Assembly (NCBI GenBank): GCA_006218045.1
Contig: VBWB01000004.1
Span: forward strand, 139,770 to 203,769
Origin: Stygiobacter sp.
GTDB taxonomy: Bacteria; Pseudomonadota; Alphaproteobacteria; Rhodospirillales; Magnetospirillaceae
Direction of reading: 5' to 3'
Length of the DNA stretch: 64,000 bases
Position numbers and translations under genes: made by a program. The notes under the pieces are model-generated. The model made no database searches. It had not been told where the DNA came from and saw only the letters and a program-made list of their open reading frames with translations. Shown one piece after another: positions 1-64,000 of this stretch; position 1 is the stretch's first letter, and every line of letters starts with the position of its first letter.

Positions 1-1791
1 GGTCACAACCTGTCCTATCAGGGCATGCCTGATTTCATCACCCCCAGCGGACCGGAAAAGGCCATCGCCTTCTGGCTCTCCATGCGGGCCTTCGGCGCTT
101 TCGGCCTGCTGCTGGCGGCCCTGTTGCCGTGGCGGCGCTTCGCCAATCCTCATGCTCACTGGTTGGCCATGGCGGTGGTTCTGGCCTGGGTGGCGGTGAC
201 CTATTGGGGGATTTTGGCCCATCTCGACGTCTTGCCGCGCACCTTCATTTCCGGCCAAGGCCTGACCTCCTTCAAGGTGATGGTCGAAACCATCCTGGTG
301 CTGGTCTATCTGCTGGCGGCCTTCCTGTTCTGGCACGCCGCCAATCTGCCCAATGCCCGCTGGCTGGCCTCGGCCAGTTGGGTGATGGGGCTGGCGGGGG
401 CCTATTTCTGCCTCTATGACGATCCTTTCGACGTCTATAATCAGGTTGGCCATTTTTATATCGTCATCGCCTATGCGCTGCTGTACCAGGGTTTGTTCAG
501 TACCACCATCCGCGACCCTTATGTGCGGTTGCAGCAGGCGCAGGACGAATTGGAAAGCCGCGTGGCCGAGCGGACCCGTGAATTGCGCGACGCCCTGATC
601 AGCCTGGAGCGTCAGCAATACGATCTGGAACAGGCCAAGATCGGCGCCGACCGCGCCAATCAGGCCAAGTCGGAATTCCTGGCTTCCATGAGCCATGAAT
701 TGCGCACGCCGCTCAACGCCGTCATCGGCTTTGCCCAATTGCTGCGCACCGAGCGCCCCGGCCCGCTGAATGAAAAGCAGGCCGGACAGTTGGATCACAT
801 CCTGCGCGGCGGCCAGCATTTGCTGGAACTGATCAACGAGGTTCTGGACCTGGCCCGTATCGAAACCGGCAAGCTGACATTGTCGGTGGAAATCATTGAT
901 CCAGCGGCGGTGATGGATGAGTGCCTGGCTTTTGGTCGCGCCTATGCCCGCGAACGCGGAATCGAGGTCGACGATTGGCAAGGCGGGCCGGTTTTGCCCA
1001 TCAGCGTCGATTACACCCGTTTCAAGCAGATTGTGCTGAACCTGATGTCCAACGCCATCAAATACAATCGCCCCCAGGGCCGCGTCACCCTGACGGCCCA
1101 GCCCTGGGGCGGCGGGATGATGCGGTTTTCCATCGCCGATACCGGGCCGGGTATCGCCAGGGACAAGCAAGCCCATCTGTTCGAGCCGTTCAATCGGCTG
1201 GGGGCGGAAAGCAGCGAAATGGAAGGAACCGGCATCGGTCTGACCATCACCAAGCGGCTGGTCCAGGCCATGAACGGCAGTATCGGGTTCGAGAGCCGGG
1301 AAGGGCGGGGATCGGTGTTCTGGGTCGACTTCCCCATCGCCCGCGCAGGCGCGGCCAATGCAGCGCACGAGGCGTCGGGCGGACTCGAATTGGCGGCGGC
1401 GGCAGGGGCGGGCTGCCGCATTCTCTATGTCGAGGACAATCCGGCCAATGTGCAGTTGATGGAAGCCGTACTGGGAGAGGTGGGCGGCTTCATCCTCGAC
1501 ACCGCCGCCAGCATCGAAACCGGGCTGGAAAAACTGCGCCGGAACCGTCCCGACATCCTCGTCCTCGATATCAACCTGCCGGGCATGAGCGGCCTGCAGG
1601 CGGTACGGCAATGGCGCGCTTTGCCTGAATTCGACGGCTTGCCGATCATCGCTTTGTCGGCCAATGTGATGCCCAATGCGGTGGAGGCGGCTTTGGCCGC
1701 AGGCTTCGACCGCTATCTGACCAAGCCGCTGGATATAGGCCAATTCCTGCGCACGGTCGGTGAACTGACCTGCCGGAGGGGCATGCCGTGA
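1..1791 (+). CDS. Hybrid sensor histidine kinase (MASE3-like membrane sensor, HisKA, HATPase, REC); 5' end lies before the window
   Basis: Frame open from base 1 ([10 protein letters not shown]...). Hydrophobic N-terminus, H-box [11 protein letters not shown]-box [10 protein letters not shown]1 DTGPGI, G2 GTGIGL, C-terminal receiver (YVEDN, LDINLP, TKP). Confidence 0.9.
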
Positions 1792-2189
1792 CGGAACGTC
1801 TGGTTGTGGTTGTCGACGACAATGCCGCCAACCGCGAACTTTATAGCGATCTTCTGGAGATGGTCTCGTTCGCGGCCATCGCCTTGGATGGCGGTGAGCA
1901 AGTGGTACAAGTGGTGCGGGAAAACCGCCCCGGTCTGGTGCTGATGGATATGAATATGCCCGGTCACAGCGGCATGGATGTTTTCGCCCATATGCGGGCG
2001 GCCTTGGGCGATGCTTCGCCGCCGGTTCTGGCTTTGACCGCCTCCATCCTGCCCGATCTGGCCAAGAATTTGTGCCAAGCCGGTTTTGCCGGGCTGGTCT
2101 GCAAGCCGTGCGGTGTCGCCACCTTCATCGAGGCGGTGACCTGGGGCATGGCGGAAGGACCGAAATCCTTCCGCGTTTTCACCGATTGA
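1788..2189 (+). CDS. Single-domain response regulator (REC)
   Basis: VVVDDN, phospho-site LMDMNMP and KP motifs. GTGA overlap with the kinase stop codon. Confidence 0.85.
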
Positions 2190-3524
2190 TCAGAACCGCC
2201 GTTTGCGTTCCGGCGCCGCCCCGACGATGCGGCCCCACAGGTCGAAATCCTCGGCGTGTTCCACCGTGACCATGACCACGTCGCCGGGTTGGGCCTCGGT
2301 TTCGTGGTTGATGTAGACGCAGCCGTCCACTTCCGGGCTGTCGGCCCACGACCGGCCATAGGCGCCGTCCTCGTCGACCTCGTCGATGATGACTTCGATG
2401 GTCTTGCCGATCTTGGCCTTGGAAATCTCGTCGGAAATCTGGCGCGCAACCTCCATCAGGCGGTTATAGCGTTCCTCCTTGACGTCCTCGTCCACGTGCT
2501 CGGCCAGTTGGTTGGCGGCGGCCCCGGCGACGTTTTCGTACTTGAAGCAGCCGACGCGGTCGATGCGGGCCTTTTGCAGCCAATCCAGCAGGAACTCGAA
2601 ATCCTCTTCCGTCTCGCCGGGGAAGCCGACGATGAAGGTGGAGCGGATGGCCAGATCGGGACAGATTTCCCGCCAGCCATTGATGCGTTCCAGCAGCCGC
2701 TCATGGTCGGCGGGGCGGCGCATGGCTTTCAGCACCTTGGGGCTGGCGTGTTGGAACGGGATGTCCAGATAGGGCAAAATCTTGCCCGCCGCCATCAGCG
2801 GGATGACCTCGTCCACATGGGGATAGGGATAGACGTAATGCAGGCGCGTCCATACCCCCAAATCCCCCAAGGCCTCGGCCATTTCGGTCAGGCGGGCCCT
2901 GACGGCGCGGCCATGCCATGGGCTTTCGGTGTATTTGATGTCCAGACCATAGGCGCCGGTATCCTGGCTGATGACCAGGATTTCCTTGATGCCGGCCATG
3001 GCCAGACGCTCGGCCTCCTCCAGCACCTCGCCCACCGGGCGGCTGGCCAGATCGCCGCGGATGCCGGGGATGATGCAGAAGGAACAGCGATGGTTGCAGC
3101 CTTCGGAGATCTTCAGATAGGCATAATGCGACGGCGTCAGGTGCAGGCCTTCCGGCGGCACCAGCGATTGCAGGGGCGAGCTTTCCGGCGGCGCCGCCTG
3201 ATGCACGGCATCGACCACCTGCTGGTACTGATGCGGTCCGGTGACCGCCAGAACGTCGGGGTGGGCCTTGCGGATGACGTCTTCCTCGCCGCCCATGCAA
3301 CCGGTGACGATGACCCGGCCGTTCTCGTTCATGGCCTCGCCGATGGCTTCCAGCGATTCGGCCCGGGCGCTGTCGAGGAAGCCGCAGGTGTTGACCACCA
3401 CCACGTCGGCGCCGTCATAGCTGTCCGAGATGTCGTAACCCTCGGCGCGCAGACGGGTGAGAATACGTTCCGAATCCACCAGGGCCTTGGCGCAGCCCAG
3501 GCTGACGATGCCGATCTTGGGAAT
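2190..3524 (-). CDS. rimO: Ribosomal protein S12 methylthiotransferase RimO (start uncertain: ATT 3524 or TTG 3545)
   Basis: [18 protein letters not shown], radical [22 protein letters not shown] and a C-terminal TRAM domain. Confidence 0.93.
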
Positions 3525-3663
3525 GGTGATGCTCCTTAAGGGCAAGGGGTTCGTGCACGAAGTAGCCTTTTGTGCCGCCAGTTTCAAGCCATGCGCAAAC
3601 ATCCCTTGACGTTTTGCTGCACATGCTAAATTAGTTCCCGCTGTTTATTCCTGCTGTAATGGG

Positions 3664-4104
3664 TTGGAACCGATGGTCCTGGCTGAGTTTTCTCCCTTCA
3701 CCGCCCTGGCCGGCGGCATGCTGATCGGCGCGGCGGCGGTGCTGCTGATGCTGGTCAATGGCCGCATCATGGGCATCGCCGGCATCGTCGGCGGGCTACT
3801 GGGCGGCGGGCGCGATGCCGACACCGGCTGGCGTCTGGCTTTTGTCGCCGGCCTTTTGCTGCCGGCCATGATCGCCGGGGTGAGCGGCGGCCTGAACGGC
3901 CCCGCCGTGGATCTGGGGCTGCCGGTGCTGCTGGGGGCCGGCTTCCTGGTCGGCTTGGGTACCCGTATGGCCAATGGCTGCACCTCGGGCCACGGCATCT
4001 GCGGCCTGTCGCGCCTGTCCAAGCGGTCGCTGGCCGCCGTCGCCACCTTCATGGCGGTGTGCGGGGTCACCGTCTATGTCAGTCGTCATCTGTGGGGGGC
4101 GTGA
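3664..4104 (+). CDS. YeeE/YedE-family sulfur-transport membrane protein
   Basis: GRIMGIAGI and GCTSGHGICG motifs. Very hydrophobic. Start may be ATG 3673. Confidence 0.85.
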   Translation: MEPMVLAEFSPFTALAGGMLIGAAAVLLMLVNGRIMGIAGIVGGLLGGGRDADTGWRLAFVAGLLLPAMIAGVSGGLNGPAVDLGLPVLLGAGFLVGLGTRMANGCTSGHGICGLSRLSKRSLAAVATFMAVCGVTVYVSRHLWGA

Positions 4105-4105
4105 G

Positions 4106-4546
4106 ATGAAGCGGCTGTTGTCGGCGTTTGCCGCCGGTCTGGTGTTCGGCTCGGGTCTGCTGCTGTCGGGCATGGCCGATCCGGCCCGGGTGTTGGGCTT
4201 TTTCGACCTGTTCGGGGTTTGGGACCCGACCTTGGCCCTGGTCATGGCCGGCGGGCTGACGGTGACCGCCTTGGGCTATCGCTGGTGCCTGCGCCGCGCC
4301 GGGCCGCTTTGCGCCGTGCAGTACCAGATCCCGGCCAACCAAAGCCTGGATGGGCGGCTGTTCATGGGCTCGGCCCTGTTCGGGCTGGGCTGGGGGCTGG
4401 TGGGCTATTGCCCCGGCCCGGCGATCTTGTCCGCTGGTGGCGGCGTGTCGCAAGCGTGGTGGTTCTGTCTGGGCATGGTGGCGGGCATGCTGGTGTGGCG
4501 GGCGCTTGAATACGCGCAATTGCCGCAAGGCCGTGTCGCCCATTAA
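4106..4546 (+). CDS. YeeE/YedE-family (DUF6691-like) membrane protein
   Basis: GLLLSGM.DPARV.GF.D, WDPTL and GYCPGP motifs. Begins 1 nt after the previous stop. Confidence 0.85.
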   Translation: MKRLLSAFAAGLVFGSGLLLSGMADPARVLGFFDLFGVWDPTLALVMAGGLTVTALGYRWCLRRAGPLCAVQYQIPANQSLDGRLFMGSALFGLGWGLVGYCPGPAILSAGGGVSQAWWFCLGMVAGMLVWRALEYAQLPQGRVAH

Positions 4547-4547
4547 T

Positions 4548-4585
4548 AAAAAAGCCCGGAACCAGCGGTTCCGGGCTTTTCTTTT
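4548..4585. terminator. Bidirectional intrinsic terminator
   Basis: AAAGCCCGGAACC-AGC-GGTTCCGGGCTTT with A and T tracts on either side, between convergent genes. Confidence 0.85.
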
Positions 4586-4599
4586 GACCGTTTCGCCGA

Positions 4600-5124
4600 T
4601 TACTGGGCGATGACGCTGACGGCGCGGCGGTTCTGGGCCCAGGCCTGCTCGTTGGCGCCGCTGGCTTCCGGGCGTTCCTTGCCGAAGGTCGAGGAGCTGA
4701 GGCGGCCCGAGGCGATGCCCTGGGCCAGCAGGTATTCCTTCACCGACTGGGCGCGACGATCACCCAGGGCCAGGTTGTATTCGCGGGTGCCGCGTTCGTC
4801 GGCATGACCTTCGATGCGCAGCATCACGGTGGGATAGCGGCGCAGGAAGGCGGCCTGACGGTCCAAGGTGGCCTTGGCATCGGCGTTCAGCGAGTGGCTG
4901 TCGGTGCCGTAATAGACGCGATCACCGACCGAGGTCTGGAATTCGCGCTGCATCTGGGCCAGGCGCTCGGCCTCGCTCATGACGTTGCCGGACGGACGGG
5001 CGACGCCGGCGCCGGTGTTGGAACCCGAGCCGGTGACGCCACCGGATTGTTGCGCCTGATCCGAGCAGGCGGCGACGGCCAGCAGCGCGGTGAGCGCGGT
5101 GAAAGTTACAGCGATGCGACGCAT
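4600..5124 (-). CDS. pal: Peptidoglycan-associated lipoprotein (Pal/OmpA-like domain)
   Basis: Lipobox AVAAC, IEGHADERGTREYNLALGDRRA and AWAQNRRA. No tol genes adjacent, so it may be a paralogue. Confidence 0.85.
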   Translation of the reverse strand: MRRIAVTFTALTALLAVAACSDQAQQSGGVTGSGSNTGAGVARPSGNVMSEAERLAQMQREFQTSVGDRVYYGTDSHSLNADAKATLDRQAAFLRRYPTVMLRIEGHADERGTREYNLALGDRRAQSVKEYLLAQGIASGRLSSSTFGKERPEASGANEQAWAQNRRAVSVIAQ

Positions 5125-5151
5125 GTGCGTGTCCCCTGAAAGAAGTGTATC

Positions 5152-5195
5152 CAGTCGGCGACTTTCGCCGGTAAATCAGTCGGCGACTTTCGCCG
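5152..5195. repeat. Tandem 19-bp direct repeat, each copy palindromic
   Basis: CAGTCGGCGACTTTCGCCG at 5152-5170 and 5177-5195. Each contains CGGCGA-CTT-TCGCCG. Confidence 0.9.
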
Positions 5196-5216
5196 AAGAA
5201 CGTGGCGGAAATATGG

Positions 5217-5246
5217 AACGGCCCCTCCCGAAAGGGAAGGGCCGTT
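5217..5246 (-). terminator. Terminator-like hairpin after sodB
   Basis: AACGGCCCCTCCC-GAAA-GGGAAGGGCCGTT just downstream of the sodB stop. U-tract weak. Confidence 0.6.
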
Positions 5247-5269
5247 TCGCAATTGCATCAAACTTGGGG

Positions 5270-5866
5270 TCAGCCCAGGTTGGCGGCGACGAAATCCCAG
5301 TTGACCAGCTTGTCCAGGAAGGTCTGGACGAAATCGGGGCGACGGTTCTGGAAGTCCAGGTAATAGGCGTGTTCCCACACGTCCACCGTCAGCAGCGCCT
5401 TTTGGCCATGGGCCAGCGGCAGGTCGGCATTGGCGGTCTTGGTGATCTTGAGGGCGCCGTTTTCTTCCACCAGCCAAGCCCAGCCCGAGCCGAACTGGGT
5501 CACGGCGGCGTTCTTGAACTCTTCGGCGAACTTTTCGTAGGAACCGAAAGCGGCCTCGATCTTGGCCAGCACGGTACCGGTGGGCTTGCCGCCGCCGTCC
5601 TGCTTCATGCAATTCCAGAAGAAGGTATGGTTCCACACCTGGGCGGCGTTGTTGAACACGCCCTGCTTGGCCGGCAGATCCTGGGCGGCGATCGCGATGA
5701 TCTCTTCCAGCGACTTGGCCGCCAGATCGGTGTCCTTGACCAGATTGTTCAGGTTGGTGACATAGGCGTTGTGATGCTTGCCATGGTGGAAGTCCAGCGT
5801 CTGGGCCGAGATGTGGGGTTCCAGAGCGGTCTTGTCATAGGGAAGCGGGGGAAGCTCGAAAGCCAT
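5270..5866 (-). CDS. sodB: Fe superoxide dismutase
   Basis: [44 protein letters not shown]. Confidence 0.95.
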
Positions 5867-5898
5867 CATTGCCTCATATGCAAAATGTTGAAGGGTAG

Positions 5899-5915
5899 TT
5901 TGGAAGTTGTCTAAA
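5899..5915. promoter_or_regulatory. Irr-type iron control element (ICE)-like site upstream of sodB
   Basis: TTTGGAA-GTT-GTCTAAA matches 13 of 14 arm positions of TTTRGAA-N3-TTCYAAA. Confidence 0.55.
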
Positions 5916-5968
5916 CCTGCCGCACAACATAGGGGGGCGCAGGCTGAATGTGAAGTGGCAAAATCCTA

Positions 5969-7135
5969 TCACGAGAATCGGAGATCGTCGCGCCCCAAGG
6001 CAAGGCGGGCGGCGGCAAGGCCGGAAGAAATGGCGGATTCCATGGTGCACGGCCAGGGCGAGCAGAGCCAGTCGCCGGCCAGGAACAACCAATCCCGGCC
6101 CGTGGTCGGGCCGGGGCGGCGGCGGCTGATGGCGGGAGTGTGCGACAAGGTGGCGCGCTTTTCCTGGACCACCCGATGGGGGGGGATAGGGATGGTCAAA
6201 TTCAGCAAGGGGGCGATTTCACGCCAAAGGGTGGGGACATCGGGCGTGGCTTGTGCGGCCGAGAGGGTCACCGAGGCGACGTCGCCGCGCACGAACAGCC
6301 ATTGTCCGATACCGCCGATCAGCCCCAGAGGATGGGGCAGGGAAGGGGCGTGGGGCAGGCGGAAATGCACATTGACGATGGTTTCCGTATCGAAATGACC
6401 ACTCTCGGGCAGCAAGGGTGCCAAGGCCCAGGGTGGTAGAGCCAGGATGACGCGGTCTTTTTTCCCCAAGGAAACTGCCATTTCCGCAAACGTCAATCGC
6501 TGTTGACAAAGGCCGGTCAGGCGCTGGCCGAAATGGATGTCGGCGCCAAGCTCACGCAGCCGGACCAAGGTGGGATCGACCAGGGCAGCCGACAGGCCAT
6601 GGGGGAAGGCATGGCCGCGAAACCCGGATCGCCCGCCCAATAAGATGGCGCGCAGCACCCGGGCGAACAGGCGGGCATCGGCGTGGTCGGGGGCGGTGTT
6701 GAGGATGGCCAGACACAAAGGCTGCCAGAAATCGGCATAGCCCCGGCACGATTCCAGCCGTTGCGCCACCGTGCCGCCGCCGGGCCAGGCGGCGCGCAGG
6801 ACCTGCCAAGCCGAAACCGGCAGCCGGGTCGGGGTGACGGCCCAGCTTTGGCCGTTGTCCACATGGGCGAAATGGATGACTGGCGGCAAGGGATGGACAA
6901 AATCCAGGCCGCCGCTGGCTTTCAGGTAGCTCAGTGCAACCCGGTTGACACCGAGCAGCAGGTGCGAGCCGTTGTCGATGACCCGGTCGAGCTGCGGGTC
7001 ATGAAACGAGCGGCAGCGTCCGCCGGCCCGGGGCGCGGCTTCGTACAGGTGTACCGGGTGGCCGCCCAAGGCGGCGGCCAGGGCGGCGGCCAGACCGGAC
7101 AGGCCGGCACCGACCACATGGAGGGCCGGTTTCAT
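5969..7135 (-). CDS. hpnE: Hydroxysqualene dehydroxylase HpnE (FAD-dependent)
   Basis: GAGLSGLAAA FAD motif, GGRCRSF, IDNGSHLLLG, LFLAGDW, TMESAISSG. ATGA overlap with hpnD. Confidence 0.85.
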   Translation of the reverse strand: MKPALHVVGAGLSGLAAALAAALGGHPVHLYEAAPRAGGRCRSFHDPQLDRVIDNGSHLLLGVNRVALSYLKASGGLDFVHPLPPVIHFAHVDNGQSWAVTPTRLPVSAWQVLRAAWPGGGTVAQRLESCRGYADFWQPLCLAILNTAPDHADARLFARVLRAILLGGRSGFRGHAFPHGLSAALVDPTLVRLRELGADIHFGQRLTGLCQQRLTFAEMAVSLGKKDRVILALPPWALAPLLPESGHFDTETIVNVHFRLPHAPSLPHPLGLIGGIGQWLFVRGDVASVTLSAAQATPDVPTLWREIAPLLNLTIPIPPHRVVQEKRATLSHTPAISRRRPGPTTGRDWLFLAGDWLCSPWPCTMESAISSGLAAARLALGRDDLRFS

Positions 7136-7926
7136 GCCCAGGCGGCGGACAGGGCGATCAGCAGCCGGCGCCAATGACCCAGTTGGGGCGGCGGTGCCGA
7201 CCAGTCGCGGCGCGGCAGCCGGCGCAAAAGGCTGCGGTAGATGGCCATCATGGCCAAGGGCGGCCACAGATGGCGCCTGCCGGTCCGGGCCAGCAGGCTT
7301 TCGGCCTCGCTGAACTTGGCCTCGGCCTTGGCATGAAGCGCCATGCAGGCGGCTGGCAGGGCCGGATGCGTGAGAACGGCGCGCGGCGATTGCACCAGGA
7401 TATGGGCCTGATCCAGGCATTCCCTCGGCAGATACAGCCGGCCCAGCCGGGCATCCTCGGCCACGTCGCGCAGGATGTTGGTCAGTTGCAGGGCCTCGGC
7501 CAGGGTCAGGGCAAAATCCCGCGCATCGGGCCGGCCCAGGATGTGGATGGCCAAAACCCCCACCGTGCCGGCGACCTGACGGCAATAGTACGACAATTCC
7601 GCCATTGTCGGCGCCGTCAATGGTGTGTTGACATCGGCTTCCATGCCGTCCAGCAACAGCTCGAGCTCGGCGACCGGCAGGCTGAAACGCCGAATGAACG
7701 GGGCCAGGGCAGCGATGGCCGGATGCAGGGCGATGCCGGTCTGTTGCCAAGTGGTCAGGGCGGCGCGCAGGGTCGTCAGCTTGGCCCGCTTGGTATCGGT
7801 ATCGAAATCACCATCGCTGATATCGTCCACCGCCCGGCAAAAGCCGTAAAGGGCGAACATGGCCAGACGCTTCGTCTTGGGCAGCAACCGCATGGGCCAA
7901 TAGAACGAGGACGGGCCGCCGCTCAT
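7132..7926 (-). CDS. hpnD: Presqualene diphosphate synthase HpnD
   Basis: SSFYWPMRLL, CRAVDDISD, QLTNILRDVAED, GRLYLP. Confidence 0.88.
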   Translation of the reverse strand: MSGGPSSFYWPMRLLPKTKRLAMFALYGFCRAVDDISDGDFDTDTKRAKLTTLRAALTTWQQTGIALHPAIAALAPFIRRFSLPVAELELLLDGMEADVNTPLTAPTMAELSYYCRQVAGTVGVLAIHILGRPDARDFALTLAEALQLTNILRDVAEDARLGRLYLPRECLDQAHILVQSPRAVLTHPALPAACMALHAKAEAKFSEAESLLARTGRRHLWPPLAMMAIYRSLLRRLPRRDWSAPPPQLGHWRRLLIALSAAWA

Positions 7927-8771
7927 GCCGGCGATCGCATGACCGACACCATCCCGCCGATGAAGGCGGCGGCATAGGCCCAAGGCGACAATCCGACCCG
8001 CTGCGCCAGCGGGTCATGTCGGCGCAGCAGGGCGGCAAGGCGACGGGCGATAGCGATGGTGATGGCGGTTTCCATGGCCAGGCGGCGATTGTTCATGGCC
8101 CGGGGCAGGGCTTGCGCCTGCTCGATCAGCATTTCGGTGCGGTCCAGCATCAGGTCGATGACATGGCGCAAGGATTCGTCGCCTTGGTCGGCGGCCAGAG
8201 CATTCGGGGCCAGCCCGCTGGCGGCCATCCAGTCGGCGGGCAGGTAGATGCGGCCCAAGGCCCGGTAATCCGTGCCGCAATCCTGTAGGTGGTTGAGCAC
8301 CTGCAAGGCCGCGCATAGATTGTCGGCGCTGGCGTGCAGGTGGTGCGGCTGGTCGTGCAGATCCAGCAAAAAGCGCCCGACCGGGGCGGCGGAACAGGCG
8401 CAATAGGCCATCAGATCGGCCCAAGACCGGCAGCGATCGGTCATGGCGTCGCGGCGAAAGGCGTGCAGCAAGGTGGCGGCGTGGCCGAGCAGGCGGGAAT
8501 CGCCCATGACGGCGGCATGCAGGGCCAGGGCTTGGGGGGCTCCGGCCAGACCGCTCAAGCCCCGCTCGAACTCGTCCAGGCGCTGCAATTTGGCGGTGCT
8601 GTCCAGTTCGGGGGCGTCGGCGATGTCGTCGGCGGCGCGGGCAAAGCGGTAGAAGGCCAGGATTTTCGGGCGCAATGCCGACGACAGCAGCAGGGACGCG
8701 ACCGGGAAATTCTCGTCGCCATGCTGTTTGCCTGCCGAGGCGGGCAGGGGAACGGCTCCGGCACGGGCCAT
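7923..8771 (-). CDS. hpnC: Hydroxysqualene synthase HpnC
   Basis: ENFPVAS, ARAADDIAD, CSAAPVGR, QVLNHLQDCG.DY..LGRIYLP. Confidence 0.9.
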   Translation of the reverse strand: MARAGAVPLPASAGKQHGDENFPVASLLLSSALRPKILAFYRFARAADDIADAPELDSTAKLQRLDEFERGLSGLAGAPQALALHAAVMGDSRLLGHAATLLHAFRRDAMTDRCRSWADLMAYCACSAAPVGRFLLDLHDQPHHLHASADNLCAALQVLNHLQDCGTDYRALGRIYLPADWMAASGLAPNALAADQGDESLRHVIDLMLDRTEMLIEQAQALPRAMNNRRLAMETAITIAIARRLAALLRRHDPLAQRVGLSPWAYAAAFIGGMVSVMRSPA

Positions 8772-8797
8772 GGGCGTCCTCCCATTGGTGTTGCGCT

Positions 8798-8904
8798 CTG
8801 GACCGGTTTCCGCTAAAGCGGAAATCGGTCTTGGTTTTCAGAATAGCCCGTGACGGGCTGCTCAGGCTCATCGCATGTCCACGCTTTGCGTGAAAATGCC
8901 TTAG
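8798..8904 (-). repeat. MITE-like dispersed palindromic repeat, copy 1
   Basis: Reverse complement aligns along its length with 12976-13091 apart from a ~12-nt indel. Three internal hairpins. Confidence 0.85.
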
Positions 8905-8953
8905 ATCGATTATATATGGTAATCCCGCCGCCCCCGACCAGGGAAATTCCGCC

Positions 8954-9757
8954 TTGACCGCTTCGATCACCGATCTTTCCGCCCTGGGTGAATCCCTGCG
9001 CCGTCACGATCACGACCGTTACGCCACCGCCATGTTCGCCGATCCCGCCCACCGTGGCGATCTGTGGGTGCTTTATGCCTTCAACCTGGAACTCAGCCAG
9101 ATCCGCACCCAGGTGCGCGAGCCTCTGGCCGGCATGATCCGGCTGCAATGGTGGCGCGACGTGGTCGAAGGAGCGCGGCGGGAAGAAGCCATGCGCCACC
9201 CGGTCGGCGGGCCGCTGTTGGACCTGATCCAGCGCCGTCACCTCAAGGTGACGGATGTGCATGACCTGATCGATGTCCGTCAGCATGATCTGGAGCCGGC
9301 GCCTTTCGCCACCATCGCCCATTGGCAGGAGTATGGTCGCCGCACTTCGGGGGGGCTGGCCCGGCTGGCCGCTGCCGTGCTGGGGGGCGAGGATTGCCTT
9401 GCGGCGGAAAGTGCCGGTACCGCCTGGGCCTTGACCGGCTTGCTGCGCTCGGTTCCCTTTCATCTGGCCCAGGGCTGGAACAGTTTGCCCGCCGACGCCG
9501 TGTCAACGACGGCTGACAAAAAGGCTCTGGCCGCCTCGGTTCTGCGCTTGACCGACATTGTAAGCGAGCATTTGCGCCAATCCCGCCGTCTGCGGGCACC
9601 GCGCGCGGCCTTGCCGGCGCTGTTGCCGGCGGTACTGGCCGGGGCTTATCTGCGTCGCATCCGCGCGCTGGGCGGCGATGTCTTCGATTCCCGCTCGTAC
9701 CGGCCACGGCCCATGCCGGCGCGGCTGGCCTGGGCGGCCCTGCTGGGGCGGGTGTGA
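8954..9757 (+). CDS. Phytoene/squalene-synthase-fold protein, NDUFAF6-like
   Basis: LRRHDHDRY, LYAFNLEL, IRLQWWRD pattern. Lacks DDxxD motifs. TTG start. Confidence 0.8.
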   Translation: MTASITDLSALGESLRRHDHDRYATAMFADPAHRGDLWVLYAFNLELSQIRTQVREPLAGMIRLQWWRDVVEGARREEAMRHPVGGPLLDLIQRRHLKVTDVHDLIDVRQHDLEPAPFATIAHWQEYGRRTSGGLARLAAAVLGGEDCLAAESAGTAWALTGLLRSVPFHLAQGWNSLPADAVSTTADKKALAASVLRLTDIVSEHLRQSRRLRAPRAALPALLPAVLAGAYLRRIRALGGDVFDSRSYRPRPMPARLAWAALLGRV

Positions 9758-9931
9758 GGCGGCATCGATGTCTTTTCGTAACGAATGGACGAATGGACGA
9801 GAATTGTCCATATATCCGTCAACTTTAGGCTGACGTCGTCTAGGGCTGGTGAAAGTATAGTGCCTGAGCCCTGGTCGTGGCTGTTGGAACGATATCCTTG
9901 GCGATCATCGCCACCCAATTCATTTCTTTAT

Positions 9932-9978
9932 GAAAACAAATACAAAACCCGCCGCCATCACTGGGATAGCGGCGGGTT
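9932..9978 (-). terminator. Intrinsic terminator of the DUF2892 gene
   Basis: AACCCGCCGC...GCGGCGGGTT stem followed on the minus strand by TTTGTATTTGTTTT. Confidence 0.75.
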
Positions 9979-10000
9979 CCGAGTCTTGTAACCCAGTGGT

Positions 10001-10189
10001 TTACGGCGTCTTGCAGGTCTTGATGCCGAAGGGCAGATAGGCCGGGCACCAGCCAATCAGGCCGGTCAGCAGCGGCACCACGCCGATATAGCCCCACAGG
10101 CCCACGGTGCCGGTGACGGCCAGGGCGATCAGCACCAGACCCACGACGATGCGCAGGATGCGGTCGATGCCGCCAACATTCTTGTTCAT
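10001..10189 (-). CDS. DUF2892 (YgaP-like) small membrane protein
   Basis: MNKNVGGIDRILRIVVG...GWCPAY..FGI.TC. Confidence 0.88.
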   Translation of the reverse strand: MNKNVGGIDRILRIVVGLVLIALAVTGTVGLWGYIGVVPLLTGLIGWCPAYLPFGIKTCKTP

Positions 10190-10267
10190 GGGACGCGAAC
10201 TCCGAAAGGGATGAACCATTTGATGGTGGATTCATACGCCGATCCGCAGCTTTATTCGGTGACTAGG

Positions 10268-10930
10268 TCACACAGAATCGCGCAACGAAGCCAGGCCGGG
10301 ACGGTTTTTCAGCTCGACCCGCCCGCGATGCAGGCTGACCCATTGGCGCCGCTCGAATTCCTTGAGCTGGCGGCTGATCACTTCGCGCGCGGTGCCCAGT
10401 TCGGTGGCGATGTCCTGATGGGTGGATTTGATGCTGCCGTCGCCGCCGCAATGATGCAAAAGCCAGCCGGCCAGACGCACGTCGATGCGACCGAAGGCCA
10501 CTTCCTCGATCAGCATGAGCAAATCGGCGATGCGGGCGGCATAGGCGGAAAAGACGAAATCGCGAAAGGCATCCGAGCGCGCCAGCAGACCACGAAAGGC
10601 CGCGGCCGGCAGCACCAGCGCCCTGACGTCGCTTTCGGCGATGCCTTGGGCGGAATAATCGGCATGCGAGATCAGGCAATTGGTGGTGAGCACGCAAGAT
10701 TGCCCGCTTTCCACCCGGTAGAGTACGATTTCGCGGCCATTTTCCGCCACCTTCTGCACCCGCACCGAGCCGTTGATGACCAGGACGTAATTGGTGCATT
10801 CGCTGCCGTCATGGAAAACGGAAGTGCCGGCGGGCAGGCTGACCACCCGCGCCGAATTCTCCAGCAGGGCCGCCGATTGCGGGTCAAGGCGGGCGAATTG
10901 CGGAAAGGTGGTGGCGATTTCAGCGTTCAT
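10268..10930 (-). CDS. Crp/Fnr-family transcriptional regulator
   Basis: cNMP-like domain (VF.DGSEC, GREIVLYRV..G.SCVLT) and HTH THQDIATELGTAREVISRQLK. No Fnr Fe-S Cys cluster. Start uncertain. Confidence 0.87.
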   Translation of the reverse strand: MNAEIATTFPQFARLDPQSAALLENSARVVSLPAGTSVFHDGSECTNYVLVINGSVRVQKVAENGREIVLYRVESGQSCVLTTNCLISHADYSAQGIAESDVRALVLPAAAFRGLLARSDAFRDFVFSAYAARIADLLMLIEEVAFGRIDVRLAGWLLHHCGGDGSIKSTHQDIATELGTAREVISRQLKEFERRQWVSLHRGRVELKNRPGLASLRDSV

Positions 10931-10984
10931 CGGGTCATAGTGCCGCATGTGCGAAAGCGACGCCACAGCCAAGACGGGGGATGC

Positions 10985-11908
10985 ATGCGCCGGTTGATGA
11001 TTTTACTGGTCCTGTTGTTTCCATCGGCCTGCCTGGCCACGGAGAAGGACGATATCACCGCCGTTGCGGTGGCGCTTTCCTCGACCGATCCGACCTTGGA
11101 CCGGGTGGGGGCGGTGCGGGTTCTTGGTCTGCATCGCCTTGGTGCCATCCCGTCCTGGTTCGGCGGCATCTCCGGTCTGGCCTGGGAGGGCGATACCCTG
11201 GTCGGCGTGACCGACAAGGGGTATTGGCTGCGGTTTCACGTCGAGGCCGACGGGGACGGCCGACCGATTGCCCTGAGCGGGTTGCGGGGCGGGGCTTTGG
11301 GCGGTATCGCCCAAGACAGCAAGAGCGACGGCGATGCCGAGGAAGTCTTGCGCGATGGCTCGTCCTGGCTGGTGTCGTTCGAGCACCGGCACCGGGTTTG
11401 GCGTTATCCGTCCGACCTTGGCGGCAGCCCGATCGCCCTGCGATTGGCCGAGGAGGTGGCCGCCCTGGGTGAAAATGACGGCATCGAGGCCATGGCCCGG
11501 CTGGCGGATGGGCGCCTGCTGCTGATCGCCGAGGGCCGGGAAGGCGAGTCCACGTCACCGGCCTGGATCGGTGGTCCGGGGCAGTGGCGGCACTTGCTTT
11601 ATCCCCGTCACGGCCTGTTCCGCCCCACCGCCGCCGCTGCTCTGCCCGATGGCGGCCTGCTGGTGGTGGAGCGCCAATACACCATGATGGCCGGCCCGGC
11701 CATGCGTCTGTTGCGTCTGGACGCCGCCCGGGTGGAAACCCTGGCCGGGCACGAGATCATGCGGCTGGAGCCGCCGCTGAACGTGGACAATTTTGAAGCC
11801 ATCACCGTGCGGGCACGGGCCGATGGGCGACTGGTGGCGACCCTGATGACGGACGACAATTTCAATCCGTTGCAATCGACCCTGATGCTGACGCTGCTGC
11901 TGCCCTAA
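10985..11908 (+). CDS. Esterase-like activity of phytase family protein (secreted)
   Basis: Signal peptide, FGGISGL, DAEE, SFEH, NDGIEA, DNFEAI, TDDNFNPLQSTL. Confidence 0.8.
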   Translation: MRRLMILLVLLFPSACLATEKDDITAVAVALSSTDPTLDRVGAVRVLGLHRLGAIPSWFGGISGLAWEGDTLVGVTDKGYWLRFHVEADGDGRPIALSGLRGGALGGIAQDSKSDGDAEEVLRDGSSWLVSFEHRHRVWRYPSDLGGSPIALRLAEEVAALGENDGIEAMARLADGRLLLIAEGREGESTSPAWIGGPGQWRHLLYPRHGLFRPTAAAALPDGGLLVVERQYTMMAGPAMRLLRLDAARVETLAGHEIMRLEPPLNVDNFEAITVRARADGRLVATLMTDDNFNPLQSTLMLTLLLP

Positions 11909-12417
11909 ATCTCTTCCACATGGCAGGTCAGGTGCAATTCACCGGCGGTGTTGGTGATGGTGGCCAGACAGGCCTGGGCGCGTTCGGGCAGGCAGACGGA
12001 AAAGCGGGTGACGTACAGATTCTGCTCGGGCACCCGCTGGGCATCCATGCGCACGATATTGGCGTTGAACTGGCCGAAGACCTCGCTCAGGCGCGCCACC
12101 AGACCGGGACGGTCACCGCCCGAGACGATGACCCGGTGGGTGATGCGGCCAAGGGCGCCGTGGGCGGAATCAAGCTCGAACGGTCGCGCATCGATGCGGG
12201 CCTGGGCCAGTTCCGGCAGGGCGGCCAGTTCGCTTTGCAGATCGTCCAGGGCCAGACTGTCGGGCACCTCGCACACCGAACTGAATTCGGCCCCGGCCCC
12301 CAGCATGGCGAAACTGCTGTCGCCCAGGTTGACGCCCAGATCGAACAGCCGTCCGGTGATGGCGGCGATCAGGCCGGGACGGTCGGGGCAGGAAATGGAA
12401 ATCAGCACGGCGGCCAT
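11905..12417 (-). CDS. Tandem ACT-domain protein (GcvR-like)
   Basis: Two ACT repeats: CPDRPGLIAAIT and GGDRPGLVARLS. Confidence 0.8.
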   Translation of the reverse strand: MAAVLISISCPDRPGLIAAITGRLFDLGVNLGDSSFAMLGAGAEFSSVCEVPDSLALDDLQSELAALPELAQARIDARPFELDSAHGALGRITHRVIVSGGDRPGLVARLSEVFGQFNANIVRMDAQRVPEQNLYVTRFSVCLPERAQACLATITNTAGELHLTCHVEEI

Positions 12418-12531
12418 GAATGTTCTCCGTGAAAGCGTTGCCCTGATGATGCGCCAAGATGGGCCGATTTCAAGTCTGGGATCGTGCCCGGACGACGGCT
12501 ATACTGCCGCTGGCAGGCAAGGGAGCGGGGC

Positions 12532-12978
12532 GTGGGTGCGATCAGAGTGATCCTGGCCGTGGTGGTCGCGGTCGGCATGGTGGCCGGCGGCTGGGTCTGG
12601 TGGCAGGGCCGAGGGCGCATCGATCCCGACGACGCCGCCCAGGTGGCGCGCGGCAAAGTGGTCTATGCTCAGCATTGCGCCCAATGCCACGGCGCCCGGT
12701 TGCAGGGCGAGCCCGATTGGCGCACCCGCCTGCCCAGTGGCGAATTGCCGGCCCCGCCCCACGATGCCAGCGGCCATACCTGGCACCATGCCGACGAATA
12801 TCTGTTCGCGGTGACCAAACACGGCCTGGCCCGTTTCGCCCCGCCCGATTACAAAAGCAACATGCCGTCCTTCGTCGGCAAGCTGAGCGATGCCGATATC
12901 CGCGCCAGTCTGGCTTATATCAAGTCGTTCTGGCCCGAAGACATCCGCCGGCGTCAGGAAACGCTGAACCGGCGTTAG
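12532..12978 (+). CDS. Membrane-anchored monoheme cytochrome c
   Basis: N-terminal TM helix, CAQCH, APPHDASGHTWHH, distal MP. GTG start chosen behind a GGAG. Confidence 0.87.
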   Translation: MGAIRVILAVVVAVGMVAGGWVWWQGRGRIDPDDAAQVARGKVVYAQHCAQCHGARLQGEPDWRTRLPSGELPAPPHDASGHTWHHADEYLFAVTKHGLARFAPPDYKSNMPSFVGKLSDADIRASLAYIKSFWPEDIRRRQETLNRR

Positions 12979-13091
12979 AGCATTTTCACGCAAAGCGTGG
13001 ACATGCGATAAGCCGGAGCGGCGCCTGAGCGGCCCGTCACGGGCCACATTTGAAACCAAGACCAGTTTCCGCTTTAGCTGAAACTGGTCTA
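12976..13091 (+). repeat. MITE-like dispersed palindromic repeat, copy 2
   Basis: Imperfect terminal inverted repeats TAGAGCATTTTC / TAGACCAGTTTC (10 of 12). Fills the whole gap between two convergent TAG stops. Confidence 0.85.
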
Positions 13092-13859
13092 AGTGCGCCG
13101 CCAGCCGGCTTCGGCGCGGACAAAGCCGTGATGGCGAACGGCATGAAAGCCGGAGCCGCTCCAGCCGCGGATGTCCACCTCCAGGCTGGGACCGTCGATG
13201 CGGATCAGGGCGTAGCCGTTGGCATCCTCGCGCAGGCGGGTCGAGCAGGCGGTCGAGGCCTGAACCAGCACGCAGGCGCCATGGTCGGGCGAATCGATCA
13301 GGTCCACATGGGCCTTGTGCACGTGGCCGGCCAGGATCAGGTCGACACCAAGTTCGGTCAGGCTGTGGAACGGATGGCCGGACGGGGCGGTGTTGGGCGG
13401 ATGATGCAAGAACACGATCTTGCAATGGTGGGCAGCGCTGTCTTGCAGACTGTCTTCCACATGGTCGAGATGGTGGTCACGCAATTTGCCGCTTTGCCAG
13501 CGCAAATGGCGGGTGCTGTCCAGGCCGATGACGATGATCTCGTCGTCGGTCCAGGCATTGGCGTGGGCGCTGGCCGGCAGGTACTTCTCGAATTTTGCCC
13601 GGGGCTTGAGCAGGCGTTTCAGTGGGCGGTAGAGCGGGGCCAGGTCGTGATTGCCGGGCACCACCAGCACCGGAATGCCCAGGCGCTCCAGGAATTTGCG
13701 CGCTTCCACGAATTGATGGCTTTTGGCCCGCTGGGTCAGGTCGCCGGAAATGATCGCCAGATGCGGGCGGTGCTGGACGATGTCGTGCACCAGGGCGTCG
13801 ACCACCACCGGGTCGGTGCGACCGAAATGCAGGTCCGACAGATGGGCGATCAGGCGCAT
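13089..13859 (-). CDS. Calcineurin-like metallophosphoesterase (CpdA-like)
   Basis: SDLHFG, SGDLTQ, PGNHD, HHPP and GHVH motifs. Confidence 0.88.
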   Translation of the reverse strand: MRLIAHLSDLHFGRTDPVVVDALVHDIVQHRPHLAIISGDLTQRAKSHQFVEARKFLERLGIPVLVVPGNHDLAPLYRPLKRLLKPRAKFEKYLPASAHANAWTDDEIIVIGLDSTRHLRWQSGKLRDHHLDHVEDSLQDSAAHHCKIVFLHHPPNTAPSGHPFHSLTELGVDLILAGHVHKAHVDLIDSPDHGACVLVQASTACSTRLREDANGYALIRIDGPSLEVDIRGWSGSGFHAVRHHGFVRAEAGWRRT

Positions 13860-14761
13860 GGCGTTGCTTCCGGGACCAGGACACGCAGGGATTTGGGGTG
13901 GCTGCGAAACACCAGGGGGGCGCGCAACACGGTGACTTCGCCGTCCAGCGACAGCATCATCCGGCTTTTGCGCCCGGTCACCACCACCTGCTCGGCGCTG
14001 AAGATCTCGAGCAGGCGGTTGACCCGCCAACGGCCCACCAGGGCGTTCAAGGCCAGCCACAGCAAGCCTCCGCGTGAGGTGGTCTTGGCCACGTGCACCA
14101 TCAATTCGCCCCGGTCCAGGCTGGCCCGCGACGGCGGCAAAGGCAGCGGCGTTTCCGCCCAGGCGTTGTTGGAGATGACGACGATGGGGGTGGTCATGCT
14201 GGTGGTGTGGCCATCAATGGTGATGTCCACCTGCATCAGCGGATAACGGCGAAGGGCGCGCAACGCCGCCAGGGCGAAGGCCCGCCATTTGCTCAAGCCT
14301 TCGGCCTGCAACTTGTCGCGGCGGCGCACCACCCTGGGATGCATGCCCAACGACGCCCAGATGGCGAAGGGCAGGCCGTTGACCTCGGCCAGATCGATTT
14401 CGGCCACGCGGCTGCTGGCCAGGGCCTGGGAAGCGGCCAGCGGGTCGATGGGCAGGCCCAGGTCGCGGGCCAGCAGGTTGAGCGTGCCCAGGGGCAGCAG
14501 GCCCACCGGCTTGTCGTTGCCCAGACCGGCCAGGATGGCGGTCAGGAAGGTGCCGTCGCCGCCGCCGATGATGATGGCGTCGATGTCGTCGCGCCGTACC
14601 CATTGGGCCAGGGCGGCGGGCAGGTCGCGCTTGCCGCAGACGGTGACGGCGAGGTCATGACCATGGCGGCGAAAAATGGCGGCGATGGCCTCGACCGTCG
14701 GCTCCAGCGGCAGACGGCGAAAGCTTCCGGCGGATCGGTTGATGACCAGGGCAAGGCGCAT
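13850..14761 (-). CDS. Diacylglycerol/lipid kinase family protein (YegS/DAGK-like)
   Basis: NRSAGS, GGGDGT, LPLGTLNLLARDLG, LDGE. Confidence 0.85.
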   Translation of the reverse strand: MRLALVINRSAGSFRRLPLEPTVEAIAAIFRRHGHDLAVTVCGKRDLPAALAQWVRRDDIDAIIIGGGDGTFLTAILAGLGNDKPVGLLPLGTLNLLARDLGLPIDPLAASQALASSRVAEIDLAEVNGLPFAIWASLGMHPRVVRRRDKLQAEGLSKWRAFALAALRALRRYPLMQVDITIDGHTTSMTTPIVVISNNAWAETPLPLPPSRASLDRGELMVHVAKTTSRGGLLWLALNALVGRWRVNRLLEIFSAEQVVVTGRKSRMMLSLDGEVTVLRAPLVFRSHPKSLRVLVPEATPCA

Positions 14762-14907
14762 GGGTGATTTTTAGCCTGTTTACCGGCGTCACTGTCAAGG
14801 TGGTGACGCAACGTGCCGATGACGATGGATTCCCACCCTAAACCATGCATCTAATCATTGCAGTCATTTGACCGGAATTAAGCACAAGCGTATGGTGGCT
14901 GACCGCC

Positions 14908-14921
14908 TTGACATTAATCAA
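14908..14921. promoter_or_regulatory. Fnr/FixK-type box
   Basis: TTGAC-ATTA-ATCAA fits TTGA-N6-TCAA, in a divergent intergenic region. Confidence 0.5.
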
Positions 14922-14945
14922 TGGGGATGGGGTCGCGCAGGGATC

Positions 14946-16061
14946 ATGTACCAATTGCCCGCCGTTCATCGCGGTATCGCCGAGCGCCTGATCTGTCTGC
15001 ATGACGAAATCAAGGGCGAGAACACCTTGGCATCGCTAAGCCGCATCGCGGTGGCCCTTTACGACGATACTTCCGATCTGGTGAAGACCTTCATCCATTC
15101 CTCCGATGGTGACAACCCGGTGGACGGCGCCTCGATCCCGCTGGCGCAATCCAATTCGCTCATGCAATTGGCCAAGACCGGGGCGCGGCGGATCATCAAC
15201 GACCTGACCCCGTCCGCCACCGATGGCGGCAGCTTTTCCCGCCGGCTTTACGATGCCGGCTATCGCTCCAGCTACACCGTGCCCATCGTCAACAAGGGGA
15301 CGTTTTACGGCTTCTTGTTCTTCAACTCGTTCGAGATCGGCTTTTTCCAGCCGCCGGTGGTGCAGCGTCTGCGTCCCTATGCCGAGTTGATTTCTCTGGC
15401 GGTGATGCGCGAGCTGGATACCGTGCGCATGATGCGGGCGGCGGTGAAGGTCATCCGTTCGGTCAGTTCGGCCCGGGACGAGGAAACCGGGTCGCATCTG
15501 GCTCGCATGGCCCGCTATGCCCGCCTGATCGCCGCCAAGATGCCCGACACTTACGGGCTGACCGATGAGTATATCGAGTTTCTGTTCCAGTTTTGTCCGC
15601 TGCACGACGTGGGCAAGGTGGCGGTGCCCGATGCCATCTTGCTGAAACCCGGCAAGCTGACCGAGGACGAATTCACCCTGATGAAGGGCCATGTGGTCAA
15701 GGGGGTGGAAATCATCGATCTGATGATGCGCGATTTCGGCCTGAAATCCATGCCCTACCTGGACGTTCTGCGCAACATCGTCGCCTATCACCATGAAGCC
15801 CTGGACGGCAGCGGCTATCCCTATGGCCTCAAGGGCGGTCAGATCCCCATCGAGGCGCGCATCGCCGCCGTCGCCGACGTCTTCGACGCCCTGACGTCGG
15901 TACGCCCGTACAAGCAAGCCTGGACCAACCAAGAGGCCATGCACTTGCTGCAACGAAATGCCGGCACCAAGTTCGATCCCGATTGCGTCGACATCCTGGC
16001 CTCCAGCATGGAGGAGATCGTGGCCATCCAGGCCCGCTTCGCCGAGACCGTATTTGATTGA
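14946..16061 (+). CDS. GAF + HD-GYP cyclic di-GMP phosphodiesterase
   Basis: RDEETGSHLARM, LHDVGK, HHEALDGSGYPYGLKG, VADVFDALTSVRPYK. Confidence 0.88.
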   Translation: MYQLPAVHRGIAERLICLHDEIKGENTLASLSRIAVALYDDTSDLVKTFIHSSDGDNPVDGASIPLAQSNSLMQLAKTGARRIINDLTPSATDGGSFSRRLYDAGYRSSYTVPIVNKGTFYGFLFFNSFEIGFFQPPVVQRLRPYAELISLAVMRELDTVRMMRAAVKVIRSVSSARDEETGSHLARMARYARLIAAKMPDTYGLTDEYIEFLFQFCPLHDVGKVAVPDAILLKPGKLTEDEFTLMKGHVVKGVEIIDLMMRDFGLKSMPYLDVLRNIVAYHHEALDGSGYPYGLKGGQIPIEARIAAVADVFDALTSVRPYKQAWTNQEAMHLLQRNAGTKFDPDCVDILASSMEEIVAIQARFAETVFD

Positions 16062-16112
16062 CCCTGACCGCGCCTCCATGCTCCCCTTTGATCTCGGGCA
16101 GGGAAGGGGGCG

Positions 16113-16982
16113 ATGGTGAAGCGTCTGGCGTTGTCGATGGTGCTGTCGGTGTCGGTGTCGGTGTCGTCCCCAGCCGGGGCCGAGCCCATGAGCGCCGGCC
16201 AATGGGCGGCGTTGACCCAGCCGGTGCCGGAACGGCCATCCTCGGTCGGCGGTGCCGCCGCCGGCTGCCTGATCGGGGCGCAGGCCTTGCCGGCGGACAG
16301 CCAGGGGCTGCAAATCCTGCGTCCGCAGCGCAACCGCTTCTGGGCTCATCCCCGCACCGTCGCTTACATCGAGCAATTGGGCCGCACCGCCCATCACCAG
16401 GGGCTGGGACCGCTGCTGATCGGCGACATGTCGCAGCCGCGCGGCGGCCCCATGGCCTATGGTCATGGCAGCCACCAGAACGGGCTGGATGTGGATATCT
16501 GGTTTCGTTTGCCGGGCAAGACGCTGAACGCGCGTGAATTGGGCAACCCCACTCCGGTTTCCATGGTGCGCGGGCGCAATGTCGATTCGCGGCATTGGAG
16601 CGGGCGGCAGTTGAAAGTGCTGGAACTGGCGGCAAGCTCGCCCGAAATCGACCGCATCTTCGTCAATCCGGCGATCAAGGCGGCAGCCTGCAAGGCGGCC
16701 AGGGGCAATACCGACTGGCTGGCCAAGCTGCGCCCCTGGTGGGGGCATGACGAACATTTCCACGTGCGGCTGACCTGTTCCATCGGCGACGTCAACTGCG
16801 TCACCCAGGCGCCGGTTCCGCCCGGTGACGGCTGTGGGGCCGAGTTGTCGTCGTGGTTGGCCAAGTCCACCTTGCTGCCCGATCACGGACGCGATAAGCC
16901 CAACACCCGGCGGCCCAACCTGCCGTCCCTGTGCTCGCAGGTATTGGATCAGCCGACGGCGCAAGAGGCCAGCGCGCGCTGA
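16113..16982 (+). CDS. mepA: Penicillin-insensitive murein endopeptidase
   Basis: Signal peptide, [33 protein letters not shown]. Confidence 0.9.
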
Positions 16983-16995
16983 TCCTCCTTCGGGC

Positions 16996-17024
16996 TTGCC
17001 AAAGTCCGCGCAAGCGAGTAAGAA
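16996..17024 (+). promoter_or_regulatory. Putative sigma70 promoter of rpsB-tsf
   Basis: TTGCCA-17 nt-TAAGAA upstream of the rpsB leader. Confidence 0.55.
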
Positions 17025-17029
17025 GCCGC

Positions 17030-17143
17030 CACCAAACCGCACGCGGGTCCGCGGCGGCGCTCAGGCGTTGTCGCTCCGGTGCCGGGTCTATCCCGGCGTT
17101 TGCCCGCGGAGGCTCAACCGGAGAAAGAAAAGGAATTCTCTCC
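17030..17143 (+). promoter_or_regulatory. Structured rpsB 5' leader (uS2 autoregulatory element, t44-like)
   Basis: ~110-nt GC-rich leader with CGCACGCGG and GCGGAGGCTCAACCGG segments. Position matches known S2 autoregulation. Confidence 0.5.
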
Positions 17144-17938
17144 ATGTCCATGCCGATCTTCTCCATGCGCCAGCTCGTCGAAGCTGGTGTGCATTTCGGT
17201 CACAATACCCGCCGCTGGAACCCCAAGATGGCGCCGTTCCTGTTCGGTATCCGCAACGGCATTCACATCATCGACCTGCAGCAATCGGTGCCGATGCTGC
17301 ATGCCGCCATGACCGCCGTGCGCAACGTCGTTGCCGGCGGTGGCCGCGTTCTGTTCGTGGGCACCAAGCGCGCCGCTTCCGACACCGTCGCCGAAGCCGC
17401 CAAGAAGTGCGGCCAGTACTATGTCAATCACCGCTGGCTGGGCGGCATGCTGACCAACTGGAAGACCATCTCGCACTCGATCAAGCGCCTGCGCGAACTG
17501 GACGAGATGCTGGCTTCCGGCACCCTGGCCGGCCTGACCAAGAAGGAACAGCTGGTCCTGGCCCGTGAAAAGGAAAAGCTGGACCGCGCTCTCGGCGGCA
17601 TCAAGGACATGGGCGGCCTGCCGGACATCCTGTTCATCATCGACACCAACAAGGAAGCCCTGGCCGTTCAGGAAGCCAACAAGCTGGGCATCCCGGTGGT
17701 CGCCATCCTCGATTCCAACTCCGACCCGTCGGGCGTGCAGTTCCCGGTTCCCGGCAATGACGACGCCATCCGTGCCATTCAGACCTATTGCGATCTGATG
17801 GTCGGCGCCGTTCTCGACGGCATCCAGGCCGAAATCGGTCGCTCCGGCGGCGATATCGGCGCCCAGGCGGAAGCCCCGGTGGAAGTGATCCCCGCCGAAG
17901 CTGAAGTCGTGGCCGTGGAAGCCCCTTCGGCCGAATAA
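17144..17938 (+). CDS. rpsB: 30S ribosomal protein S2
   Basis: [37 protein letters not shown]. Confidence 0.97.
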
Positions 17939-17955
17939 GGCCCAAGACCGTTATG

Positions 17956-17988
17956 AAATGGCGGCGACAGGCGTCGCCGCCATTTTGT
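17956..17988 (+). terminator. Intercistronic terminator between rpsB and tsf
   Basis: AAATGGCGGCGAC-AGGC-GTCGCCGCCATTT followed by TGTT. Confidence 0.8.
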
Positions 17989-18048
17989 TAAGTACGAGAC
18001 GTTACAGATCTGTTTCTTCGATCACACCAAACGAAGAGGAATATTCCC

Positions 18049-18975
18049 ATGGCCGAGATTACCGCTGCGCTTGTCAAGGAGCTGCGCGAAAAGACTGGCG
18101 CTGGCATGATGGATTGCAAGAAGGCGCTGAACGAGACCGCCGGTGACGTGGAAGCCGCCATCGACTGGCTGCGCAAGAAGGGGCTGGCCGCCGCCGCCAA
18201 GAAGGCCGGCCGCGTCGCCGCCGAGGGTCTGGTCGCCATCGCTTCCGCCGGTACCAAGGGTGTGGCCGTCGAAGTCAATGCCGAGACCGATTTCGTCGGT
18301 CGCAACGACCAGTTCCAGGGCTTCGTCTCCGGCGTCGCCCAGGTTGCCCTGACCAAGGGCGCCGACGTGGAAGTGTTGAAGGCGGCCGAGTTCCCCGGCG
18401 CCGGCAAGTCGGTCGCCGACCAGCTGACCGCCATGATCGCCACCATCGGCGAAAACATGAACCTGCGCCGCGCCATCGTCTTGGAAGTGTCGCAAGGCGT
18501 GGTCGCCGGCTATATGCACGCGGCCACCGCTCCGGGCCTGGGCAAGATCGGCGTCCTCGTCGCCCTCGAATCCGCCGGCGACACCGCCAAGCTGGAAGCC
18601 CTGGGCAAGCAGATCGCCATGCACGTGGCCGCCGCCAACCCGCTGTTCCTGGATTCGGCTTCGGTCGACAAGGCGGCGCTCGAGCGTGAAACCGCCGTGC
18701 TGACCGAACAGGCCAAGGCCTCGGGCAAGCCTGCCGAAGTCATCGAGAAGATGGTTCAGGGCCGCATCCGTAAGTACTACGAAGAAGTCTGTCTGCTCGA
18801 TCAGGTCTTCGTCATCGACCAGGAAAACAAGATTTCCAAGGTCGTCGAAAATGCTGCCAAGGAATTGGGCACCCCGGTCAAGCTGACCGCTTTCGCTCGT
18901 TTCGCCCTGGGCGAAGGCATCGAGAAGGAAGAGAAGGACTTCGCCGCCGAAGTGGCCGCCCAGCTGGGTGGTTGA
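18049..18975 (+). CDS. tsf: Elongation factor Ts
   Basis: [34 protein letters not shown]. Confidence 0.97.
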
Positions 18976-19007
18976 TCGGTCGGGAATTCCGTCGATTTCG
19001 TGTTACG

Positions 19008-19039
19008 CCGCCGCCAGGGAAAACTCTGGCGGCGGTTTT
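19008..19039 (+). terminator. Intrinsic terminator after tsf
   Basis: CCGCCGCCAG...CTGGCGGCGG followed by TTTT. Confidence 0.8.
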
Positions 19040-19151
19040 CGCCTCTGACCACATCAGGCGAGACAGGCGGGTGGAATGGTGTATGATCGCCACCCGGTAA
19101 AACCCCGGCTTAGCGCCGGGTCCAATGCAATCCAGGCTTTTGGGGGCTCTG

Positions 19152-19877
19152 ATGGCCAGCGACGCCAAGTTTCGCCGTGTTCTCCTCAAGATCTCGGGTG
19201 AAGGTCTCATGGGGGATCTGGAATACGGGCTTGACACGCTCACCGTCGACCGCATCGCCGCCGAGGTTCAGTCCGTCCGCGATCTGGGCGTCGAAGTCTG
19301 TTGCGTCGTCGGCGGCGGCAACATCTTCCGCGGTCTGTCGGGCGCGGCCAAGGGCATGGAACGGGCCGCCGCCGACAACATGGGCATGCTGGCCACGGTG
19401 ATGAACGCCCTGGCGCTGCAAAACGCCATGGAGGCCCGCGGCATCGAAACCCGGGTGCAATCGGCCATCCCCATGCCGTCGGTGTGCGAATCCTTCATCC
19501 GCCGCCGCGCCATCCGTCATCTGGAAAAGGGGCGGGTGGTGATTTTCGCCGCCGGCACCGGCAATCCGTTCTTCACCACCGATACCGCCGCCGCGCTGCG
19601 CGCCGTCGAAATGGGCTGCGACGCACTGCTGAAGGCAAGTCAGGTGGACGGCGTTTATTCCGCCGATCCGAAAAAGGTCAAGGATGCCGTGCGTTACGAC
19701 ACCTTGACCTTCCACGACGTCCTGGCCCGCGATCTGGCGGTGATGGACGCGTCGGCCATTTCCCTGTGCCGGGAAAACAACGTGCCCATCGTCGTCTTCG
19801 ACATGCACACCGACAAGGCCTTCGCCGAGGTGGTGTTGGGACATGGGCGTTTCACTATCATCAATGAAGGGGGTTGA
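19152..19877 (+). CDS. pyrH: Uridylate kinase
   Basis: [37 protein letters not shown]. Confidence 0.96.
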
Positions 19878-19880
19878 GCC

Positions 19881-20453
19881 GTGTCCGCACCGACCACTTG
19901 GAGCGATCTCAAGAAGGATATCGCCCACCGCATGGACAACACGGTGGAAGTGCTGAAAAAGGAATTCTCGGGCCTGCGCAGCGGTCGTGCCGCCACGTCC
20001 CTGCTCGAGCCGGTGGTGGTCGAGGCCTATGGCCAGACCATGCCGATCACCCAATGCGGCACCATCGCCGTGCCCGAGCCGCGCATGCTGACCGTGCAGG
20101 TGTGGGACAAGGGCCAAGTCAAGGCGGTGGAAAAAGCCATCCGCGACGCCGGTTTGGGTCTTAACCCGCAGACCGACGGCCAGTTGGTGCGGGTGCCGAT
20201 TCCGGCCTTGAACGAAGAACGCCGCAAGGAATTGCAGAAGGTCGCCGGCAAGTATGCCGAACAGGCCCGCATCGCCATCCGCAACGTGCGTCGCGACGGC
20301 ATGGACACCTTGAAGAAGATGGAAAAGGACGGGCACCTCTCGGAAGACGAGATCAAGAAGCACGAAAAAGACGTGCAGAGCCTGACCGATGACATCATCA
20401 AGAAAGTGGACGAAACCCTCGCCCACAAAGAAAAAGAAATCATGCAGGTCTAG
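19881..20453 (+). CDS. frr: Ribosome recycling factor
   Basis: [31 protein letters not shown]. Confidence 0.96.
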
Positions 20454-20459
20454 ACGGTG

Positions 20460-21194
20460 ATGGAGAGCGCCCCTTTGCATGCCGGCTCCCCCCCGCCGCC
20501 CGTCCACGTCGCCATCATCATGGATGGCAACGGCCGTTGGGCCAAGGCACGCGGGTTACCGCGCACCGCCGGACACAAACGCGGGGCCGAGGCGGTGCGC
20601 CGCACGGTCGAGGCCGCGCGCGAGATGGGCGTCTCCTATCTGACCCTTTACGCCTTTTCCTCGGAAAACTGGAAGCGTCCCGCCGGTGAAGTCACCGATC
20701 TGATGGGATTGTTGCGGCTTTACCTGCGCAACGAGGTGGCTAATCTGCACAAGAACGGCATCCGTTTGCGGGTGATCGGTGATCGCAGCCGGCTTTCCGC
20801 CGACATCAACGCCCTGATCGACGAATCGGAATCCAAGACGGCGGCCAACACCGCGCTCACCCTGGTGCTGGCACTGTCCTATGGCGGACGTCAGGAAGTC
20901 GTCTGCGCCGCTCGTAAGCTGGCGGAAGAGGTGGCGGCAGGTAGGTTGTCACCCGCCGATATCGACGAGGCGGCCTTCGCCGCCCGTCTGTTCACCGCCG
21001 ACATTCCCGATCCGGATTTGATGATCCGGACCTCGGGGGAGCAACGCATCTCCAATTTCCTGTTGTGGCAGGCGGCTTACGCCGAATTCGTCTTTACCGA
21101 CGTCCTGTGGCCGGATTTCGGACGCGAGCACCTGGAAGACGCCATCCGCGACTTCCATGGTCGTGAGCGCCGTTACGGCAACGCGCCCGGTTGA
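20460..21194 (+). CDS. uppS: Undecaprenyl diphosphate synthase
   Basis: [39 protein letters not shown]. Confidence 0.96.
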
Positions 21195-21200
21195 CCCGAC

Positions 21201-21983
21201 GTGCTGCGCACCCGCATCCTTTCCGCCTTGGTGATGGCCCCGCCGGCCCTGGTGGCCGTTTGGCTGGGCGGCGTGGCCTTTGCCCTGTTGGTGGCGGCGG
21301 CTTGCGCCGTCATGTGCTGGGAATGGCACAAGATGACCTTGAAGGGGTTCGGCCCGTCAGGCTGGGTCGCCGCCTTGGGCGGTGCCGCGGCGTCGCTGTC
21401 GGTTTTGCACGATCCCCTGGCCGCCGTGGCCGTGGCCGTGATCACCGCCTTGGTTTCCGCCATTCTCGCCGGCCCCACCGTCCGTGTTTCAACAGGCCTG
21501 GGGGCGGTCTATGCCACCTTGCCCTCGGTCGCCCTGGTGTGGCTGCGCCAGGATCAGGCCAGCGGATTGCTGACCGTCATTTGGCTGTTCCTACTGGTCT
21601 GGGGCACCGATATCGGTGCCTATGCCGCCGGGCGCACCATCGGCGGGCCGTTACTGATGCCGGCCATCAGCCCGAAGAAAACCTGGGCCGGCCTGCTGGG
21701 CGGCATGGCCTGTGCCATGCTGGCCGGGGCGGGGGTGGCCTGGTGGGCGGATTTATCCGCTCCCGTGTTCATTGTTTTCATCAGTGCCATGCTGGCGGTG
21801 GTGGCCCAGGCCGGCGATCTGCTGGAAAGTTGGGTCAAGCGCCGTGCCGGCGTCAAGGATTCCAGCACGATCATCCCCGGTCACGGCGGTGTGCTGGATC
21901 GGGTCGACGGTTTGCTGGCGGCGGGTTTGGTCGTTGCCGTGGCCGCGCTGGCGGCGGCGAAGCCGCTATTGTTGTGGTCGTAA
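21201..21983 (+). CDS. cdsA: Phosphatidate cytidylyltransferase
   Basis: [34 protein letters not shown]. Confidence 0.95.
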
Positions 21984-21993
21984 CGAGGGTGGA

Positions 21994-23160
21994 ATGAGCG
22001 ACGCGAGGCGGGCAATCACCATTCTGGGCTCGACCGGTTCCATCGGTCGCAACACGGTGGAACTGATCGAGGCGCGGCCCGATCTGTATCGCACCGAAGC
22101 CCTGGTGGCCAATGCCAGCGCCGATCTGCTGGCCGATCAGGCATTGCGACTGCGCCCGCGTCTGGCGGTTCTCGCCGACGAGACGGCCTTGCCGCGTCTG
22201 CGCCAGTTGCTGGCCGGCAGCGGCATCGAGGTGGCGGCGGGGCAGGGCGCGGTGATCGAGGCGGCGCGTCTGCCCGCCGATTGGGTGATGGCGGCCATCG
22301 TCGGCGCCGCCGGTCTGGCGCCGACCTTGGAAGCGGTGCGCCGCGGCGCGGTGGTGGCTTTGGCCAACAAGGAATGTCTGGTCTGCGCCGGATCGCTGAT
22401 GATGGCCGAAATCGCCGCCCACGGCGCCACCCTGCTGCCGGTGGATTCCGAGCATTCGGCTATTTTCCAGGTGTTCGAGACCAACCAGCGCCACGCCATC
22501 GACAAGATCGTGCTGACCGCCTCGGGCGGGCCGTTCCGCCAGAAAAGCCTGGCGGAAATGCGGGCCATGACCCCCGCCCAGGCGGTGGCCCACCCCAATT
22601 GGTCCATGGGGGCGAAGATCTCGGTGGATTCCGCCTCGATGATGAACAAGGGGCTCGAACTGATCGAAGCCCATCATCTGTTCGCCTTGGCCGAAGACAG
22701 GATCGACATCCTGGTGCATCCGCAATCGGTGATCCATTCCATGGTCGCCTATGCCGACGGCTCGGTCTTGGCGCAATTGGGCAGCCCCGATATGCGCACG
22801 CCCATCGCCTATGCCCTGGGCTGGCCGCGCCGCATCGCCTCGCCGGCGCCCAAGCTGGATTTGGCGGCCATCGCCACCTTGACCTTCGAGGCTCCCGACC
22901 CGCTGCGTTTTCCGGCCCTAAGGCTGGCACGGGCGGCCTTGCAAAGCGGCGGTTCGGCACCTACTGTCCTCAATGCCGCCAACGAAGTGGCGGTGGCGGC
23001 CTTCCTGGCCGGTCGCATGGGGTTTCTGGACATTGCCGCCACGGTGGAAAAGACCCTGGAGGCGATGAATCCGGTGCCCCTGGGCGGCATCGGCGACGTG
23101 CTGGACCAGGACCGGGCGGCCCGGCATTGCGCCCAGGCGCTGATCGACACCCTGGCCTGA
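21994..23160 (+). CDS. dxr: 1-deoxy-D-xylulose-5-phosphate reductoisomerase
   Basis: [39 protein letters not shown]. Confidence 0.96.
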
Positions 23161-23170
23161 TCGGACCGAG

Positions 23171-24298
23171 ATGGACTTTTTTTGGAATTACATCGTCGTT
23201 TTCCTGCTGATTCTGACGGTGGTGGTGTTCGTTCACGAACTGGGCCATTACCTGATCGCCCGCTGGAACGGCGTCAAGGTCGAGGTCTTCTCCATCGGCT
23301 TCGGTCCGGAAATCTGGGGCTTCAACGACCGTCACGGCACCCGCTGGCGCTTCAGCGCGCTGCCCTTGGGCGGCTATGTGAAGATGTTCGGCGACGCCGA
23401 TGCCGCCTCGGCCACCGGCGATCCGCGGCCCATGACCGACGACGAGATGGCGGTCAGCTTTCGGCACAAGCGGGTTGGCCAGCGCGCCGCCATCGTATTC
23501 GCCGGCCCCGCCGCCAATTTCATTTTCGCCATCGTCGGACTGGCGGTGATGTTCATGATTTTGGGCCAACCGGTGACCGAGCCGGTGATCGGTCAGGTCA
23601 TGCCCGGCAGCGCCGCCGAACAGGCCGGCCTCAAGGCCGGCGACCGCATCGTCGAAGCCAATGACAGCGCGGTCGAGCGCTTCCAGGACATCCAGCGCAT
23701 CGTGCGGCTGGACATCGACAAGCCGCTGTCGCTGACGGTCGAACGCGATGGCGGGCGCCTGGATTTCGTCGCCCATCCCCGTATCGTCGAACGCAAGGGC
23801 ATTTTCGGCGACATGGAGAAGGTGCCGGTCCTGGGCATCGCCGCCGATCCTGGCAGCACCCGTGTGGTCACCCATGGTCCCGGTACCGCCCTGGTCCTGG
23901 CCGTGCGCGAAACCGGCGCCATGATTTCCGCCACTTTCGTCGGTATCGGCCAGATGATCGGCGGCAGCCGCGACAGCGATGAACTGGGTGGCCCCATCCG
24001 CATCGCCAAAGGTGCCGGCGAGGCGGCGCAATTGGGCGTGGCCAGCGTCGCCTTTTATGTGATCATGCTGTCGTTGAATCTGGGCCTGATCAATCTGTTC
24101 CCCATCCCCATCCTGGACGGTGGTCATCTGGTTTTTTATGCCTTCGAGGCCATCCTTGGTAGGCCCTTGGGGGAGAAGGCCCAAGAATATGGTTTCCGAA
24201 TCGGGCTGTTTCTGGTATTGGCCTTGATGGTATTCGCGACCCGTAACGATATCGTATCGTTGCCGGCTTGGGACGCCATAAAGCGGCTGTTCTCGTGA
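23171..24298 (+). CDS. rseP: RIP metalloprotease RseP
   Basis: HELGH, PDZ domain, NLFPIPILDGG. Confidence 0.95.
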   Translation: MDFFWNYIVVFLLILTVVVFVHELGHYLIARWNGVKVEVFSIGFGPEIWGFNDRHGTRWRFSALPLGGYVKMFGDADAASATGDPRPMTDDEMAVSFRHKRVGQRAAIVFAGPAANFIFAIVGLAVMFMILGQPVTEPVIGQVMPGSAAEQAGLKAGDRIVEANDSAVERFQDIQRIVRLDIDKPLSLTVERDGGRLDFVAHPRIVERKGIFGDMEKVPVLGIAADPGSTRVVTHGPGTALVLAVRETGAMISATFVGIGQMIGGSRDSDELGGPIRIAKGAGEAAQLGVASVAFYVIMLSLNLGLINLFPIPILDGGHLVFYAFEAILGRPLGEKAQEYGFRIGLFLVLALMVFATRNDIVSLPAWDAIKRLFS

Positions 24299-24344
24299 TT
24301 TCGCAACTGCCTGGAAAACATGGCGGTTTGGGAAGGGGGCGTTG

Positions 24345-26618
24345 ATGGGTTTGTTACGCAACACCGCGGTGCTGGTGGCCGTCCTGCTGGCCATGCCGGC
24401 CTGGGCTCAGAACATGGGCACCGTACGGCAGATCGTGGTCCAGGGGACCCAGCGCGTCGAGGTGGAGACGGTCAAGTCCTATATGGCCATCGCCGAGGGC
24501 GACCCCTACAGCACCGATCGCGTCGACCGCTCGCTCAAGACCCTGTTCAACACCGGCCTGTTCGCCGACGTCTCCATCCGCCAGGAGGGTGAGGCGCTGG
24601 TGGTGCGGGTTGTCGAAAACCCCATCATCAACCGCATCGCCTTCGAGGGGAACAACCGCGTCAAGGACGAGCAGTTGGAAACCGAGACCCAGCTGCGTCC
24701 GCGTGTGGTCTACACCCGTACCAAGGTGCAAAACGACGTCAAGCGCATCCTTGACCTGTACCGCCGCAATGGCCGCTTTGCCGCCACCGTCGAGCCCAAG
24801 CTGATCCAGCTGGAGCAGAATCGCGTCGATCTGGCCTATGAGATTTCCGAGGGCGAGCCCAGCTACGTCAAGCGCATCAACTTCGTCGGCAACCGGGTTT
24901 ACCGTGATTCGCGCCTGCGCGAGGTTCTGTCGACCAAGGAAGAACGCTGGTACCGCTTCCTGTCCTCCGACGACACCTATGATCCCGATCGCCTGACCTA
25001 TGACCGCGAATTGCTGCGGCGCTATTACCTGAAGCATGGTTTCGCCGATTTCCGCGTGGTCTCCGGCGTCGCCGAGCTGACTCCGGATCGTGGCGGCTTC
25101 TTCCTGACCTTCACGGTGGAAGAGGGCGATCGTTATAAATTCGGCACCGCCACCATCAACGCCAATCTGCGCGACCTCGACGGCAACGAGCTCAACCCGC
25201 TGCTGACCAGCGTCCCCGGCGAGTGGTATAACGCCGATCAGGTCGAGGACATCGTCCAGAATCTGACCGATTCCCTGGGGTCCAAGGGATTCGCCTTCGT
25301 CGACGTGCGTCCGCAGGTCACCCGTGATCGCGAGAACAAGGTGATCAACATCACCTACGACGTTGCCGAGGGGCCGCGCGTCTATGTGGAGCGCATCGAC
25401 ATCACCGGTAACGTCCGCACCCTGGACAAGGTGATCCGGCGCGAGTTCCGTCTGGTCGAGGGCGACGCCTTCAACACCGCCAAGGTGCGCCGGTCGCGTC
25501 AGCGCATCAAGGATCTGGGTTTCTTCGACAAGGCCGAGGTCACCAACGTTCCTTCCGACAGCGCCCCCGACCGCACCATCATCAAGGTCGACGTGCAGGA
25601 AAAGTCCACCGGCGAATTGTCGTTCGGCGTCGGCTGGTCCACCGTGGTCGGTCCGCTGGTGGAAGCCTCGATCCGTGAACGCAATCTGTTGGGCCGTGGC
25701 CAGGATCTGAAGCTGACGTCGTCCTTGGGCACGCGGCGTACCAGCGCCGAGCTGTCCTTCACCGAACCCTATTTCCTCGACCGCAAGCTTTCCGCCGGCT
25801 TCGACATTTTCGGCCTGAACCGCAAGCTGCAAAGCGAGAGCTCGTACGATCACAACACCATGGGGGCGGCGGTCCGTTCCGGCTATTACATCAACGACAA
25901 CCTGCGCCAGGATCTGAAATATCTGCTCAAGCGCGATCAGGTCGAAAACGTCGACGATGATGCCTCCTTGTTCGTGCGCGAACAGATGGGCACCACGACC
26001 ACGTCCTCGATTCAGCAATCCCTGACCTGGGATTATCGCGACAGCCGGCTGGAGCCGACCGAAGGCTATTTCATCAGGATCAATAACGAGCTGGCCGGAT
26101 TGGGCGGCACGCAGAAGTGGATTCGCAACAATATCAGCGGCGCCCAGTACTTCATGCTGGACGAGCAGGTGGTTTTGGGCGTGAGCGGCACTGCCGGCAT
26201 CATCAGCGGTTTCGGTGATGAAAAGGTTCGGATCACTGAACGCTATTACCTTGGCGGTGACACCTTGCGAGGCTTCGCCAATGCGGGTGTCAGCCCCCGC
26301 GACAAGGGCTCGGACGATGCCTTGGGTGGCATGTGGCAGGCTACCGGCAGCGTCCAGGTCAAGTTTCCGCTGGGGCTGCCCGAGGAATTGGGGTTCTCCG
26401 GTCAGGCCTTCACCGATTTCGGCAGCATCGGTTCGACCGAGGATTACGCCAATTCCTCGAGCATCGATCAGGCCAGTTCGTTGCGCGCCTCGGTCGGTGT
26501 GGGGATAAGCTGGAAGTCGCCCATGGGCCCGGTGGCCCTGGATCTGGCCGTGCCGGTGATGAAGGAATCGTTCGACGAGGACGAGTTCTTCCACTTCAAT
26601 TTCGGTACGAGGTTCTAG
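24345..26618 (+). CDS. bamA: Outer membrane protein assembly factor BamA
   Basis: POTRA repeats, LRGF loop, SPMGP, C-terminal FNFGTRF. Confidence 0.96.
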   Translation: MGLLRNTAVLVAVLLAMPAWAQNMGTVRQIVVQGTQRVEVETVKSYMAIAEGDPYSTDRVDRSLKTLFNTGLFADVSIRQEGEALVVRVVENPIINRIAFEGNNRVKDEQLETETQLRPRVVYTRTKVQNDVKRILDLYRRNGRFAATVEPKLIQLEQNRVDLAYEISEGEPSYVKRINFVGNRVYRDSRLREVLSTKEERWYRFLSSDDTYDPDRLTYDRELLRRYYLKHGFADFRVVSGVAELTPDRGGFFLTFTVEEGDRYKFGTATINANLRDLDGNELNPLLTSVPGEWYNADQVEDIVQNLTDSLGSKGFAFVDVRPQVTRDRENKVINITYDVAEGPRVYVERIDITGNVRTLDKVIRREFRLVEGDAFNTAKVRRSRQRIKDLGFFDKAEVTNVPSDSAPDRTIIKVDVQEKSTGELSFGVGWSTVVGPLVEASIRERNLLGRGQDLKLTSSLGTRRTSAELSFTEPYFLDRKLSAGFDIFGLNRKLQSESSYDHNTMGAAVRSGYYINDNLRQDLKYLLKRDQVENVDDDASLFVREQMGTTTTSSIQQSLTWDYRDSRLEPTEGYFIRINNELAGLGGTQKWIRNNISGAQYFMLDEQVVLGVSGTAGIISGFGDEKVRITERYYLGGDTLRGFANAGVSPRDKGSDDALGGMWQATGSVQVKFPLGLPEELGFSGQAFTDFGSIGSTEDYANSSSIDQASSLRASVGVGISWKSPMGPVALDLAVPVMKESFDEDEFFHFNFGTRF

Positions 26619-26619
26619 G

Positions 26620-27252
26620 ATGGTCTGTTCAAAGGCCATCCGCCTGACGGCGGCTTTGGTCTGTCTGATGGTTCCTTCCCTGGCGCTGGCGGCGGATAAC
26701 GCCGCCACGCGCTCGGGTGCGGCGGTTTCGGCACCGACGGCCATCGTCGTCGTCGATGCCAATCGGGTCCAACGTGAAAGCCTGGCCGGAAAGGCCATGG
26801 TGGCCGAGCGCGAGCGCTATCAGCAAGCTTTCAATAGCGAGTTCGAGGGCACGCGCAAGCAATTGCAGGTATCCGAGCAGGAGCTGGCGCGCCAACGGCC
26901 AAATCTGCCTTCCGATGTCTTCCAGGACAAAGCCCGCGATCTCAATACTCGGATCGCCGATTTTCAGCGCCAATATCAGGGGACGGTGCGGGCCTTGGAC
27001 AAATCCAGCGCTACCGCCAGCAACGAGTTGCAAAAGGCCGTGGTTTCGGTGACCAGCGAAGTGGCGTCGGAACTGGGGGTGGGATTGGTCATGCACAAGC
27101 AGCACGTCTTCTTGCATGACGAGCGCATGGACATCACCAACATCGTCATCGAGCGCCTGAATAAACGCGTCGCCTCGGTGCCGTTCCCGGTCCCCGAAAC
27201 GGAAAAGCCGGCCCAGCCCGGTAGTGCCGCGACGACCAAGGGAAAGAAGTAA
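26620..27252 (+). CDS. skp: OmpH/Skp-family periplasmic chaperone
   Basis: Signal peptide, IVVVD..RV, coiled coil, DIT..VIERLN. Conserved position after bamA. Confidence 0.82.
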
Positions 27253-27257
27253 TCATC

Positions 27258-28277
27258 ATGGCCGATTCCCGTTTTTTCACGGTCGCCGGACCGTTCACCT
27301 TGGCGCAACTGGCGGAAATCTGCGGTGCCGAACTGTCGCAGCCGCAGCAATCGGGGCAGGTGATCACCGACGTGGCCGCCTTGGACGTGGCCGGGGCCGA
27401 TCACATCAGCTTTCTCGATAATCGCAAATATATCAACGCCTTCACCGCCACCAAGGCCGGTGCGGTGATCGTGCATCCCGATCTGGCCGAGCGCGGGCCG
27501 GCGGCCACGCCCTTGCTGTTGAGCAAGGATCCTTATCGCGCCTATGCCATGGTTGCCCAGGCGTTTTATCCGCAACCGGCGGCCAGCGCCTGGGTTTCAC
27601 CCTCCGCCCATGTGGACTCGTCGGCGGTGATCGGTGCCAATTGCTGGATCGGTCATGGCGCGGTCATCGGCGCGCGGGCTGAAATCGGCGACAATTGCCG
27701 CATCGAGGCCAACGCGGTGATCGGCGACGGCGTGGTCATCGGCCCCGGCGGCACCATCGGTGCCAATGCCACGGTGCAATGCGCCATCATCGGCGCCAAG
27801 GTGAACATCTATCCCGGCGCCCGCATCGGACAAGACGGTTTCGGCTTCGCCATGGGTATCCAGGGCCACCTGAAGGTGCCGCAATTGGGCCGGGTGATCA
27901 TCGGCAATGGTGTTGAAATCGGCGCCAACACCACCATCGACCGGGGCGCTGGTCCCGACACGGTGATCGGTGACGGCTGCTGGATCGATAATCTGGTGCA
28001 GATCGGCCATAACGTTCAATTGGGCCGTGGCTGCGTCATTGTCGCCCAGGTGGGGATTTCCGGTTCGTGCCAGTTCGGCGATTTCGTCGCCGCCGGCGGC
28101 CAGGCCGGTTTCGCCGGCCATCTCAAGATCGGCTCGGGGGTCAAGGTGGCGGCGCAAGGCGGCGTCATCCGCGACATCGCCCCGGGCGAGACCGTGGGCG
28201 GCACCCCTGCCGTTCCCCGTATCGAATGGCTGCGCCAATCGGCAGTTTTGAGTAAGCTGGTCCGCAACAAGCGCTAA
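27258..28277 (+). CDS. lpxD: UDP-3-O-(3-hydroxyacyl)glucosamine N-acyltransferase
   Basis: Hexapeptide repeats, [17 protein letters not shown]. Confidence 0.96.
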
Positions 28278-28304
28278 GAACAACGTCTTTCGAGGAAAAG
28301 CAGG

Positions 28305-28778
28305 ATGGACAGCATGGTGAATGCAACCGAGACCGCCGGGAAGGAGGTCGATATCAACCGGATCATGGAAATGATCCCGCATCGCTATCCTTTCCTGATG
28401 GTCGACAAGGTGGTTGGCATCGTTTCCAATGTCAGCGCCATCGGTATCAAGAACGTCACCATCAACGAGCCGTTCTTTCAGGGCCATTTCCCCGAGCGTC
28501 CGGTGATGCCGGGCGTGCTGATCATCGAAGCCATGGCCCAGACGGCAGCCGTGCTGGTGGTCGACACCCTGGGGCCGAGCGCCGAGGGCAAGCTGGTCTA
28601 TTTCATGAGCGTCGACAGCGCCCGCTTCCGCAAGCCGGTGGGGCCGGGCGATCAATTGGCCATCCACGTGTTCAAGGAGCGTTCGCGCGGCAACGTGTGG
28701 AAGTTCCGGGCCGAGGCCAAGGTGGGCGACACCTTGATGGCCGAAGCAACTTATGCCGCCATGATCCTGGATAGCTGA
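28305..28778 (+). CDS. fabZ: 3-hydroxyacyl-ACP dehydratase
   Basis: [31 protein letters not shown]. Confidence 0.96.
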
Positions 28779-29578
28779 TGACCAATATTCATCCCACCGC
28801 CATCGTCGATTCAAAGGCGGAAATCGCCGAATCGGCTTCCATCGGTCCGTTCTGCGTGGTCGGGCCGCATGTCCGTCTGGGCGAAAAGGTCGAGTTGCTG
28901 TCGCATGTGGTGGTCGAAGGCCGCACCACCATCGGCGAATGCACCCGCATCTTTCCGTTCGCCTCCATCGGCCATCAGCCTCAGGATCTGAAATATCACG
29001 GCGAGCCGTCGACCCTGGAGATCGGCAGCAACAACCAGATCCGCGAATACGTCACCATGCAGCCGGGCACCGAAGGCGGCGGCATGATCACCCGCGTCGG
29101 TGACAATTGCCTGTTCATGGCCAGCGCCCACGTTGCCCATGATTGTATCTTGGGCAACAACGTCATCATGGCCAACAACGCCACCTTGGCCGGCCATGTG
29201 CTTGTGGGCGAATACGCCTTCCTGGGCGGGCTGTCGGCGGTGCATCAGTTCGTGCGCATCGGCAAGCACGCCATGGTCGGCGGCATGTCGGGGGTCGAGG
29301 CCGACATCATTCCCTTCGGCATGGTCATCGGCAACCGCGCCCATCTGAACGGCCTGAACATCGTCGGCCTCAAGCGCCGCGGTTTCTCGCGCGATGAAAT
29401 CCACAGCCTGCGCAACGCCTATCGGCTGTTGTTCGGGCCGGAAGGCACCTTGCAGGAGCGGGTGGCCGACGTGGCCGAGCAATTCCAAAGCAACGCGGCG
29501 GTGATGGAAGTGGTGGAATTCATCCGCGACGATTCATCCCGGTCGCTGTGCACGCCCGGTTTCGAGGATGGCAAGTAA
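28778..29578 (+). CDS. lpxA: Acyl-ACP--UDP-GlcNAc O-acyltransferase
   Basis: IHPTAIV, PQDLKY, HVAHDC, HQFVRIG. Confidence 0.96.
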   Translation: MTNIHPTAIVDSKAEIAESASIGPFCVVGPHVRLGEKVELLSHVVVEGRTTIGECTRIFPFASIGHQPQDLKYHGEPSTLEIGSNNQIREYVTMQPGTEGGGMITRVGDNCLFMASAHVAHDCILGNNVIMANNATLAGHVLVGEYAFLGGLSAVHQFVRIGKHAMVGGMSGVEADIIPFGMVIGNRAHLNGLNIVGLKRRGFSRDEIHSLRNAYRLLFGPEGTLQERVADVAEQFQSNAAVMEVVEFIRDDSSRSLCTPGFEDGK

Positions 29579-30380
29579 ACTCGGCATCATTGCCGGGGGT
29601 GGCGCGTTTCCCGGACTCGCCATCGCCGCCTGCCGGTCGCAAGGCCGGCCTTTCCACGTTTTGGCGCTGAGCGGTCATGCCGATCCGGCGGTGATCGGCG
29701 ATGCCCCCGCCGACTGGATTCGCCTGGGCGAGGCGGGGACCGGCTTCAAGCGCCTGCATGAGGCCGGTGTCACCGAACTGGTGATGATCGGGCCGGTGCG
29801 CCGCCCGACCCTGAAAGAGTTGGCGCCCGACTGGCGCACCACCAAATTCTTCGCCAAGGTCGGGCTGAAGGCTTTGGGTGACGACGGCCTGCTGCGCGCC
29901 GTCACCCGCGAGATCGAGGAGGAGGGCTTCCGCGTCGTCGGCATCGACGACGTGCTGGCCGATTGCCTGGCCCCTGCGGGCTTGTTCGGCACTCTGGCCC
30001 CCGACGATCAGGCCCTGGCCGACATCTCCCGCGGCTGGGAGGTGGCCAAGGGTATCGGCGCCCTGGATGTGGGCCAGGCGGTGATCGTCCAGCAGGGTAT
30101 CGTCCTGGCGGTGGAGGCCATCGAAGGCACCGACCGGCTGATCCGCCGCTCGGTCGAATTGCGCCGCGACGGCCCCGGCGCCGTGCTGGTCAAGGTCAGG
30201 AAGCCGGGTCAGGATCGCCGTCTCGACCTGCCGACCATCGGCCTGGGCACCCTGCGTGCGGCGGCGGCGGCGGGGTTGCGCGGCATCTGCGTCGAAGCCG
30301 GCGGCACCTTGGTGTTGGACCGGGCCGAATTGGGGGCCGAGGCCGATCAGGCTGGGCTGTTCATCCTGGGCCGGTCATGA
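29568..30380 (+). CDS. lpxI: UDP-2,3-diacylglucosamine pyrophosphatase LpxI
   Basis: LGIIAGGG, LDVGQA, VEAIEGTD, QDRRLDLPTIG. Conserved position between lpxA and lpxB. Confidence 0.92.
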   Translation: MASKLGIIAGGGAFPGLAIAACRSQGRPFHVLALSGHADPAVIGDAPADWIRLGEAGTGFKRLHEAGVTELVMIGPVRRPTLKELAPDWRTTKFFAKVGLKALGDDGLLRAVTREIEEEGFRVVGIDDVLADCLAPAGLFGTLAPDDQALADISRGWEVAKGIGALDVGQAVIVQQGIVLAVEAIEGTDRLIRRSVELRRDGPGAVLVKVRKPGQDRRLDLPTIGLGTLRAAAAAGLRGICVEAGGTLVLDRAELGAEADQAGLFILGRS

Positions 30381-31549
30381 GCCCGGTCCCGCTGATCTAT
30401 ATCATCGCCGGCGAGCCTTCGGGCGATCTCCTGGGCGGGCGGCTGATGGCGGCCTTGCACGCGGCCACCCATGGTCAGGTGCGCTTTGCCGGCATCGGCG
30501 GCGCTCATATGCAGGAGCAGGGGCTCGACAGCCTGTTCCCCATGACCGAGTTGACGGTCATGGGCCTGACCGAGGTGTTGCCGCGCATCCCCCGCATCCT
30601 GCGCCGGGTGCGTGAAACCCTGGCCGACATGGGGAAACGCCAGCCGGTAGCGGTGATCACCATCGATTCCTGGGGCTTCACCGGGCGGGTGCAGAAGGGC
30701 TGTCGGACGCTTTATCCTCATATCCCGCGCATCCATTACGTCGCCCCCATGGTGTGGGCGTGGAAGCCCAAGCGTGCCGCCAAATTGGCCGGTGTCCTGG
30801 ATCTGCTGATGACGCTGCTGCCGTTCGAGCCGCCTTTTTTCGAGAAGGAGGGGCTGCGCACCGTCCATGTGGGCCATCCGGTGGTGGAATGCGGGGCGGA
30901 AATGGGCGACGGCGCCGCCTTCCGCCGCCGTCACGGTCTGGCCGAGGACACGCCGGTTCTGGCGGTGCTGCCGGGCAGCCGGCATTCGGAAACCGCCAAA
31001 TTGCTGCCGGTCTTCGGCGATGTTTTGCGGAAATTGCGGGCTGCGCACCCTGATCTCCGGGTGGTGGTGCCGACGCTGCCGCATCTGGCCCCCGAGGTGC
31101 GCCAAGCCGCCGCCGGCTGGCCGTTCCAGCCTTTGGTGCTGGAGACGGAAAAATACGATGCCTTCGCCGCCGCCACCTGTGCCTTGGCGGCATCGGGCAC
31201 GGTGGCGCTGGAACTGGCCATGGCCGGGCTGCCGACGGTGATCGCCTATCGGCTGTCGGCGCTGACCGCCTTTGTCGCCCGCAGCTTCTTCGGCTTCAAG
31301 ATCAAATGGGCGACCTTGGTCAACATGATGCTGGATCGTCCGGTGATGCCGGAATTCCTGCAAGAGGATTGTACCGCCGACACCATCGCCCCCATGTTGA
31401 GCAAGATGCTCGACGATGAGGCTGATCGCCGACAGCGCCGGGCCGACATGGAAGAGGCCATGGTCAAGCTGGGCTTTGGCGGCGCATCGCCGGCCCTGCG
31501 GGCGGCACGGGTGGTTCTGGATTTCATCGCCGAAAGGAAAACGCCATGA
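30377..31549 (+). CDS. lpxB: Lipid-A-disaccharide synthase
   Basis: AGEPSGDLLG, HYVAPMVWAWK, LPGSRHSE, ASGTVALEL. Confidence 0.95.
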   Translation: MSPVPLIYIIAGEPSGDLLGGRLMAALHAATHGQVRFAGIGGAHMQEQGLDSLFPMTELTVMGLTEVLPRIPRILRRVRETLADMGKRQPVAVITIDSWGFTGRVQKGCRTLYPHIPRIHYVAPMVWAWKPKRAAKLAGVLDLLMTLLPFEPPFFEKEGLRTVHVGHPVVECGAEMGDGAAFRRRHGLAEDTPVLAVLPGSRHSETAKLLPVFGDVLRKLRAAHPDLRVVVPTLPHLAPEVRQAAAGWPFQPLVLETEKYDAFAAATCALAASGTVALELAMAGLPTVIAYRLSALTAFVARSFFGFKIKWATLVNMMLDRPVMPEFLQEDCTADTIAPMLSKMLDDEADRRQRRADMEEAMVKLGFGGASPALRAARVVLDFIAERKTP

Positions 31550-31944
31550 GCTGGCGCATGCTGCACACCATGATCCGGGTCGGCAACCTGGACTCTTCCA
31601 TCGATTTCTACACCCGGCTTTTGGGCATGACGCTGTTGCGGCGCCAGGATTATCCCGATGGCCGCTTCACCCTGGCCTTCGTCGGCTATGGCGATGAAAG
31701 TGCCAACACGGTGATCGAGCTGACCCATAATTGGGACAGTACCGGCTATGATCTGGGCACCGGATTCGGCCATATCGCCCTGGGTGTGCCCGATATCCAT
31801 GCCACCTGCGACCAACTGGCCCGGGCCGGGGCCAAGATCACCCGTCCGCCGGGACCGATGAAGCATGGCAGCACCATCATCGCCTTCATCGAAGATCCCG
31901 ACGGCTACAAGATCGAGTTGATCGAGCGAAAAGCCCATTCTTGA
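31546..31944 (+). CDS. gloA: Lactoylglutathione lyase (glyoxalase I)
   Basis: MLHTMIRVG, ELTHNW, GFGHIA, DPDGYKIELI. Confidence 0.94.
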   Translation: MSWRMLHTMIRVGNLDSSIDFYTRLLGMTLLRRQDYPDGRFTLAFVGYGDESANTVIELTHNWDSTGYDLGTGFGHIALGVPDIHATCDQLARAGAKITRPPGPMKHGSTIIAFIEDPDGYKIELIERKAHS

Positions 31945-31999
31945 CATCGCGGCGACGCGGGAGCACCGTCAACCCGCAAGTTGACGGGATGGGTGGGGC

Positions 32000-32923
32000 A
32001 TGGACCTGCTGCAATTGATGGATAACGCCGAGGACCAGCGCGGCAAGGCGCTGGATCGGCTTGAGGGCATCGTCGCCCTCTACCAGTCCGACGATCCGGC
32101 GGTGCGCGAGGAAGCCATGGGCCGGGCCATGGTGTTCTGTGGCAAGGAATGGGGAGGCTATGCCGCCGGTCTGGAAGCCTTGGCCGCACGCCTGGATGGA
32201 CGCGACCAACCGCTGGATGCCTTGCGTTTGCGTGAAGAGGCGGAAGACCCCGGCACCCTGATTCGCCAGACCGAGGCCCGTCTGGCCGAAGCGGCGAAAA
32301 TGACCGACGAGCGCCGGGCGGTGATCGCCCGCTATGGCTCGGAAGAGGCGGCTATGGGGCCGACGGCGCTGGAACGTATGTTCGTCGACGCCGTCGATCA
32401 ATGGCTGGGCGAGGCCTCCGATCCGTGGGCGCCGGTGGCCGGCTGGTCGGTGCCGTGGCATCCCATTCCCGACGAACTGGCCCATACCGTCGCCATCGCT
32501 TGCCCGTTGCCGGAAACCATCGCCGACGCCCGCGCCGAATGTTTGACCTGGGAACAGCGTCTGGCCGAGTTGGAAGTATTGGCCGACGGCCCCGGCAGTG
32601 CCGTGTTGCCCACCGCCTGCGCCGTCCGCCACATCCTGGTCCAGCGTGAATGGGCCAGCCGATTGCCGGTGCGATCCTTGGCCGATTTGCAGATCAGGCT
32701 GGAATACTGGCAAACCCATGGCGTCGACGATGGCAGCGGCTACGCCTGTCTCGGCCGGGATCTGGAGCAATTGCTGGCCCAGGGCGTCACCCTGGCCCCC
32801 GGCGAGGGCAGCAAAAGCAAGTGCCATCGCCTGCGCCGGGAAAACCCGCACTGGTCGCTGGCCCGGATCGGCCAGGAACTGGGGATTTCCCGCCAAGCCG
32901 TGCACAAGCATTTGCAATCATGA
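32000..32923 (+). CDS. Hypothetical protein with a C-terminal helix-turn-helix
   Basis: 307-aa ORF with normal codon usage. C-terminus WSLARIGQELGISRQAVHKHL is HTH-like. Confidence 0.7.
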   Translation: MDLLQLMDNAEDQRGKALDRLEGIVALYQSDDPAVREEAMGRAMVFCGKEWGGYAAGLEALAARLDGRDQPLDALRLREEAEDPGTLIRQTEARLAEAAKMTDERRAVIARYGSEEAAMGPTALERMFVDAVDQWLGEASDPWAPVAGWSVPWHPIPDELAHTVAIACPLPETIADARAECLTWEQRLAELEVLADGPGSAVLPTACAVRHILVQREWASRLPVRSLADLQIRLEYWQTHGVDDGSGYACLGRDLEQLLAQGVTLAPGEGSKSKCHRLRRENPHWSLARIGQELGISRQAVHKHLQS

Positions 32924-32931
32924 GGGAGTGA

Positions 32932-33522
32932 ATGATGCGTAGACTTTTCGCCCTGGCACTGCTGCCCATTCTGGTCTCGGTTCCGGCGCAGGCCCAGTTG
33001 ATGGACGTGCTGACCGCGCCCAAGACCCTGATCGACCGCGCCATCGAGGCCCGTTCCGCCGGCGACATCGCCAAGGACAACGAGATCGTCGTCAAGGTCA
33101 ACGCCATCATGGGCAAGATGGGGACTATCAAGGCCTCGACCGAAATCTATGAACAGCGCCTGCTGATCACCGGCATCTTCGATGACAAGGCGCTGTACGA
33201 CCGCTTTGAACGCGAGGTGCGTCAGGTCGGCGGTGTGAAAAAGCTTTATTGGCACGTCAGCTATCTGGCCAAGGACGATTCCCGGCGCAAAGCCCTGCTG
33301 GATTGGGGCGACGTCACCGTGATGGCGACCAAGGCGCAAGGTCGACTGGTCGGCACCGCCGGGGTGGCCGACGTCAATTTCCGTACCACCGCCGATTCCT
33401 ATGGCATCGTCTATCTGCTGGGCCGTGCCCGTTCCGGCGAAGAGGGCAAGAAGGCCCTGGCTCGGGTCAAGGACGGCAGCGGCGTCAGAAAGGTCGTTGA
33501 TTACACGGTGGTGCGGCCCTGA
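32932..33522 (+). CDS. Dual BON-domain periplasmic protein (DolP/OsmY-like)
   Basis: Signal peptide, RLLITG, VYLLGRA, GVRKVVDY. Confidence 0.75.
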   Translation: MMRRLFALALLPILVSVPAQAQLMDVLTAPKTLIDRAIEARSAGDIAKDNEIVVKVNAIMGKMGTIKASTEIYEQRLLITGIFDDKALYDRFEREVRQVGGVKKLYWHVSYLAKDDSRRKALLDWGDVTVMATKAQGRLVGTAGVADVNFRTTADSYGIVYLLGRARSGEEGKKALARVKDGSGVRKVVDYTVVRP

Positions 33523-33539
33523 CCATACACCGCGTCGGG

Positions 33540-33568
33540 TTGTCTTGCCCGTGGGCGGCGGCTATGCT
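33540..33568 (+). promoter_or_regulatory. Putative sigma70 promoter of the EamA gene
   Basis: TTGTCT-17 nt-TATGCT. Overlaps a GGCGGCGGC-TAT-GCTGCCGCC hairpin with a T tract that may terminate the BON gene. Confidence 0.45.
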
Positions 33569-33601
33569 GCCGCCTGTTTTACTGATCAGGCGGTAATTAT
33601 C

Positions 33602-34477
33602 ATGTCTCCGGCATTGTTCACCAAAGCCATGCCCGCCTTGTTCGTGCTGTTGTGGAGCACTGGTTTCATCGGCGCCAAATATGGCTTGCCATATGCCGAG
33701 CCCTTCACCTTCCTGTCCATCCGTTTCGTCCTGATCATCTCGATACTGGCCGGCTTGGCCGTGGCGGCGCGGGCGCCGTGGCCGCGCCGGCCCCGGCAGT
33801 TCGTCCATCTCCTGGTGTCAGGCGGCTTGGTTCATGCCGCTTACTTGGGCGGTGTGTTCGCCGCCATCCATCACGGCTTGCCGTCGGGCATGGCCGCCTT
33901 ATTGGTGGGGGTGCAACCCATCCTGACCGCCCTGGTCGCCGGCCCGCTGTTCGGCGAGGAAATCCGGGCCAAGCAATGGCTGGGGCTGCTGCTGGGCTTG
34001 GCCGGTGTCGCCCTGGTGCTGGCGGCGCGCAATGGCGGGTTGTCGGTGGACGGGTTGTCGTGGGTCGGCATCGCCTTCGCCCTGGTCGCCCTGCTCGGCA
34101 TCACCGTCGGCACGCTTTATCAGAAGCGTTTTGGCCAGGGCATGGATCTGCGCACGGGCTCATTGGTGCAATATGTGGGGGCGTTGCTGGTGCTGCTGCC
34201 GGTGGCCATGACCACCGAGACCATGCGGGTGGATTGGAGCTTGGATTTCGTCCTGGCGCTGCTGTGGCTGGTGCTGGTGTTGTCCTTGGGCGCCATCACG
34301 CTTTTGATGATGCTGATCAGAAGCGGCGAGGCCGCCCGCGTCGCCAGCCTGTTCTATCTGGTGCCGCCGGTCACCGCCGGTCTGGCCTGGCTGCTGTTCG
34401 ACGAAACCCTGAGCCCGATCGGGCTGGCCGGCATGGCCCTGGCCGCCTTGGGCGTGGCGCTGGTGATCAGGCGCTGA
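33602..34477 (+). CDS. DMT/EamA-family transporter
   Basis: LWSTGFIGAK..LPYAEP, about 10 TM helices, VASLFYLVPP. Confidence 0.88.
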   Translation: MSPALFTKAMPALFVLLWSTGFIGAKYGLPYAEPFTFLSIRFVLIISILAGLAVAARAPWPRRPRQFVHLLVSGGLVHAAYLGGVFAAIHHGLPSGMAALLVGVQPILTALVAGPLFGEEIRAKQWLGLLLGLAGVALVLAARNGGLSVDGLSWVGIAFALVALLGITVGTLYQKRFGQGMDLRTGSLVQYVGALLVLLPVAMTTETMRVDWSLDFVLALLWLVLVLSLGAITLLMMLIRSGEAARVASLFYLVPPVTAGLAWLLFDETLSPIGLAGMALAALGVALVIRR

Positions 34478-34544
34478 AACCTTCTTTTGTGGATACCTCC
34501 AGCAGCAACGCGGATGAACGCGGATAAACGCCCACCACCAAGGC

Positions 34545-34629
34545 CGTCACTCCCGCGTAGGCGGGAGTCCAGAGGGGGCACCACCGTCTTTTCCGCGACT
34601 CCTGGATACCCGCCTGCGCGGGTATGACG
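34545..34629. repeat. Inverted dimer of CGTC-tagged REP-like palindromes
   Basis: CGTCACTCCCGCGTAGGCGGGAGTCCAG (34545-34572) and, inverted, CGTCATACCCGCGCAGGCGGGTATCCAG (34602-34629). Confidence 0.85.
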
Positions 34630-34634
34630 ACTGA

Positions 34635-35786
34635 TCAGCTTTTCACCATCCGCCCCAACAGCCGACGGATGAAAGCCTCACCCAGTTTGACCTGCTCGAT
34701 GGTGATGAACTCATCGGGCTTGTGCGCCTGGGCGATGGAGCCGGGGCCGCAGACCACGGTGGGGATGCCGGCCTTGTTGAACAGTCCGGCCTCGGTGGTG
34801 AAGCTGACCTTGGCGGTGGCATTGTTACCCGATAATTGCCGGGCCAGCACCGCCGCTTCGTCGTCATCATCGGTGAGCAGGCCGGCGGTGGTGTTGTATT
34901 CGTCGAACATGATGCCGGTGGCACCGTCCACCGCCAGCATTTCCGGCACCAGATCCTGGGCGAAGCCGCGCAATTGGGCCATCAGATCCTCGGGGTCGTG
35001 CTGGGGCAGGTTGCGGAACTCGAACTCGAACGAACATTGCGCCGGCACGATGTTGAGCGCGGTGCCGCCCTGGATCAGTCCGGTGTGAATGGTGGTGTAG
35101 GGCGGCTGGTAGCCATGGTCGAACGGGCCGTTTTCACGGATGTGCTTTTGCAGGTGACGCAGGAAGGTGACCATCTCGGCGGCGATTTCCACCGCGTTGA
35201 CGCCCTGATGATTGAGGGCGGAATGACATTCTTTGCCATGCACGTGGCAGCGAACGTTTTTTTTACCCTTATGGCCGACAATCACCTTCAGTTCGGTAGG
35301 CTCGCCCACTATGCACAGCCTGGGTTTGACGGGGAGGGACGTAATATCCTGGATCAGGCGGCGGACGCCGATGCAGCCGATTTCCTCGTCATAGGAGAAG
35401 GCGAAGTGAATGGGCATGGCTAGGCGGGCGGCGGCGAATTCGGGGGCGAGAGCCAGACAAATGGCAAGGAACGACTTCATGTCGGCGGTGCCGCGCCCAT
35501 ATAATGCGTGGTCACGTCGCGACAGCCGAAACGGGTCGCTGGACCAGTCCTGGCCGTCGACCGGTACGACGTCTGTATGTCCTGACAAAACAATGCCCTG
35601 GATATCAGGCGGGCCTATAGTCGCGAATAGATTTGCCTTTTCTTTCGTATCGTCATAAGTCAACCGTATATCCGCGCCAAGGCTGGACAGAAAGTCGGCG
35701 GCAAACTGGATAAGTTGTATGTTCGCTTTATAACTTGTGGTGTCGAAGCTGATGAGACGCTCGATCATGTCAATGCTGGTTGGCAT
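34635..35786 (-). CDS. argE: Acetylornithine deacetylase (M20 family)
   Basis: SGHTDVVP, YGRGTADMKSF, FSYDEEIGC.G, GEPT, AHKPDEF. Confidence 0.92.
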   Translation of the reverse strand: MPTSIDMIERLISFDTTSYKANIQLIQFAADFLSSLGADIRLTYDDTKEKANLFATIGPPDIQGIVLSGHTDVVPVDGQDWSSDPFRLSRRDHALYGRGTADMKSFLAICLALAPEFAAARLAMPIHFAFSYDEEIGCIGVRRLIQDITSLPVKPRLCIVGEPTELKVIVGHKGKKNVRCHVHGKECHSALNHQGVNAVEIAAEMVTFLRHLQKHIRENGPFDHGYQPPYTTIHTGLIQGGTALNIVPAQCSFEFEFRNLPQHDPEDLMAQLRGFAQDLVPEMLAVDGATGIMFDEYNTTAGLLTDDDDEAAVLARQLSGNNATAKVSFTTEAGLFNKAGIPTVVCGPGSIAQAHKPDEFITIEQVKLGEAFIRRLLGRMVKS

Positions 35787-35893
35787 GACTGTCCTGCTTT
35801 CTGGCTTTGGTGCCGCCGATGTGCGAAGCCACATCATAAGGTGCCGGTGTCATTGGTGCCAGTGTAGAGGATGGCCAATTCGGATCGAGGCGT

Positions 35894-37636
35894 ATGAGCG
35901 AAGCCCAAACCGCCGCCACGGCGGATAAAAAACAGCGGCAGCCGGCATTTTCGCTGGGGGCGTATTCCACGTTGAAATCGAACATGTTCGATTTGGCGGT
36001 GGCGTCGCTTTTCCTCAATGTCCTTGGCTTGGCCCTGCCCATGGCGCTGTTGCAGGTCTATGACCGCATCCTGCCCAACAAGTCCACCGGCACCATGGTG
36101 CTGTTGATGGCCGGCGTGCTGGGCGCGCTGTTGCTGGAATCCATCCTCACCTTCGCCCGCTCCTACGTCACCGGCTGGATCGGCGCCCGTTTCGAGCACA
36201 AGGCCGGCTGTGAGGCCATCGACCGTCTGGTGATGACCAGCATCGACAATTTCGAGAAGGAGGGCTCGGGCGTTCATCTGGAACGGCTGAACTCCCTGGC
36301 CACGGTGCGTGAATTCTATGCCGGCCAAGCCCTGCTGACGCTGCTGGATCTGCCCTTCGCCCTGATCTATCTGGCCTTGGTGGCGCTGATGGGCGGATGG
36401 CTGGTGCTGGTCCCCATCGTCTTGCTGGTGATGTTCGCCCTGTCGGCCATGAAGATCGGCACCACCCTGCGCGATGCCATCGAAAAGCGCATGATCGCCG
36501 ATGATCGCCGCTTCAACTTCCTGATCGAGGTGTTGGGCGGCATTCACAGCGTCAAGGCCATGGCCATGGAATCGCAGATGGTGCGCCGCTATGAACGCCT
36601 GCAGGAAAGCTGCGCCGAGGGCTATTACACCGTCGCCTTGCGCAGCGCCAACGCGCTGGGGGTGTCGTCGTTCTTCTCGCAGGTGACCACCATCGCCGTC
36701 GCCGCCTTCGGCAGCGTCATCGTCATGAACGGCGACATGACCACCGGTGGACTGGCGGCGTCGTCGCTGCTGGCCGGTCGTTCCATGGCGCCGATCCAGA
36801 AGGCCTTGGGGGTATGGACGCGCTTCCAAAGCTTGGTTCTGGCCAGCGGGCGGCTGGAAAAGCTGTTCGCCCTGCCGCCGGAAGCGGAAAAGAACCTGCC
36901 CAAGATGCCCTCGACCAAGGGCAAGCTGGAACTGGAGGGCGTCAGCTTCGCCTTTGACGCGAAGCTGCCCACCGTCATCGACACGGCCAGCATCAGCATC
37001 GAAGCGGGTGAATGCATCGCCATCGCCGGCGGCAACGGCTCGGGCAAGACCACGCTGTTGACCCTGATGCAAGGCGCGCTGCGCCCGACCCAGGGACGGG
37101 TGATGATCGACGGCATCGACGTCACCCAATACGAACCGCAATCGGTGCGCGACCAGATCGCCTATCTGCCGCAATCGGGCGTGCTGTTCCAGGGCACCAT
37201 CTTGCAGAACATCACCATGTTCCGTTCCGAATTCGACGATATCGCCGTCGAAACCGCCGGTCTTCTCGGCCTGGACGAGGTGGTGGCGACCATGGCTTAC
37301 GGCTTCGACACCCCGGTCGGCGACGGCGCCTATGATTCGCTGCCGCGCGGCATCAAGCAGCGTATCGCCATCGCCCGCGCCCTGGTCAACAATCCGCGTA
37401 TCGTCCTGTTCGACGAGGCCAACACGGCGGTGGATTCCGCCGGTGACAATTTCCTGCGCGTCTGGCTGGAACGGGCCAAGGGCAAGCGCACGCTGGTTCT
37501 GGTCACCCATCGCCCGTCCCTGGTCAAACTGGCCGACCGGGTGTTCGATCTGGATCATGGCCGTCTGTCACCCAAGCCGCCGCGCGACGACAGCCGCCCC
37601 TTCGCCGCTCTGACCGCACCGGGAGGGGCTGCATGA
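35894..37636 (+). CDS. Type I secretion ABC transporter, subunit 1 (TMD + NBD, no C39-like domain)
   Basis: LQVYDRILP, Walker A GGNGSGKT, Walker B VLFDE, THRPS. Signature reads LPRGIKQR. Confidence 0.88.
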   Translation: MSEAQTAATADKKQRQPAFSLGAYSTLKSNMFDLAVASLFLNVLGLALPMALLQVYDRILPNKSTGTMVLLMAGVLGALLLESILTFARSYVTGWIGARFEHKAGCEAIDRLVMTSIDNFEKEGSGVHLERLNSLATVREFYAGQALLTLLDLPFALIYLALVALMGGWLVLVPIVLLVMFALSAMKIGTTLRDAIEKRMIADDRRFNFLIEVLGGIHSVKAMAMESQMVRRYERLQESCAEGYYTVALRSANALGVSSFFSQVTTIAVAAFGSVIVMNGDMTTGGLAASSLLAGRSMAPIQKALGVWTRFQSLVLASGRLEKLFALPPEAEKNLPKMPSTKGKLELEGVSFAFDAKLPTVIDTASISIEAGECIAIAGGNGSGKTTLLTLMQGALRPTQGRVMIDGIDVTQYEPQSVRDQIAYLPQSGVLFQGTILQNITMFRSEFDDIAVETAGLLGLDEVVATMAYGFDTPVGDGAYDSLPRGIKQRIAIARALVNNPRIVLFDEANTAVDSAGDNFLRVWLERAKGKRTLVLVTHRPSLVKLADRVFDLDHGRLSPKPPRDDSRPFAALTAPGGAA

Positions 37637-39801
37637 ATCAGGTCGCCAACGCCGCCGCCGGAACGGTCAAGGCCAGCCAGCAGGCCATCGAACAATATCA
37701 GGCGCAGATGGCCCACAACATCCTGGGCGGCTTTACCGCCGCCTCGGATCTGGCCGCCTGCCTGTTGCCGCTGTTGAAGGCGCTGGGCTGGAAGGGCGAT
37801 CCCCGGCACGTGGCCGAATCGCTGCCGCACTTCGCCAACGACCTGGATTTGACCGGCCTGCGCAACGTCATGGCCCAGCTCAATTATTCCAGCCGGCCGC
37901 TCAGGGTGAAGGTGGGCGAGATCGACAAACGTCTGCTGCCCTGCCTGTTCCTGCCCGACCATAAGCCGGCCATGGTGGTGCGGGCCAAGGAACGCGATGC
38001 CGTCGAGGTGTTCGACAGCGCCATCGGCGAAGGGCTGCGCCTCGAGGAACTGTCGCAGACCGGCACCGCCTATTTCTTCACCGCCATGGGCGAGGCCGCT
38101 CCCAGTCGATTGGGGTGGTTCCGCACCGTTTTGGACCGCTTCCGCCCGCTGTTCTGGCAAGCCTTTTTCGTCACCTTGTTCCTGAACCTGATGGCCTTGG
38201 CCACGCCGGTCTTCGTCATGAACGTCTATGACAAGGTGATCGGCACCAATTCCATGCCCTTGCTGTGGGCGCTGTGCGCCGGGGTGGCCATGGCCCTGCT
38301 GTTCGACGCGGTATTGCGGGCGGTGCGCGCCCGTATCCTGGCCTTCATCGGCGCGCGGCTCGACAACATCATGGGCAACAACATCTTCCAGCACATTCTG
38401 TCCCTGCCGCCCGGCTTCACCGAACGCGCCACCATCGGCGCCCAGGTCGCCCGCATCAAGGACTTTGAATCGGTGCGCGAGTTCTTCACCGGGCCGCTGG
38501 CCACGGTGTTCATGGAACTGCCCTTCGCCCTGTTTTATTTCGTCATCATCTTCATGCTGGGCGGCGTGCTGGCCCTGGTGCCGGTGATCAGCACCTTCCT
38601 GTTCGTCGTCGGTGGCATCCTGGTCATGCCGGTGGTGCGCAAGAACGTGGCCATCGCCTCGCGCGCGGCTTCGCGCCGGCAGGAATTCCTGATCGAGACC
38701 CTGGGCAAGATGCGCGCGGTCAAGCTGTCGGCGGCGGAACACGACTGGGTCAAACGCTATCGCGAGATGTCGGCCCGCGCCGCCTATGGCGGCTTCAAGA
38801 ACGGCATTTTCGCAGCCCTGATCACCACCGGTTCCAACATCCTGATCGTGTCGTCGGGGTTGGCCACCATCGCCATCGGCGTGTTGGGCGTCATCGACGG
38901 CAATATGACCACCGGCGGCCTGATCGCCGCCATGATGCTGGTGTGGCGGGTGTTGGGGCCGTTGCAGACCGCCTTCACCCTGATCCAGCGGGTCGAGCAG
39001 GTGCGCGGTTCCATCGTCCAGATCGACCAGTTGATGAACCTGAAGCCCGAGCGCGACCCCCGCGCCATGGTGGCGCCGTTGAAGAACCTGAAGGGCAGGG
39101 TGTCGTTCTCGCGCGTCAGCCTGCGCTATGCCAATGATGCCGACCCGGCCCTGGTCGGCGTGTCGTTCGACGTGGAACCGGGGGAAGTGGTGGCGGTGAC
39201 CGGGCGCAACGGCTCGGGCAAGTCGACCATCATCAAGCTGATGATGGGGCTTTACGCCCCCCAGGCCGGCTCGGTCCGCATCGACAATGCCGACATGCGT
39301 CAGATCGATCCGCTGGAACTGCGCCACGCCATCGCCTATGTGCCGCAGGTGTGCAACCTGTATTTCGGCACCATTTCCCAGAACCTGCGTCTGGCCCAGC
39401 CCACCGCCACCGAGGCCGACATCCGTTGGGCCTGCGAACTGGCCGATGTGTGGGATGAAATCAAGTCGCTGCCGCGCGGCCTGGAAACCCGAGTGGGCGA
39501 CGGCACCATCGATCACCTGCCCACCAGCTTCGTACAGAAACTGTCCCTGGCGCGGGCCTATCTGAAGCGCAGCCCGTTGATGCTGTTCGACGAACCGGTC
39601 AACGGCCTGGATTTCGAGGGCGATCGCCAGTTCATGCAGGCGGTCGAGTATTTCCGCGGTCAATCCACCATCTTCATGGTCACCCACCGGCCCAGCCATT
39701 TGCGCTTTGCCGATAAAATCCTGGTTTTCGACGGCGGTTACCTGCGTCTGGCAGGCCCTGCCGACGAAGTCCGCGCCCGCATCCCACCGGATCTGATCTA
39801 G
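37633..39801 (+). CDS. Type I secretion ABC transporter, subunit 2 (degenerate C39-like domain + TMD + NBD)
   Basis: MNVYDKVI, Walker A GRNGSGKS, Walker B MLFDE, THRPS. Signature reads LPTSFVQK. Confidence 0.88.
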   Translation: MNQVANAAAGTVKASQQAIEQYQAQMAHNILGGFTAASDLAACLLPLLKALGWKGDPRHVAESLPHFANDLDLTGLRNVMAQLNYSSRPLRVKVGEIDKRLLPCLFLPDHKPAMVVRAKERDAVEVFDSAIGEGLRLEELSQTGTAYFFTAMGEAAPSRLGWFRTVLDRFRPLFWQAFFVTLFLNLMALATPVFVMNVYDKVIGTNSMPLLWALCAGVAMALLFDAVLRAVRARILAFIGARLDNIMGNNIFQHILSLPPGFTERATIGAQVARIKDFESVREFFTGPLATVFMELPFALFYFVIIFMLGGVLALVPVISTFLFVVGGILVMPVVRKNVAIASRAASRRQEFLIETLGKMRAVKLSAAEHDWVKRYREMSARAAYGGFKNGIFAALITTGSNILIVSSGLATIAIGVLGVIDGNMTTGGLIAAMMLVWRVLGPLQTAFTLIQRVEQVRGSIVQIDQLMNLKPERDPRAMVAPLKNLKGRVSFSRVSLRYANDADPALVGVSFDVEPGEVVAVTGRNGSGKSTIIKLMMGLYAPQAGSVRIDNADMRQIDPLELRHAIAYVPQVCNLYFGTISQNLRLAQPTATEADIRWACELADVWDEIKSLPRGLETRVGDGTIDHLPTSFVQKLSLARAYLKRSPLMLFDEPVNGLDFEGDRQFMQAVEYFRGQSTIFMVTHRPSHLRFADKILVFDGGYLRLAGPADEVRARIPPDLI

Positions 39802-39803
39802 CC

Positions 39804-41192
39804 ATGACCAGCCAAAGTCTCGTCAACGTCCCGCAATCGACGCTTCCGGCCCCAGGCGGCGACGCGCGACCGCCCATCAAGCAATCCAGCCGGGTGGCCC
39901 GCCATCTGGCCCAGGCGGTGCAGTTGGAGGAAAGCGGCACGGCGCCCCTGATCCGGCTGACCATCTATCTGGCCTGCGCCGCCTGCGCCGTCTTCCTGGT
40001 CTGGAGTGCCTTGACCACGGTGGACGAGGTGGCGGTGGCCGAAGGTGAAATCCTGCCTTTGGGCTCGGTCAAGACGGTGCAGCATCTGGAAGGCGGCATC
40101 GTCGACGAGATCCTGGTCAAGGAAGGCGAGTTGGTGGAAATCGGCCAGCCGATCATCAAGCTGTCGCCGGCCCAGGCCCTGGCCGAGCTCGAGCAGACCC
40201 GCGCCCGTGAAATGACCCTGCTGCTGAAATCGGAACGCCTGCGCGCCTTCGTCGAGGGGCGCGAGCCCGATTTCAGCTTCGCCGGTCCGCAATACCGCAC
40301 CCTGGTGCAGGACAATCAATCCATTTTCCAGGCCCAGACCCAGGCCCGCGATGCCGCGCGTTCCATCATCCTGTCCCAGATCGACCAGAAGCGGTCCGAT
40401 CTCAGGCTGATGGAATCCCAGCATAAAAGCCTGCGCGAGCAGGTGGCGGCGCTGGCCGAGGAAATGCAGATCCGGGATCAATTGGTGGCCAAGGGGCTGG
40501 TCACCCGCATCACCCATCTGGACACCCGGCGCGAACTGGCCCGGGCCGAGGGTGAACTGACCCGTATCCTCGGCCAGACGGTAACCGCGCGTCAGGCGGT
40601 GTCGGAAATGGAAAACCGGCTGATCGACAGCCAATCGGCGCTGCAAAAGCAGAACATGGACGAAATGGGGGTCAGCATCGCTGAGTTGGCCCAGGTGCAG
40701 GAAACCATTTCGCGCCTGGAAGACCGGGTGACCCGCCTGATCATCGAATCGCCCGCGCACGGCTATATCAAGGGATTGACGGTGAAGAACCAGGGCGCGG
40801 TGATCCAGCCCGGCGGCTTGGTCAGCGAAATCGTCCCGGTCAACCGCGAGCTTCGGGTCGAGGCCAAGGTGATGCCGCGCGACGTCGGTCACCTGCATGT
40901 GGGGCAAAGGGTGCGGATCAAGGTCACCACCTATGACTTCGCCCGCTATGGCTCGATCATGGGCAAGCTGGAAAAACTGTCGGCCTCCACCTTCCTCAAC
41001 GAGAAGGGCGAGCCCTTCTTCAAGGCCCAGGTCAGCCTGGACCACAATTACGTGGGCTCGGACCCGAATAATTTCGGCGTCACCCCGGGCATGACCGTGT
41101 CGGCGGAAATCATTACCGGTGACAAGACCTTGTTTCAGTACATGCTGAAACCTATCTTCACCCAGCTTCAGCAATCCTTCCACGAACGGTGA
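39804..41192 (+). CDS. HlyD-family type I secretion periplasmic adaptor
   Basis: VQHLEGGIV, long coiled coil, TYDFARYG, PGMTVSAEIITG. Confidence 0.93.
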   Translation: MTSQSLVNVPQSTLPAPGGDARPPIKQSSRVARHLAQAVQLEESGTAPLIRLTIYLACAACAVFLVWSALTTVDEVAVAEGEILPLGSVKTVQHLEGGIVDEILVKEGELVEIGQPIIKLSPAQALAELEQTRAREMTLLLKSERLRAFVEGREPDFSFAGPQYRTLVQDNQSIFQAQTQARDAARSIILSQIDQKRSDLRLMESQHKSLREQVAALAEEMQIRDQLVAKGLVTRITHLDTRRELARAEGELTRILGQTVTARQAVSEMENRLIDSQSALQKQNMDEMGVSIAELAQVQETISRLEDRVTRLIIESPAHGYIKGLTVKNQGAVIQPGGLVSEIVPVNRELRVEAKVMPRDVGHLHVGQRVRIKVTTYDFARYGSIMGKLEKLSASTFLNEKGEPFFKAQVSLDHNYVGSDPNNFGVTPGMTVSAEIITGDKTLFQYMLKPIFTQLQQSFHER

Positions 41193-41202
41193 TCGGTCGA
41201 TT

Positions 41203-41904
41203 ATGAGCGAGCAAGGCCCGGCACAACCGGTGAAAGTGACCAAGGCGATTCCGTTTCATATCGGCTTGCTGGCGCGGTTGCGCGCCTATTTCTTCGCCGG
41301 CATCCTGGTGACGGCGCCCATTTCCATCACCTTCTACATCGCCTGGCAGTTCATCAAGTTCATGGACAATCAGGTGTCGCCGCTGATGCCGCCGGAACTG
41401 AACCCGCAATATTGGGGTTTTCCCGGTTTCGGCCTGATCGCCGTAATGGTGGGCCTGACCCTGATCGGCATGGTCACCGCCGGCTTCGTCGGTCGTATCC
41501 TGGTCAAGATCTACGACATCATCTTGCAGCGCATGCCGGTGCTGTCGGGCATCTATTCGGCGGTGAAGCAGATTTTCGAGACCATGCTGGCGCAAAAGGC
41601 CAATGCCTTCCGCGAAGTGGCGTTGATCGAATATCCCAGGGCGGGCATCTGGACCATGGCCTTCATCACCGGCACCACCGCCGGTGAAATCGGCGAGGTT
41701 TTCGCCGATGACGACATGGTCAATGTCTTCGTTCCCACCACCCCCAACCCGACCTCGGGTTTTCTGCTGTTCCTGCCGCGCCGCGACGTCCGCGTGTTGG
41801 ACATGAATGTGGAGGAGGGGCTGAAGATGGTCATTTCCACCGGCATCCTGGTGCCGCCGCACCGCAAGCCGCTGGAAGAGCAGCCGGAGCTCAGCCTGAC
41901 CTGA
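41203..41904 (+). CDS. DUF502 membrane protein
   Basis: YFFAGILV..P, IEYPR, VFVPTTPNPTSGFL. Confidence 0.88.
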   Translation: MSEQGPAQPVKVTKAIPFHIGLLARLRAYFFAGILVTAPISITFYIAWQFIKFMDNQVSPLMPPELNPQYWGFPGFGLIAVMVGLTLIGMVTAGFVGRILVKIYDIILQRMPVLSGIYSAVKQIFETMLAQKANAFREVALIEYPRAGIWTMAFITGTTAGEIGEVFADDDMVNVFVPTTPNPTSGFLLFLPRRDVRVLDMNVEEGLKMVISTGILVPPHRKPLEEQPELSLT

Positions 41905-43972
41905 GGGTGTGAACGGCGGCGTCACGCTCGAACAGGTACAACAGCACCCGCAGGGCCTGACCGCGCTCCGAAATCAAGTCCGGGTCGCGGGCCAGGATCA
42001 GGGCCGCGTCGTCGCGGGCGGCGGCCAGCAACTCGCCGTGGATGGACAAATCGGCCAGTTTGAATTCCGGCAGGCCGCTTTGCCGTGTGCCCAAAATCTC
42101 GCCGCCGCCGCGCAGACGCAAATCCTCTTCGGCGATGACGAAGCCGTCCTCGGTGGCGCGCATGATTTCGAGGCGCGCCTTGGCGTTTTCCGATAACGGC
42201 GCGCCATACAGCAACAGACAGCTGGAAGCGCCGCTGCCGCGCCCGACCCGACCGCGCAACTGGTGCAACTGGGCCAGGCCGAAGCGTTCGGCGTGTTCGA
42301 TGACCATGATGGTGGCCTCGGGGACGTTGACACCCACCTCGATCACCGTGGTCGCCACCAATACCGACAACCGGCCGGCGGCGAAATCGGCCATCACCTT
42401 GTCCTTGGCCGGCCCCTTCATCTTGCCGTGCACCAGCCCGACACCATCGCCGAACACTTGCGACAGATGGCGGTGGCGTTCCTCGGCCGCCGCCAGATCG
42501 GATGTTTCCGAATCCTCCACCAGCGGGCAGACCCAGTAGACGCGGGCGCCGGCCATGACGGCGCGACCGATGCCGTCCACCACCTCGTCCATCCGTGACA
42601 GCGGCAGGGCGCGGGTGGAAATCGGCTGCCGCCCCGGCGGCTTTTCATCCAGCCGTGAGGCATCCATGTCGCCGTAACTGGTCAGCAACAGCGTGCGCGG
42701 GATGGGGGTGGCGGTCATCACCAGCATGTCCACCGCCTGACCCTTGGAGGCCAGTTCCAGCCGCTGATGCACACCGAAACGGTGCTGTTCGTCGATGACG
42801 GCGAAGGCGAGGTCGGCATAGGCCACGTCTTCCTGAAACAGAGCGTGGGTGCCGATGATGATATGGGTATGGCCCGCCGCCAGATCGGCCAGGATGGCAT
42901 CGCGGCCCTTGCCCTTGTCGCGCCCGGTCAGCAGGGCCACCCGCAAGCCGGCGCTTTGGACCAAGGGCGCGATGGTCTCCATGTGCTGACGGGCCAGAAT
43001 CTCGGTCGGGGCCATCAGCGCCGCCTGGGCGCCCGCTTCCACCGCGTTCAACATGGCCAGCAGGGCCACCACCGTCTTGCCGCTGCCCACATCGCCTTGC
43101 AGCAATCGCAGCATGCGCAAGGGTTCGGCCATGTCGGCATCGATCTCGGCCAGGGACCGGGTTTGCGCGGAGGTCAGGGTAAAGGGCAGGGCCGCCAGCA
43201 CCTGCGGGCGCAGATGGGTGGAAACCGGGGTGGGCCGGCCCTTCAGTTTGCGCATATGGGCGCGCACCATCATCAGCGCCAATTGATTGGCCAGCAATTC
43301 GTCGAAGGCCAACCGGCGGCGGGCGGGGCAATCCTCGATCACCGCCTGTTCCGATTGCGGGCGGTGCAGGCTGTCCAGCGCTTGGTGCCACGATGGCCAG
43401 GCATTGCGGGCGAACCAGGCTTCATCCTGCCACTCGGGCATCCGGGGCGCCTGATCCACCGCCGCCCGGATGGTCTTGGCCACCATGCGCGCGGTCAACC
43501 CGCCGGTCAGCGGATAGACCGGCTCGATGGTCATCACCTGTTCGCGCTCGGCCACGGGCACGATGTGGTCGGGGTGGGTGATCTGGATTTCGTCGTTGAA
43601 ATGCTCGATCACGCCGCTGATCACCCGCCATTCGCCTTCCGGCAATTGCCGGCGCAGCCAATCCTCGCGCCCATGGAAGAACACCAGATGGGCGAAGCCG
43701 GTCTCGTCGGAACAGCGCACCCGGTAGGGCCGCCTGGGGCTGTTCGAGGGGAAATGGGATTCCACCCGCACCGTGATGGTGGCGACCTTGCCCGCCGGCG
43801 CCTCGGCCAGTTTGGGGGCGAAGCGGCGGTCGATCACCCCCGACGGCAGGTGCCACAGCAGATCGACCACGCGCCCGCCGGCGAGGCGCTCATAAAACGG
43901 CGCCAGCTTGGGGCCGATGCCGGCAAGCGTGGTGATCGGCGCGAACAATGGGTTCAGCAGGCTGGGGCGCAT
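41891..43972 (-). CDS. recG: ATP-dependent DNA helicase RecG
   Basis: QGDVGSGKT, DEQHRFGV, TATPIPR, QLHQLRGRVGRG. Confidence 0.96.
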   Translation of the reverse strand: MRPSLLNPLFAPITTLAGIGPKLAPFYERLAGGRVVDLLWHLPSGVIDRRFAPKLAEAPAGKVATITVRVESHFPSNSPRRPYRVRCSDETGFAHLVFFHGREDWLRRQLPEGEWRVISGVIEHFNDEIQITHPDHIVPVAEREQVMTIEPVYPLTGGLTARMVAKTIRAAVDQAPRMPEWQDEAWFARNAWPSWHQALDSLHRPQSEQAVIEDCPARRRLAFDELLANQLALMMVRAHMRKLKGRPTPVSTHLRPQVLAALPFTLTSAQTRSLAEIDADMAEPLRMLRLLQGDVGSGKTVVALLAMLNAVEAGAQAALMAPTEILARQHMETIAPLVQSAGLRVALLTGRDKGKGRDAILADLAAGHTHIIIGTHALFQEDVAYADLAFAVIDEQHRFGVHQRLELASKGQAVDMLVMTATPIPRTLLLTSYGDMDASRLDEKPPGRQPISTRALPLSRMDEVVDGIGRAVMAGARVYWVCPLVEDSETSDLAAAEERHRHLSQVFGDGVGLVHGKMKGPAKDKVMADFAAGRLSVLVATTVIEVGVNVPEATIMVIEHAERFGLAQLHQLRGRVGRGSGASSCLLLYGAPLSENAKARLEIMRATEDGFVIAEEDLRLRGGGEILGTRQSGLPEFKLADLSIHGELLAAARDDAALILARDPDLISERGQALRVLLYLFERDAAVHTLRSG

Positions 43973-44081
43973 GGGGATTTTTGTGGGCTTGATGCTGACA
44001 GACGGGTGGGAACGCTCTATATCCTAGAGCCGCTTGGCCGCCAAGGCCAGGGATCAGGTCCATCCGAGCGTACAGGCGATC

Positions 44082-44348
44082 ATGGAAGAAGCACGATTGA
44101 AACGGTTGAGGTTTCGCGCCCACCACATGGGCTCGAACGAAAACGACATCCTGTTTGGCGGCTTCGCCGAAAAATACCTGCATGGCCTGAGCGCCGAACA
44201 GGTCGAGCGCTTCGAGAGCTTGATCGCCGAAACCGACACCGATTTGTTCAACTGGGTCACCGGCAAGGTCGACGTGCCCGCCCATCTGGACCACGACGTC
44301 ATGCGGATGATTAAGAATTTTGTTCAAAATGAAGCTGCAATCCGTTGA
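44082..44348 (+). CDS. sdhE: Succinate dehydrogenase flavinylation factor SdhE/SDHAF2
   Basis: KRLRFRAHHMGSNENDI (variant of RG.xE), DTDLFNWVTG. Conserved recG-sdhE-mfd synteny. Confidence 0.85.
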   Translation: MEEARLKRLRFRAHHMGSNENDILFGGFAEKYLHGLSAEQVERFESLIAETDTDLFNWVTGKVDVPAHLDHDVMRMIKNFVQNEAAIR

Positions 44349-47300
44349 TTAAAATACAGAATATCTCTGACGCTCCGGGCCGGCAGAATCTTGCAGGCAC
44401 TCCCGATGGTGCCGATGCCCTGACGGTGGCCGAACTGGCCCGGGCCTGGAGCGGTCGGGATGTTCTGTACGTGGCCCGCGATGATGGCCGCATGGCCCGC
44501 ATGGCCGAGGCCCTGGCCTTTTTCGCCCCAGACGTCGAGGTGGTGGATATCCCCGCCTGGGATTGCGTGCCCTATGACCGGGTGTCGCCCCATGTGGATC
44601 TGGTGGCGCGCCGCGTCGATGGCTTGTGCACGCTGGCCCGGGGACCGGGCCGGGGGGCGCGGGTGGTGTTGACCTCGGTCGCCGCCCTGGTACAGCGGGT
44701 GCCGCCACGCCAGGTGCTGGCCTCGTCCAGCCTGTCGGCCAAGGTAGGCGGGCGGCTGGATATCGATGGTATCGTCGCCTATCTCAACCGCAACGGCTAT
44801 GGCCGCACCGATACGGTGATGGAACCGGGTGAATATGCGGTGCGCGGCGGCATCCTTGATCTGTTTCCGCCCGGCACGCCGGAACCGGTACGGCTGGATT
44901 TCTTCGGCGACGAGCTGGAAAGCATCCGCAGCTTCGACCCCATGAGCCAGCGCACCAGCGGCAAATTGCAAAGCTTTTCCCTGGTTCCGGTCAGCGAGGT
45001 GACGCTGGACGATGCCGCCATCGCCCGTTTCCGCGGCACCTATCGCGAGATGTTCGGCGTGGTCAGCGGCCCCGACCCGCTGTACGAGGCCATTTCCCAG
45101 GGCATCAAGTTCAACGGCATGGAACATTGGCTGCCCTTGTTCCATGACGGCATGGATACCTTGTTCGCCTATGTCCCCGACGCTTTGGCGGTGCTCGACC
45201 ATCAGGTGGAAGAGGCGCGCGACGCCCGCCATGCCCTGGTGCTGGAATATTACGACGCCCGGCGCACCATCACCGGTGCCGGTCTGGCCGAATCGGGCAT
45301 GGTCTATCACCCGCTGCCGCCCCATCGGCTTTATGTGGAAAAGGACGAATGGGACCGCCTGCTGGCGACCCGGCCTTGCGTCGCCCTGTCGCCCTTCGGC
45401 CCGGCCAGCGAAAACGGCGCCGATGCCGGTGGCAGGCCAGGGCGCGACTTCTCCGACATCCGTGCCCGCCCCGACGGAAATGTCTATGACGCCTTGCGTG
45501 AGCATGTGGGAGCGGAAAAAAGCCGCCGTTCGGTGCTGGCCGCCTGGAGCGCCGGTTCGCGCGATCGCCTGTCGCATGTGCTGGCCGATCACGGCCTGAA
45601 GCCGGTTCTGGTCGACAGCTGGGCCGAGGCGCTGGCCGCCCCGGCCAAATCCCTGCCCATGGTGGTGCTGGCTCTGGATCACGGCTTCGTCACCGACGAC
45701 GTGGCGCTGATCACCGAACAGGATCTGCTGGGCGACCGTCTGGCCCGTCCGGCCAAGAAAAAGCGCAAGGGTTCGCAATTCCTGGCCGAGGCCTCGGCCC
45801 TGGCCGAAGGCGATCTTGTCGTCCATCTGGAACACGGCATCGGCCGCTATGATGGGCTGGTGACGCTTCAGGTGGCGGGCGCGCCGCATGATTGCCTGCG
45901 GGTGATCTATGACGGCGGCGACAAGCTGTTCGTGCCGGTGGAAAATATCGAGGTTCTGACCCGTTACGGCTCGGAACAGGCGGGCGCCCAGCTCGACCGC
46001 CTGGGCGGGGTGGCGTGGCAGTCGCGCAAGGCCAAGCTGAAGAAACGCATTCGCGACATGGCCGACCAGCTGATCGCCATCGCCGCCCAGCGTCAGTTGC
46101 GCAAATCGGAATCCCTGACCCCGCCGGAAGGGCTGTGGGACGAATTCTGCGCCCGCTTCCCCTATGCCGAGACCGAGGATCAGGCCCGCGCCATCGACGA
46201 TACGGTGGCCGATCTGGGATCGGGCCGGCCCATGGATCGTCTGGTCTGCGGCGATGTCGGTTTCGGCAAGACCGAGGTGGCCATGCGCGCCGCCTTCGTC
46301 GCCGCCATGAGCGGCATGCAGGTGGCGGTGGTGGTGCCGACCACCTTGCTGGCGCGCCAGCATTACCGCAATTTCTCTGATCGTTTCCACGGCCTGCCGC
46401 TGAAAGTCGAGCAATTATCGCGGCTGGTGACGGCCAAGCGGGCGGGCGAGGTCAAGGCCGGCCTGGCCGACGGCTCGGTCGATATCGTTGTCGGCACCCA
46501 TGCGGTGCTGGCCAAATCCATCAATTTCAAGCGCCTGGGCCTGTTGATCATCGACGAGGAACAGCATTTCGGCGTCGGCCACAAGGAACGGCTGAAACAG
46601 CTGAAATCCGACGTCCACGTGCTGACCCTGACCGCCACCCCGATTCCGCGCACGCTGCAACTGGCGCTGACCGGGGTCAAGGAAATGAGCGTCATCGCCA
46701 CCCCGCCGGTGGACCGTCTGGTGGTGCGCACCTTCGTGCTGCCCTTCGATCCGGTGGTCTTGCGCGAAGCCATCCTGCGCGAACGCTATCGCGGCGGTCA
46801 GGTGTTTTACGTCTGCCCGCGTCTGGCCGATATCGACCGCGTCGCCGACCGTCTGGCCAAGCTGGTACCCGAAGTCAAATGCGCCATCGCCCATGGCCGG
46901 CTGACGCCCACCGAGCTGGAAGAGGTGATGACCGCTTTCGGTGACAAGCAATACGACGTGCTGCTGTCCACCAACATCATCGAATCCGGCCTGGACATGC
47001 CAAGCGTCAATACCCTGATCATCCATCGCGCCGACATGTTCGGCCTGGGTCAGCTGTACCAGTTGCGCGGTCGCGTCGGTCGCGGCAAGACCCGCGGCTA
47101 TGCCTATTTCACCCTGCCCACCGACAAGGTGTTGTCGAAGCCGGCGGAAAAGCGGCTGCATGTGATGCAGACGCTGGATTCCTTAGGCGCCGGTTTCCAA
47201 CTGGCCAGCCACGATCTGGACATCCGGGGCGCCGGCAATCTGCTGGGCGAGGAACAATCCGGCCATATCCGCGAAGTGGGCATTGAGCTTTACCAGCAAT

Positions 47301-47812
47301 TGATCGAGGAAGCGGTGGCCGCCGCCAAGGGCGGCGAGGGCGAGATGGCGGTGGAGGAATGGTCGCCGCAGATCACCCTGGGCACGCCGGTGCTGATCCC
47401 CGATACCTATGTGGCCGATCTGTCGGTACGGTTATCGCTTTATCGCCGCATCGCCACCTTGGCCGACCGCGAGGAAATCGATCAACTGGCGGCGGAATTG
47501 GTCGACCGCTTCGGCAAGATGCCGCCCGAGGTGGAAAACCTGCTGGAAGTGGTGGCGGTCAAGACCTTGTGCAAACAGGCCGGGGTGGAAAAGCTGGATG
47601 CCGGCCCCAAGGGCGCGGTGGTCACCTTCCGTGGCAACGTCTTCGCCAATCCCATCGGTCTGGTGCAGTACATCGCCCAGCAGGCCGGTGCCGCCAAGCT
47701 GCGCCCCGACCACAAGCTGGTCTTCGTCCGCGCCTGGGACGAGCCGGCCAAGCGGGTCAAGCTGGCGCAAAAGCTGATCGCCAAGCTGGTGGAAATCGCC
47801 AGGGCGGGGTGA
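44345..47812 (+). CDS. mfd: Transcription-repair coupling factor
   Basis: PAWDCVPYD.VSP, CarD-like HLEHGIGRY, GDVGFGKTEVA, DEEQHFGV, TRCF C-terminus. TTG start. Confidence 0.96.
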   Translation: MIKIQNISDAPGRQNLAGTPDGADALTVAELARAWSGRDVLYVARDDGRMARMAEALAFFAPDVEVVDIPAWDCVPYDRVSPHVDLVARRVDGLCTLARGPGRGARVVLTSVAALVQRVPPRQVLASSSLSAKVGGRLDIDGIVAYLNRNGYGRTDTVMEPGEYAVRGGILDLFPPGTPEPVRLDFFGDELESIRSFDPMSQRTSGKLQSFSLVPVSEVTLDDAAIARFRGTYREMFGVVSGPDPLYEAISQGIKFNGMEHWLPLFHDGMDTLFAYVPDALAVLDHQVEEARDARHALVLEYYDARRTITGAGLAESGMVYHPLPPHRLYVEKDEWDRLLATRPCVALSPFGPASENGADAGGRPGRDFSDIRARPDGNVYDALREHVGAEKSRRSVLAAWSAGSRDRLSHVLADHGLKPVLVDSWAEALAAPAKSLPMVVLALDHGFVTDDVALITEQDLLGDRLARPAKKKRKGSQFLAEASALAEGDLVVHLEHGIGRYDGLVTLQVAGAPHDCLRVIYDGGDKLFVPVENIEVLTRYGSEQAGAQLDRLGGVAWQSRKAKLKKRIRDMADQLIAIAAQRQLRKSESLTPPEGLWDEFCARFPYAETEDQARAIDDTVADLGSGRPMDRLVCGDVGFGKTEVAMRAAFVAAMSGMQVAVVVPTTLLARQHYRNFSDRFHGLPLKVEQLSRLVTAKRAGEVKAGLADGSVDIVVGTHAVLAKSINFKRLGLLIIDEEQHFGVGHKERLKQLKSDVHVLTLTATPIPRTLQLALTGVKEMSVIATPPVDRLVVRTFVLPFDPVVLREAILRERYRGGQVFYVCPRLADIDRVADRLAKLVPEVKCAIAHGRLTPTELEEVMTAFGDKQYDVLLSTNIIESGLDMPSVNTLIIHRADMFGLGQLYQLRGRVGRGKTRGYAYFTLPTDKVLSKPAEKRLHVMQTLDSLGAGFQLASHDLDIRGAGNLLGEEQSGHIREVGIELYQQLIEEAVAAAKGGEGEMAVEEWSPQITLGTPVLIPDTYVADLSVRLSLYRRIATLADREEIDQLAAELVDRFGKMPPEVENLLEVVAVKTLCKQAGVEKLDAGPKGAVVTFRGNVFANPIGLVQYIAQQAGAAKLRPDHKLVFVRAWDEPAKRVKLAQKLIAKLVEIARAG

Positions 47813-47815
47813 GCC

Positions 47816-48463
47816 TCAGGACAGCGCCAATTCCGTTTCCGATTGTCGGGCGATGTCGATCAGGCGTAGCAGGATGTCGGGTTCCTGCGCCCCGGCCAGG
47901 GCATAGGCGCCGTCCAGGATCAGGCAGGGCACGCCGTTGACGCCCTGGCGATGGGCGCGGGCGTTGTCGTTCAACACGGCGCTGACGTCGGCTTCCGAGC
48001 GCAGGTACTCTTCCAGTTCGATGCCGGGCAGGTCCAGCCGTTCGCCCAGGGAGACCAGGGTGGGCACCAGACCGATATCCAGACCTTCGACGAAATAAGC
48101 GTGATAGAGGGCCTCCACCACTTCCGGCTGGCGACCGAAGCCGGCGGCGAAGCGGATCATGCGGTGCGAGTTCAAGGTATTGGGGGCGCGGGTGATGCGA
48201 TCGAAGGCGAAGGCGATGCCTTCGGCGGCGCCGGCGGCGGCGACGGCGGCATGGATGCGGCTGACCCGCGCCGGCCCGCCGAATTTGCGGTCGAGATAGG
48301 CGCGGCGATCAATGCCCTCGGGTGGGATATCCGGATTCAGCAGAAACGGGCGCCAGACGATTTCCGTGCGGGTGCCGGGGCGCTGGGCCAAGGCGCGCTC
48401 GAACCGGCGCTTGCCCACATAGCACCACGGACACACCGTATCGAAGATGAATTCGATCTTCAC
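47816..48463 (-). CDS. DsbA/FrnE-family oxidoreductase
   Basis: DTVCPWCYVGKRR, GVNGVP, GAQ. Confidence 0.88.
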   Translation of the reverse strand: MKIEFIFDTVCPWCYVGKRRFERALAQRPGTRTEIVWRPFLLNPDIPPEGIDRRAYLDRKFGGPARVSRIHAAVAAAGAAEGIAFAFDRITRAPNTLNSHRMIRFAAGFGRQPEVVEALYHAYFVEGLDIGLVPTLVSLGERLDLPGIELEEYLRSEADVSAVLNDNARAHRQGVNGVPCLILDGAYALAGAQEPDILLRLIDIARQSETELALS

Positions 48464-48475
48464 GCCGCTTCGCCT

Positions 48476-49786
48476 TTAATCCAGATTTTGCCGGGCGCGC
48501 GCGATCACGCTATCCAAGCTGTCACCGGCACCGACGACGGTGCAGCCCACCTGCACCCATACCTTGATCGGCTGATAGACCTCGCGCACGGCGAAATCCG
48601 TATAGGCCAGCACGCCGGCGATGCGGTGCATGACCACTTCAGCCTCGTGCACCGGGGTGTCGGGCAGCACCACGCAGAATTCGTTGGATTTGAACGATGC
48701 GGTCAGATCCTCGGCCCGGAGCAGGCCGGTAATCCACTGGCCCACCTGCTGGGTCAGGTGCAGGCCGGCATCATCGCCGAATTGCTGGCGCACCACGTCG
48801 ATATTGGGAGCGGCGAAGAACACCACGGCCAAGTGACGGTTCTGGCTTTCGGCCGTCTCGATGCGACTGGCCAGATAGGCTTCCAGGAAGGCGCGGCCAT
48901 AGGCGCCGGTGACCGGATCGCGGGTGGCGTCGGCCAGGCTGTCGTTGAGCGCGCCGCGGATGCTCCAGCGCAATTGCTGGCGCCGCACCAGGGTAAGGAC
49001 CGCGGCCTTCAGGATCAGCGGTTCAACCGGACGGCCCAGCACCCGGGTGGCGCCACGGCGATAGGCGTCGGCGGCGTCGGTGCCCAGGCCGGCCAGCAGC
49101 ACCATGGGCAGGTTGAACAGACGCGGGTTGTTGCGCACTTGCGAGCAGAAGCTCAGCAATCCCTCGGGTTCCTGGGCGAAGGACAGCACGGCGGCGTCGA
49201 AATTGCGGCGCACCAGCAATTCCTCGGCGTCGTACAGGGTCGAGGCCTGCACGATCTCGCCGCAGCCCGCCAAAATCGCCGCCACCGGGCCGGCATCGTC
49301 GCCGATGATCAGGATGGCCGGCGGCGTATCCTCGGCATTGGTCATGCGGGCGCGGGCGGTGACACCGAAGCGCCGGGCCATGGCGGCGCGGTGGCGCAGT
49401 TCGGCATGCATGGTCGCCAGTCGCACCAGCGGGCGCATGCGGGCGAACAATTCAGCGTCGTCGCAGCCGATGTTGAGCACGTCGTCCAGGCCGTTATCCA
49501 GGCAGCGCCCGCATTGTTCGGCCGCCAGACGGTCCACCGCCAGCACCACCGGAATGTCGGCGGTGTCGGGCTCGCCCTTGAAGCGGCAGCCCAGATCGAC
49601 CGCGTCGCCTTCATCGGGGGTGCCGATCAGGATCAGGTCCGGGTGTTCGGTCCGCGCCGTCTCCATGCCCTCAAGGGCGGTGAGAGCGATGCTGGAATGA
49701 TAGCCGCCACGGGCCAAACGCTCCCTCAAGGCTGCCGAGCGGTCGGCATTGGCGTCGATGATCAGCACGTTGGCAAGGCGAATCAT
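48476..49786 (-). CDS. PleD-like REC-REC-GGDEF protein with degenerate active site (PopA-like)
   Basis: Collinear with PleD (ELFARMR.LVR, RDPVTG, LRAED). GGEEF is replaced by KSNEF and REC1 lacks the phospho-Asp. Confidence 0.82.
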   Translation of the reverse strand: MIRLANVLIIDANADRSAALRERLARGGYHSSIALTALEGMETARTEHPDLILIGTPDEGDAVDLGCRFKGEPDTADIPVVLAVDRLAAEQCGRCLDNGLDDVLNIGCDDAELFARMRPLVRLATMHAELRHRAAMARRFGVTARARMTNAEDTPPAILIIGDDAGPVAAILAGCGEIVQASTLYDAEELLVRRNFDAAVLSFAQEPEGLLSFCSQVRNNPRLFNLPMVLLAGLGTDAADAYRRGATRVLGRPVEPLILKAAVLTLVRRQQLRWSIRGALNDSLADATRDPVTGAYGRAFLEAYLASRIETAESQNRHLAVVFFAAPNIDVVRQQFGDDAGLHLTQQVGQWITGLLRAEDLTASFKSNEFCVVLPDTPVHEAEVVMHRIAGVLAYTDFAVREVYQPIKVWVQVGCTVVGAGDSLDSVIARARQNLD

Positions 49787-49899
49787 TGTTTCCCCGATCT
49801 TTTAAGGCTTGCTGGGCATTACCAGAATAATACGGAACAGCCCTCACCATAAGGGGGCATGTGTATTATTAATCGGTGTATGGTCGGAGGGTTGCATTG

Positions 49900-49914
49900 A
49901 CTGAACCGTTCAGT
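49900..49914. promoter_or_regulatory. Palindromic operator overlapping the -35 of the RND operon
   Basis: ACTGAAC-C-GTTCAGT overlapping TTGACT (49897-49902). Confidence 0.6.
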
Positions 49915-49951
49915 TCAGTTATTCGGGACTGAAGTGAGGCTCTGGTAGCGG

Positions 49952-51049
49952 ATGACCAAAATGCGGAAGAAGTTGGGCATTGTGATCCTTGGTTGTGTCG
50001 CCGCCGCCGCCGGAGGCTGGTGGTATTTCGGCAGGAACGCGGCACCGCCGCCATCGGCGGGCGGGGCCATGGGGCCGGTCGCGGTCGAGGTGGCCAAGGT
50101 CACGGTGGGACCGATGGCGCGCGAGATCACCTCGGTCGGCAGCCTGCGCTCGGACGAGGCGGTGGTCATCCGCCCGGAGATCGCCGGGCGGGTCAAGGCC
50201 ATCGGCTTCGAGGAAGGCAGCCGGGTGACCAAAGGCCAGGTGCTGCTGCGGCTGGACGATTCGTCGCTGTCCGCCGATCTGGTGCAGGCCCAGGCCAATC
50301 TGGCCTTGTCGCGGGCCAATTCCGACCGCGCCGTGCGGCTGGCCGGGCAAGGCGCCGGGACCGAGCGCGCCCGCGACGAGGCCGAGGCCAAGTTACGCGT
50401 CGATCAGGCCAAGGTGGAACAGGCCCGCGTCCAATTGGACAAGACGGTGCTGGTGGCGCCCTTCGCCGGTACGGTGGGCTTGCGCACGATCAGCATCGGC
50501 GCCTATGTGCAGCCGGGCCAGGACATCGTCAATCTGGAAGCCACCGACCCGATCAAGGTGGATTTCCGTGTCCCGGAAATCTTTTCGGCGGTGATGCGCA
50601 CCGGCATCGAGCTGTCGATGACCACCGATTCCCATCCCGGGCGCCAGTTCATCGGCACCGTCTATGCCATCGACCCGGCGGTGGACCAGAACGGTCGGGC
50701 CATCGTCGTCCGCGCCCGTGTCGCCAATGCCGACGGTGCCTTGCGCCCCGGTCAGTTCGTCCGCCTGATGTTGAAGGTGGACGAAGTGGCCGAGGCCCTG
50801 ACCATCCCGGAAGAGGCGCTGGTGCCGCGCGGCCAGCAGATCATCGTCTTTCGCGTCGTCGACGGCAAGGCCCAGCCCGGCCCGGTCAAGACCGGACGTC
50901 GCGCCAGGGGGCTGGTGGAAGTCACCGAAGGCCTGAAAGCGGACGACACGGTGGTCACCGCCGGTCAGATGAAGCTGCGCCCCGGCGTGCCGGTGGCGGC
51001 GCCCGCACCAGCACCCGCACCAGCACCAGCACCCAAGAGCGGAGGCTGA
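49952..51049 (+). CDS. RND efflux periplasmic adaptor subunit
   Basis: N-terminal anchor, lipoyl-like PEIAGRV, APFAGTVG, ALRPGQF, Ala-Pro tail. Confidence 0.92.
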   Translation: MTKMRKKLGIVILGCVAAAAGGWWYFGRNAAPPPSAGGAMGPVAVEVAKVTVGPMAREITSVGSLRSDEAVVIRPEIAGRVKAIGFEEGSRVTKGQVLLRLDDSSLSADLVQAQANLALSRANSDRAVRLAGQGAGTERARDEAEAKLRVDQAKVEQARVQLDKTVLVAPFAGTVGLRTISIGAYVQPGQDIVNLEATDPIKVDFRVPEIFSAVMRTGIELSMTTDSHPGRQFIGTVYAIDPAVDQNGRAIVVRARVANADGALRPGQFVRLMLKVDEVAEALTIPEEALVPRGQQIIVFRVVDGKAQPGPVKTGRRARGLVEVTEGLKADDTVVTAGQMKLRPGVPVAAPAPAPAPAPAPKSGG

Positions 51050-51050
51050 C

Positions 51051-54000
51051 ATGCGTCTGCCCGAATTGTGCATCCGCCGTCCCGTCCTGGCGACGGTGAT
51101 GAGCCTGATGATCGTGCTGGTCGGTCTGGTCGCCTATGACCGCCTGCCGGTGCGCGAATATCCCAATATCGACGAACCGGTGGTCACCGTCGAAACCACC
51201 TATAAGGGCGCCTCGGCGGAGATCGTCGAGACCCAGGTCAGCAAGGTGTTGGAGGATTCCCTGGCCGGCATCGAGGGCATCGACGTGCTGTCGTCGCTGT
51301 CGCGTTCGGAAAGCAGCCAGATCACCATCCGCTTCAAGGTCACCCGCGACGCCGATTCGGCCGCCTCCGACGTGCGCGACCGCGTCGCCCGCGTGCGCGG
51401 CAAACTGCCCGAGGATGTGGAAGAACCGGTGATCGCCAAGGTCGAGGCCGACGCCCAGCCGATCATCTATCTGGCGTTCTCGTCCGACCGCCACGACGCC
51501 CTGTTCGTCTCCGATTATGCCTGGCGTTTCGTCCGTACCCGCTTGCAGAATCTGACCGGCGTCGCCGATATCCGCATTTTCGGAGAGCGCAAATACGCCA
51601 TGCGCATCTGGCTCGACCGGGTGCGCATGGCCGCCTACGGCATGACGCCGCAGGATGTGGAAAACGCGCTCAAGCGCCAGAACCTGGAAGTGCCGGCGGG
51701 CCGTATCGAATCGGCGGAACGCGAATTCACCGTGCTTTCGGAAACCGATCTGAAGACGCCGGAGCAGTTCAGCGCCATCATCCTGGCCGAAAGCAAGGGC
51801 TACCCCATCCGCCTGGGCGATATCGCCAAGGTCGAGATCGGGCCGCAGGACGAACGCCGGATCACCCGCTTCAACGGCTCGTCGGCGGTGGCCCTGGGGG
51901 TGGTCAAGCAATCGGTGGCCAATCCGCTCGACGTCTCCAGCGCCGTGCGCGGCGTATTGCCGGAAATCCGCGACAACCTGCCGGAGGGCATGAAGGTGGA
52001 CGTGGGCTACGACAGCTCGGTGTTCATCGAACGCTCCATCGAGGCGGTGTTTAGAACCATCGTCGAAGCGGTCATCCTGGTGGTGCTGGTCATCTTCTTC
52101 TTCCTGCGCACGGTGCGCGCCACCCTGATCCCGCTGGTCACCATTCCGGTGTCGCTGATCGGCGCCTTCGCCCTGATGTACGTCTTGGGCTTCACCATCA
52201 ACACCCTGACCCTGCTGTCCATGGTGCTGGCCATCGGTCTGGTGGTCGACGACGCCATCGTCGTCCTGGAAAACATCTTCCGCCACATCGAAGAGGGGGT
52301 GGAGCCGATCAAGGCGGCCATGGACGGCTCGCGCGAGATCGCTTTCGCCGTCATCGCCATGACCATCACCCTGGCCGCCGTCTATGTGCCCTTGGCCTTC
52401 ATGACCGGGCGCACCGGCAAATTGTTCGTGGAATTCGCCCTGACCCTGGCGGCGGCGGTGATGGTGTCGGGCTTCGCCGCCCTGACCTTGTCGCCGATGA
52501 TGTGCTCGCGCCTGTTGCGGCACGAGACCAAGCATTCCCGCATCTACCTGCTGATCGAGAACTTCCTGGAGGGCATGACCGCCGGCTATCGCCGGGTGCT
52601 GGGCCGGTCGTTGGCCAAGCGCGCCGGCATCGTCATCCTGGGCGGCGCGGTGGCGGTATCGGCGGTGTTCCTGTTCGGCTCGCTCAAATCCGAGCTGACG
52701 CCGACCGAGGATCGCGGCACCGTGGTGGTCATCGGCATCGGCCCAGAGGGGGCGACCATCGGCAATATCGACAGATATTCCCGCATGGTCGAACGCTTCA
52801 TCGCCGACGTGCCGGTGGTGGAACGCTATTTCGTCATCACCGGCGTGCCCGTGGTCAACCAGATGCTGGCTTTCGTCCGCATCAAGGATTGGAGCGAACG
52901 CAGCACCTCGCAGATGAAAGTGGCCAGCGGCCTGATGCCCAAGCTGATGAGCGTGCCCGGTATGCTGGCCTTCGCCGTCAACCCGCCGTCCTTGGGCGAA
53001 AAAGCATCGTCCAAGCCGTTGCAGGTGGTCATCCAGACCGCCGGCACCTATGAGGATCTGCAAAAGGTCAACGACGCCTTCATGGCCGAGGCCATGAAGA
53101 TTCCCGGCCTGATCAGCCTGGATTCCGATCTCAAGCTCAACAAGCCGCAAATCAAGGTGGCCATGGACCGCGACCGCATCTCGGATATCGGCTCGTCGGT
53201 GGAGGTGGTCGGACGCACCTTGGAAACCATGCTGGGCGGGCGTCAGGTCACCCGCTTCAAGCGCGAAGGCGAGCAATACGACGTCATCGTCCAGGTGGCC
53301 GATGTCGACCGCCGCAATCCCAACGACATGACCAACATCTATGTGCGCGGCGACAAGGGCGACATGGTGCAATTGTCCAACCTGCTCAGCCTGCATGAAG
53401 GCGTCGCCGCCCGCGAACTCAACCACTTCAACCAGTTGCGCGCAGCCACCATCAGCGCCAATCTGGCGCCGGGCTATACCATGGGTCAGGCGGTGAACGA
53501 GTTGGAAGCCATCGCCGCCCGCGTGCTGCCGGGCAATTCGCAATTGGATTACAACGGTCCGTCGCGCGAGTTCAAAACGTCGAGCTCGGCCATGTGGGTG
53601 ACCTTCGCCCTGGCGCTTTTGTTCATCTATCTGGTGCTGGCGGCGCAGTTCGAAAGCTTCGTCGATCCGTTCGTCATCATGCTGACCGTGCCGTTGTCCA
53701 TGGCCGGCGCCCTGGCGGCGCTCAAGCTGACCGGCGGCACCATCAACGTCTACAGCCAGATCGGTCTGGTGACGCTGATCGGTCTGATCACCAAGCACGG
53801 CATTTTGATCGTCGAGTTTTCCAACCAGTTGCGCGACCAGGGCAAACCGATGGTGGAAGCGGTGGTGGAAGCCGCGGCCTTGCGCCTGCGCCCCATCCTG
53901 ATGACCACCGGGGCCATGGTGCTGGGTGCCATCCCCCTGGCCTTGGCCCATGGCGCCGGCGCCGAAAGCCGCCAGCAGATCGGCTGGGTCATCGTCGGCG

Positions 54001-54116
54001 GCATCACGGTCGGCACCTTTTTCACCCTGTTCGTGGTGCCGGTGGCCTATACCCTGCTGGCCAAGAAGACCCGGCATGGCCAAGCGGTGGCCTCACAGGG
54101 TGAGGAACAGGAATGA
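51051..54116 (+). CDS. RND efflux permease (AcrB/MdtB family)
   Basis: IRRPVLA, GLVVDDAIVVLEN, RLRPILMTT, 12-TM architecture. Confidence 0.95.
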   Translation: MRLPELCIRRPVLATVMSLMIVLVGLVAYDRLPVREYPNIDEPVVTVETTYKGASAEIVETQVSKVLEDSLAGIEGIDVLSSLSRSESSQITIRFKVTRDADSAASDVRDRVARVRGKLPEDVEEPVIAKVEADAQPIIYLAFSSDRHDALFVSDYAWRFVRTRLQNLTGVADIRIFGERKYAMRIWLDRVRMAAYGMTPQDVENALKRQNLEVPAGRIESAEREFTVLSETDLKTPEQFSAIILAESKGYPIRLGDIAKVEIGPQDERRITRFNGSSAVALGVVKQSVANPLDVSSAVRGVLPEIRDNLPEGMKVDVGYDSSVFIERSIEAVFRTIVEAVILVVLVIFFFLRTVRATLIPLVTIPVSLIGAFALMYVLGFTINTLTLLSMVLAIGLVVDDAIVVLENIFRHIEEGVEPIKAAMDGSREIAFAVIAMTITLAAVYVPLAFMTGRTGKLFVEFALTLAAAVMVSGFAALTLSPMMCSRLLRHETKHSRIYLLIENFLEGMTAGYRRVLGRSLAKRAGIVILGGAVAVSAVFLFGSLKSELTPTEDRGTVVVIGIGPEGATIGNIDRYSRMVERFIADVPVVERYFVITGVPVVNQMLAFVRIKDWSERSTSQMKVASGLMPKLMSVPGMLAFAVNPPSLGEKASSKPLQVVIQTAGTYEDLQKVNDAFMAEAMKIPGLISLDSDLKLNKPQIKVAMDRDRISDIGSSVEVVGRTLETMLGGRQVTRFKREGEQYDVIVQVADVDRRNPNDMTNIYVRGDKGDMVQLSNLLSLHEGVAARELNHFNQLRAATISANLAPGYTMGQAVNELEAIAARVLPGNSQLDYNGPSREFKTSSSAMWVTFALALLFIYLVLAAQFESFVDPFVIMLTVPLSMAGALAALKLTGGTINVYSQIGLVTLIGLITKHGILIVEFSNQLRDQGKPMVEAVVEAAALRLRPILMTTGAMVLGAIPLALAHGAGAESRQQIGWVIVGGITVGTFFTLFVVPVAYTLLAKKTRHGQAVASQGEEQE

Positions 54117-54254
54117 CGAGACGATCAGCGTCGAGACAATGACCAACAACAAGGCCTTGGTTCCCAAGGCCTTGTTGCGTTTCAGCTGGGCCGCGGTGAA
54201 CAAGATGGCGACGGTCATGAAGGCCAGGGTGATCTGTGCCTCGTTCACTTGCAT
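54093..54254 (-). CDS. Putative 53-aa two-TM small membrane protein (absent from the ORF track)
   Basis: MQVNEAQITLAFMTVAILFTAAQLKRNKALGTKALLLVIVSTLIVSSFLFLTL. GGGAG upstream, host-like codons, alternative GTG start at 54248. Confidence 0.65.
   Translation of the reverse strand: MQVNEAQITLAFMTVAILFTAAQLKRNKALGTKALLLVIVSTLIVSSFLFLTL
54147..54177. terminator. Perfect 14-bp hairpin downstream of the RND operon, inside the small ORF
   Basis: CAACAAGGCCTTGG-TTC-CCAAGGCCTTGTTG. Confidence 0.55.
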
Positions 54255-54331
54255 TCTCCCGCATCAAAACGATACTCGACAGCCTGACCAGTTGGGGCGC
54301 GGATTTCTCTGACCCTGATCAATCGTCATCA

Positions 54332-54367
54332 ACACAAAACAAAAACGCCCCGCTTGCGCGAGGCGTT
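54332..54367 (-). terminator. Intrinsic terminator of mucR
   Basis: AACGCC...GGCGTT stem followed on the minus strand by TTTGTTTTGTGTT. Confidence 0.7.
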
Positions 54368-54396
54368 CCGTCCGGCCCGAAAATGGGGGCTGCGGC

Positions 54397-54867
54397 TTAC
54401 TTGGTGGTCTTGCGCCGCGCCGGGACGGTCACGGCCTTTTCCTCGGTTTCGGCGACCTTGCGGCCCAGGCCGATCTTTTTGGCGAAATCGGAACGCTGGG
54501 CGGCGTAATTGGGCGCCACCATGGGATAGTCGGGCGGCAGGCCCCACTTGGCCCGGTATTCGTCCGGGGTCATGCTGTAGGTGGTGCGCAGATGGCGCTT
54601 CAGCATCTTCAGCTTCTTGCCGTCTTCCAGACAGACGATGTAATCGGGATGCACCGACTTCTTCACCGAAATGGCCGGCTTGGGCGCTTCACTCTTGGTT
54701 TCCACCGGGGCGCCGTCAAGGGCGGCCAGCGAGTTGTACACGGTGTTGATGATCTCGGGGATCTGACCGGCAGGCAACGGATTGTTGCTGACATAGGCAG
54801 AAACCACGTCGACGGCCATACGCAAAATGTCATCGTGGCTGATCTTGTCGGAGATATTGTCGGTCAT
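54397..54867 (-). CDS. mucR: Ros/MucR-family transcriptional regulator (H-NS-like)
   Basis: VSAYVSNN, PAISVKKSVHPDYIVCLEDGKKLKMLKRHL, WGLPPDYPMVAPNYA..RS. Confidence 0.93.
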   Translation of the reverse strand: MTDNISDKISHDDILRMAVDVVSAYVSNNPLPAGQIPEIINTVYNSLAALDGAPVETKSEAPKPAISVKKSVHPDYIVCLEDGKKLKMLKRHLRTTYSMTPDEYRAKWGLPPDYPMVAPNYAAQRSDFAKKIGLGRKVAETEEKAVTVPARRKTTK

Positions 54868-55197
54868 GATCTTGGTCCGGCACTCGGTTATTTCCCTTAG
54901 GTTGATAATGAACGCATGACTGGTCTTTTGAGTCAATTCCATTTTGATGACGGTGAATAACGAGTTCTTGCCATGATTGGGGGGATCAGTAAAAGCCCCT
55001 AGCTATTGGTCAGGGGGGGGAATACTGAACAAAGGATATTTTCACCAATGTTTGATGGCAACCGCGAGCATCCGGCCGCTTGGACGACACTTCCCCCGTA
55101 CCCGGCGAATACCCCATGAGTTGGTGGCGCATTGGCAAGCCGTGCGGACATATGGTATGTAGCCCATCTGTGTGACGAAAATATCGGAACCCCGGTC

Positions 55198-55647
55198 ATG
55201 ACCAAGGACATCATCGCGCTTGCTTCCGATCACGGCGGCCTGGAAATGAAGGCCATGATGGCCGCCTTGTTGCAGGAAAAGGGATTCGGGGTTCTGGACC
55301 TCGGCACCCATGACGGCCAGTCGGTGGACTATCCCGATTTCGCCGTCTCCATGGCCCAGGCGCTGAAGGATGGCCGCGCGTCGCGCGGTATTCTGATGTG
55401 TGGCAGCGGCATCGGCATTTCCATCGCCGCCAACCGTTTCGCCCATGTGCGCGCGGCTTTGGTCCATGATTCCTATGGTGCGCGCATGTGCCGCCTGCAC
55501 AACGACGCCAATGTCCTGGTCCTGGGCGGGCGCACCACCGGCCCGGAAGTGGCCAGGGAATGCGTCGAGATTTTCCTCGCCACTCCATTTGAAGGCGGCC
55601 GCCACGCGCGCCGCGTCGCCAAACTGGCCGAAAACGGTCAAGCCTGA
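55198..55647 (+). CDS. rpiB: Ribose-5-phosphate isomerase B
   Basis: ASDHGG, SVDYPDF, CGSGIGISIAANR, HNDANVL, FEGGRH.RRV. Confidence 0.95.
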   Translation: MTKDIIALASDHGGLEMKAMMAALLQEKGFGVLDLGTHDGQSVDYPDFAVSMAQALKDGRASRGILMCGSGIGISIAANRFAHVRAALVHDSYGARMCRLHNDANVLVLGGRTTGPEVARECVEIFLATPFEGGRHARRVAKLAENGQA

Positions 55648-55703
55648 AACCGGCCGAAAGCGGCCGAGCCTGAAGCCGACATTGCTCTAACGAAAGTCCG
55701 ACG

Positions 55704-56981
55704 ATGACCAATACAGACGCCTTCTTCCGCACCTCCTTGGCCGACAGCGATGCCGACGTGTTCGCCGCCATTTCCAAGGAATTGTCGCGCCAGCAAGACC
55801 AGATCGAGCTGATCGCGTCGGAAAACATCGTGTCGCGGGCGGTTCTGGAAGCCCAGGGCTCGGTGCTGACCAACAAGTATGCCGAAGGTTATCCGGGCAA
55901 GCGCTATTACGGTGGTTGCGAGTTCGTCGACATCGTCGAGAAACTGGCCATCGACCGCGCCTGTCAGCTGTTCGGCTGCTCTTTCGCCAATGTTCAGCCC
56001 AGCTCGGGCTCGCAGGCCAATCAGGGCGTGTTCATGGCGCTGTTGCAGCCCGGCGACACCATCATGGGCATGAGCCTCGCCGCCGGCGGCCACCTGACCC
56101 ATGGCGCCGCCCCCAACCAGTCGGGCAAGTGGTTCAAGGCCATCCAGTACGGCGTGCGCCTGCAAGACGCCCGCGTCGATTTCGACGAAGTGGAAGCCCT
56201 GGCCAAGGAACACAAGCCCAAGCTGATCATCGCCGGCGGCTCGGCCTATCCGCGTGAGATCGACTTCGCCCGTTTCCGCCGGATCGCCGACGAGGTGGGC
56301 GCCCTGTTCATGGTCGACATGGCCCATTTCGCCGGTCTGGTCGCCGGCGGCGCCTATCCCAGCCCGTTCCCCCATGCCCATGTGGTCACCACCACCACCC
56401 ACAAGACCTTGCGCGGTCCCCGTGGCGGCATGATCCTGACCAATGACGAAGGCATCGCCAAGAAGATCAACTCGGCCATTTTCCCGGGCATCCAGGGCGG
56501 TCCGCTGATGCATGTCATCGCCGGCAAGGCGGTGGCCTTCGGCGAGGCGCTGCGCCCCGATTTCAAGGATTATGCCCATCAGGTGGTCGCCAATGCCCGC
56601 GCTCTGGCCGACACCTTGGTGCGCCGTGGCTTGGCCATCGTCTCCGGCGGCACCGATTCGCATCTGATGCTGGTCGACCTGCGGCCGAAGCAGCTGACCG
56701 GCAAGGCGGCGGAAGCCAGCCTGGAACATGCCGGCATGACCTGCAACAAGAACGGCATTCCCTTCGACCCGGAAAAGCCGACCATCACCTCGGGCGTGCG
56801 CCTGGGCACGCCGGCGGCGACCACCCGCGGCTTCGGTGTTGCCGAATTCATCAAGGTGGGCGAGTTGATCGGCGACGTCCTCGACGGTCTGGCCGCCAAT
56901 CCGGAAGACAATTCGGCGGCGGAACAAAAGGCCCGGGCTGAAGTGGCTGAGTTGTGCCGCCGGTTCCCGATCTATCAATAA
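55704..56981 (+). CDS. glyA: Serine hydroxymethyltransferase
   Basis: [35 protein letters not shown]. Confidence 0.97.
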
Positions 56982-56991
56982 CCAAAAAATG

Positions 56992-57024
56992 CCGGAGCCT
57001 TGGACCAACCAAGGCTCCGGTCTT
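56992..57024 (+). terminator. Hairpin after glyA
   Basis: CCGGAGCCTTGG-ACCAA-CCAAGGCTCCGG followed by TCTT. Confidence 0.65.
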
Positions 57025-57043
57025 CCATGTGGGGGAGTGACGT

Positions 57044-57511
57044 ATGCGCTGTCCATTTTGTGGCCACGACGATACCCAGGTGAAGGATTCGCGTCCGACC
57101 GAGGATAATTCAGCCATCCGTCGTCGCCGCTCCTGCCCGGAATGCGGCTCGCGCTTCACCACCTTCGAGCGGGTGCAAATTCGTGATCTGGTGGTCATCA
57201 AGAAGGATGGCTCGCGCTCGCCCTTCGATCGCGACAAATTGCTGAAGTCGCTGCGCATCGCGCTTCGGAAGCGCCCGGTCGAGGAAGAGCAGGTCGAACG
57301 CATCGCCAACGGCATCCATCGCCGTCTGGAAAGCATGGGCGAAAACGAAGTGCCGTCCAAATATATCGGCGAGTTGGTGATGGATGTCCTGATGGACCTG
57401 GACAAGGTCGCCTATGTCCGTTACGCCTCGGTCTACCGCAACTTCCGCGAAGCCAAGGACTTCGAGGATTTCCTGGGAAAGATGGTCGGTGGCGATAACG
57501 ACGATCTCTGA
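57044..57511 (+). CDS. nrdR: Transcriptional repressor NrdR
   Basis: [29 protein letters not shown] cone, [10 protein letters not shown]. Confidence 0.96.
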
Positions 57512-58601
57512 CGGCGACCGCGCCCATATGCGTGCCGCGCTGGCCCTGGCCAAGCGCGGACTGGGCAACGTCTGGCCTAATCCCGCCGTCGGCTGCGTCA
57601 TCGTCGCCGACGGTCGTGTCGTCGGCCGTGGCTGGACCCAGCCGGGCGGCCGTCCCCATGCCGAAACCGAAGCCCTGGCCATGGCCGGCGAGCAGGCGCG
57701 CGGCGGCACCGCCTATGTGACGCTGGAGCCCTGTTCCCACCACGGCAAGACCCCGCCTTGCGCCGAGGCCCTGGTCGCCGCCGGCATCCGCCGGGTCGTG
57801 GTGGCCATCCAGGACCCCGATCCCCGCGTCGCCGGTCGCGGCATCGCCCTGTTGCAGGCTGCCGGGCTGAGTGTGGTCACCGGGGTGATGGCGGCGGAAG
57901 CGGCGGAACTGAACGCCGGATTTTTGTCGAAAATCACCCGTGGCCGTCCGCTGGTCACCGTCAAGCTGGCCACCACCTTGGATGGCCGCATCGCCACCCA
58001 TGGTGGTGAAAGCCGCTGGATCACCGGCGCCGCCGCCCGTCAGGCCGGTCACCTGCTGCGGGCGGAAACCGACGCCATCATGGTCGGCAGCGGCACCGTG
58101 CTGGCCGACGACCCGGAACTGACCTGCCGCTTGCCCGGCCTGTCCGAACGTTCACCCGTGCGCATCGTTGTCGATGGCCGTCTGCGCCTGCCCTTGACCA
58201 GCAAGCTGGTCAGCACCGCCAACGATGTGGCCACCTGGGTTCTGACCCAGGAAGGGGCTGAACAGGACCGCCGTGAGGCGTACGAGGAATCCGGCGTCGA
58301 CGTGGTCGAATTGCCCGCCAACGATCAGGGGCTGGACCTTGATCAGGCCATGCGGGTCCTGGGCGAAAGCGGCATCACCCGCGTGTTGGTGGAAGGCGGC
58401 GCCCATCTGACCGCCACCTTGCTGCGTCAGGGGCTGGTCGACCGGCTGGTGTGGTTCCGCGCCGCCCGCATCATGGGCGGCGATGGCTTGCCGGCGGCGG
58501 TGTCGTTCGGCGTCGATCATCTGTCGCAAATGCCAGGTTTCGAGTGTGTGGATGTCCGCCGCATCGGTCAGGATATTGTCGAAAACTACCGAAAAATCTG
58601 A
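57489..58601 (+). CDS. ribD: Bifunctional riboflavin deaminase/reductase RibD (start uncertain)
   Basis: PNPAVGC, PHAE, TLEPCSH.GKTPPC, LDGRIA, VEGG. Confidence 0.94.
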
Positions 58602-58614
58602 GGAGTAGCGGCCG

Positions 58615-59208
58615 ATGTTCACCGGCATCGTCACCGATTTGGGCGAAATTCGCCGCGTTGTCCGCGACAAGGGCAAGGAAACCCGTTTTGAGATCAAAAC
58701 GGTCTATGGCCTCGATGGTATCGATATCGGCGCCTCCATCGCCCATAACGGTGTCTGCCTGACCATTGTCGACAAGGGCGTTGATTGGTACGCGGTCGAG
58801 GTGTCGGCGGAAAGCATTTCCAAGACCACCTTGGGGGATTGGAGCGAAGGCGGGCGCATCAACCTGGAACGCGCCATGAAGGTGGGCGACGAGTTGGGCG
58901 GCCACATCGTTTCCGGCCATGTGGACGGCGTCGCCACCGTCATTTCCATCACCGATGAAAACGAATCCAGGCGCTTCGTCTTTGAAGCCCCTGAAAACCT
59001 TGCCAAATTCGTTGCCCCCAAGGGCAGCGTGGCGCTGGACGGCGTGTCGTTGACGGTCAATGAGGTTGACGGACGGCGTTTCGGTATCAATGTGATACCG
59101 CATACCCAGGCGGTGACCACCTTCGGCCGTTTGCGCCAAGGCGACCGCGTTAACATGGAAATCGACATGCTGGCCCGGTATGTCGCCCGGCTTCTCGACA
59201 AGGAATAG
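58615..59208 (+). CDS. ribE: Riboflavin synthase (alpha)
   Basis: MFTGIV, SIAHNGVCLT, GGHIVSGHVDG, GSVALDGVSLTVN. Confidence 0.95.
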   Translation: MFTGIVTDLGEIRRVVRDKGKETRFEIKTVYGLDGIDIGASIAHNGVCLTIVDKGVDWYAVEVSAESISKTTLGDWSEGGRINLERAMKVGDELGGHIVSGHVDGVATVISITDENESRRFVFEAPENLAKFVAPKGSVALDGVSLTVNEVDGRRFGINVIPHTQAVTTFGRLRQGDRVNMEIDMLARYVARLLDKE

Positions 59209-59212
59209 GCCC

Positions 59213-60328
59213 GTGGTCTCGGAATATCATTCTTACCTGTCGCCGATCGAAGAGATCATCGAAGAGGCCCGCCAGGGCCGCATGTTCATTCTGGTCGACG
59301 ACGAGGATCGCGAGAACGAGGGCGATCTGGTCATCCCCGCCCAGATGGCCACCCCCGACGCCATCAATTTCATGGCCAGGTTCGGTCGCGGTCTGATCTG
59401 TCTGTCCATGACCCGGGCGCGCTGCGAGGTTCTGGGCCTGAAGCCCATGAGCGCCGATAACGGCACCCGCATGCAGACCGCCTTCACCGTCTCCATCGAG
59501 GCCAAGGAAGGGGTGACCACCGGCATTTCCGCCGCCGACCGGGCGCGCACCGTGCAGGTGGCCATCGACCCGGAAAAGGATGTGGGCGACATCGTCACCC
59601 CCGGCCACGTCTTCCCGCTGATGGCCCGTGACGGCGGCACCCTGGTGCGCGCCGGCCACACCGAGGCGGCGGTGGATATTTCCCGTTTGGCCGGGCTCAA
59701 TCCGTCCGGCGTCATCTGCGAGATCATGAACGACGACGGCACCATGGCGCGCATGCCCGATCTGGTGAAATTCGCCCAGTTCCATGGCCTGAAGATCGCC
59801 ACCATCGCCGATCTGATCGCCTATCGCCGCCGCCATGACAAGATCGTCCGCCGCGAGGTGGAATCCGCTTTCCATTCCACCTGGGGCGGCGACTGGCGCA
59901 TGGTCGTCTATGTCAACCAGGTGGCTTACGCCGAACATATCGCCCTGGTGAAGGGCGAGATTTCCGGCGAAGGCCCGGTGATGGTGCGTGTCCACGCCGT
60001 CAACATCCTTGATGACGTACTGGGTGACCAGGGCTCGGGCAAGGCCGGCCAGCTTCATTCCGCCATGGAAACCATCGCCGCCCATGGCCGTGGCGTGGTT
60101 GTGCTGGTGCGCGAGCCGCGCCCGACCAGCCTGTCGGATCGCATCCGCGCCCAGCTCGATTCCAAGCCGGCCCCGGCGGAATTGCGCGATTACGGTGTCG
60201 GCGCCCAGATTCTGCTGGATTTGGGGGTCGAGGAGATGATCCTGCTGTCCAACACGCAAAAAACCATCATCGGCCTGGAGGGCTTCGGCCTCAAGGTGGT
60301 GGATCAACGCCCCATCGAGGTGAAATAA
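59213..60328 (+). CDS. ribB: DHBP synthase fused to a degenerate GTP cyclohydrolase II domain (RibBA/RibBX)
   Basis: DDEDRENEGDL, PGHVFPL, GHTEA. The C-terminal domain lacks the Zn-binding cysteines. Confidence 0.92.
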   Translation: MVSEYHSYLSPIEEIIEEARQGRMFILVDDEDRENEGDLVIPAQMATPDAINFMARFGRGLICLSMTRARCEVLGLKPMSADNGTRMQTAFTVSIEAKEGVTTGISAADRARTVQVAIDPEKDVGDIVTPGHVFPLMARDGGTLVRAGHTEAAVDISRLAGLNPSGVICEIMNDDGTMARMPDLVKFAQFHGLKIATIADLIAYRRRHDKIVRREVESAFHSTWGGDWRMVVYVNQVAYAEHIALVKGEISGEGPVMVRVHAVNILDDVLGDQGSGKAGQLHSAMETIAAHGRGVVVLVREPRPTSLSDRIRAQLDSKPAPAELRDYGVGAQILLDLGVEEMILLSNTQKTIIGLEGFGLKVVDQRPIEVK

Positions 60329-60331
60329 GCC

Positions 60332-60766
60332 ATGGCCGCCCATATCCTGGTCATCGAGGCCCGTTTCTACGACCATCTGGCCGATATGCTGCTGGCCGGG
60401 GCGGTGCAGGCCCTGAACGAGGCCGGCGCCAGCCATCAGGTGGTGACCATTCCGGGCGTGCTGGAAATTCCGGCGGCGTTGGAATTCATGGTCGCCTCGG
60501 GCAAGCCCTATGACGGCTATGTGGTGTTGGGCACCGCCATTCGCGGCGAGAGCGATCATTACGACCACGTCTGCACCGAATGCATGCGCGGCTGCACCGA
60601 ATTGTCGCTGCGCCATCATTTGGCCCTGGGCAACGGCGTGCTGACCGTTCATAACGAGGCCCAAGCCTTGAAGCGTGCCGATCCCGCCCGCAAGAACATG
60701 GGTGGCCAAGCCGCCCGAGCGGCGTTGCGCATGCTGGACATTAAACGCGAATTGCAACTGAGTTAG
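60332..60766 (+). CDS. ribH: 6,7-dimethyl-8-ribityllumazine synthase
   Basis: ARFY, PGVLEIP, GTAIRGES.HYD.V, NGVLTV. Confidence 0.92.
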   Translation: MAAHILVIEARFYDHLADMLLAGAVQALNEAGASHQVVTIPGVLEIPAALEFMVASGKPYDGYVVLGTAIRGESDHYDHVCTECMRGCTELSLRHHLALGNGVLTVHNEAQALKRADPARKNMGGQAARAALRMLDIKRELQLS

Positions 60767-60778
60767 AGAAGAACCGAA

Positions 60779-61261
60779 TTGCGCAAACCCAATCCCGGCG
60801 CCACCCGCCGTTCCGCCGCCCGTCTGGCGGCAGTGCAGGCGCTGTATTCCATGGAAATCACCGGCGTCAACGCCGAGCAGGCGTTGGAGGAATTCCGTCA
60901 GCGCATGGAGTCCGAACCGCGTGGCAAACTGGCCGAACCCGACATGGATCTGGTGGCGCTGCTGGTGCGCGGCGCCTCGTTCGACGGTGGCGACCTGGAT
61001 GCCCATATCGCCTGCGGTCTGGCCCGCGACTGGACCGTCGACCGCCTGGAATCGGTGCTGCGCGCCATCCTGCGGGCCGGTGCCTACGAGTTGAAGGCCC
61101 GTCAGCAAACCCCGGCCCGCGTCGCCATCACCGAATATGTGGACGTGGCCCATGCTTTTTATTCCGGTCCCGAACCGGGCTTGGTCAATGCGGTCATGGA
61201 CCGCATGGCCCGGGCACTGCGCCCGGCGGAATTTGAAGGTGGCGGCGCTTCGGCGCCGTAA
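60779..61261 (+). CDS. nusB: Transcription antitermination factor NusB
   Basis: RSAARLAAVQALY, LRAILRAGAYEL, VAITEYVDVA, VNAVMD. Confidence 0.93.
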   Translation: MRKPNPGATRRSAARLAAVQALYSMEITGVNAEQALEEFRQRMESEPRGKLAEPDMDLVALLVRGASFDGGDLDAHIACGLARDWTVDRLESVLRAILRAGAYELKARQQTPARVAITEYVDVAHAFYSGPEPGLVNAVMDRMARALRPAEFEGGGASAP

Positions 61262-61267
61262 CCCCCG

Positions 61268-62281
61268 GTGTCCGGCGCTCCCGACGAATTCGCTCTGATC
61301 GCCGAACTGTTCGCCCCGTTATCGGCATCCTATCCCGGTGCCCTGGGCTTGACCGATGACGCCGCCCTGATGGATGTGCCGCCGGGGCGGCAATTGGTGC
61401 TGACCATGGATTCCATGGTCGCTGGCGTTCATTTCTTCGCCGACGATCCGCCGGACCTGATCGCCCGCAAGCTGATCCGCGTCAATCTGTCGGATCTGTC
61501 GGCAAAGGGTGCCCAGCCTTTCGCCATCATGCTGAGCGCGGCGTTTCCGCACGCCACCCAAGCCGATTGGCTGCGCCGCTTCGCCCACGGGCTGGCCGAG
61601 GATTGCCGCGCCTTCACCGTCGCCCTGATCGGCGGCGACACCGTCTCGACGCCGGGGCCGCTGACCCTGACGTTGACCGCCTTCGGCCATGTGGGGCCGG
61701 GGCAAGCCCTGCTGCGCTCCGGCGCCGTCGCCGGAGACCAGATCTGGCTGAGCGGTACTCTGGGCGACGCCGCCCTTGGCCTGATCGCCCGCCAAGGCGG
61801 ATTGCCGCATCTGTCCATGCCCCACCGCGATCATCTGATCGCCCGCTATCTGCTGCCCGAGCCCCGCGTCGCCATCGGTCCCGGACTGATCGGTGTGGCC
61901 CATGCCGGCATGGATGTGTCCGACGGCCTGATCCAGGATGTGGGGCACATGGCCCGGCAATCGGGCTTGGCGGCGGAAATCCGGGTTGATCTGCTGCCCT
62001 TGTCCGCGCCGGCGCGGGCCGCCCTGGCCGCCGACAATTCCCGTCTTGCCACCATCCTGGGCGGAGGCGATGATTATGAACTGCTGTTTACCGCGCCGCC
62101 TTCCCAGGCCGACGTGGTACACCGCCTTGCCGCCCGTGCCGGCATTGCCTTGACCGTCATCGGCGGCATGGGCGCGGGGCAGGGGGTTCGGGTGGTGGAC
62201 CGGGACGGCAATGCCGTCGCCGTGGCTCATGAGGGCTGGCGGCATTTCACCGATACGGGGGAAGAGCCGTGGTCAGGTTGA
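61268..62281 (+). CDS. thiL: Thiamine-monophosphate kinase
   Basis: DDAAL, GVHF, VNLSDLSAKG, GGDT, DVSDGL..D, GGDDYELLF. Confidence 0.95.
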   Translation: MSGAPDEFALIAELFAPLSASYPGALGLTDDAALMDVPPGRQLVLTMDSMVAGVHFFADDPPDLIARKLIRVNLSDLSAKGAQPFAIMLSAAFPHATQADWLRRFAHGLAEDCRAFTVALIGGDTVSTPGPLTLTLTAFGHVGPGQALLRSGAVAGDQIWLSGTLGDAALGLIARQGGLPHLSMPHRDHLIARYLLPEPRVAIGPGLIGVAHAGMDVSDGLIQDVGHMARQSGLAAEIRVDLLPLSAPARAALAADNSRLATILGGGDDYELLFTAPPSQADVVHRLAARAGIALTVIGGMGAGQGVRVVDRDGNAVAVAHEGWRHFTDTGEEPWSG

Positions 62282-62733
62282 TTTTCATCGTCATCGCTTT
62301 TCTGCTGGTCATGGGCGGACTGGTCGGCGGCCTGTATTTCTGGGGCATCGATCCGCTGGAAAAATTCAACGTCCTGATCGGTAACGCCCCATCGGCTCCG
62401 GGAGAGGCCAAACCCACCATCATTCCGCCATCCTATGTGGAATACGGCCTGCTGGCCGTCCCGGTGATCGAAGATCGCGAAGTGCGCAAGCAAGTCGAGA
62501 TGATCCTGCGGCTCGAAGTTCCGTTCGAGAAGCGTGAAATCGTCGCCCAGAATATCCCGCGGCTACAAAGCGCCTATTTGCAGGATATGATGGAATACCT
62601 GCCCATTCATTTGCGCAATGGCCGTCGACTGGACCCGCCGACGGTCAGCCAGCGTTTGCTGAAGCTGACGGAGAAAACCATAGGCGCCGGCTTTGTTAAG
62701 GCTGTTCTAATAGATCAATCCTCGGTCAAGTAA
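62269..62733 (+). CDS. FliL-like single-pass membrane protein
   Basis: N-terminal TM helix, Pro-rich linker, YV..LAVPVI...LRLEV...PRLQSAYL pattern. Overlaps the thiL stop. Confidence 0.6.
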   Translation: MVRLIFIVIAFLLVMGGLVGGLYFWGIDPLEKFNVLIGNAPSAPGEAKPTIIPPSYVEYGLLAVPVIEDREVRKQVEMILRLEVPFEKREIVAQNIPRLQSAYLQDMMEYLPIHLRNGRRLDPPTVSQRLLKLTEKTIGAGFVKAVLIDQSSVK

Positions 62734-62997
62734 TGCTGCATCGCAATATTGCTTGAATTCGGCTGCATGTTTCAGCGGGATTACAGGGTTTGTTGTTGGA
62801 ATCATCCCAAAATCCCGCGGGATTGGGCAATCTATTTCTAAAATCCGGTGATCCACCCCTAGACCCCGTTGCCAACCCCTAGTTTATCTGGCAGCGTTTG
62901 ATGACCTTGCGTCGTCCTCCTTTCGGCCATTAGCAACCGCCGCAAGCGTTCAAGGGCGTCGAAGTCATTTAACGCAGGCTAAGGGGATCGAACCAAC

Positions 62998-64000
<1,003 letters not shown>

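Follow-up and report, generated by a model that had tools for sequence, protein, structure and literature searches.

A probable c-di-GMP receptor of the PopA lineage in a Magnetospirillum-type genome in which no PleD was found

PopA of Caulobacter crescentus (CC_1842 / CCNA_01918) is a textbook case of a second-messenger receptor that arose from a paralogue of an enzyme, and work on it has hardly gone beyond Caulobacter. Other catalytically dead GGDEF domains that sense cyclic di-GMP (c-di-GMP) via an RxxD motif occur in PelD of Pseudomonas aeruginosa and SgmT of Myxococcus xanthus; these differ from the protein described here in context (membrane/GAF and histidine kinase, respectively) and in output, with common ancestry only in the GGDEF fold. 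In PopA, c-di-GMP is bound at the inhibitory site (I-site) at about 2 µM, the active site (A-site) is degenerate, and the protein serves as a ClpXP adaptor (PMC12564702, PMC10212136, PMC7200025); degenerate-GGDEF I-site receptors have been tabulated as a class (PMC12564702). PleD (1W25, 2V0N, 2WB4, 9G85/9G86) is a phosphorylation-activated cyclase, and in Caulobacter it is the one that feeds PopA. The polar localization of Caulobacter PopA depends on c-di-GMP and on PodJ/PopZ. In the literature searched, no discussion of PopA orthologues beyond Caulobacterales was found.

Here we describe a 436-residue protein encoded in a 64,000-nucleotide stretch of DNA (the window, to which all coordinates refer). 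The gene and the parts of its product are given below, (-) denoting the reverse strand and (+) the forward strand.

48476..49786, (-): the gene, very probably of the popA lineage; an ORF of 436 aa with an ATG start, collinear with PleD
49427..49774, (-): REC1 pseudo-receiver, residues ~5-120, its phosphorylation residues gone in the PleD alignment
48962..49324, (-): REC2, an adaptor-like domain of residues ~155-275; its lineage signature is R218-N-N-P-R-L-F-N-L-P227
48479..48928, (-): degenerate GGDEF domain (Pfam GGDEF), residues 287-436, truncated so that the C-terminal Y..AK..GRN helix is lacking
48797..48814, (-): lost metal-binding stretch, A325-A-P-N-I-D330 for PleD D327-I-D-F-F-K (PleD alignment)
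48707..48718, (-): primary I-site, R357-A-E359-D360 (RxxD, here RxED), aligned with PleD R359-A-I-D362
48677..48691, (-): dead A-site, K366-S-N-E-F370 for GGEEF (PleD alignment)
48623..48625, (-): R388, in MHRIAG; equivalent to PleD R390, the third primary I-site residue, and kept

An earlier note on this DNA had read the product as a REC-REC-GGDEF protein collinear with PleD, and profile and sequence searches agree: (i) Pfam GGDEF matches at 67.9 bits over model positions 1-151 of 161, with Response_reg at 21.7 bits, under its cut-off of 30.2; (ii) the NCBIfam PleD model NF007135 aligns with residues 5-435 at 182.5 bits, below its curated equivalog threshold of 474; and (iii) phmmer against the PDB pairs residues 5-433 with residues 3-436 of C. 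crescentus PleD at 116 bits. An AF2 model (pLDDT 96, pTM 0.92) comprises two (beta-alpha)5 domains and a GGDEF fold, and its best ten Foldseek matches in the PDB are all PleD (E 3e-30, TM about 0.6, full-length alignment). The domain order is pseudo-REC, REC-like adaptor and degenerate GGDEF; both this order and the protein's length fit the PopA lineage (REC-REC-GGDEF, about 430-445 aa). The host, which the same note took for a Rhodospirillales-like bacterium, has a genome of the Magnetospirillum type: among named homologues, the closest is a protein of M. sulfuroxidans at 81% identity.

Alignment to PleD places the motif changes where the note had put them: SFKSNEF (residues 364-370, nt 48677-48697) stands opposite RYGGEEF, AAPNID (residues 325-330) opposite DIDFFK and LILIG (residues 51-55 of REC1) opposite IILLD, and RAED (residues 357-360) keeps the canonical distance of 5 residues from the A-site. 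Just downstream of the AAPNID stretch, the guanine-binding positions are changed as well (R333 for N335, L342 for D344), and the phosphate-binding C-terminal Y..AK..GRN helix is absent. Because both metal ligands (D327, E370), the glycines of the GG turn, the guanine-binding residues N335 and D344 and this helix have been lost together, cyclase activity is excluded on the alignment, and the product is predicted to be incapable of making c-di-GMP. Binding of (p)ppGpp, as in new PleD structures, was considered and rejected, because that ligand occupies the active site, a site that this protein has lost. The primary I-site residues of PleD (R359, D362, R390) are conserved, whereas the secondary I-site arginines R148 and R178 are missing. 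The phospho-acceptor pocket of REC1 is gone, with A12 for D10, G55 (codon at nt 49622-49624, (-)) for the acceptor D53, A83 for T83 and I106 for K105; with all four replaced, phosphorylation of REC1 is predicted to be impossible. Position 55 is G in 59, D in 29 and N in 8 of 124 homologues.

Compared with PopA, the protein is alike in its REC-REC-GGDEF architecture, its degenerate A-site and its RxED motif plus R390-equivalent Arg, and the two share a REC2 signature, RxNxRL[FY]xxP; the corresponding stretch reads RRNTRLYHTP in Caulobacterales PopA and RSEERTRQLP in PleD. Identity to Caulobacterales PopA is, however, only 27-30%, with REC1 hardly alignable (BLAST alignments begin near residue 99), Gly here for Asp there at the acceptor position, and KSNEF here for GPEVF or ATEVF there at the A-site. 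The spacing of landmarks agrees with that of a Caulobacter sp. PopA sequence, and G55, R357 and N368 fall at the residue numbers reported for D55, R357 and E368 of PopA (Duerig et al. 2009).

Conservation across homologues separates the two sites of the GGDEF domain. In the 124-sequence alignment, R357, E359, D360 and R388 are four of only nine invariant columns; because RxED and R388 are invariant in 124/124 while the A-site columns vary (entropy 2.3-2.9 bits), the motif pattern cannot be put down to chance. Two further sets, 120 close homologues and 150 representatives from clustering at 50%, show the same contrast of a fixed I-site and a drifting A-site. The remaining invariant residues, R122, E129, R133, R218 and P227, look structural and are common to PleD (R121, E128, R132, R218 and P227 of its stem); within the REC2 signature, N220 is conserved at 94% beside the invariant R218 and P227. 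In the 50% set, R357, E359 and D360 are invariant in the full-length representatives, apart from two with RSRD and RGQD and one whose affinity is with PleD; the only other exceptions are three entries that carry a frameshift or a truncation. Whole-gene dN/dS (omega) is 0.114 against a 95%-identity orthologue and 0.148 against an 81%-identity one, values past about 75% identity having been discarded for saturated dS. The dead GGDEF is the most constrained domain (omega 0.05-0.10) and REC1 the least (0.19-0.25), and the primary I-site is under strong purifying selection. Within the genus, the gene occurs intact and in one copy, with full-length ORFs in 15 relatives, and hundreds of intact full-length homologues occur in metagenomes. 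Patchy, pseudogene-like conservation without the RxxD site, which the earlier note held would tell against a receptor, was not what emerged; the I-site is invariant and omega is 0.11-0.15.

The surroundings of the gene are those of popA in Caulobacterales and in many other Alphaproteobacteria, in the order gene-dsbA-mfd-sdhE-recG. In the window, these are:

49787..49951, no strand: divergent intergenic region, 165 bp, shared with an RND efflux operon (MFP gene start at 49952)
48464..48475, (-): spacer of 12 bp, a probable operon junction, between the TAA stop (48476-48478) and the dsbA-like GTG
47816..48463, (-): DsbA/FrnE-like thioredoxin-fold gene, 215 aa, GTG start at 48463, PF01323 at 121 bits, CPWC; the downstream partner
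44345..47812, (+): mfd (transcription-repair coupling factor), convergent; a synteny marker, with 53-71% identical Mfd adjoining popA-lineage genes
44034..44348, (+): sdhE/Sdh5-like small gene; a synteny marker in conserved order, whose homologue at locus L117 is PF03937
41891..43972, (-): recG, a synteny marker

The order gene-(dsbA)-mfd-sdhE-recG was found at 11 Caulobacterales popA loci, in one Rhodospirillales MAG and at 16 of 20 loci sampled class-wide, and the neighbourhood was seen in Caulobacter, Phenylobacterium, Brevundimonas, Maricaulis and Hyphomonadaceae; at L117, the neighbour of the popA-lineage gene is Mfd by its Pfam domains. The DsbA/FrnE-like product is cytoplasmic, without a signal peptide, and genes for DsbA-like proteins 40-54% identical to it immediately follow popA-lineage members, both in Caulobacterales and in further orders. 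A same-strand gene-dsbA pair, its spacing anywhere between an overlap of 4 bp and a gap of 206 bp, is present at 13/20 class-wide loci and at 2/11 Caulobacterales popA loci; dsbA is gone from between popA and mfd at five Caulobacterales loci. The distance of 12 bp to the DsbA/FrnE gene given in the earlier note proved exact, no terminator-like site was found in this spacer, and co-transcription with dsbA, which the note had thought probable, is plausible and is strengthened by the class-wide pairing. No sigma-70-like promoter site was found in the 165-bp divergent region, nor was a CtrA box (TTAA-N7-TTAA) found nearby upstream of the gene. In contrast to PleD loci, of which 71/80 have divK upstream, no PopA-lineage locus does so, the present one included.

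Comparison genomes were found with C. crescentus PleD as query and then searched for family members. In an LG+C20 ML tree of 92 rows, 62 PopA-lineage rows, among them the 436-aa query and 11 Caulobacterales PopA, lie on one side of a branch with UFBoot 100 / SH-aLRT 100, and 28 PleD rows are grouped at 99/95; the same grouping was obtained in a quick tree and in a FastTree analysis of 218 sequences. An AU test against an arrangement in which PopA is held with PleD gave a delta lnL of 32.9 and p 0.045, a marginal value with long branches involved. By raw similarity, PleD (116 bits) outscores Caulobacterales PopA (79 bits) because the latter sits on a long branch, and classification as a degenerate PleD by best-match score was rejected after tree and synteny had been considered. 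The gene thus very probably belongs to the PopA lineage. The earlier note had asked for a phylogeny with PleD and PopA and had left "distant PopA" and independent repurposing of PleD as alternatives; of these, the former is upheld by the tree, the popA neighbourhood and the RxED and RxNxRL[FY]xxP signatures, and the note's term "PleD paralogue" holds in the evolutionary sense, but the genome contains no PleD beside which the gene could be one. By both position and phylogeny, we regard the gene as a likely orthologue of Caulobacter popA, its product being a predicted c-di-GMP receptor and not an enzyme. The comparison shows that the PleD/PopA duplication is older than the split between Rhodospirillales and Caulobacterales, and that the lineage of PopA far exceeds Caulobacterales in age and in spread.

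Unlike Caulobacter, the host lacks the cyclase that feeds PopA there: canonical PleD was absent from its genome and from all 19 genus genomes searched. The gene next to host divK (C31:86592-86984) is unrelated and convergent, with no PleD-like gene after divK, and the genome has more than 40 GGDEF-domain matches. Elsewhere, a lineage member and PleD occur together in many genomes. CtrA is present in the host (NF045991, 411.6 bits), as is an RcdA homologue by PF07323 (104.6 bits; C37:10307-10744, next to a single-domain receiver at C37:9849-10265), but the latter homologue reaches only 77 bits with the curated NCBIfam RcdA model, against a cut-off of 170. REC1 of Caulobacter PopA reportedly binds RcdA (Ozaki et al. 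2014). Azospirillum has RcdA without the PopA lineage, and RcdA presence is therefore permissive only. In the host, a spirillum, CtrA is reported to control motility and not to be essential (Greene et al. 2012).

We propose that the product is a non-catalytic c-di-GMP receptor, a reading we hold to be probable from its residues and their conservation. c-di-GMP made by the host's many other GGDEF enzymes would bind the I-site of the dead GGDEF domain; ligand binding would alter the packing of this domain on the REC1-REC2 stem and thereby shift the protein's partners or location. Signal would thus flow from GGDEF (input) to receivers (output), opposite to PleD and as reported for PopA. More speculatively, the output might be to bring CtrA or other substrates to ClpXP, adaptor-like, via the RcdA homologue, and an adaptor output in Magnetospirillum would then touch motility and not essential cell-cycle control; that the product is a ClpXP/CtrA adaptor is possible but doubtful. 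Also speculative would be an alternative or added output through the cytoplasmic DsbA/FrnE-like oxidoreductase encoded by the putatively co-transcribed gene. The part in polarity or cell-cycle control that the earlier note had suggested would be a candidate role only.

Other readings of the locus can be weighed against that of a PopA-lineage receptor. The gene could be the host's own PleD, decayed in place after its kinase input was lost, with convergent likeness to PopA; the higher similarity to PleD (116 versus 79 bits), the lack of canonical PleD in the host and all 19 genus genomes, which could suggest replacement, and the marginal AU test (p 0.045) all fit. We nevertheless consider this most improbable, given that the ML tree sets the 62-row PopA lineage apart at 100/100, that the gene does not follow divK as PleD does at 71/80 loci, that its surroundings are of the popA type (dsbA-mfd-sdhE-recG), and that a lineage member and PleD coexist in many genomes. 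That the gene is a pseudogene, or that its product retains residual or unorthodox diguanylate cyclase activity, is scarcely credible: degeneration of all the catalytic motifs could by itself resemble decay, yet the ORF is intact in 15 genus relatives and hundreds of metagenomic homologues, omega is 0.11-0.15 and the fold is predicted with confidence (pLDDT 96), and a residual cyclase is hard to reconcile with the joint loss of metal ligands, glycines, guanine-binding residues and C-terminal helix. It is also quite unlikely that the protein is a scaffold or adaptor that binds no c-di-GMP, or another nucleotide, with RxED and R388 kept for folding or domain contacts. The absence of the secondary I-site arginines of PleD would agree with such a role, as would the equal invariance of the PleD-shared, structural-looking R122, E129, R133, R218 and P227, but the very three residues by which PleD and PopA hold c-di-GMP are invariant in more than 270 sequences while neighbouring A-site columns drift, the I-site keeps its canonical distance from the former A-site, constraint is strongest in the GGDEF domain, and a degenerate GGDEF with intact RxxD belongs to an established receptor class (PMC12564702).

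A further reading keeps the PopA-lineage receptor and changes its partner, which would be the DsbA/FrnE-like oxidoreductase, linking c-di-GMP to redox or disulfide chemistry, with the proteolysis role added only in Caulobacter. The same-strand pairing from Caulobacterales to Rhodospirillales (13/20 class-wide loci and L113, L115, L117 and L163) and the 12-bp gap without a terminator point this way, as does REC1, the reported RcdA-binding domain in Caulobacter, in not being conserved across the lineage. Against it, we know of no c-di-GMP link of FrnE-type proteins; the pair is not obligatory, with dsbA lost at L114, L116, L158, L159 and L164, and the recG-sdhE-mfd block is conserved too, so that adjacency may be ancestral inertia. 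Hyphomonas, on the other hand, has a popA homologue and does not regulate CtrA by proteolysis (PMC7200025), which means that even among Caulobacterales the adaptor role is not found throughout. Overall, partnership with the oxidoreductase seems unlikely. A broader form of this reading, less likely still, makes the PopA lineage an ancient class-wide PleD paralogue whose ancestral and widespread role is not CtrA proteolysis and whose most persistent partner is DsbA/FrnE-like; in Magnetospirillum, where PleD was lost, it would let the global c-di-GMP pool act, via that partner, on motility or on a redox/thiol output, and the Caulobacter adaptor would be a late specialization. Repeated degeneration of lineage members to pure I-site receptors is part of this reading and is held at the same low probability; some members have GGEEF and D327 intact and look cyclase-competent, and others are dead. 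The protein of locus L117 is one that retains GGEEF.

The PopA lineage keeps a fixed chromosomal address beside dsbA-mfd-recG and can be retained by a genus from which PleD has disappeared entirely. The label that annotation now gives these genes, "diguanylate cyclase", is almost certainly wrong. With both cyclase-competent-looking and dead members, the lineage offers a natural series for the change from cyclase to receptor. For the tractable magnetospirilla, in which CtrA governs motility, the question is raised of what role PopA plays without PleD and without an essential CtrA.

The window gene (48476-49786, minus strand) is an open reading frame of 436 codons whose ATG is preceded by GGGGA, a start call that is correct because Met1 and the N-terminal M.RLANVL are kept in 119 of 124 homologues. 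In a phmmer search of the PDB, its residues 5-433 align with residues 3-436 of C. crescentus PleD; alignment to the NCBIfam PleD equivalog is likewise end to end, but with a score of 182.5 bits where the cut-off is 474. In Pfam, the GGDEF domain scores 67.9 bits and covers positions 1-151 of the 161-position model, and the receiver match is sub-threshold. The motif readings of the earlier note were borne out by alignment to PleD, with the coordinates it gave for the A-site and I-site motifs exact: (i) LILIG55 lies opposite IILLD53, (ii) AAPNID lies opposite DIDFFK, with A325 replacing the metal ligand D327, (iii) the A-site SFKSNEF lies opposite RYGGEEF, and (iv) RAED (357-360) lies opposite the I-site RAID (359-362). 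The remaining phosphorylation pocket is also lost (A12 for D10, A83 for T83, I106 for K105), guanine-binding N335 and D344 of PleD are replaced by R333 and L342, and the protein stops before the C-terminal Y..AK..GRN helix. As R388 (motif MHRIAG) is the counterpart of PleD R390, the entire primary I-site is present; the secondary I-site arginines of PleD (R148, R178) are not conserved. Judged by its residues, the window protein is thus devoid of catalytic and phospho-acceptor positions, with a perfectly conserved predicted c-di-GMP I-site.

A word-indexed search yielded 315 homologues at E <= 1e-10 among 8,000 scored candidates, the best 120 of which range from 94% to 48% identity and are nearly all 430-440 aa; sources named among the homologues listed are Magnetospirillum, Paramagnetospirillum, Phaeospirillum, and Ca. 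Terasakiella. When 1.84 billion cluster representatives were searched exhaustively with HMMER, 193 matched at E <= 1e-30. Only nine columns of a 124-sequence alignment are invariant (R122, E129, R133, R218, P227, R357, E359, D360, and R388), four of them belonging to the I-site; the patchy retention and loss of RxxD that the earlier note had named as counting against its reading are not seen there, with R357, E359, and D360 all invariant. In the same alignment, entropy at the five A-site columns is 2.3-2.9 bits, and the residue at position 55 is G in 59, D in 29, and N in 8. Purifying selection on the window gene is strong and focused on its GGDEF domain: dN/dS is 0.114 for the nearest orthologue (95% identity, dS 0.23) and 0.148 for the next (81% identity, dS 0.82), being lowest in the dead GGDEF domain (0.05-0.10, most constrained) and highest in REC1 (0.19-0.25, least constrained). 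AlphaFold2 with the family alignment gave pLDDT 96 and pTM 0.92, and the ten best Foldseek matches in the PDB were all full-length PleD chains. Decay to a pseudogene is thus excluded and so, at the sequence level, is a residual cyclase.

The lineage of the protein is not apparent from raw similarity, which is a misleading guide. In Caulobacterales genomes reached via their PleD loci, PleD is the top match to the query (104-119 bits), followed by a second match of 75-93 bits aligning from about residue 99. This second match is PopA: those genomes encode no further full-length PleD-like protein, it carries RVED with a degenerate A-site (GPEVF or ATEVF), and the spacing of its acceptor Asp, its I-site Arg, and its A-site Glu is that of D55, R357, and E368, the residue numbers reportedly used for PopA by Duerig et al. 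2009. In a FastTree phylogeny of 218 sequences, all 77 PleD orthologues form one clade and PopA falls with the query's family. In a 92-row IQ-TREE phylogeny (LG+C20+F+G4, PMSF; a quick tree agreed), a branch supported by UFBoot 100 and SH-aLRT 100 sets apart 62 PopA-lineage rows (the query, 50 members of its family, and 11 Caulobacterales PopA), the 28 PleD rows having support of 99/95; constraining PopA with PleD cost 32.9 log-likelihood units, at a marginal AU p = 0.045. The outgroups were two own-genome proteins (contigs C62:171330-172610, +, and C16:29729-31411, +), collinear with PleD at ~27% identity and bearing GGEEF and the acceptor Asp, that on C16 with an extra N-terminal Hpt-like region; they are orthologues of neither PleD nor PopA.

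The window gene lies beside the following genes:

41891-43972, minus strand, recG
44034-44348, plus strand, sdhE-like gene
44345-47812, plus strand, mfd
47816-48463, minus strand, dsbA-like gene, between mfd and the window gene

The same recG-sdhE-mfd order, with dsbA present or absent, surrounds popA in Caulobacter, Phenylobacterium, Brevundimonas, Maricaulis, Hyphomonadaceae, and Terricaulis; a 33%-identical lineage member has the same gene order on a Rhodospirillales MAG contig of 400 kb, and recG-sdhE-mfd-(dsbA) recurs at 16 of 20 loci sampled evenly across the class. divK is directly upstream in 71 of 80 PleD loci and in no PopA-lineage locus. Two motifs are derived signatures common to the window protein and PopA: the I-site RxED with E359 invariant (RAID or RGVD in PleD), and RxNxRL[FY]xxP in REC2 (RNNPRLFNLP in the window protein, RRNTRLYHTP in PopA, RSEERTRQLP in PleD). 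Phylogeny, synteny, and shared derived signatures are three independent tests, and they agree that the window gene belongs with PopA. Of the two origins left open by the earlier note, a distant PopA is therefore supported, the window gene grouping with PopA at 100/100 in the phylogeny it had called for, and independent repurposing of PleD is countered by the tree, the popA gene order, and the shared signatures.

Approximately 26 of 300 alphaproteobacterial genomes (even sample) carry a clear lineage member (>160 bits), across many GTDB families; a PleD-level second match is also present in many of those genomes, and in two (G034, G078) both proteins are demonstrable. Given this co-occurrence, the PopA lineage and PleD are ancient paralogues and do not stem from a duplication specific to Caulobacterales. 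Some lineage members (P0155, P0179, P0183, P0194, P0252, and the protein of locus L117, 8001-9338) retain D327, N335, and GGEEF alongside RxED; such members occupy the dsbA-mfd-recG context and may be active cyclases representing the ancestral state of the lineage. Other members are degenerate in differing ways, nearly all retaining RxED and the R388 equivalent. Four (P0235, P0240, P0264, and G148:C3:8686-10002) have in-frame stops or frameshift-like scrambled C-termini, hence decay of the gene is under way in some lineages. Among the other genomes of the window's genus, 15 carry one intact, full-length copy and two carry fragments at contig ends; in one more, the sole match is 32% identical. 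Canonical PleD was not found in any of the 19 genomes of the genus, own genome included, and the own-genome divK (C31:86592-86984, +), the product of which shares 75-80% identity with DivK proteins encoded upstream of PleD in other genomes, is followed not by pleD but by an unrelated convergent UspA-like ORF; the genus has thus lost PleD yet retained the PopA-lineage gene.

PopA has a degenerate A-site, binds c-di-GMP through its I-site at about 2 uM, and serves as an adaptor that, together with RcdA and CpdR, brings CtrA to ClpXP (PMC12564702, PMC10212136, PMC7200025). The own genome encodes >40 GGDEF proteins; c-di-GMP from some of these would bind R357, D360, and R388 of the window protein, switching its interactions or location, with the receiver-like stem as the probable output. 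Several components of the Caulobacter pathway are present in the own genome. An RcdA homologue (DUF1465, 104.6 bits), over the Pfam cut-off and under that of the NCBIfam equivalog, is encoded at the C37:9849-10744 (-) locus; 41 bp downstream lies a single-domain response regulator of 138 aa, its acceptor pocket intact, given no specific name by NCBIfam, which may be a CpdR-like partner. CtrA has a clear orthologue (C60:57021-57725, +; 411.6 bits), the C-terminus of which reads ...GQAHAV. The ClpXP degron of Caulobacter CtrA is a C-terminal Ala-Ala, and the different ending here bears on the status of the orthologue as a ClpXP substrate. That the window protein is itself a ClpXP/CtrA adaptor seems doubtful, since REC1 is poorly conserved relative to Caulobacterales PopA and Hyphomonas retains popA without CtrA proteolysis (PMC7200025).

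An alternative or additional clue to output is the dsbA-like gene, the product of which is cytoplasmic and DsbA/FrnE-like, with a CPWC motif and no signal peptide. As the earlier note had observed, 12 bp separate it from the window gene. In the window, at loci L113, L115, L117, and L163, and at 13 of the 20 class-wide loci (L188-L207), the popA-lineage gene is followed immediately by a same-strand DsbA/FrnE-like gene, the two overlapping by 4 bp at the closest and lying 206 bp apart at the widest. Recurring from Caulobacterales to Rhodospirillales, the pair looks like a conserved operon, one that to our knowledge is undiscussed for PopA. Divergent from the window gene across a 165-bp intergenic region is an RND efflux pair (49952-54116, +; membrane-fusion protein, its C-terminus (AP)n-rich, and pump), a neighbour not conserved among other lineage loci.

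PopA orthologues outside Caulobacterales are not reported in the literature searched, within which limit the breadth of the lineage is unreported; Ozaki et al. 2014 may already describe them. The window protein differs from Caulobacter PopA in being only about 28% identical, in its Gly at the acceptor position, in its divergent REC1, and in a host without PleD. At the sequence level, it nonetheless shares the architecture, I-site, dead A-site, clade, and chromosomal context of the PopA lineage, and has none of the features defining PleD (phospho-acceptor, GGEEF, a score above the model cut-off, divK context). The database names "diguanylate cyclase" and "cell cycle response regulator" are misleading for such homologues, and the predicted mode of action of the window protein is PopA-like.
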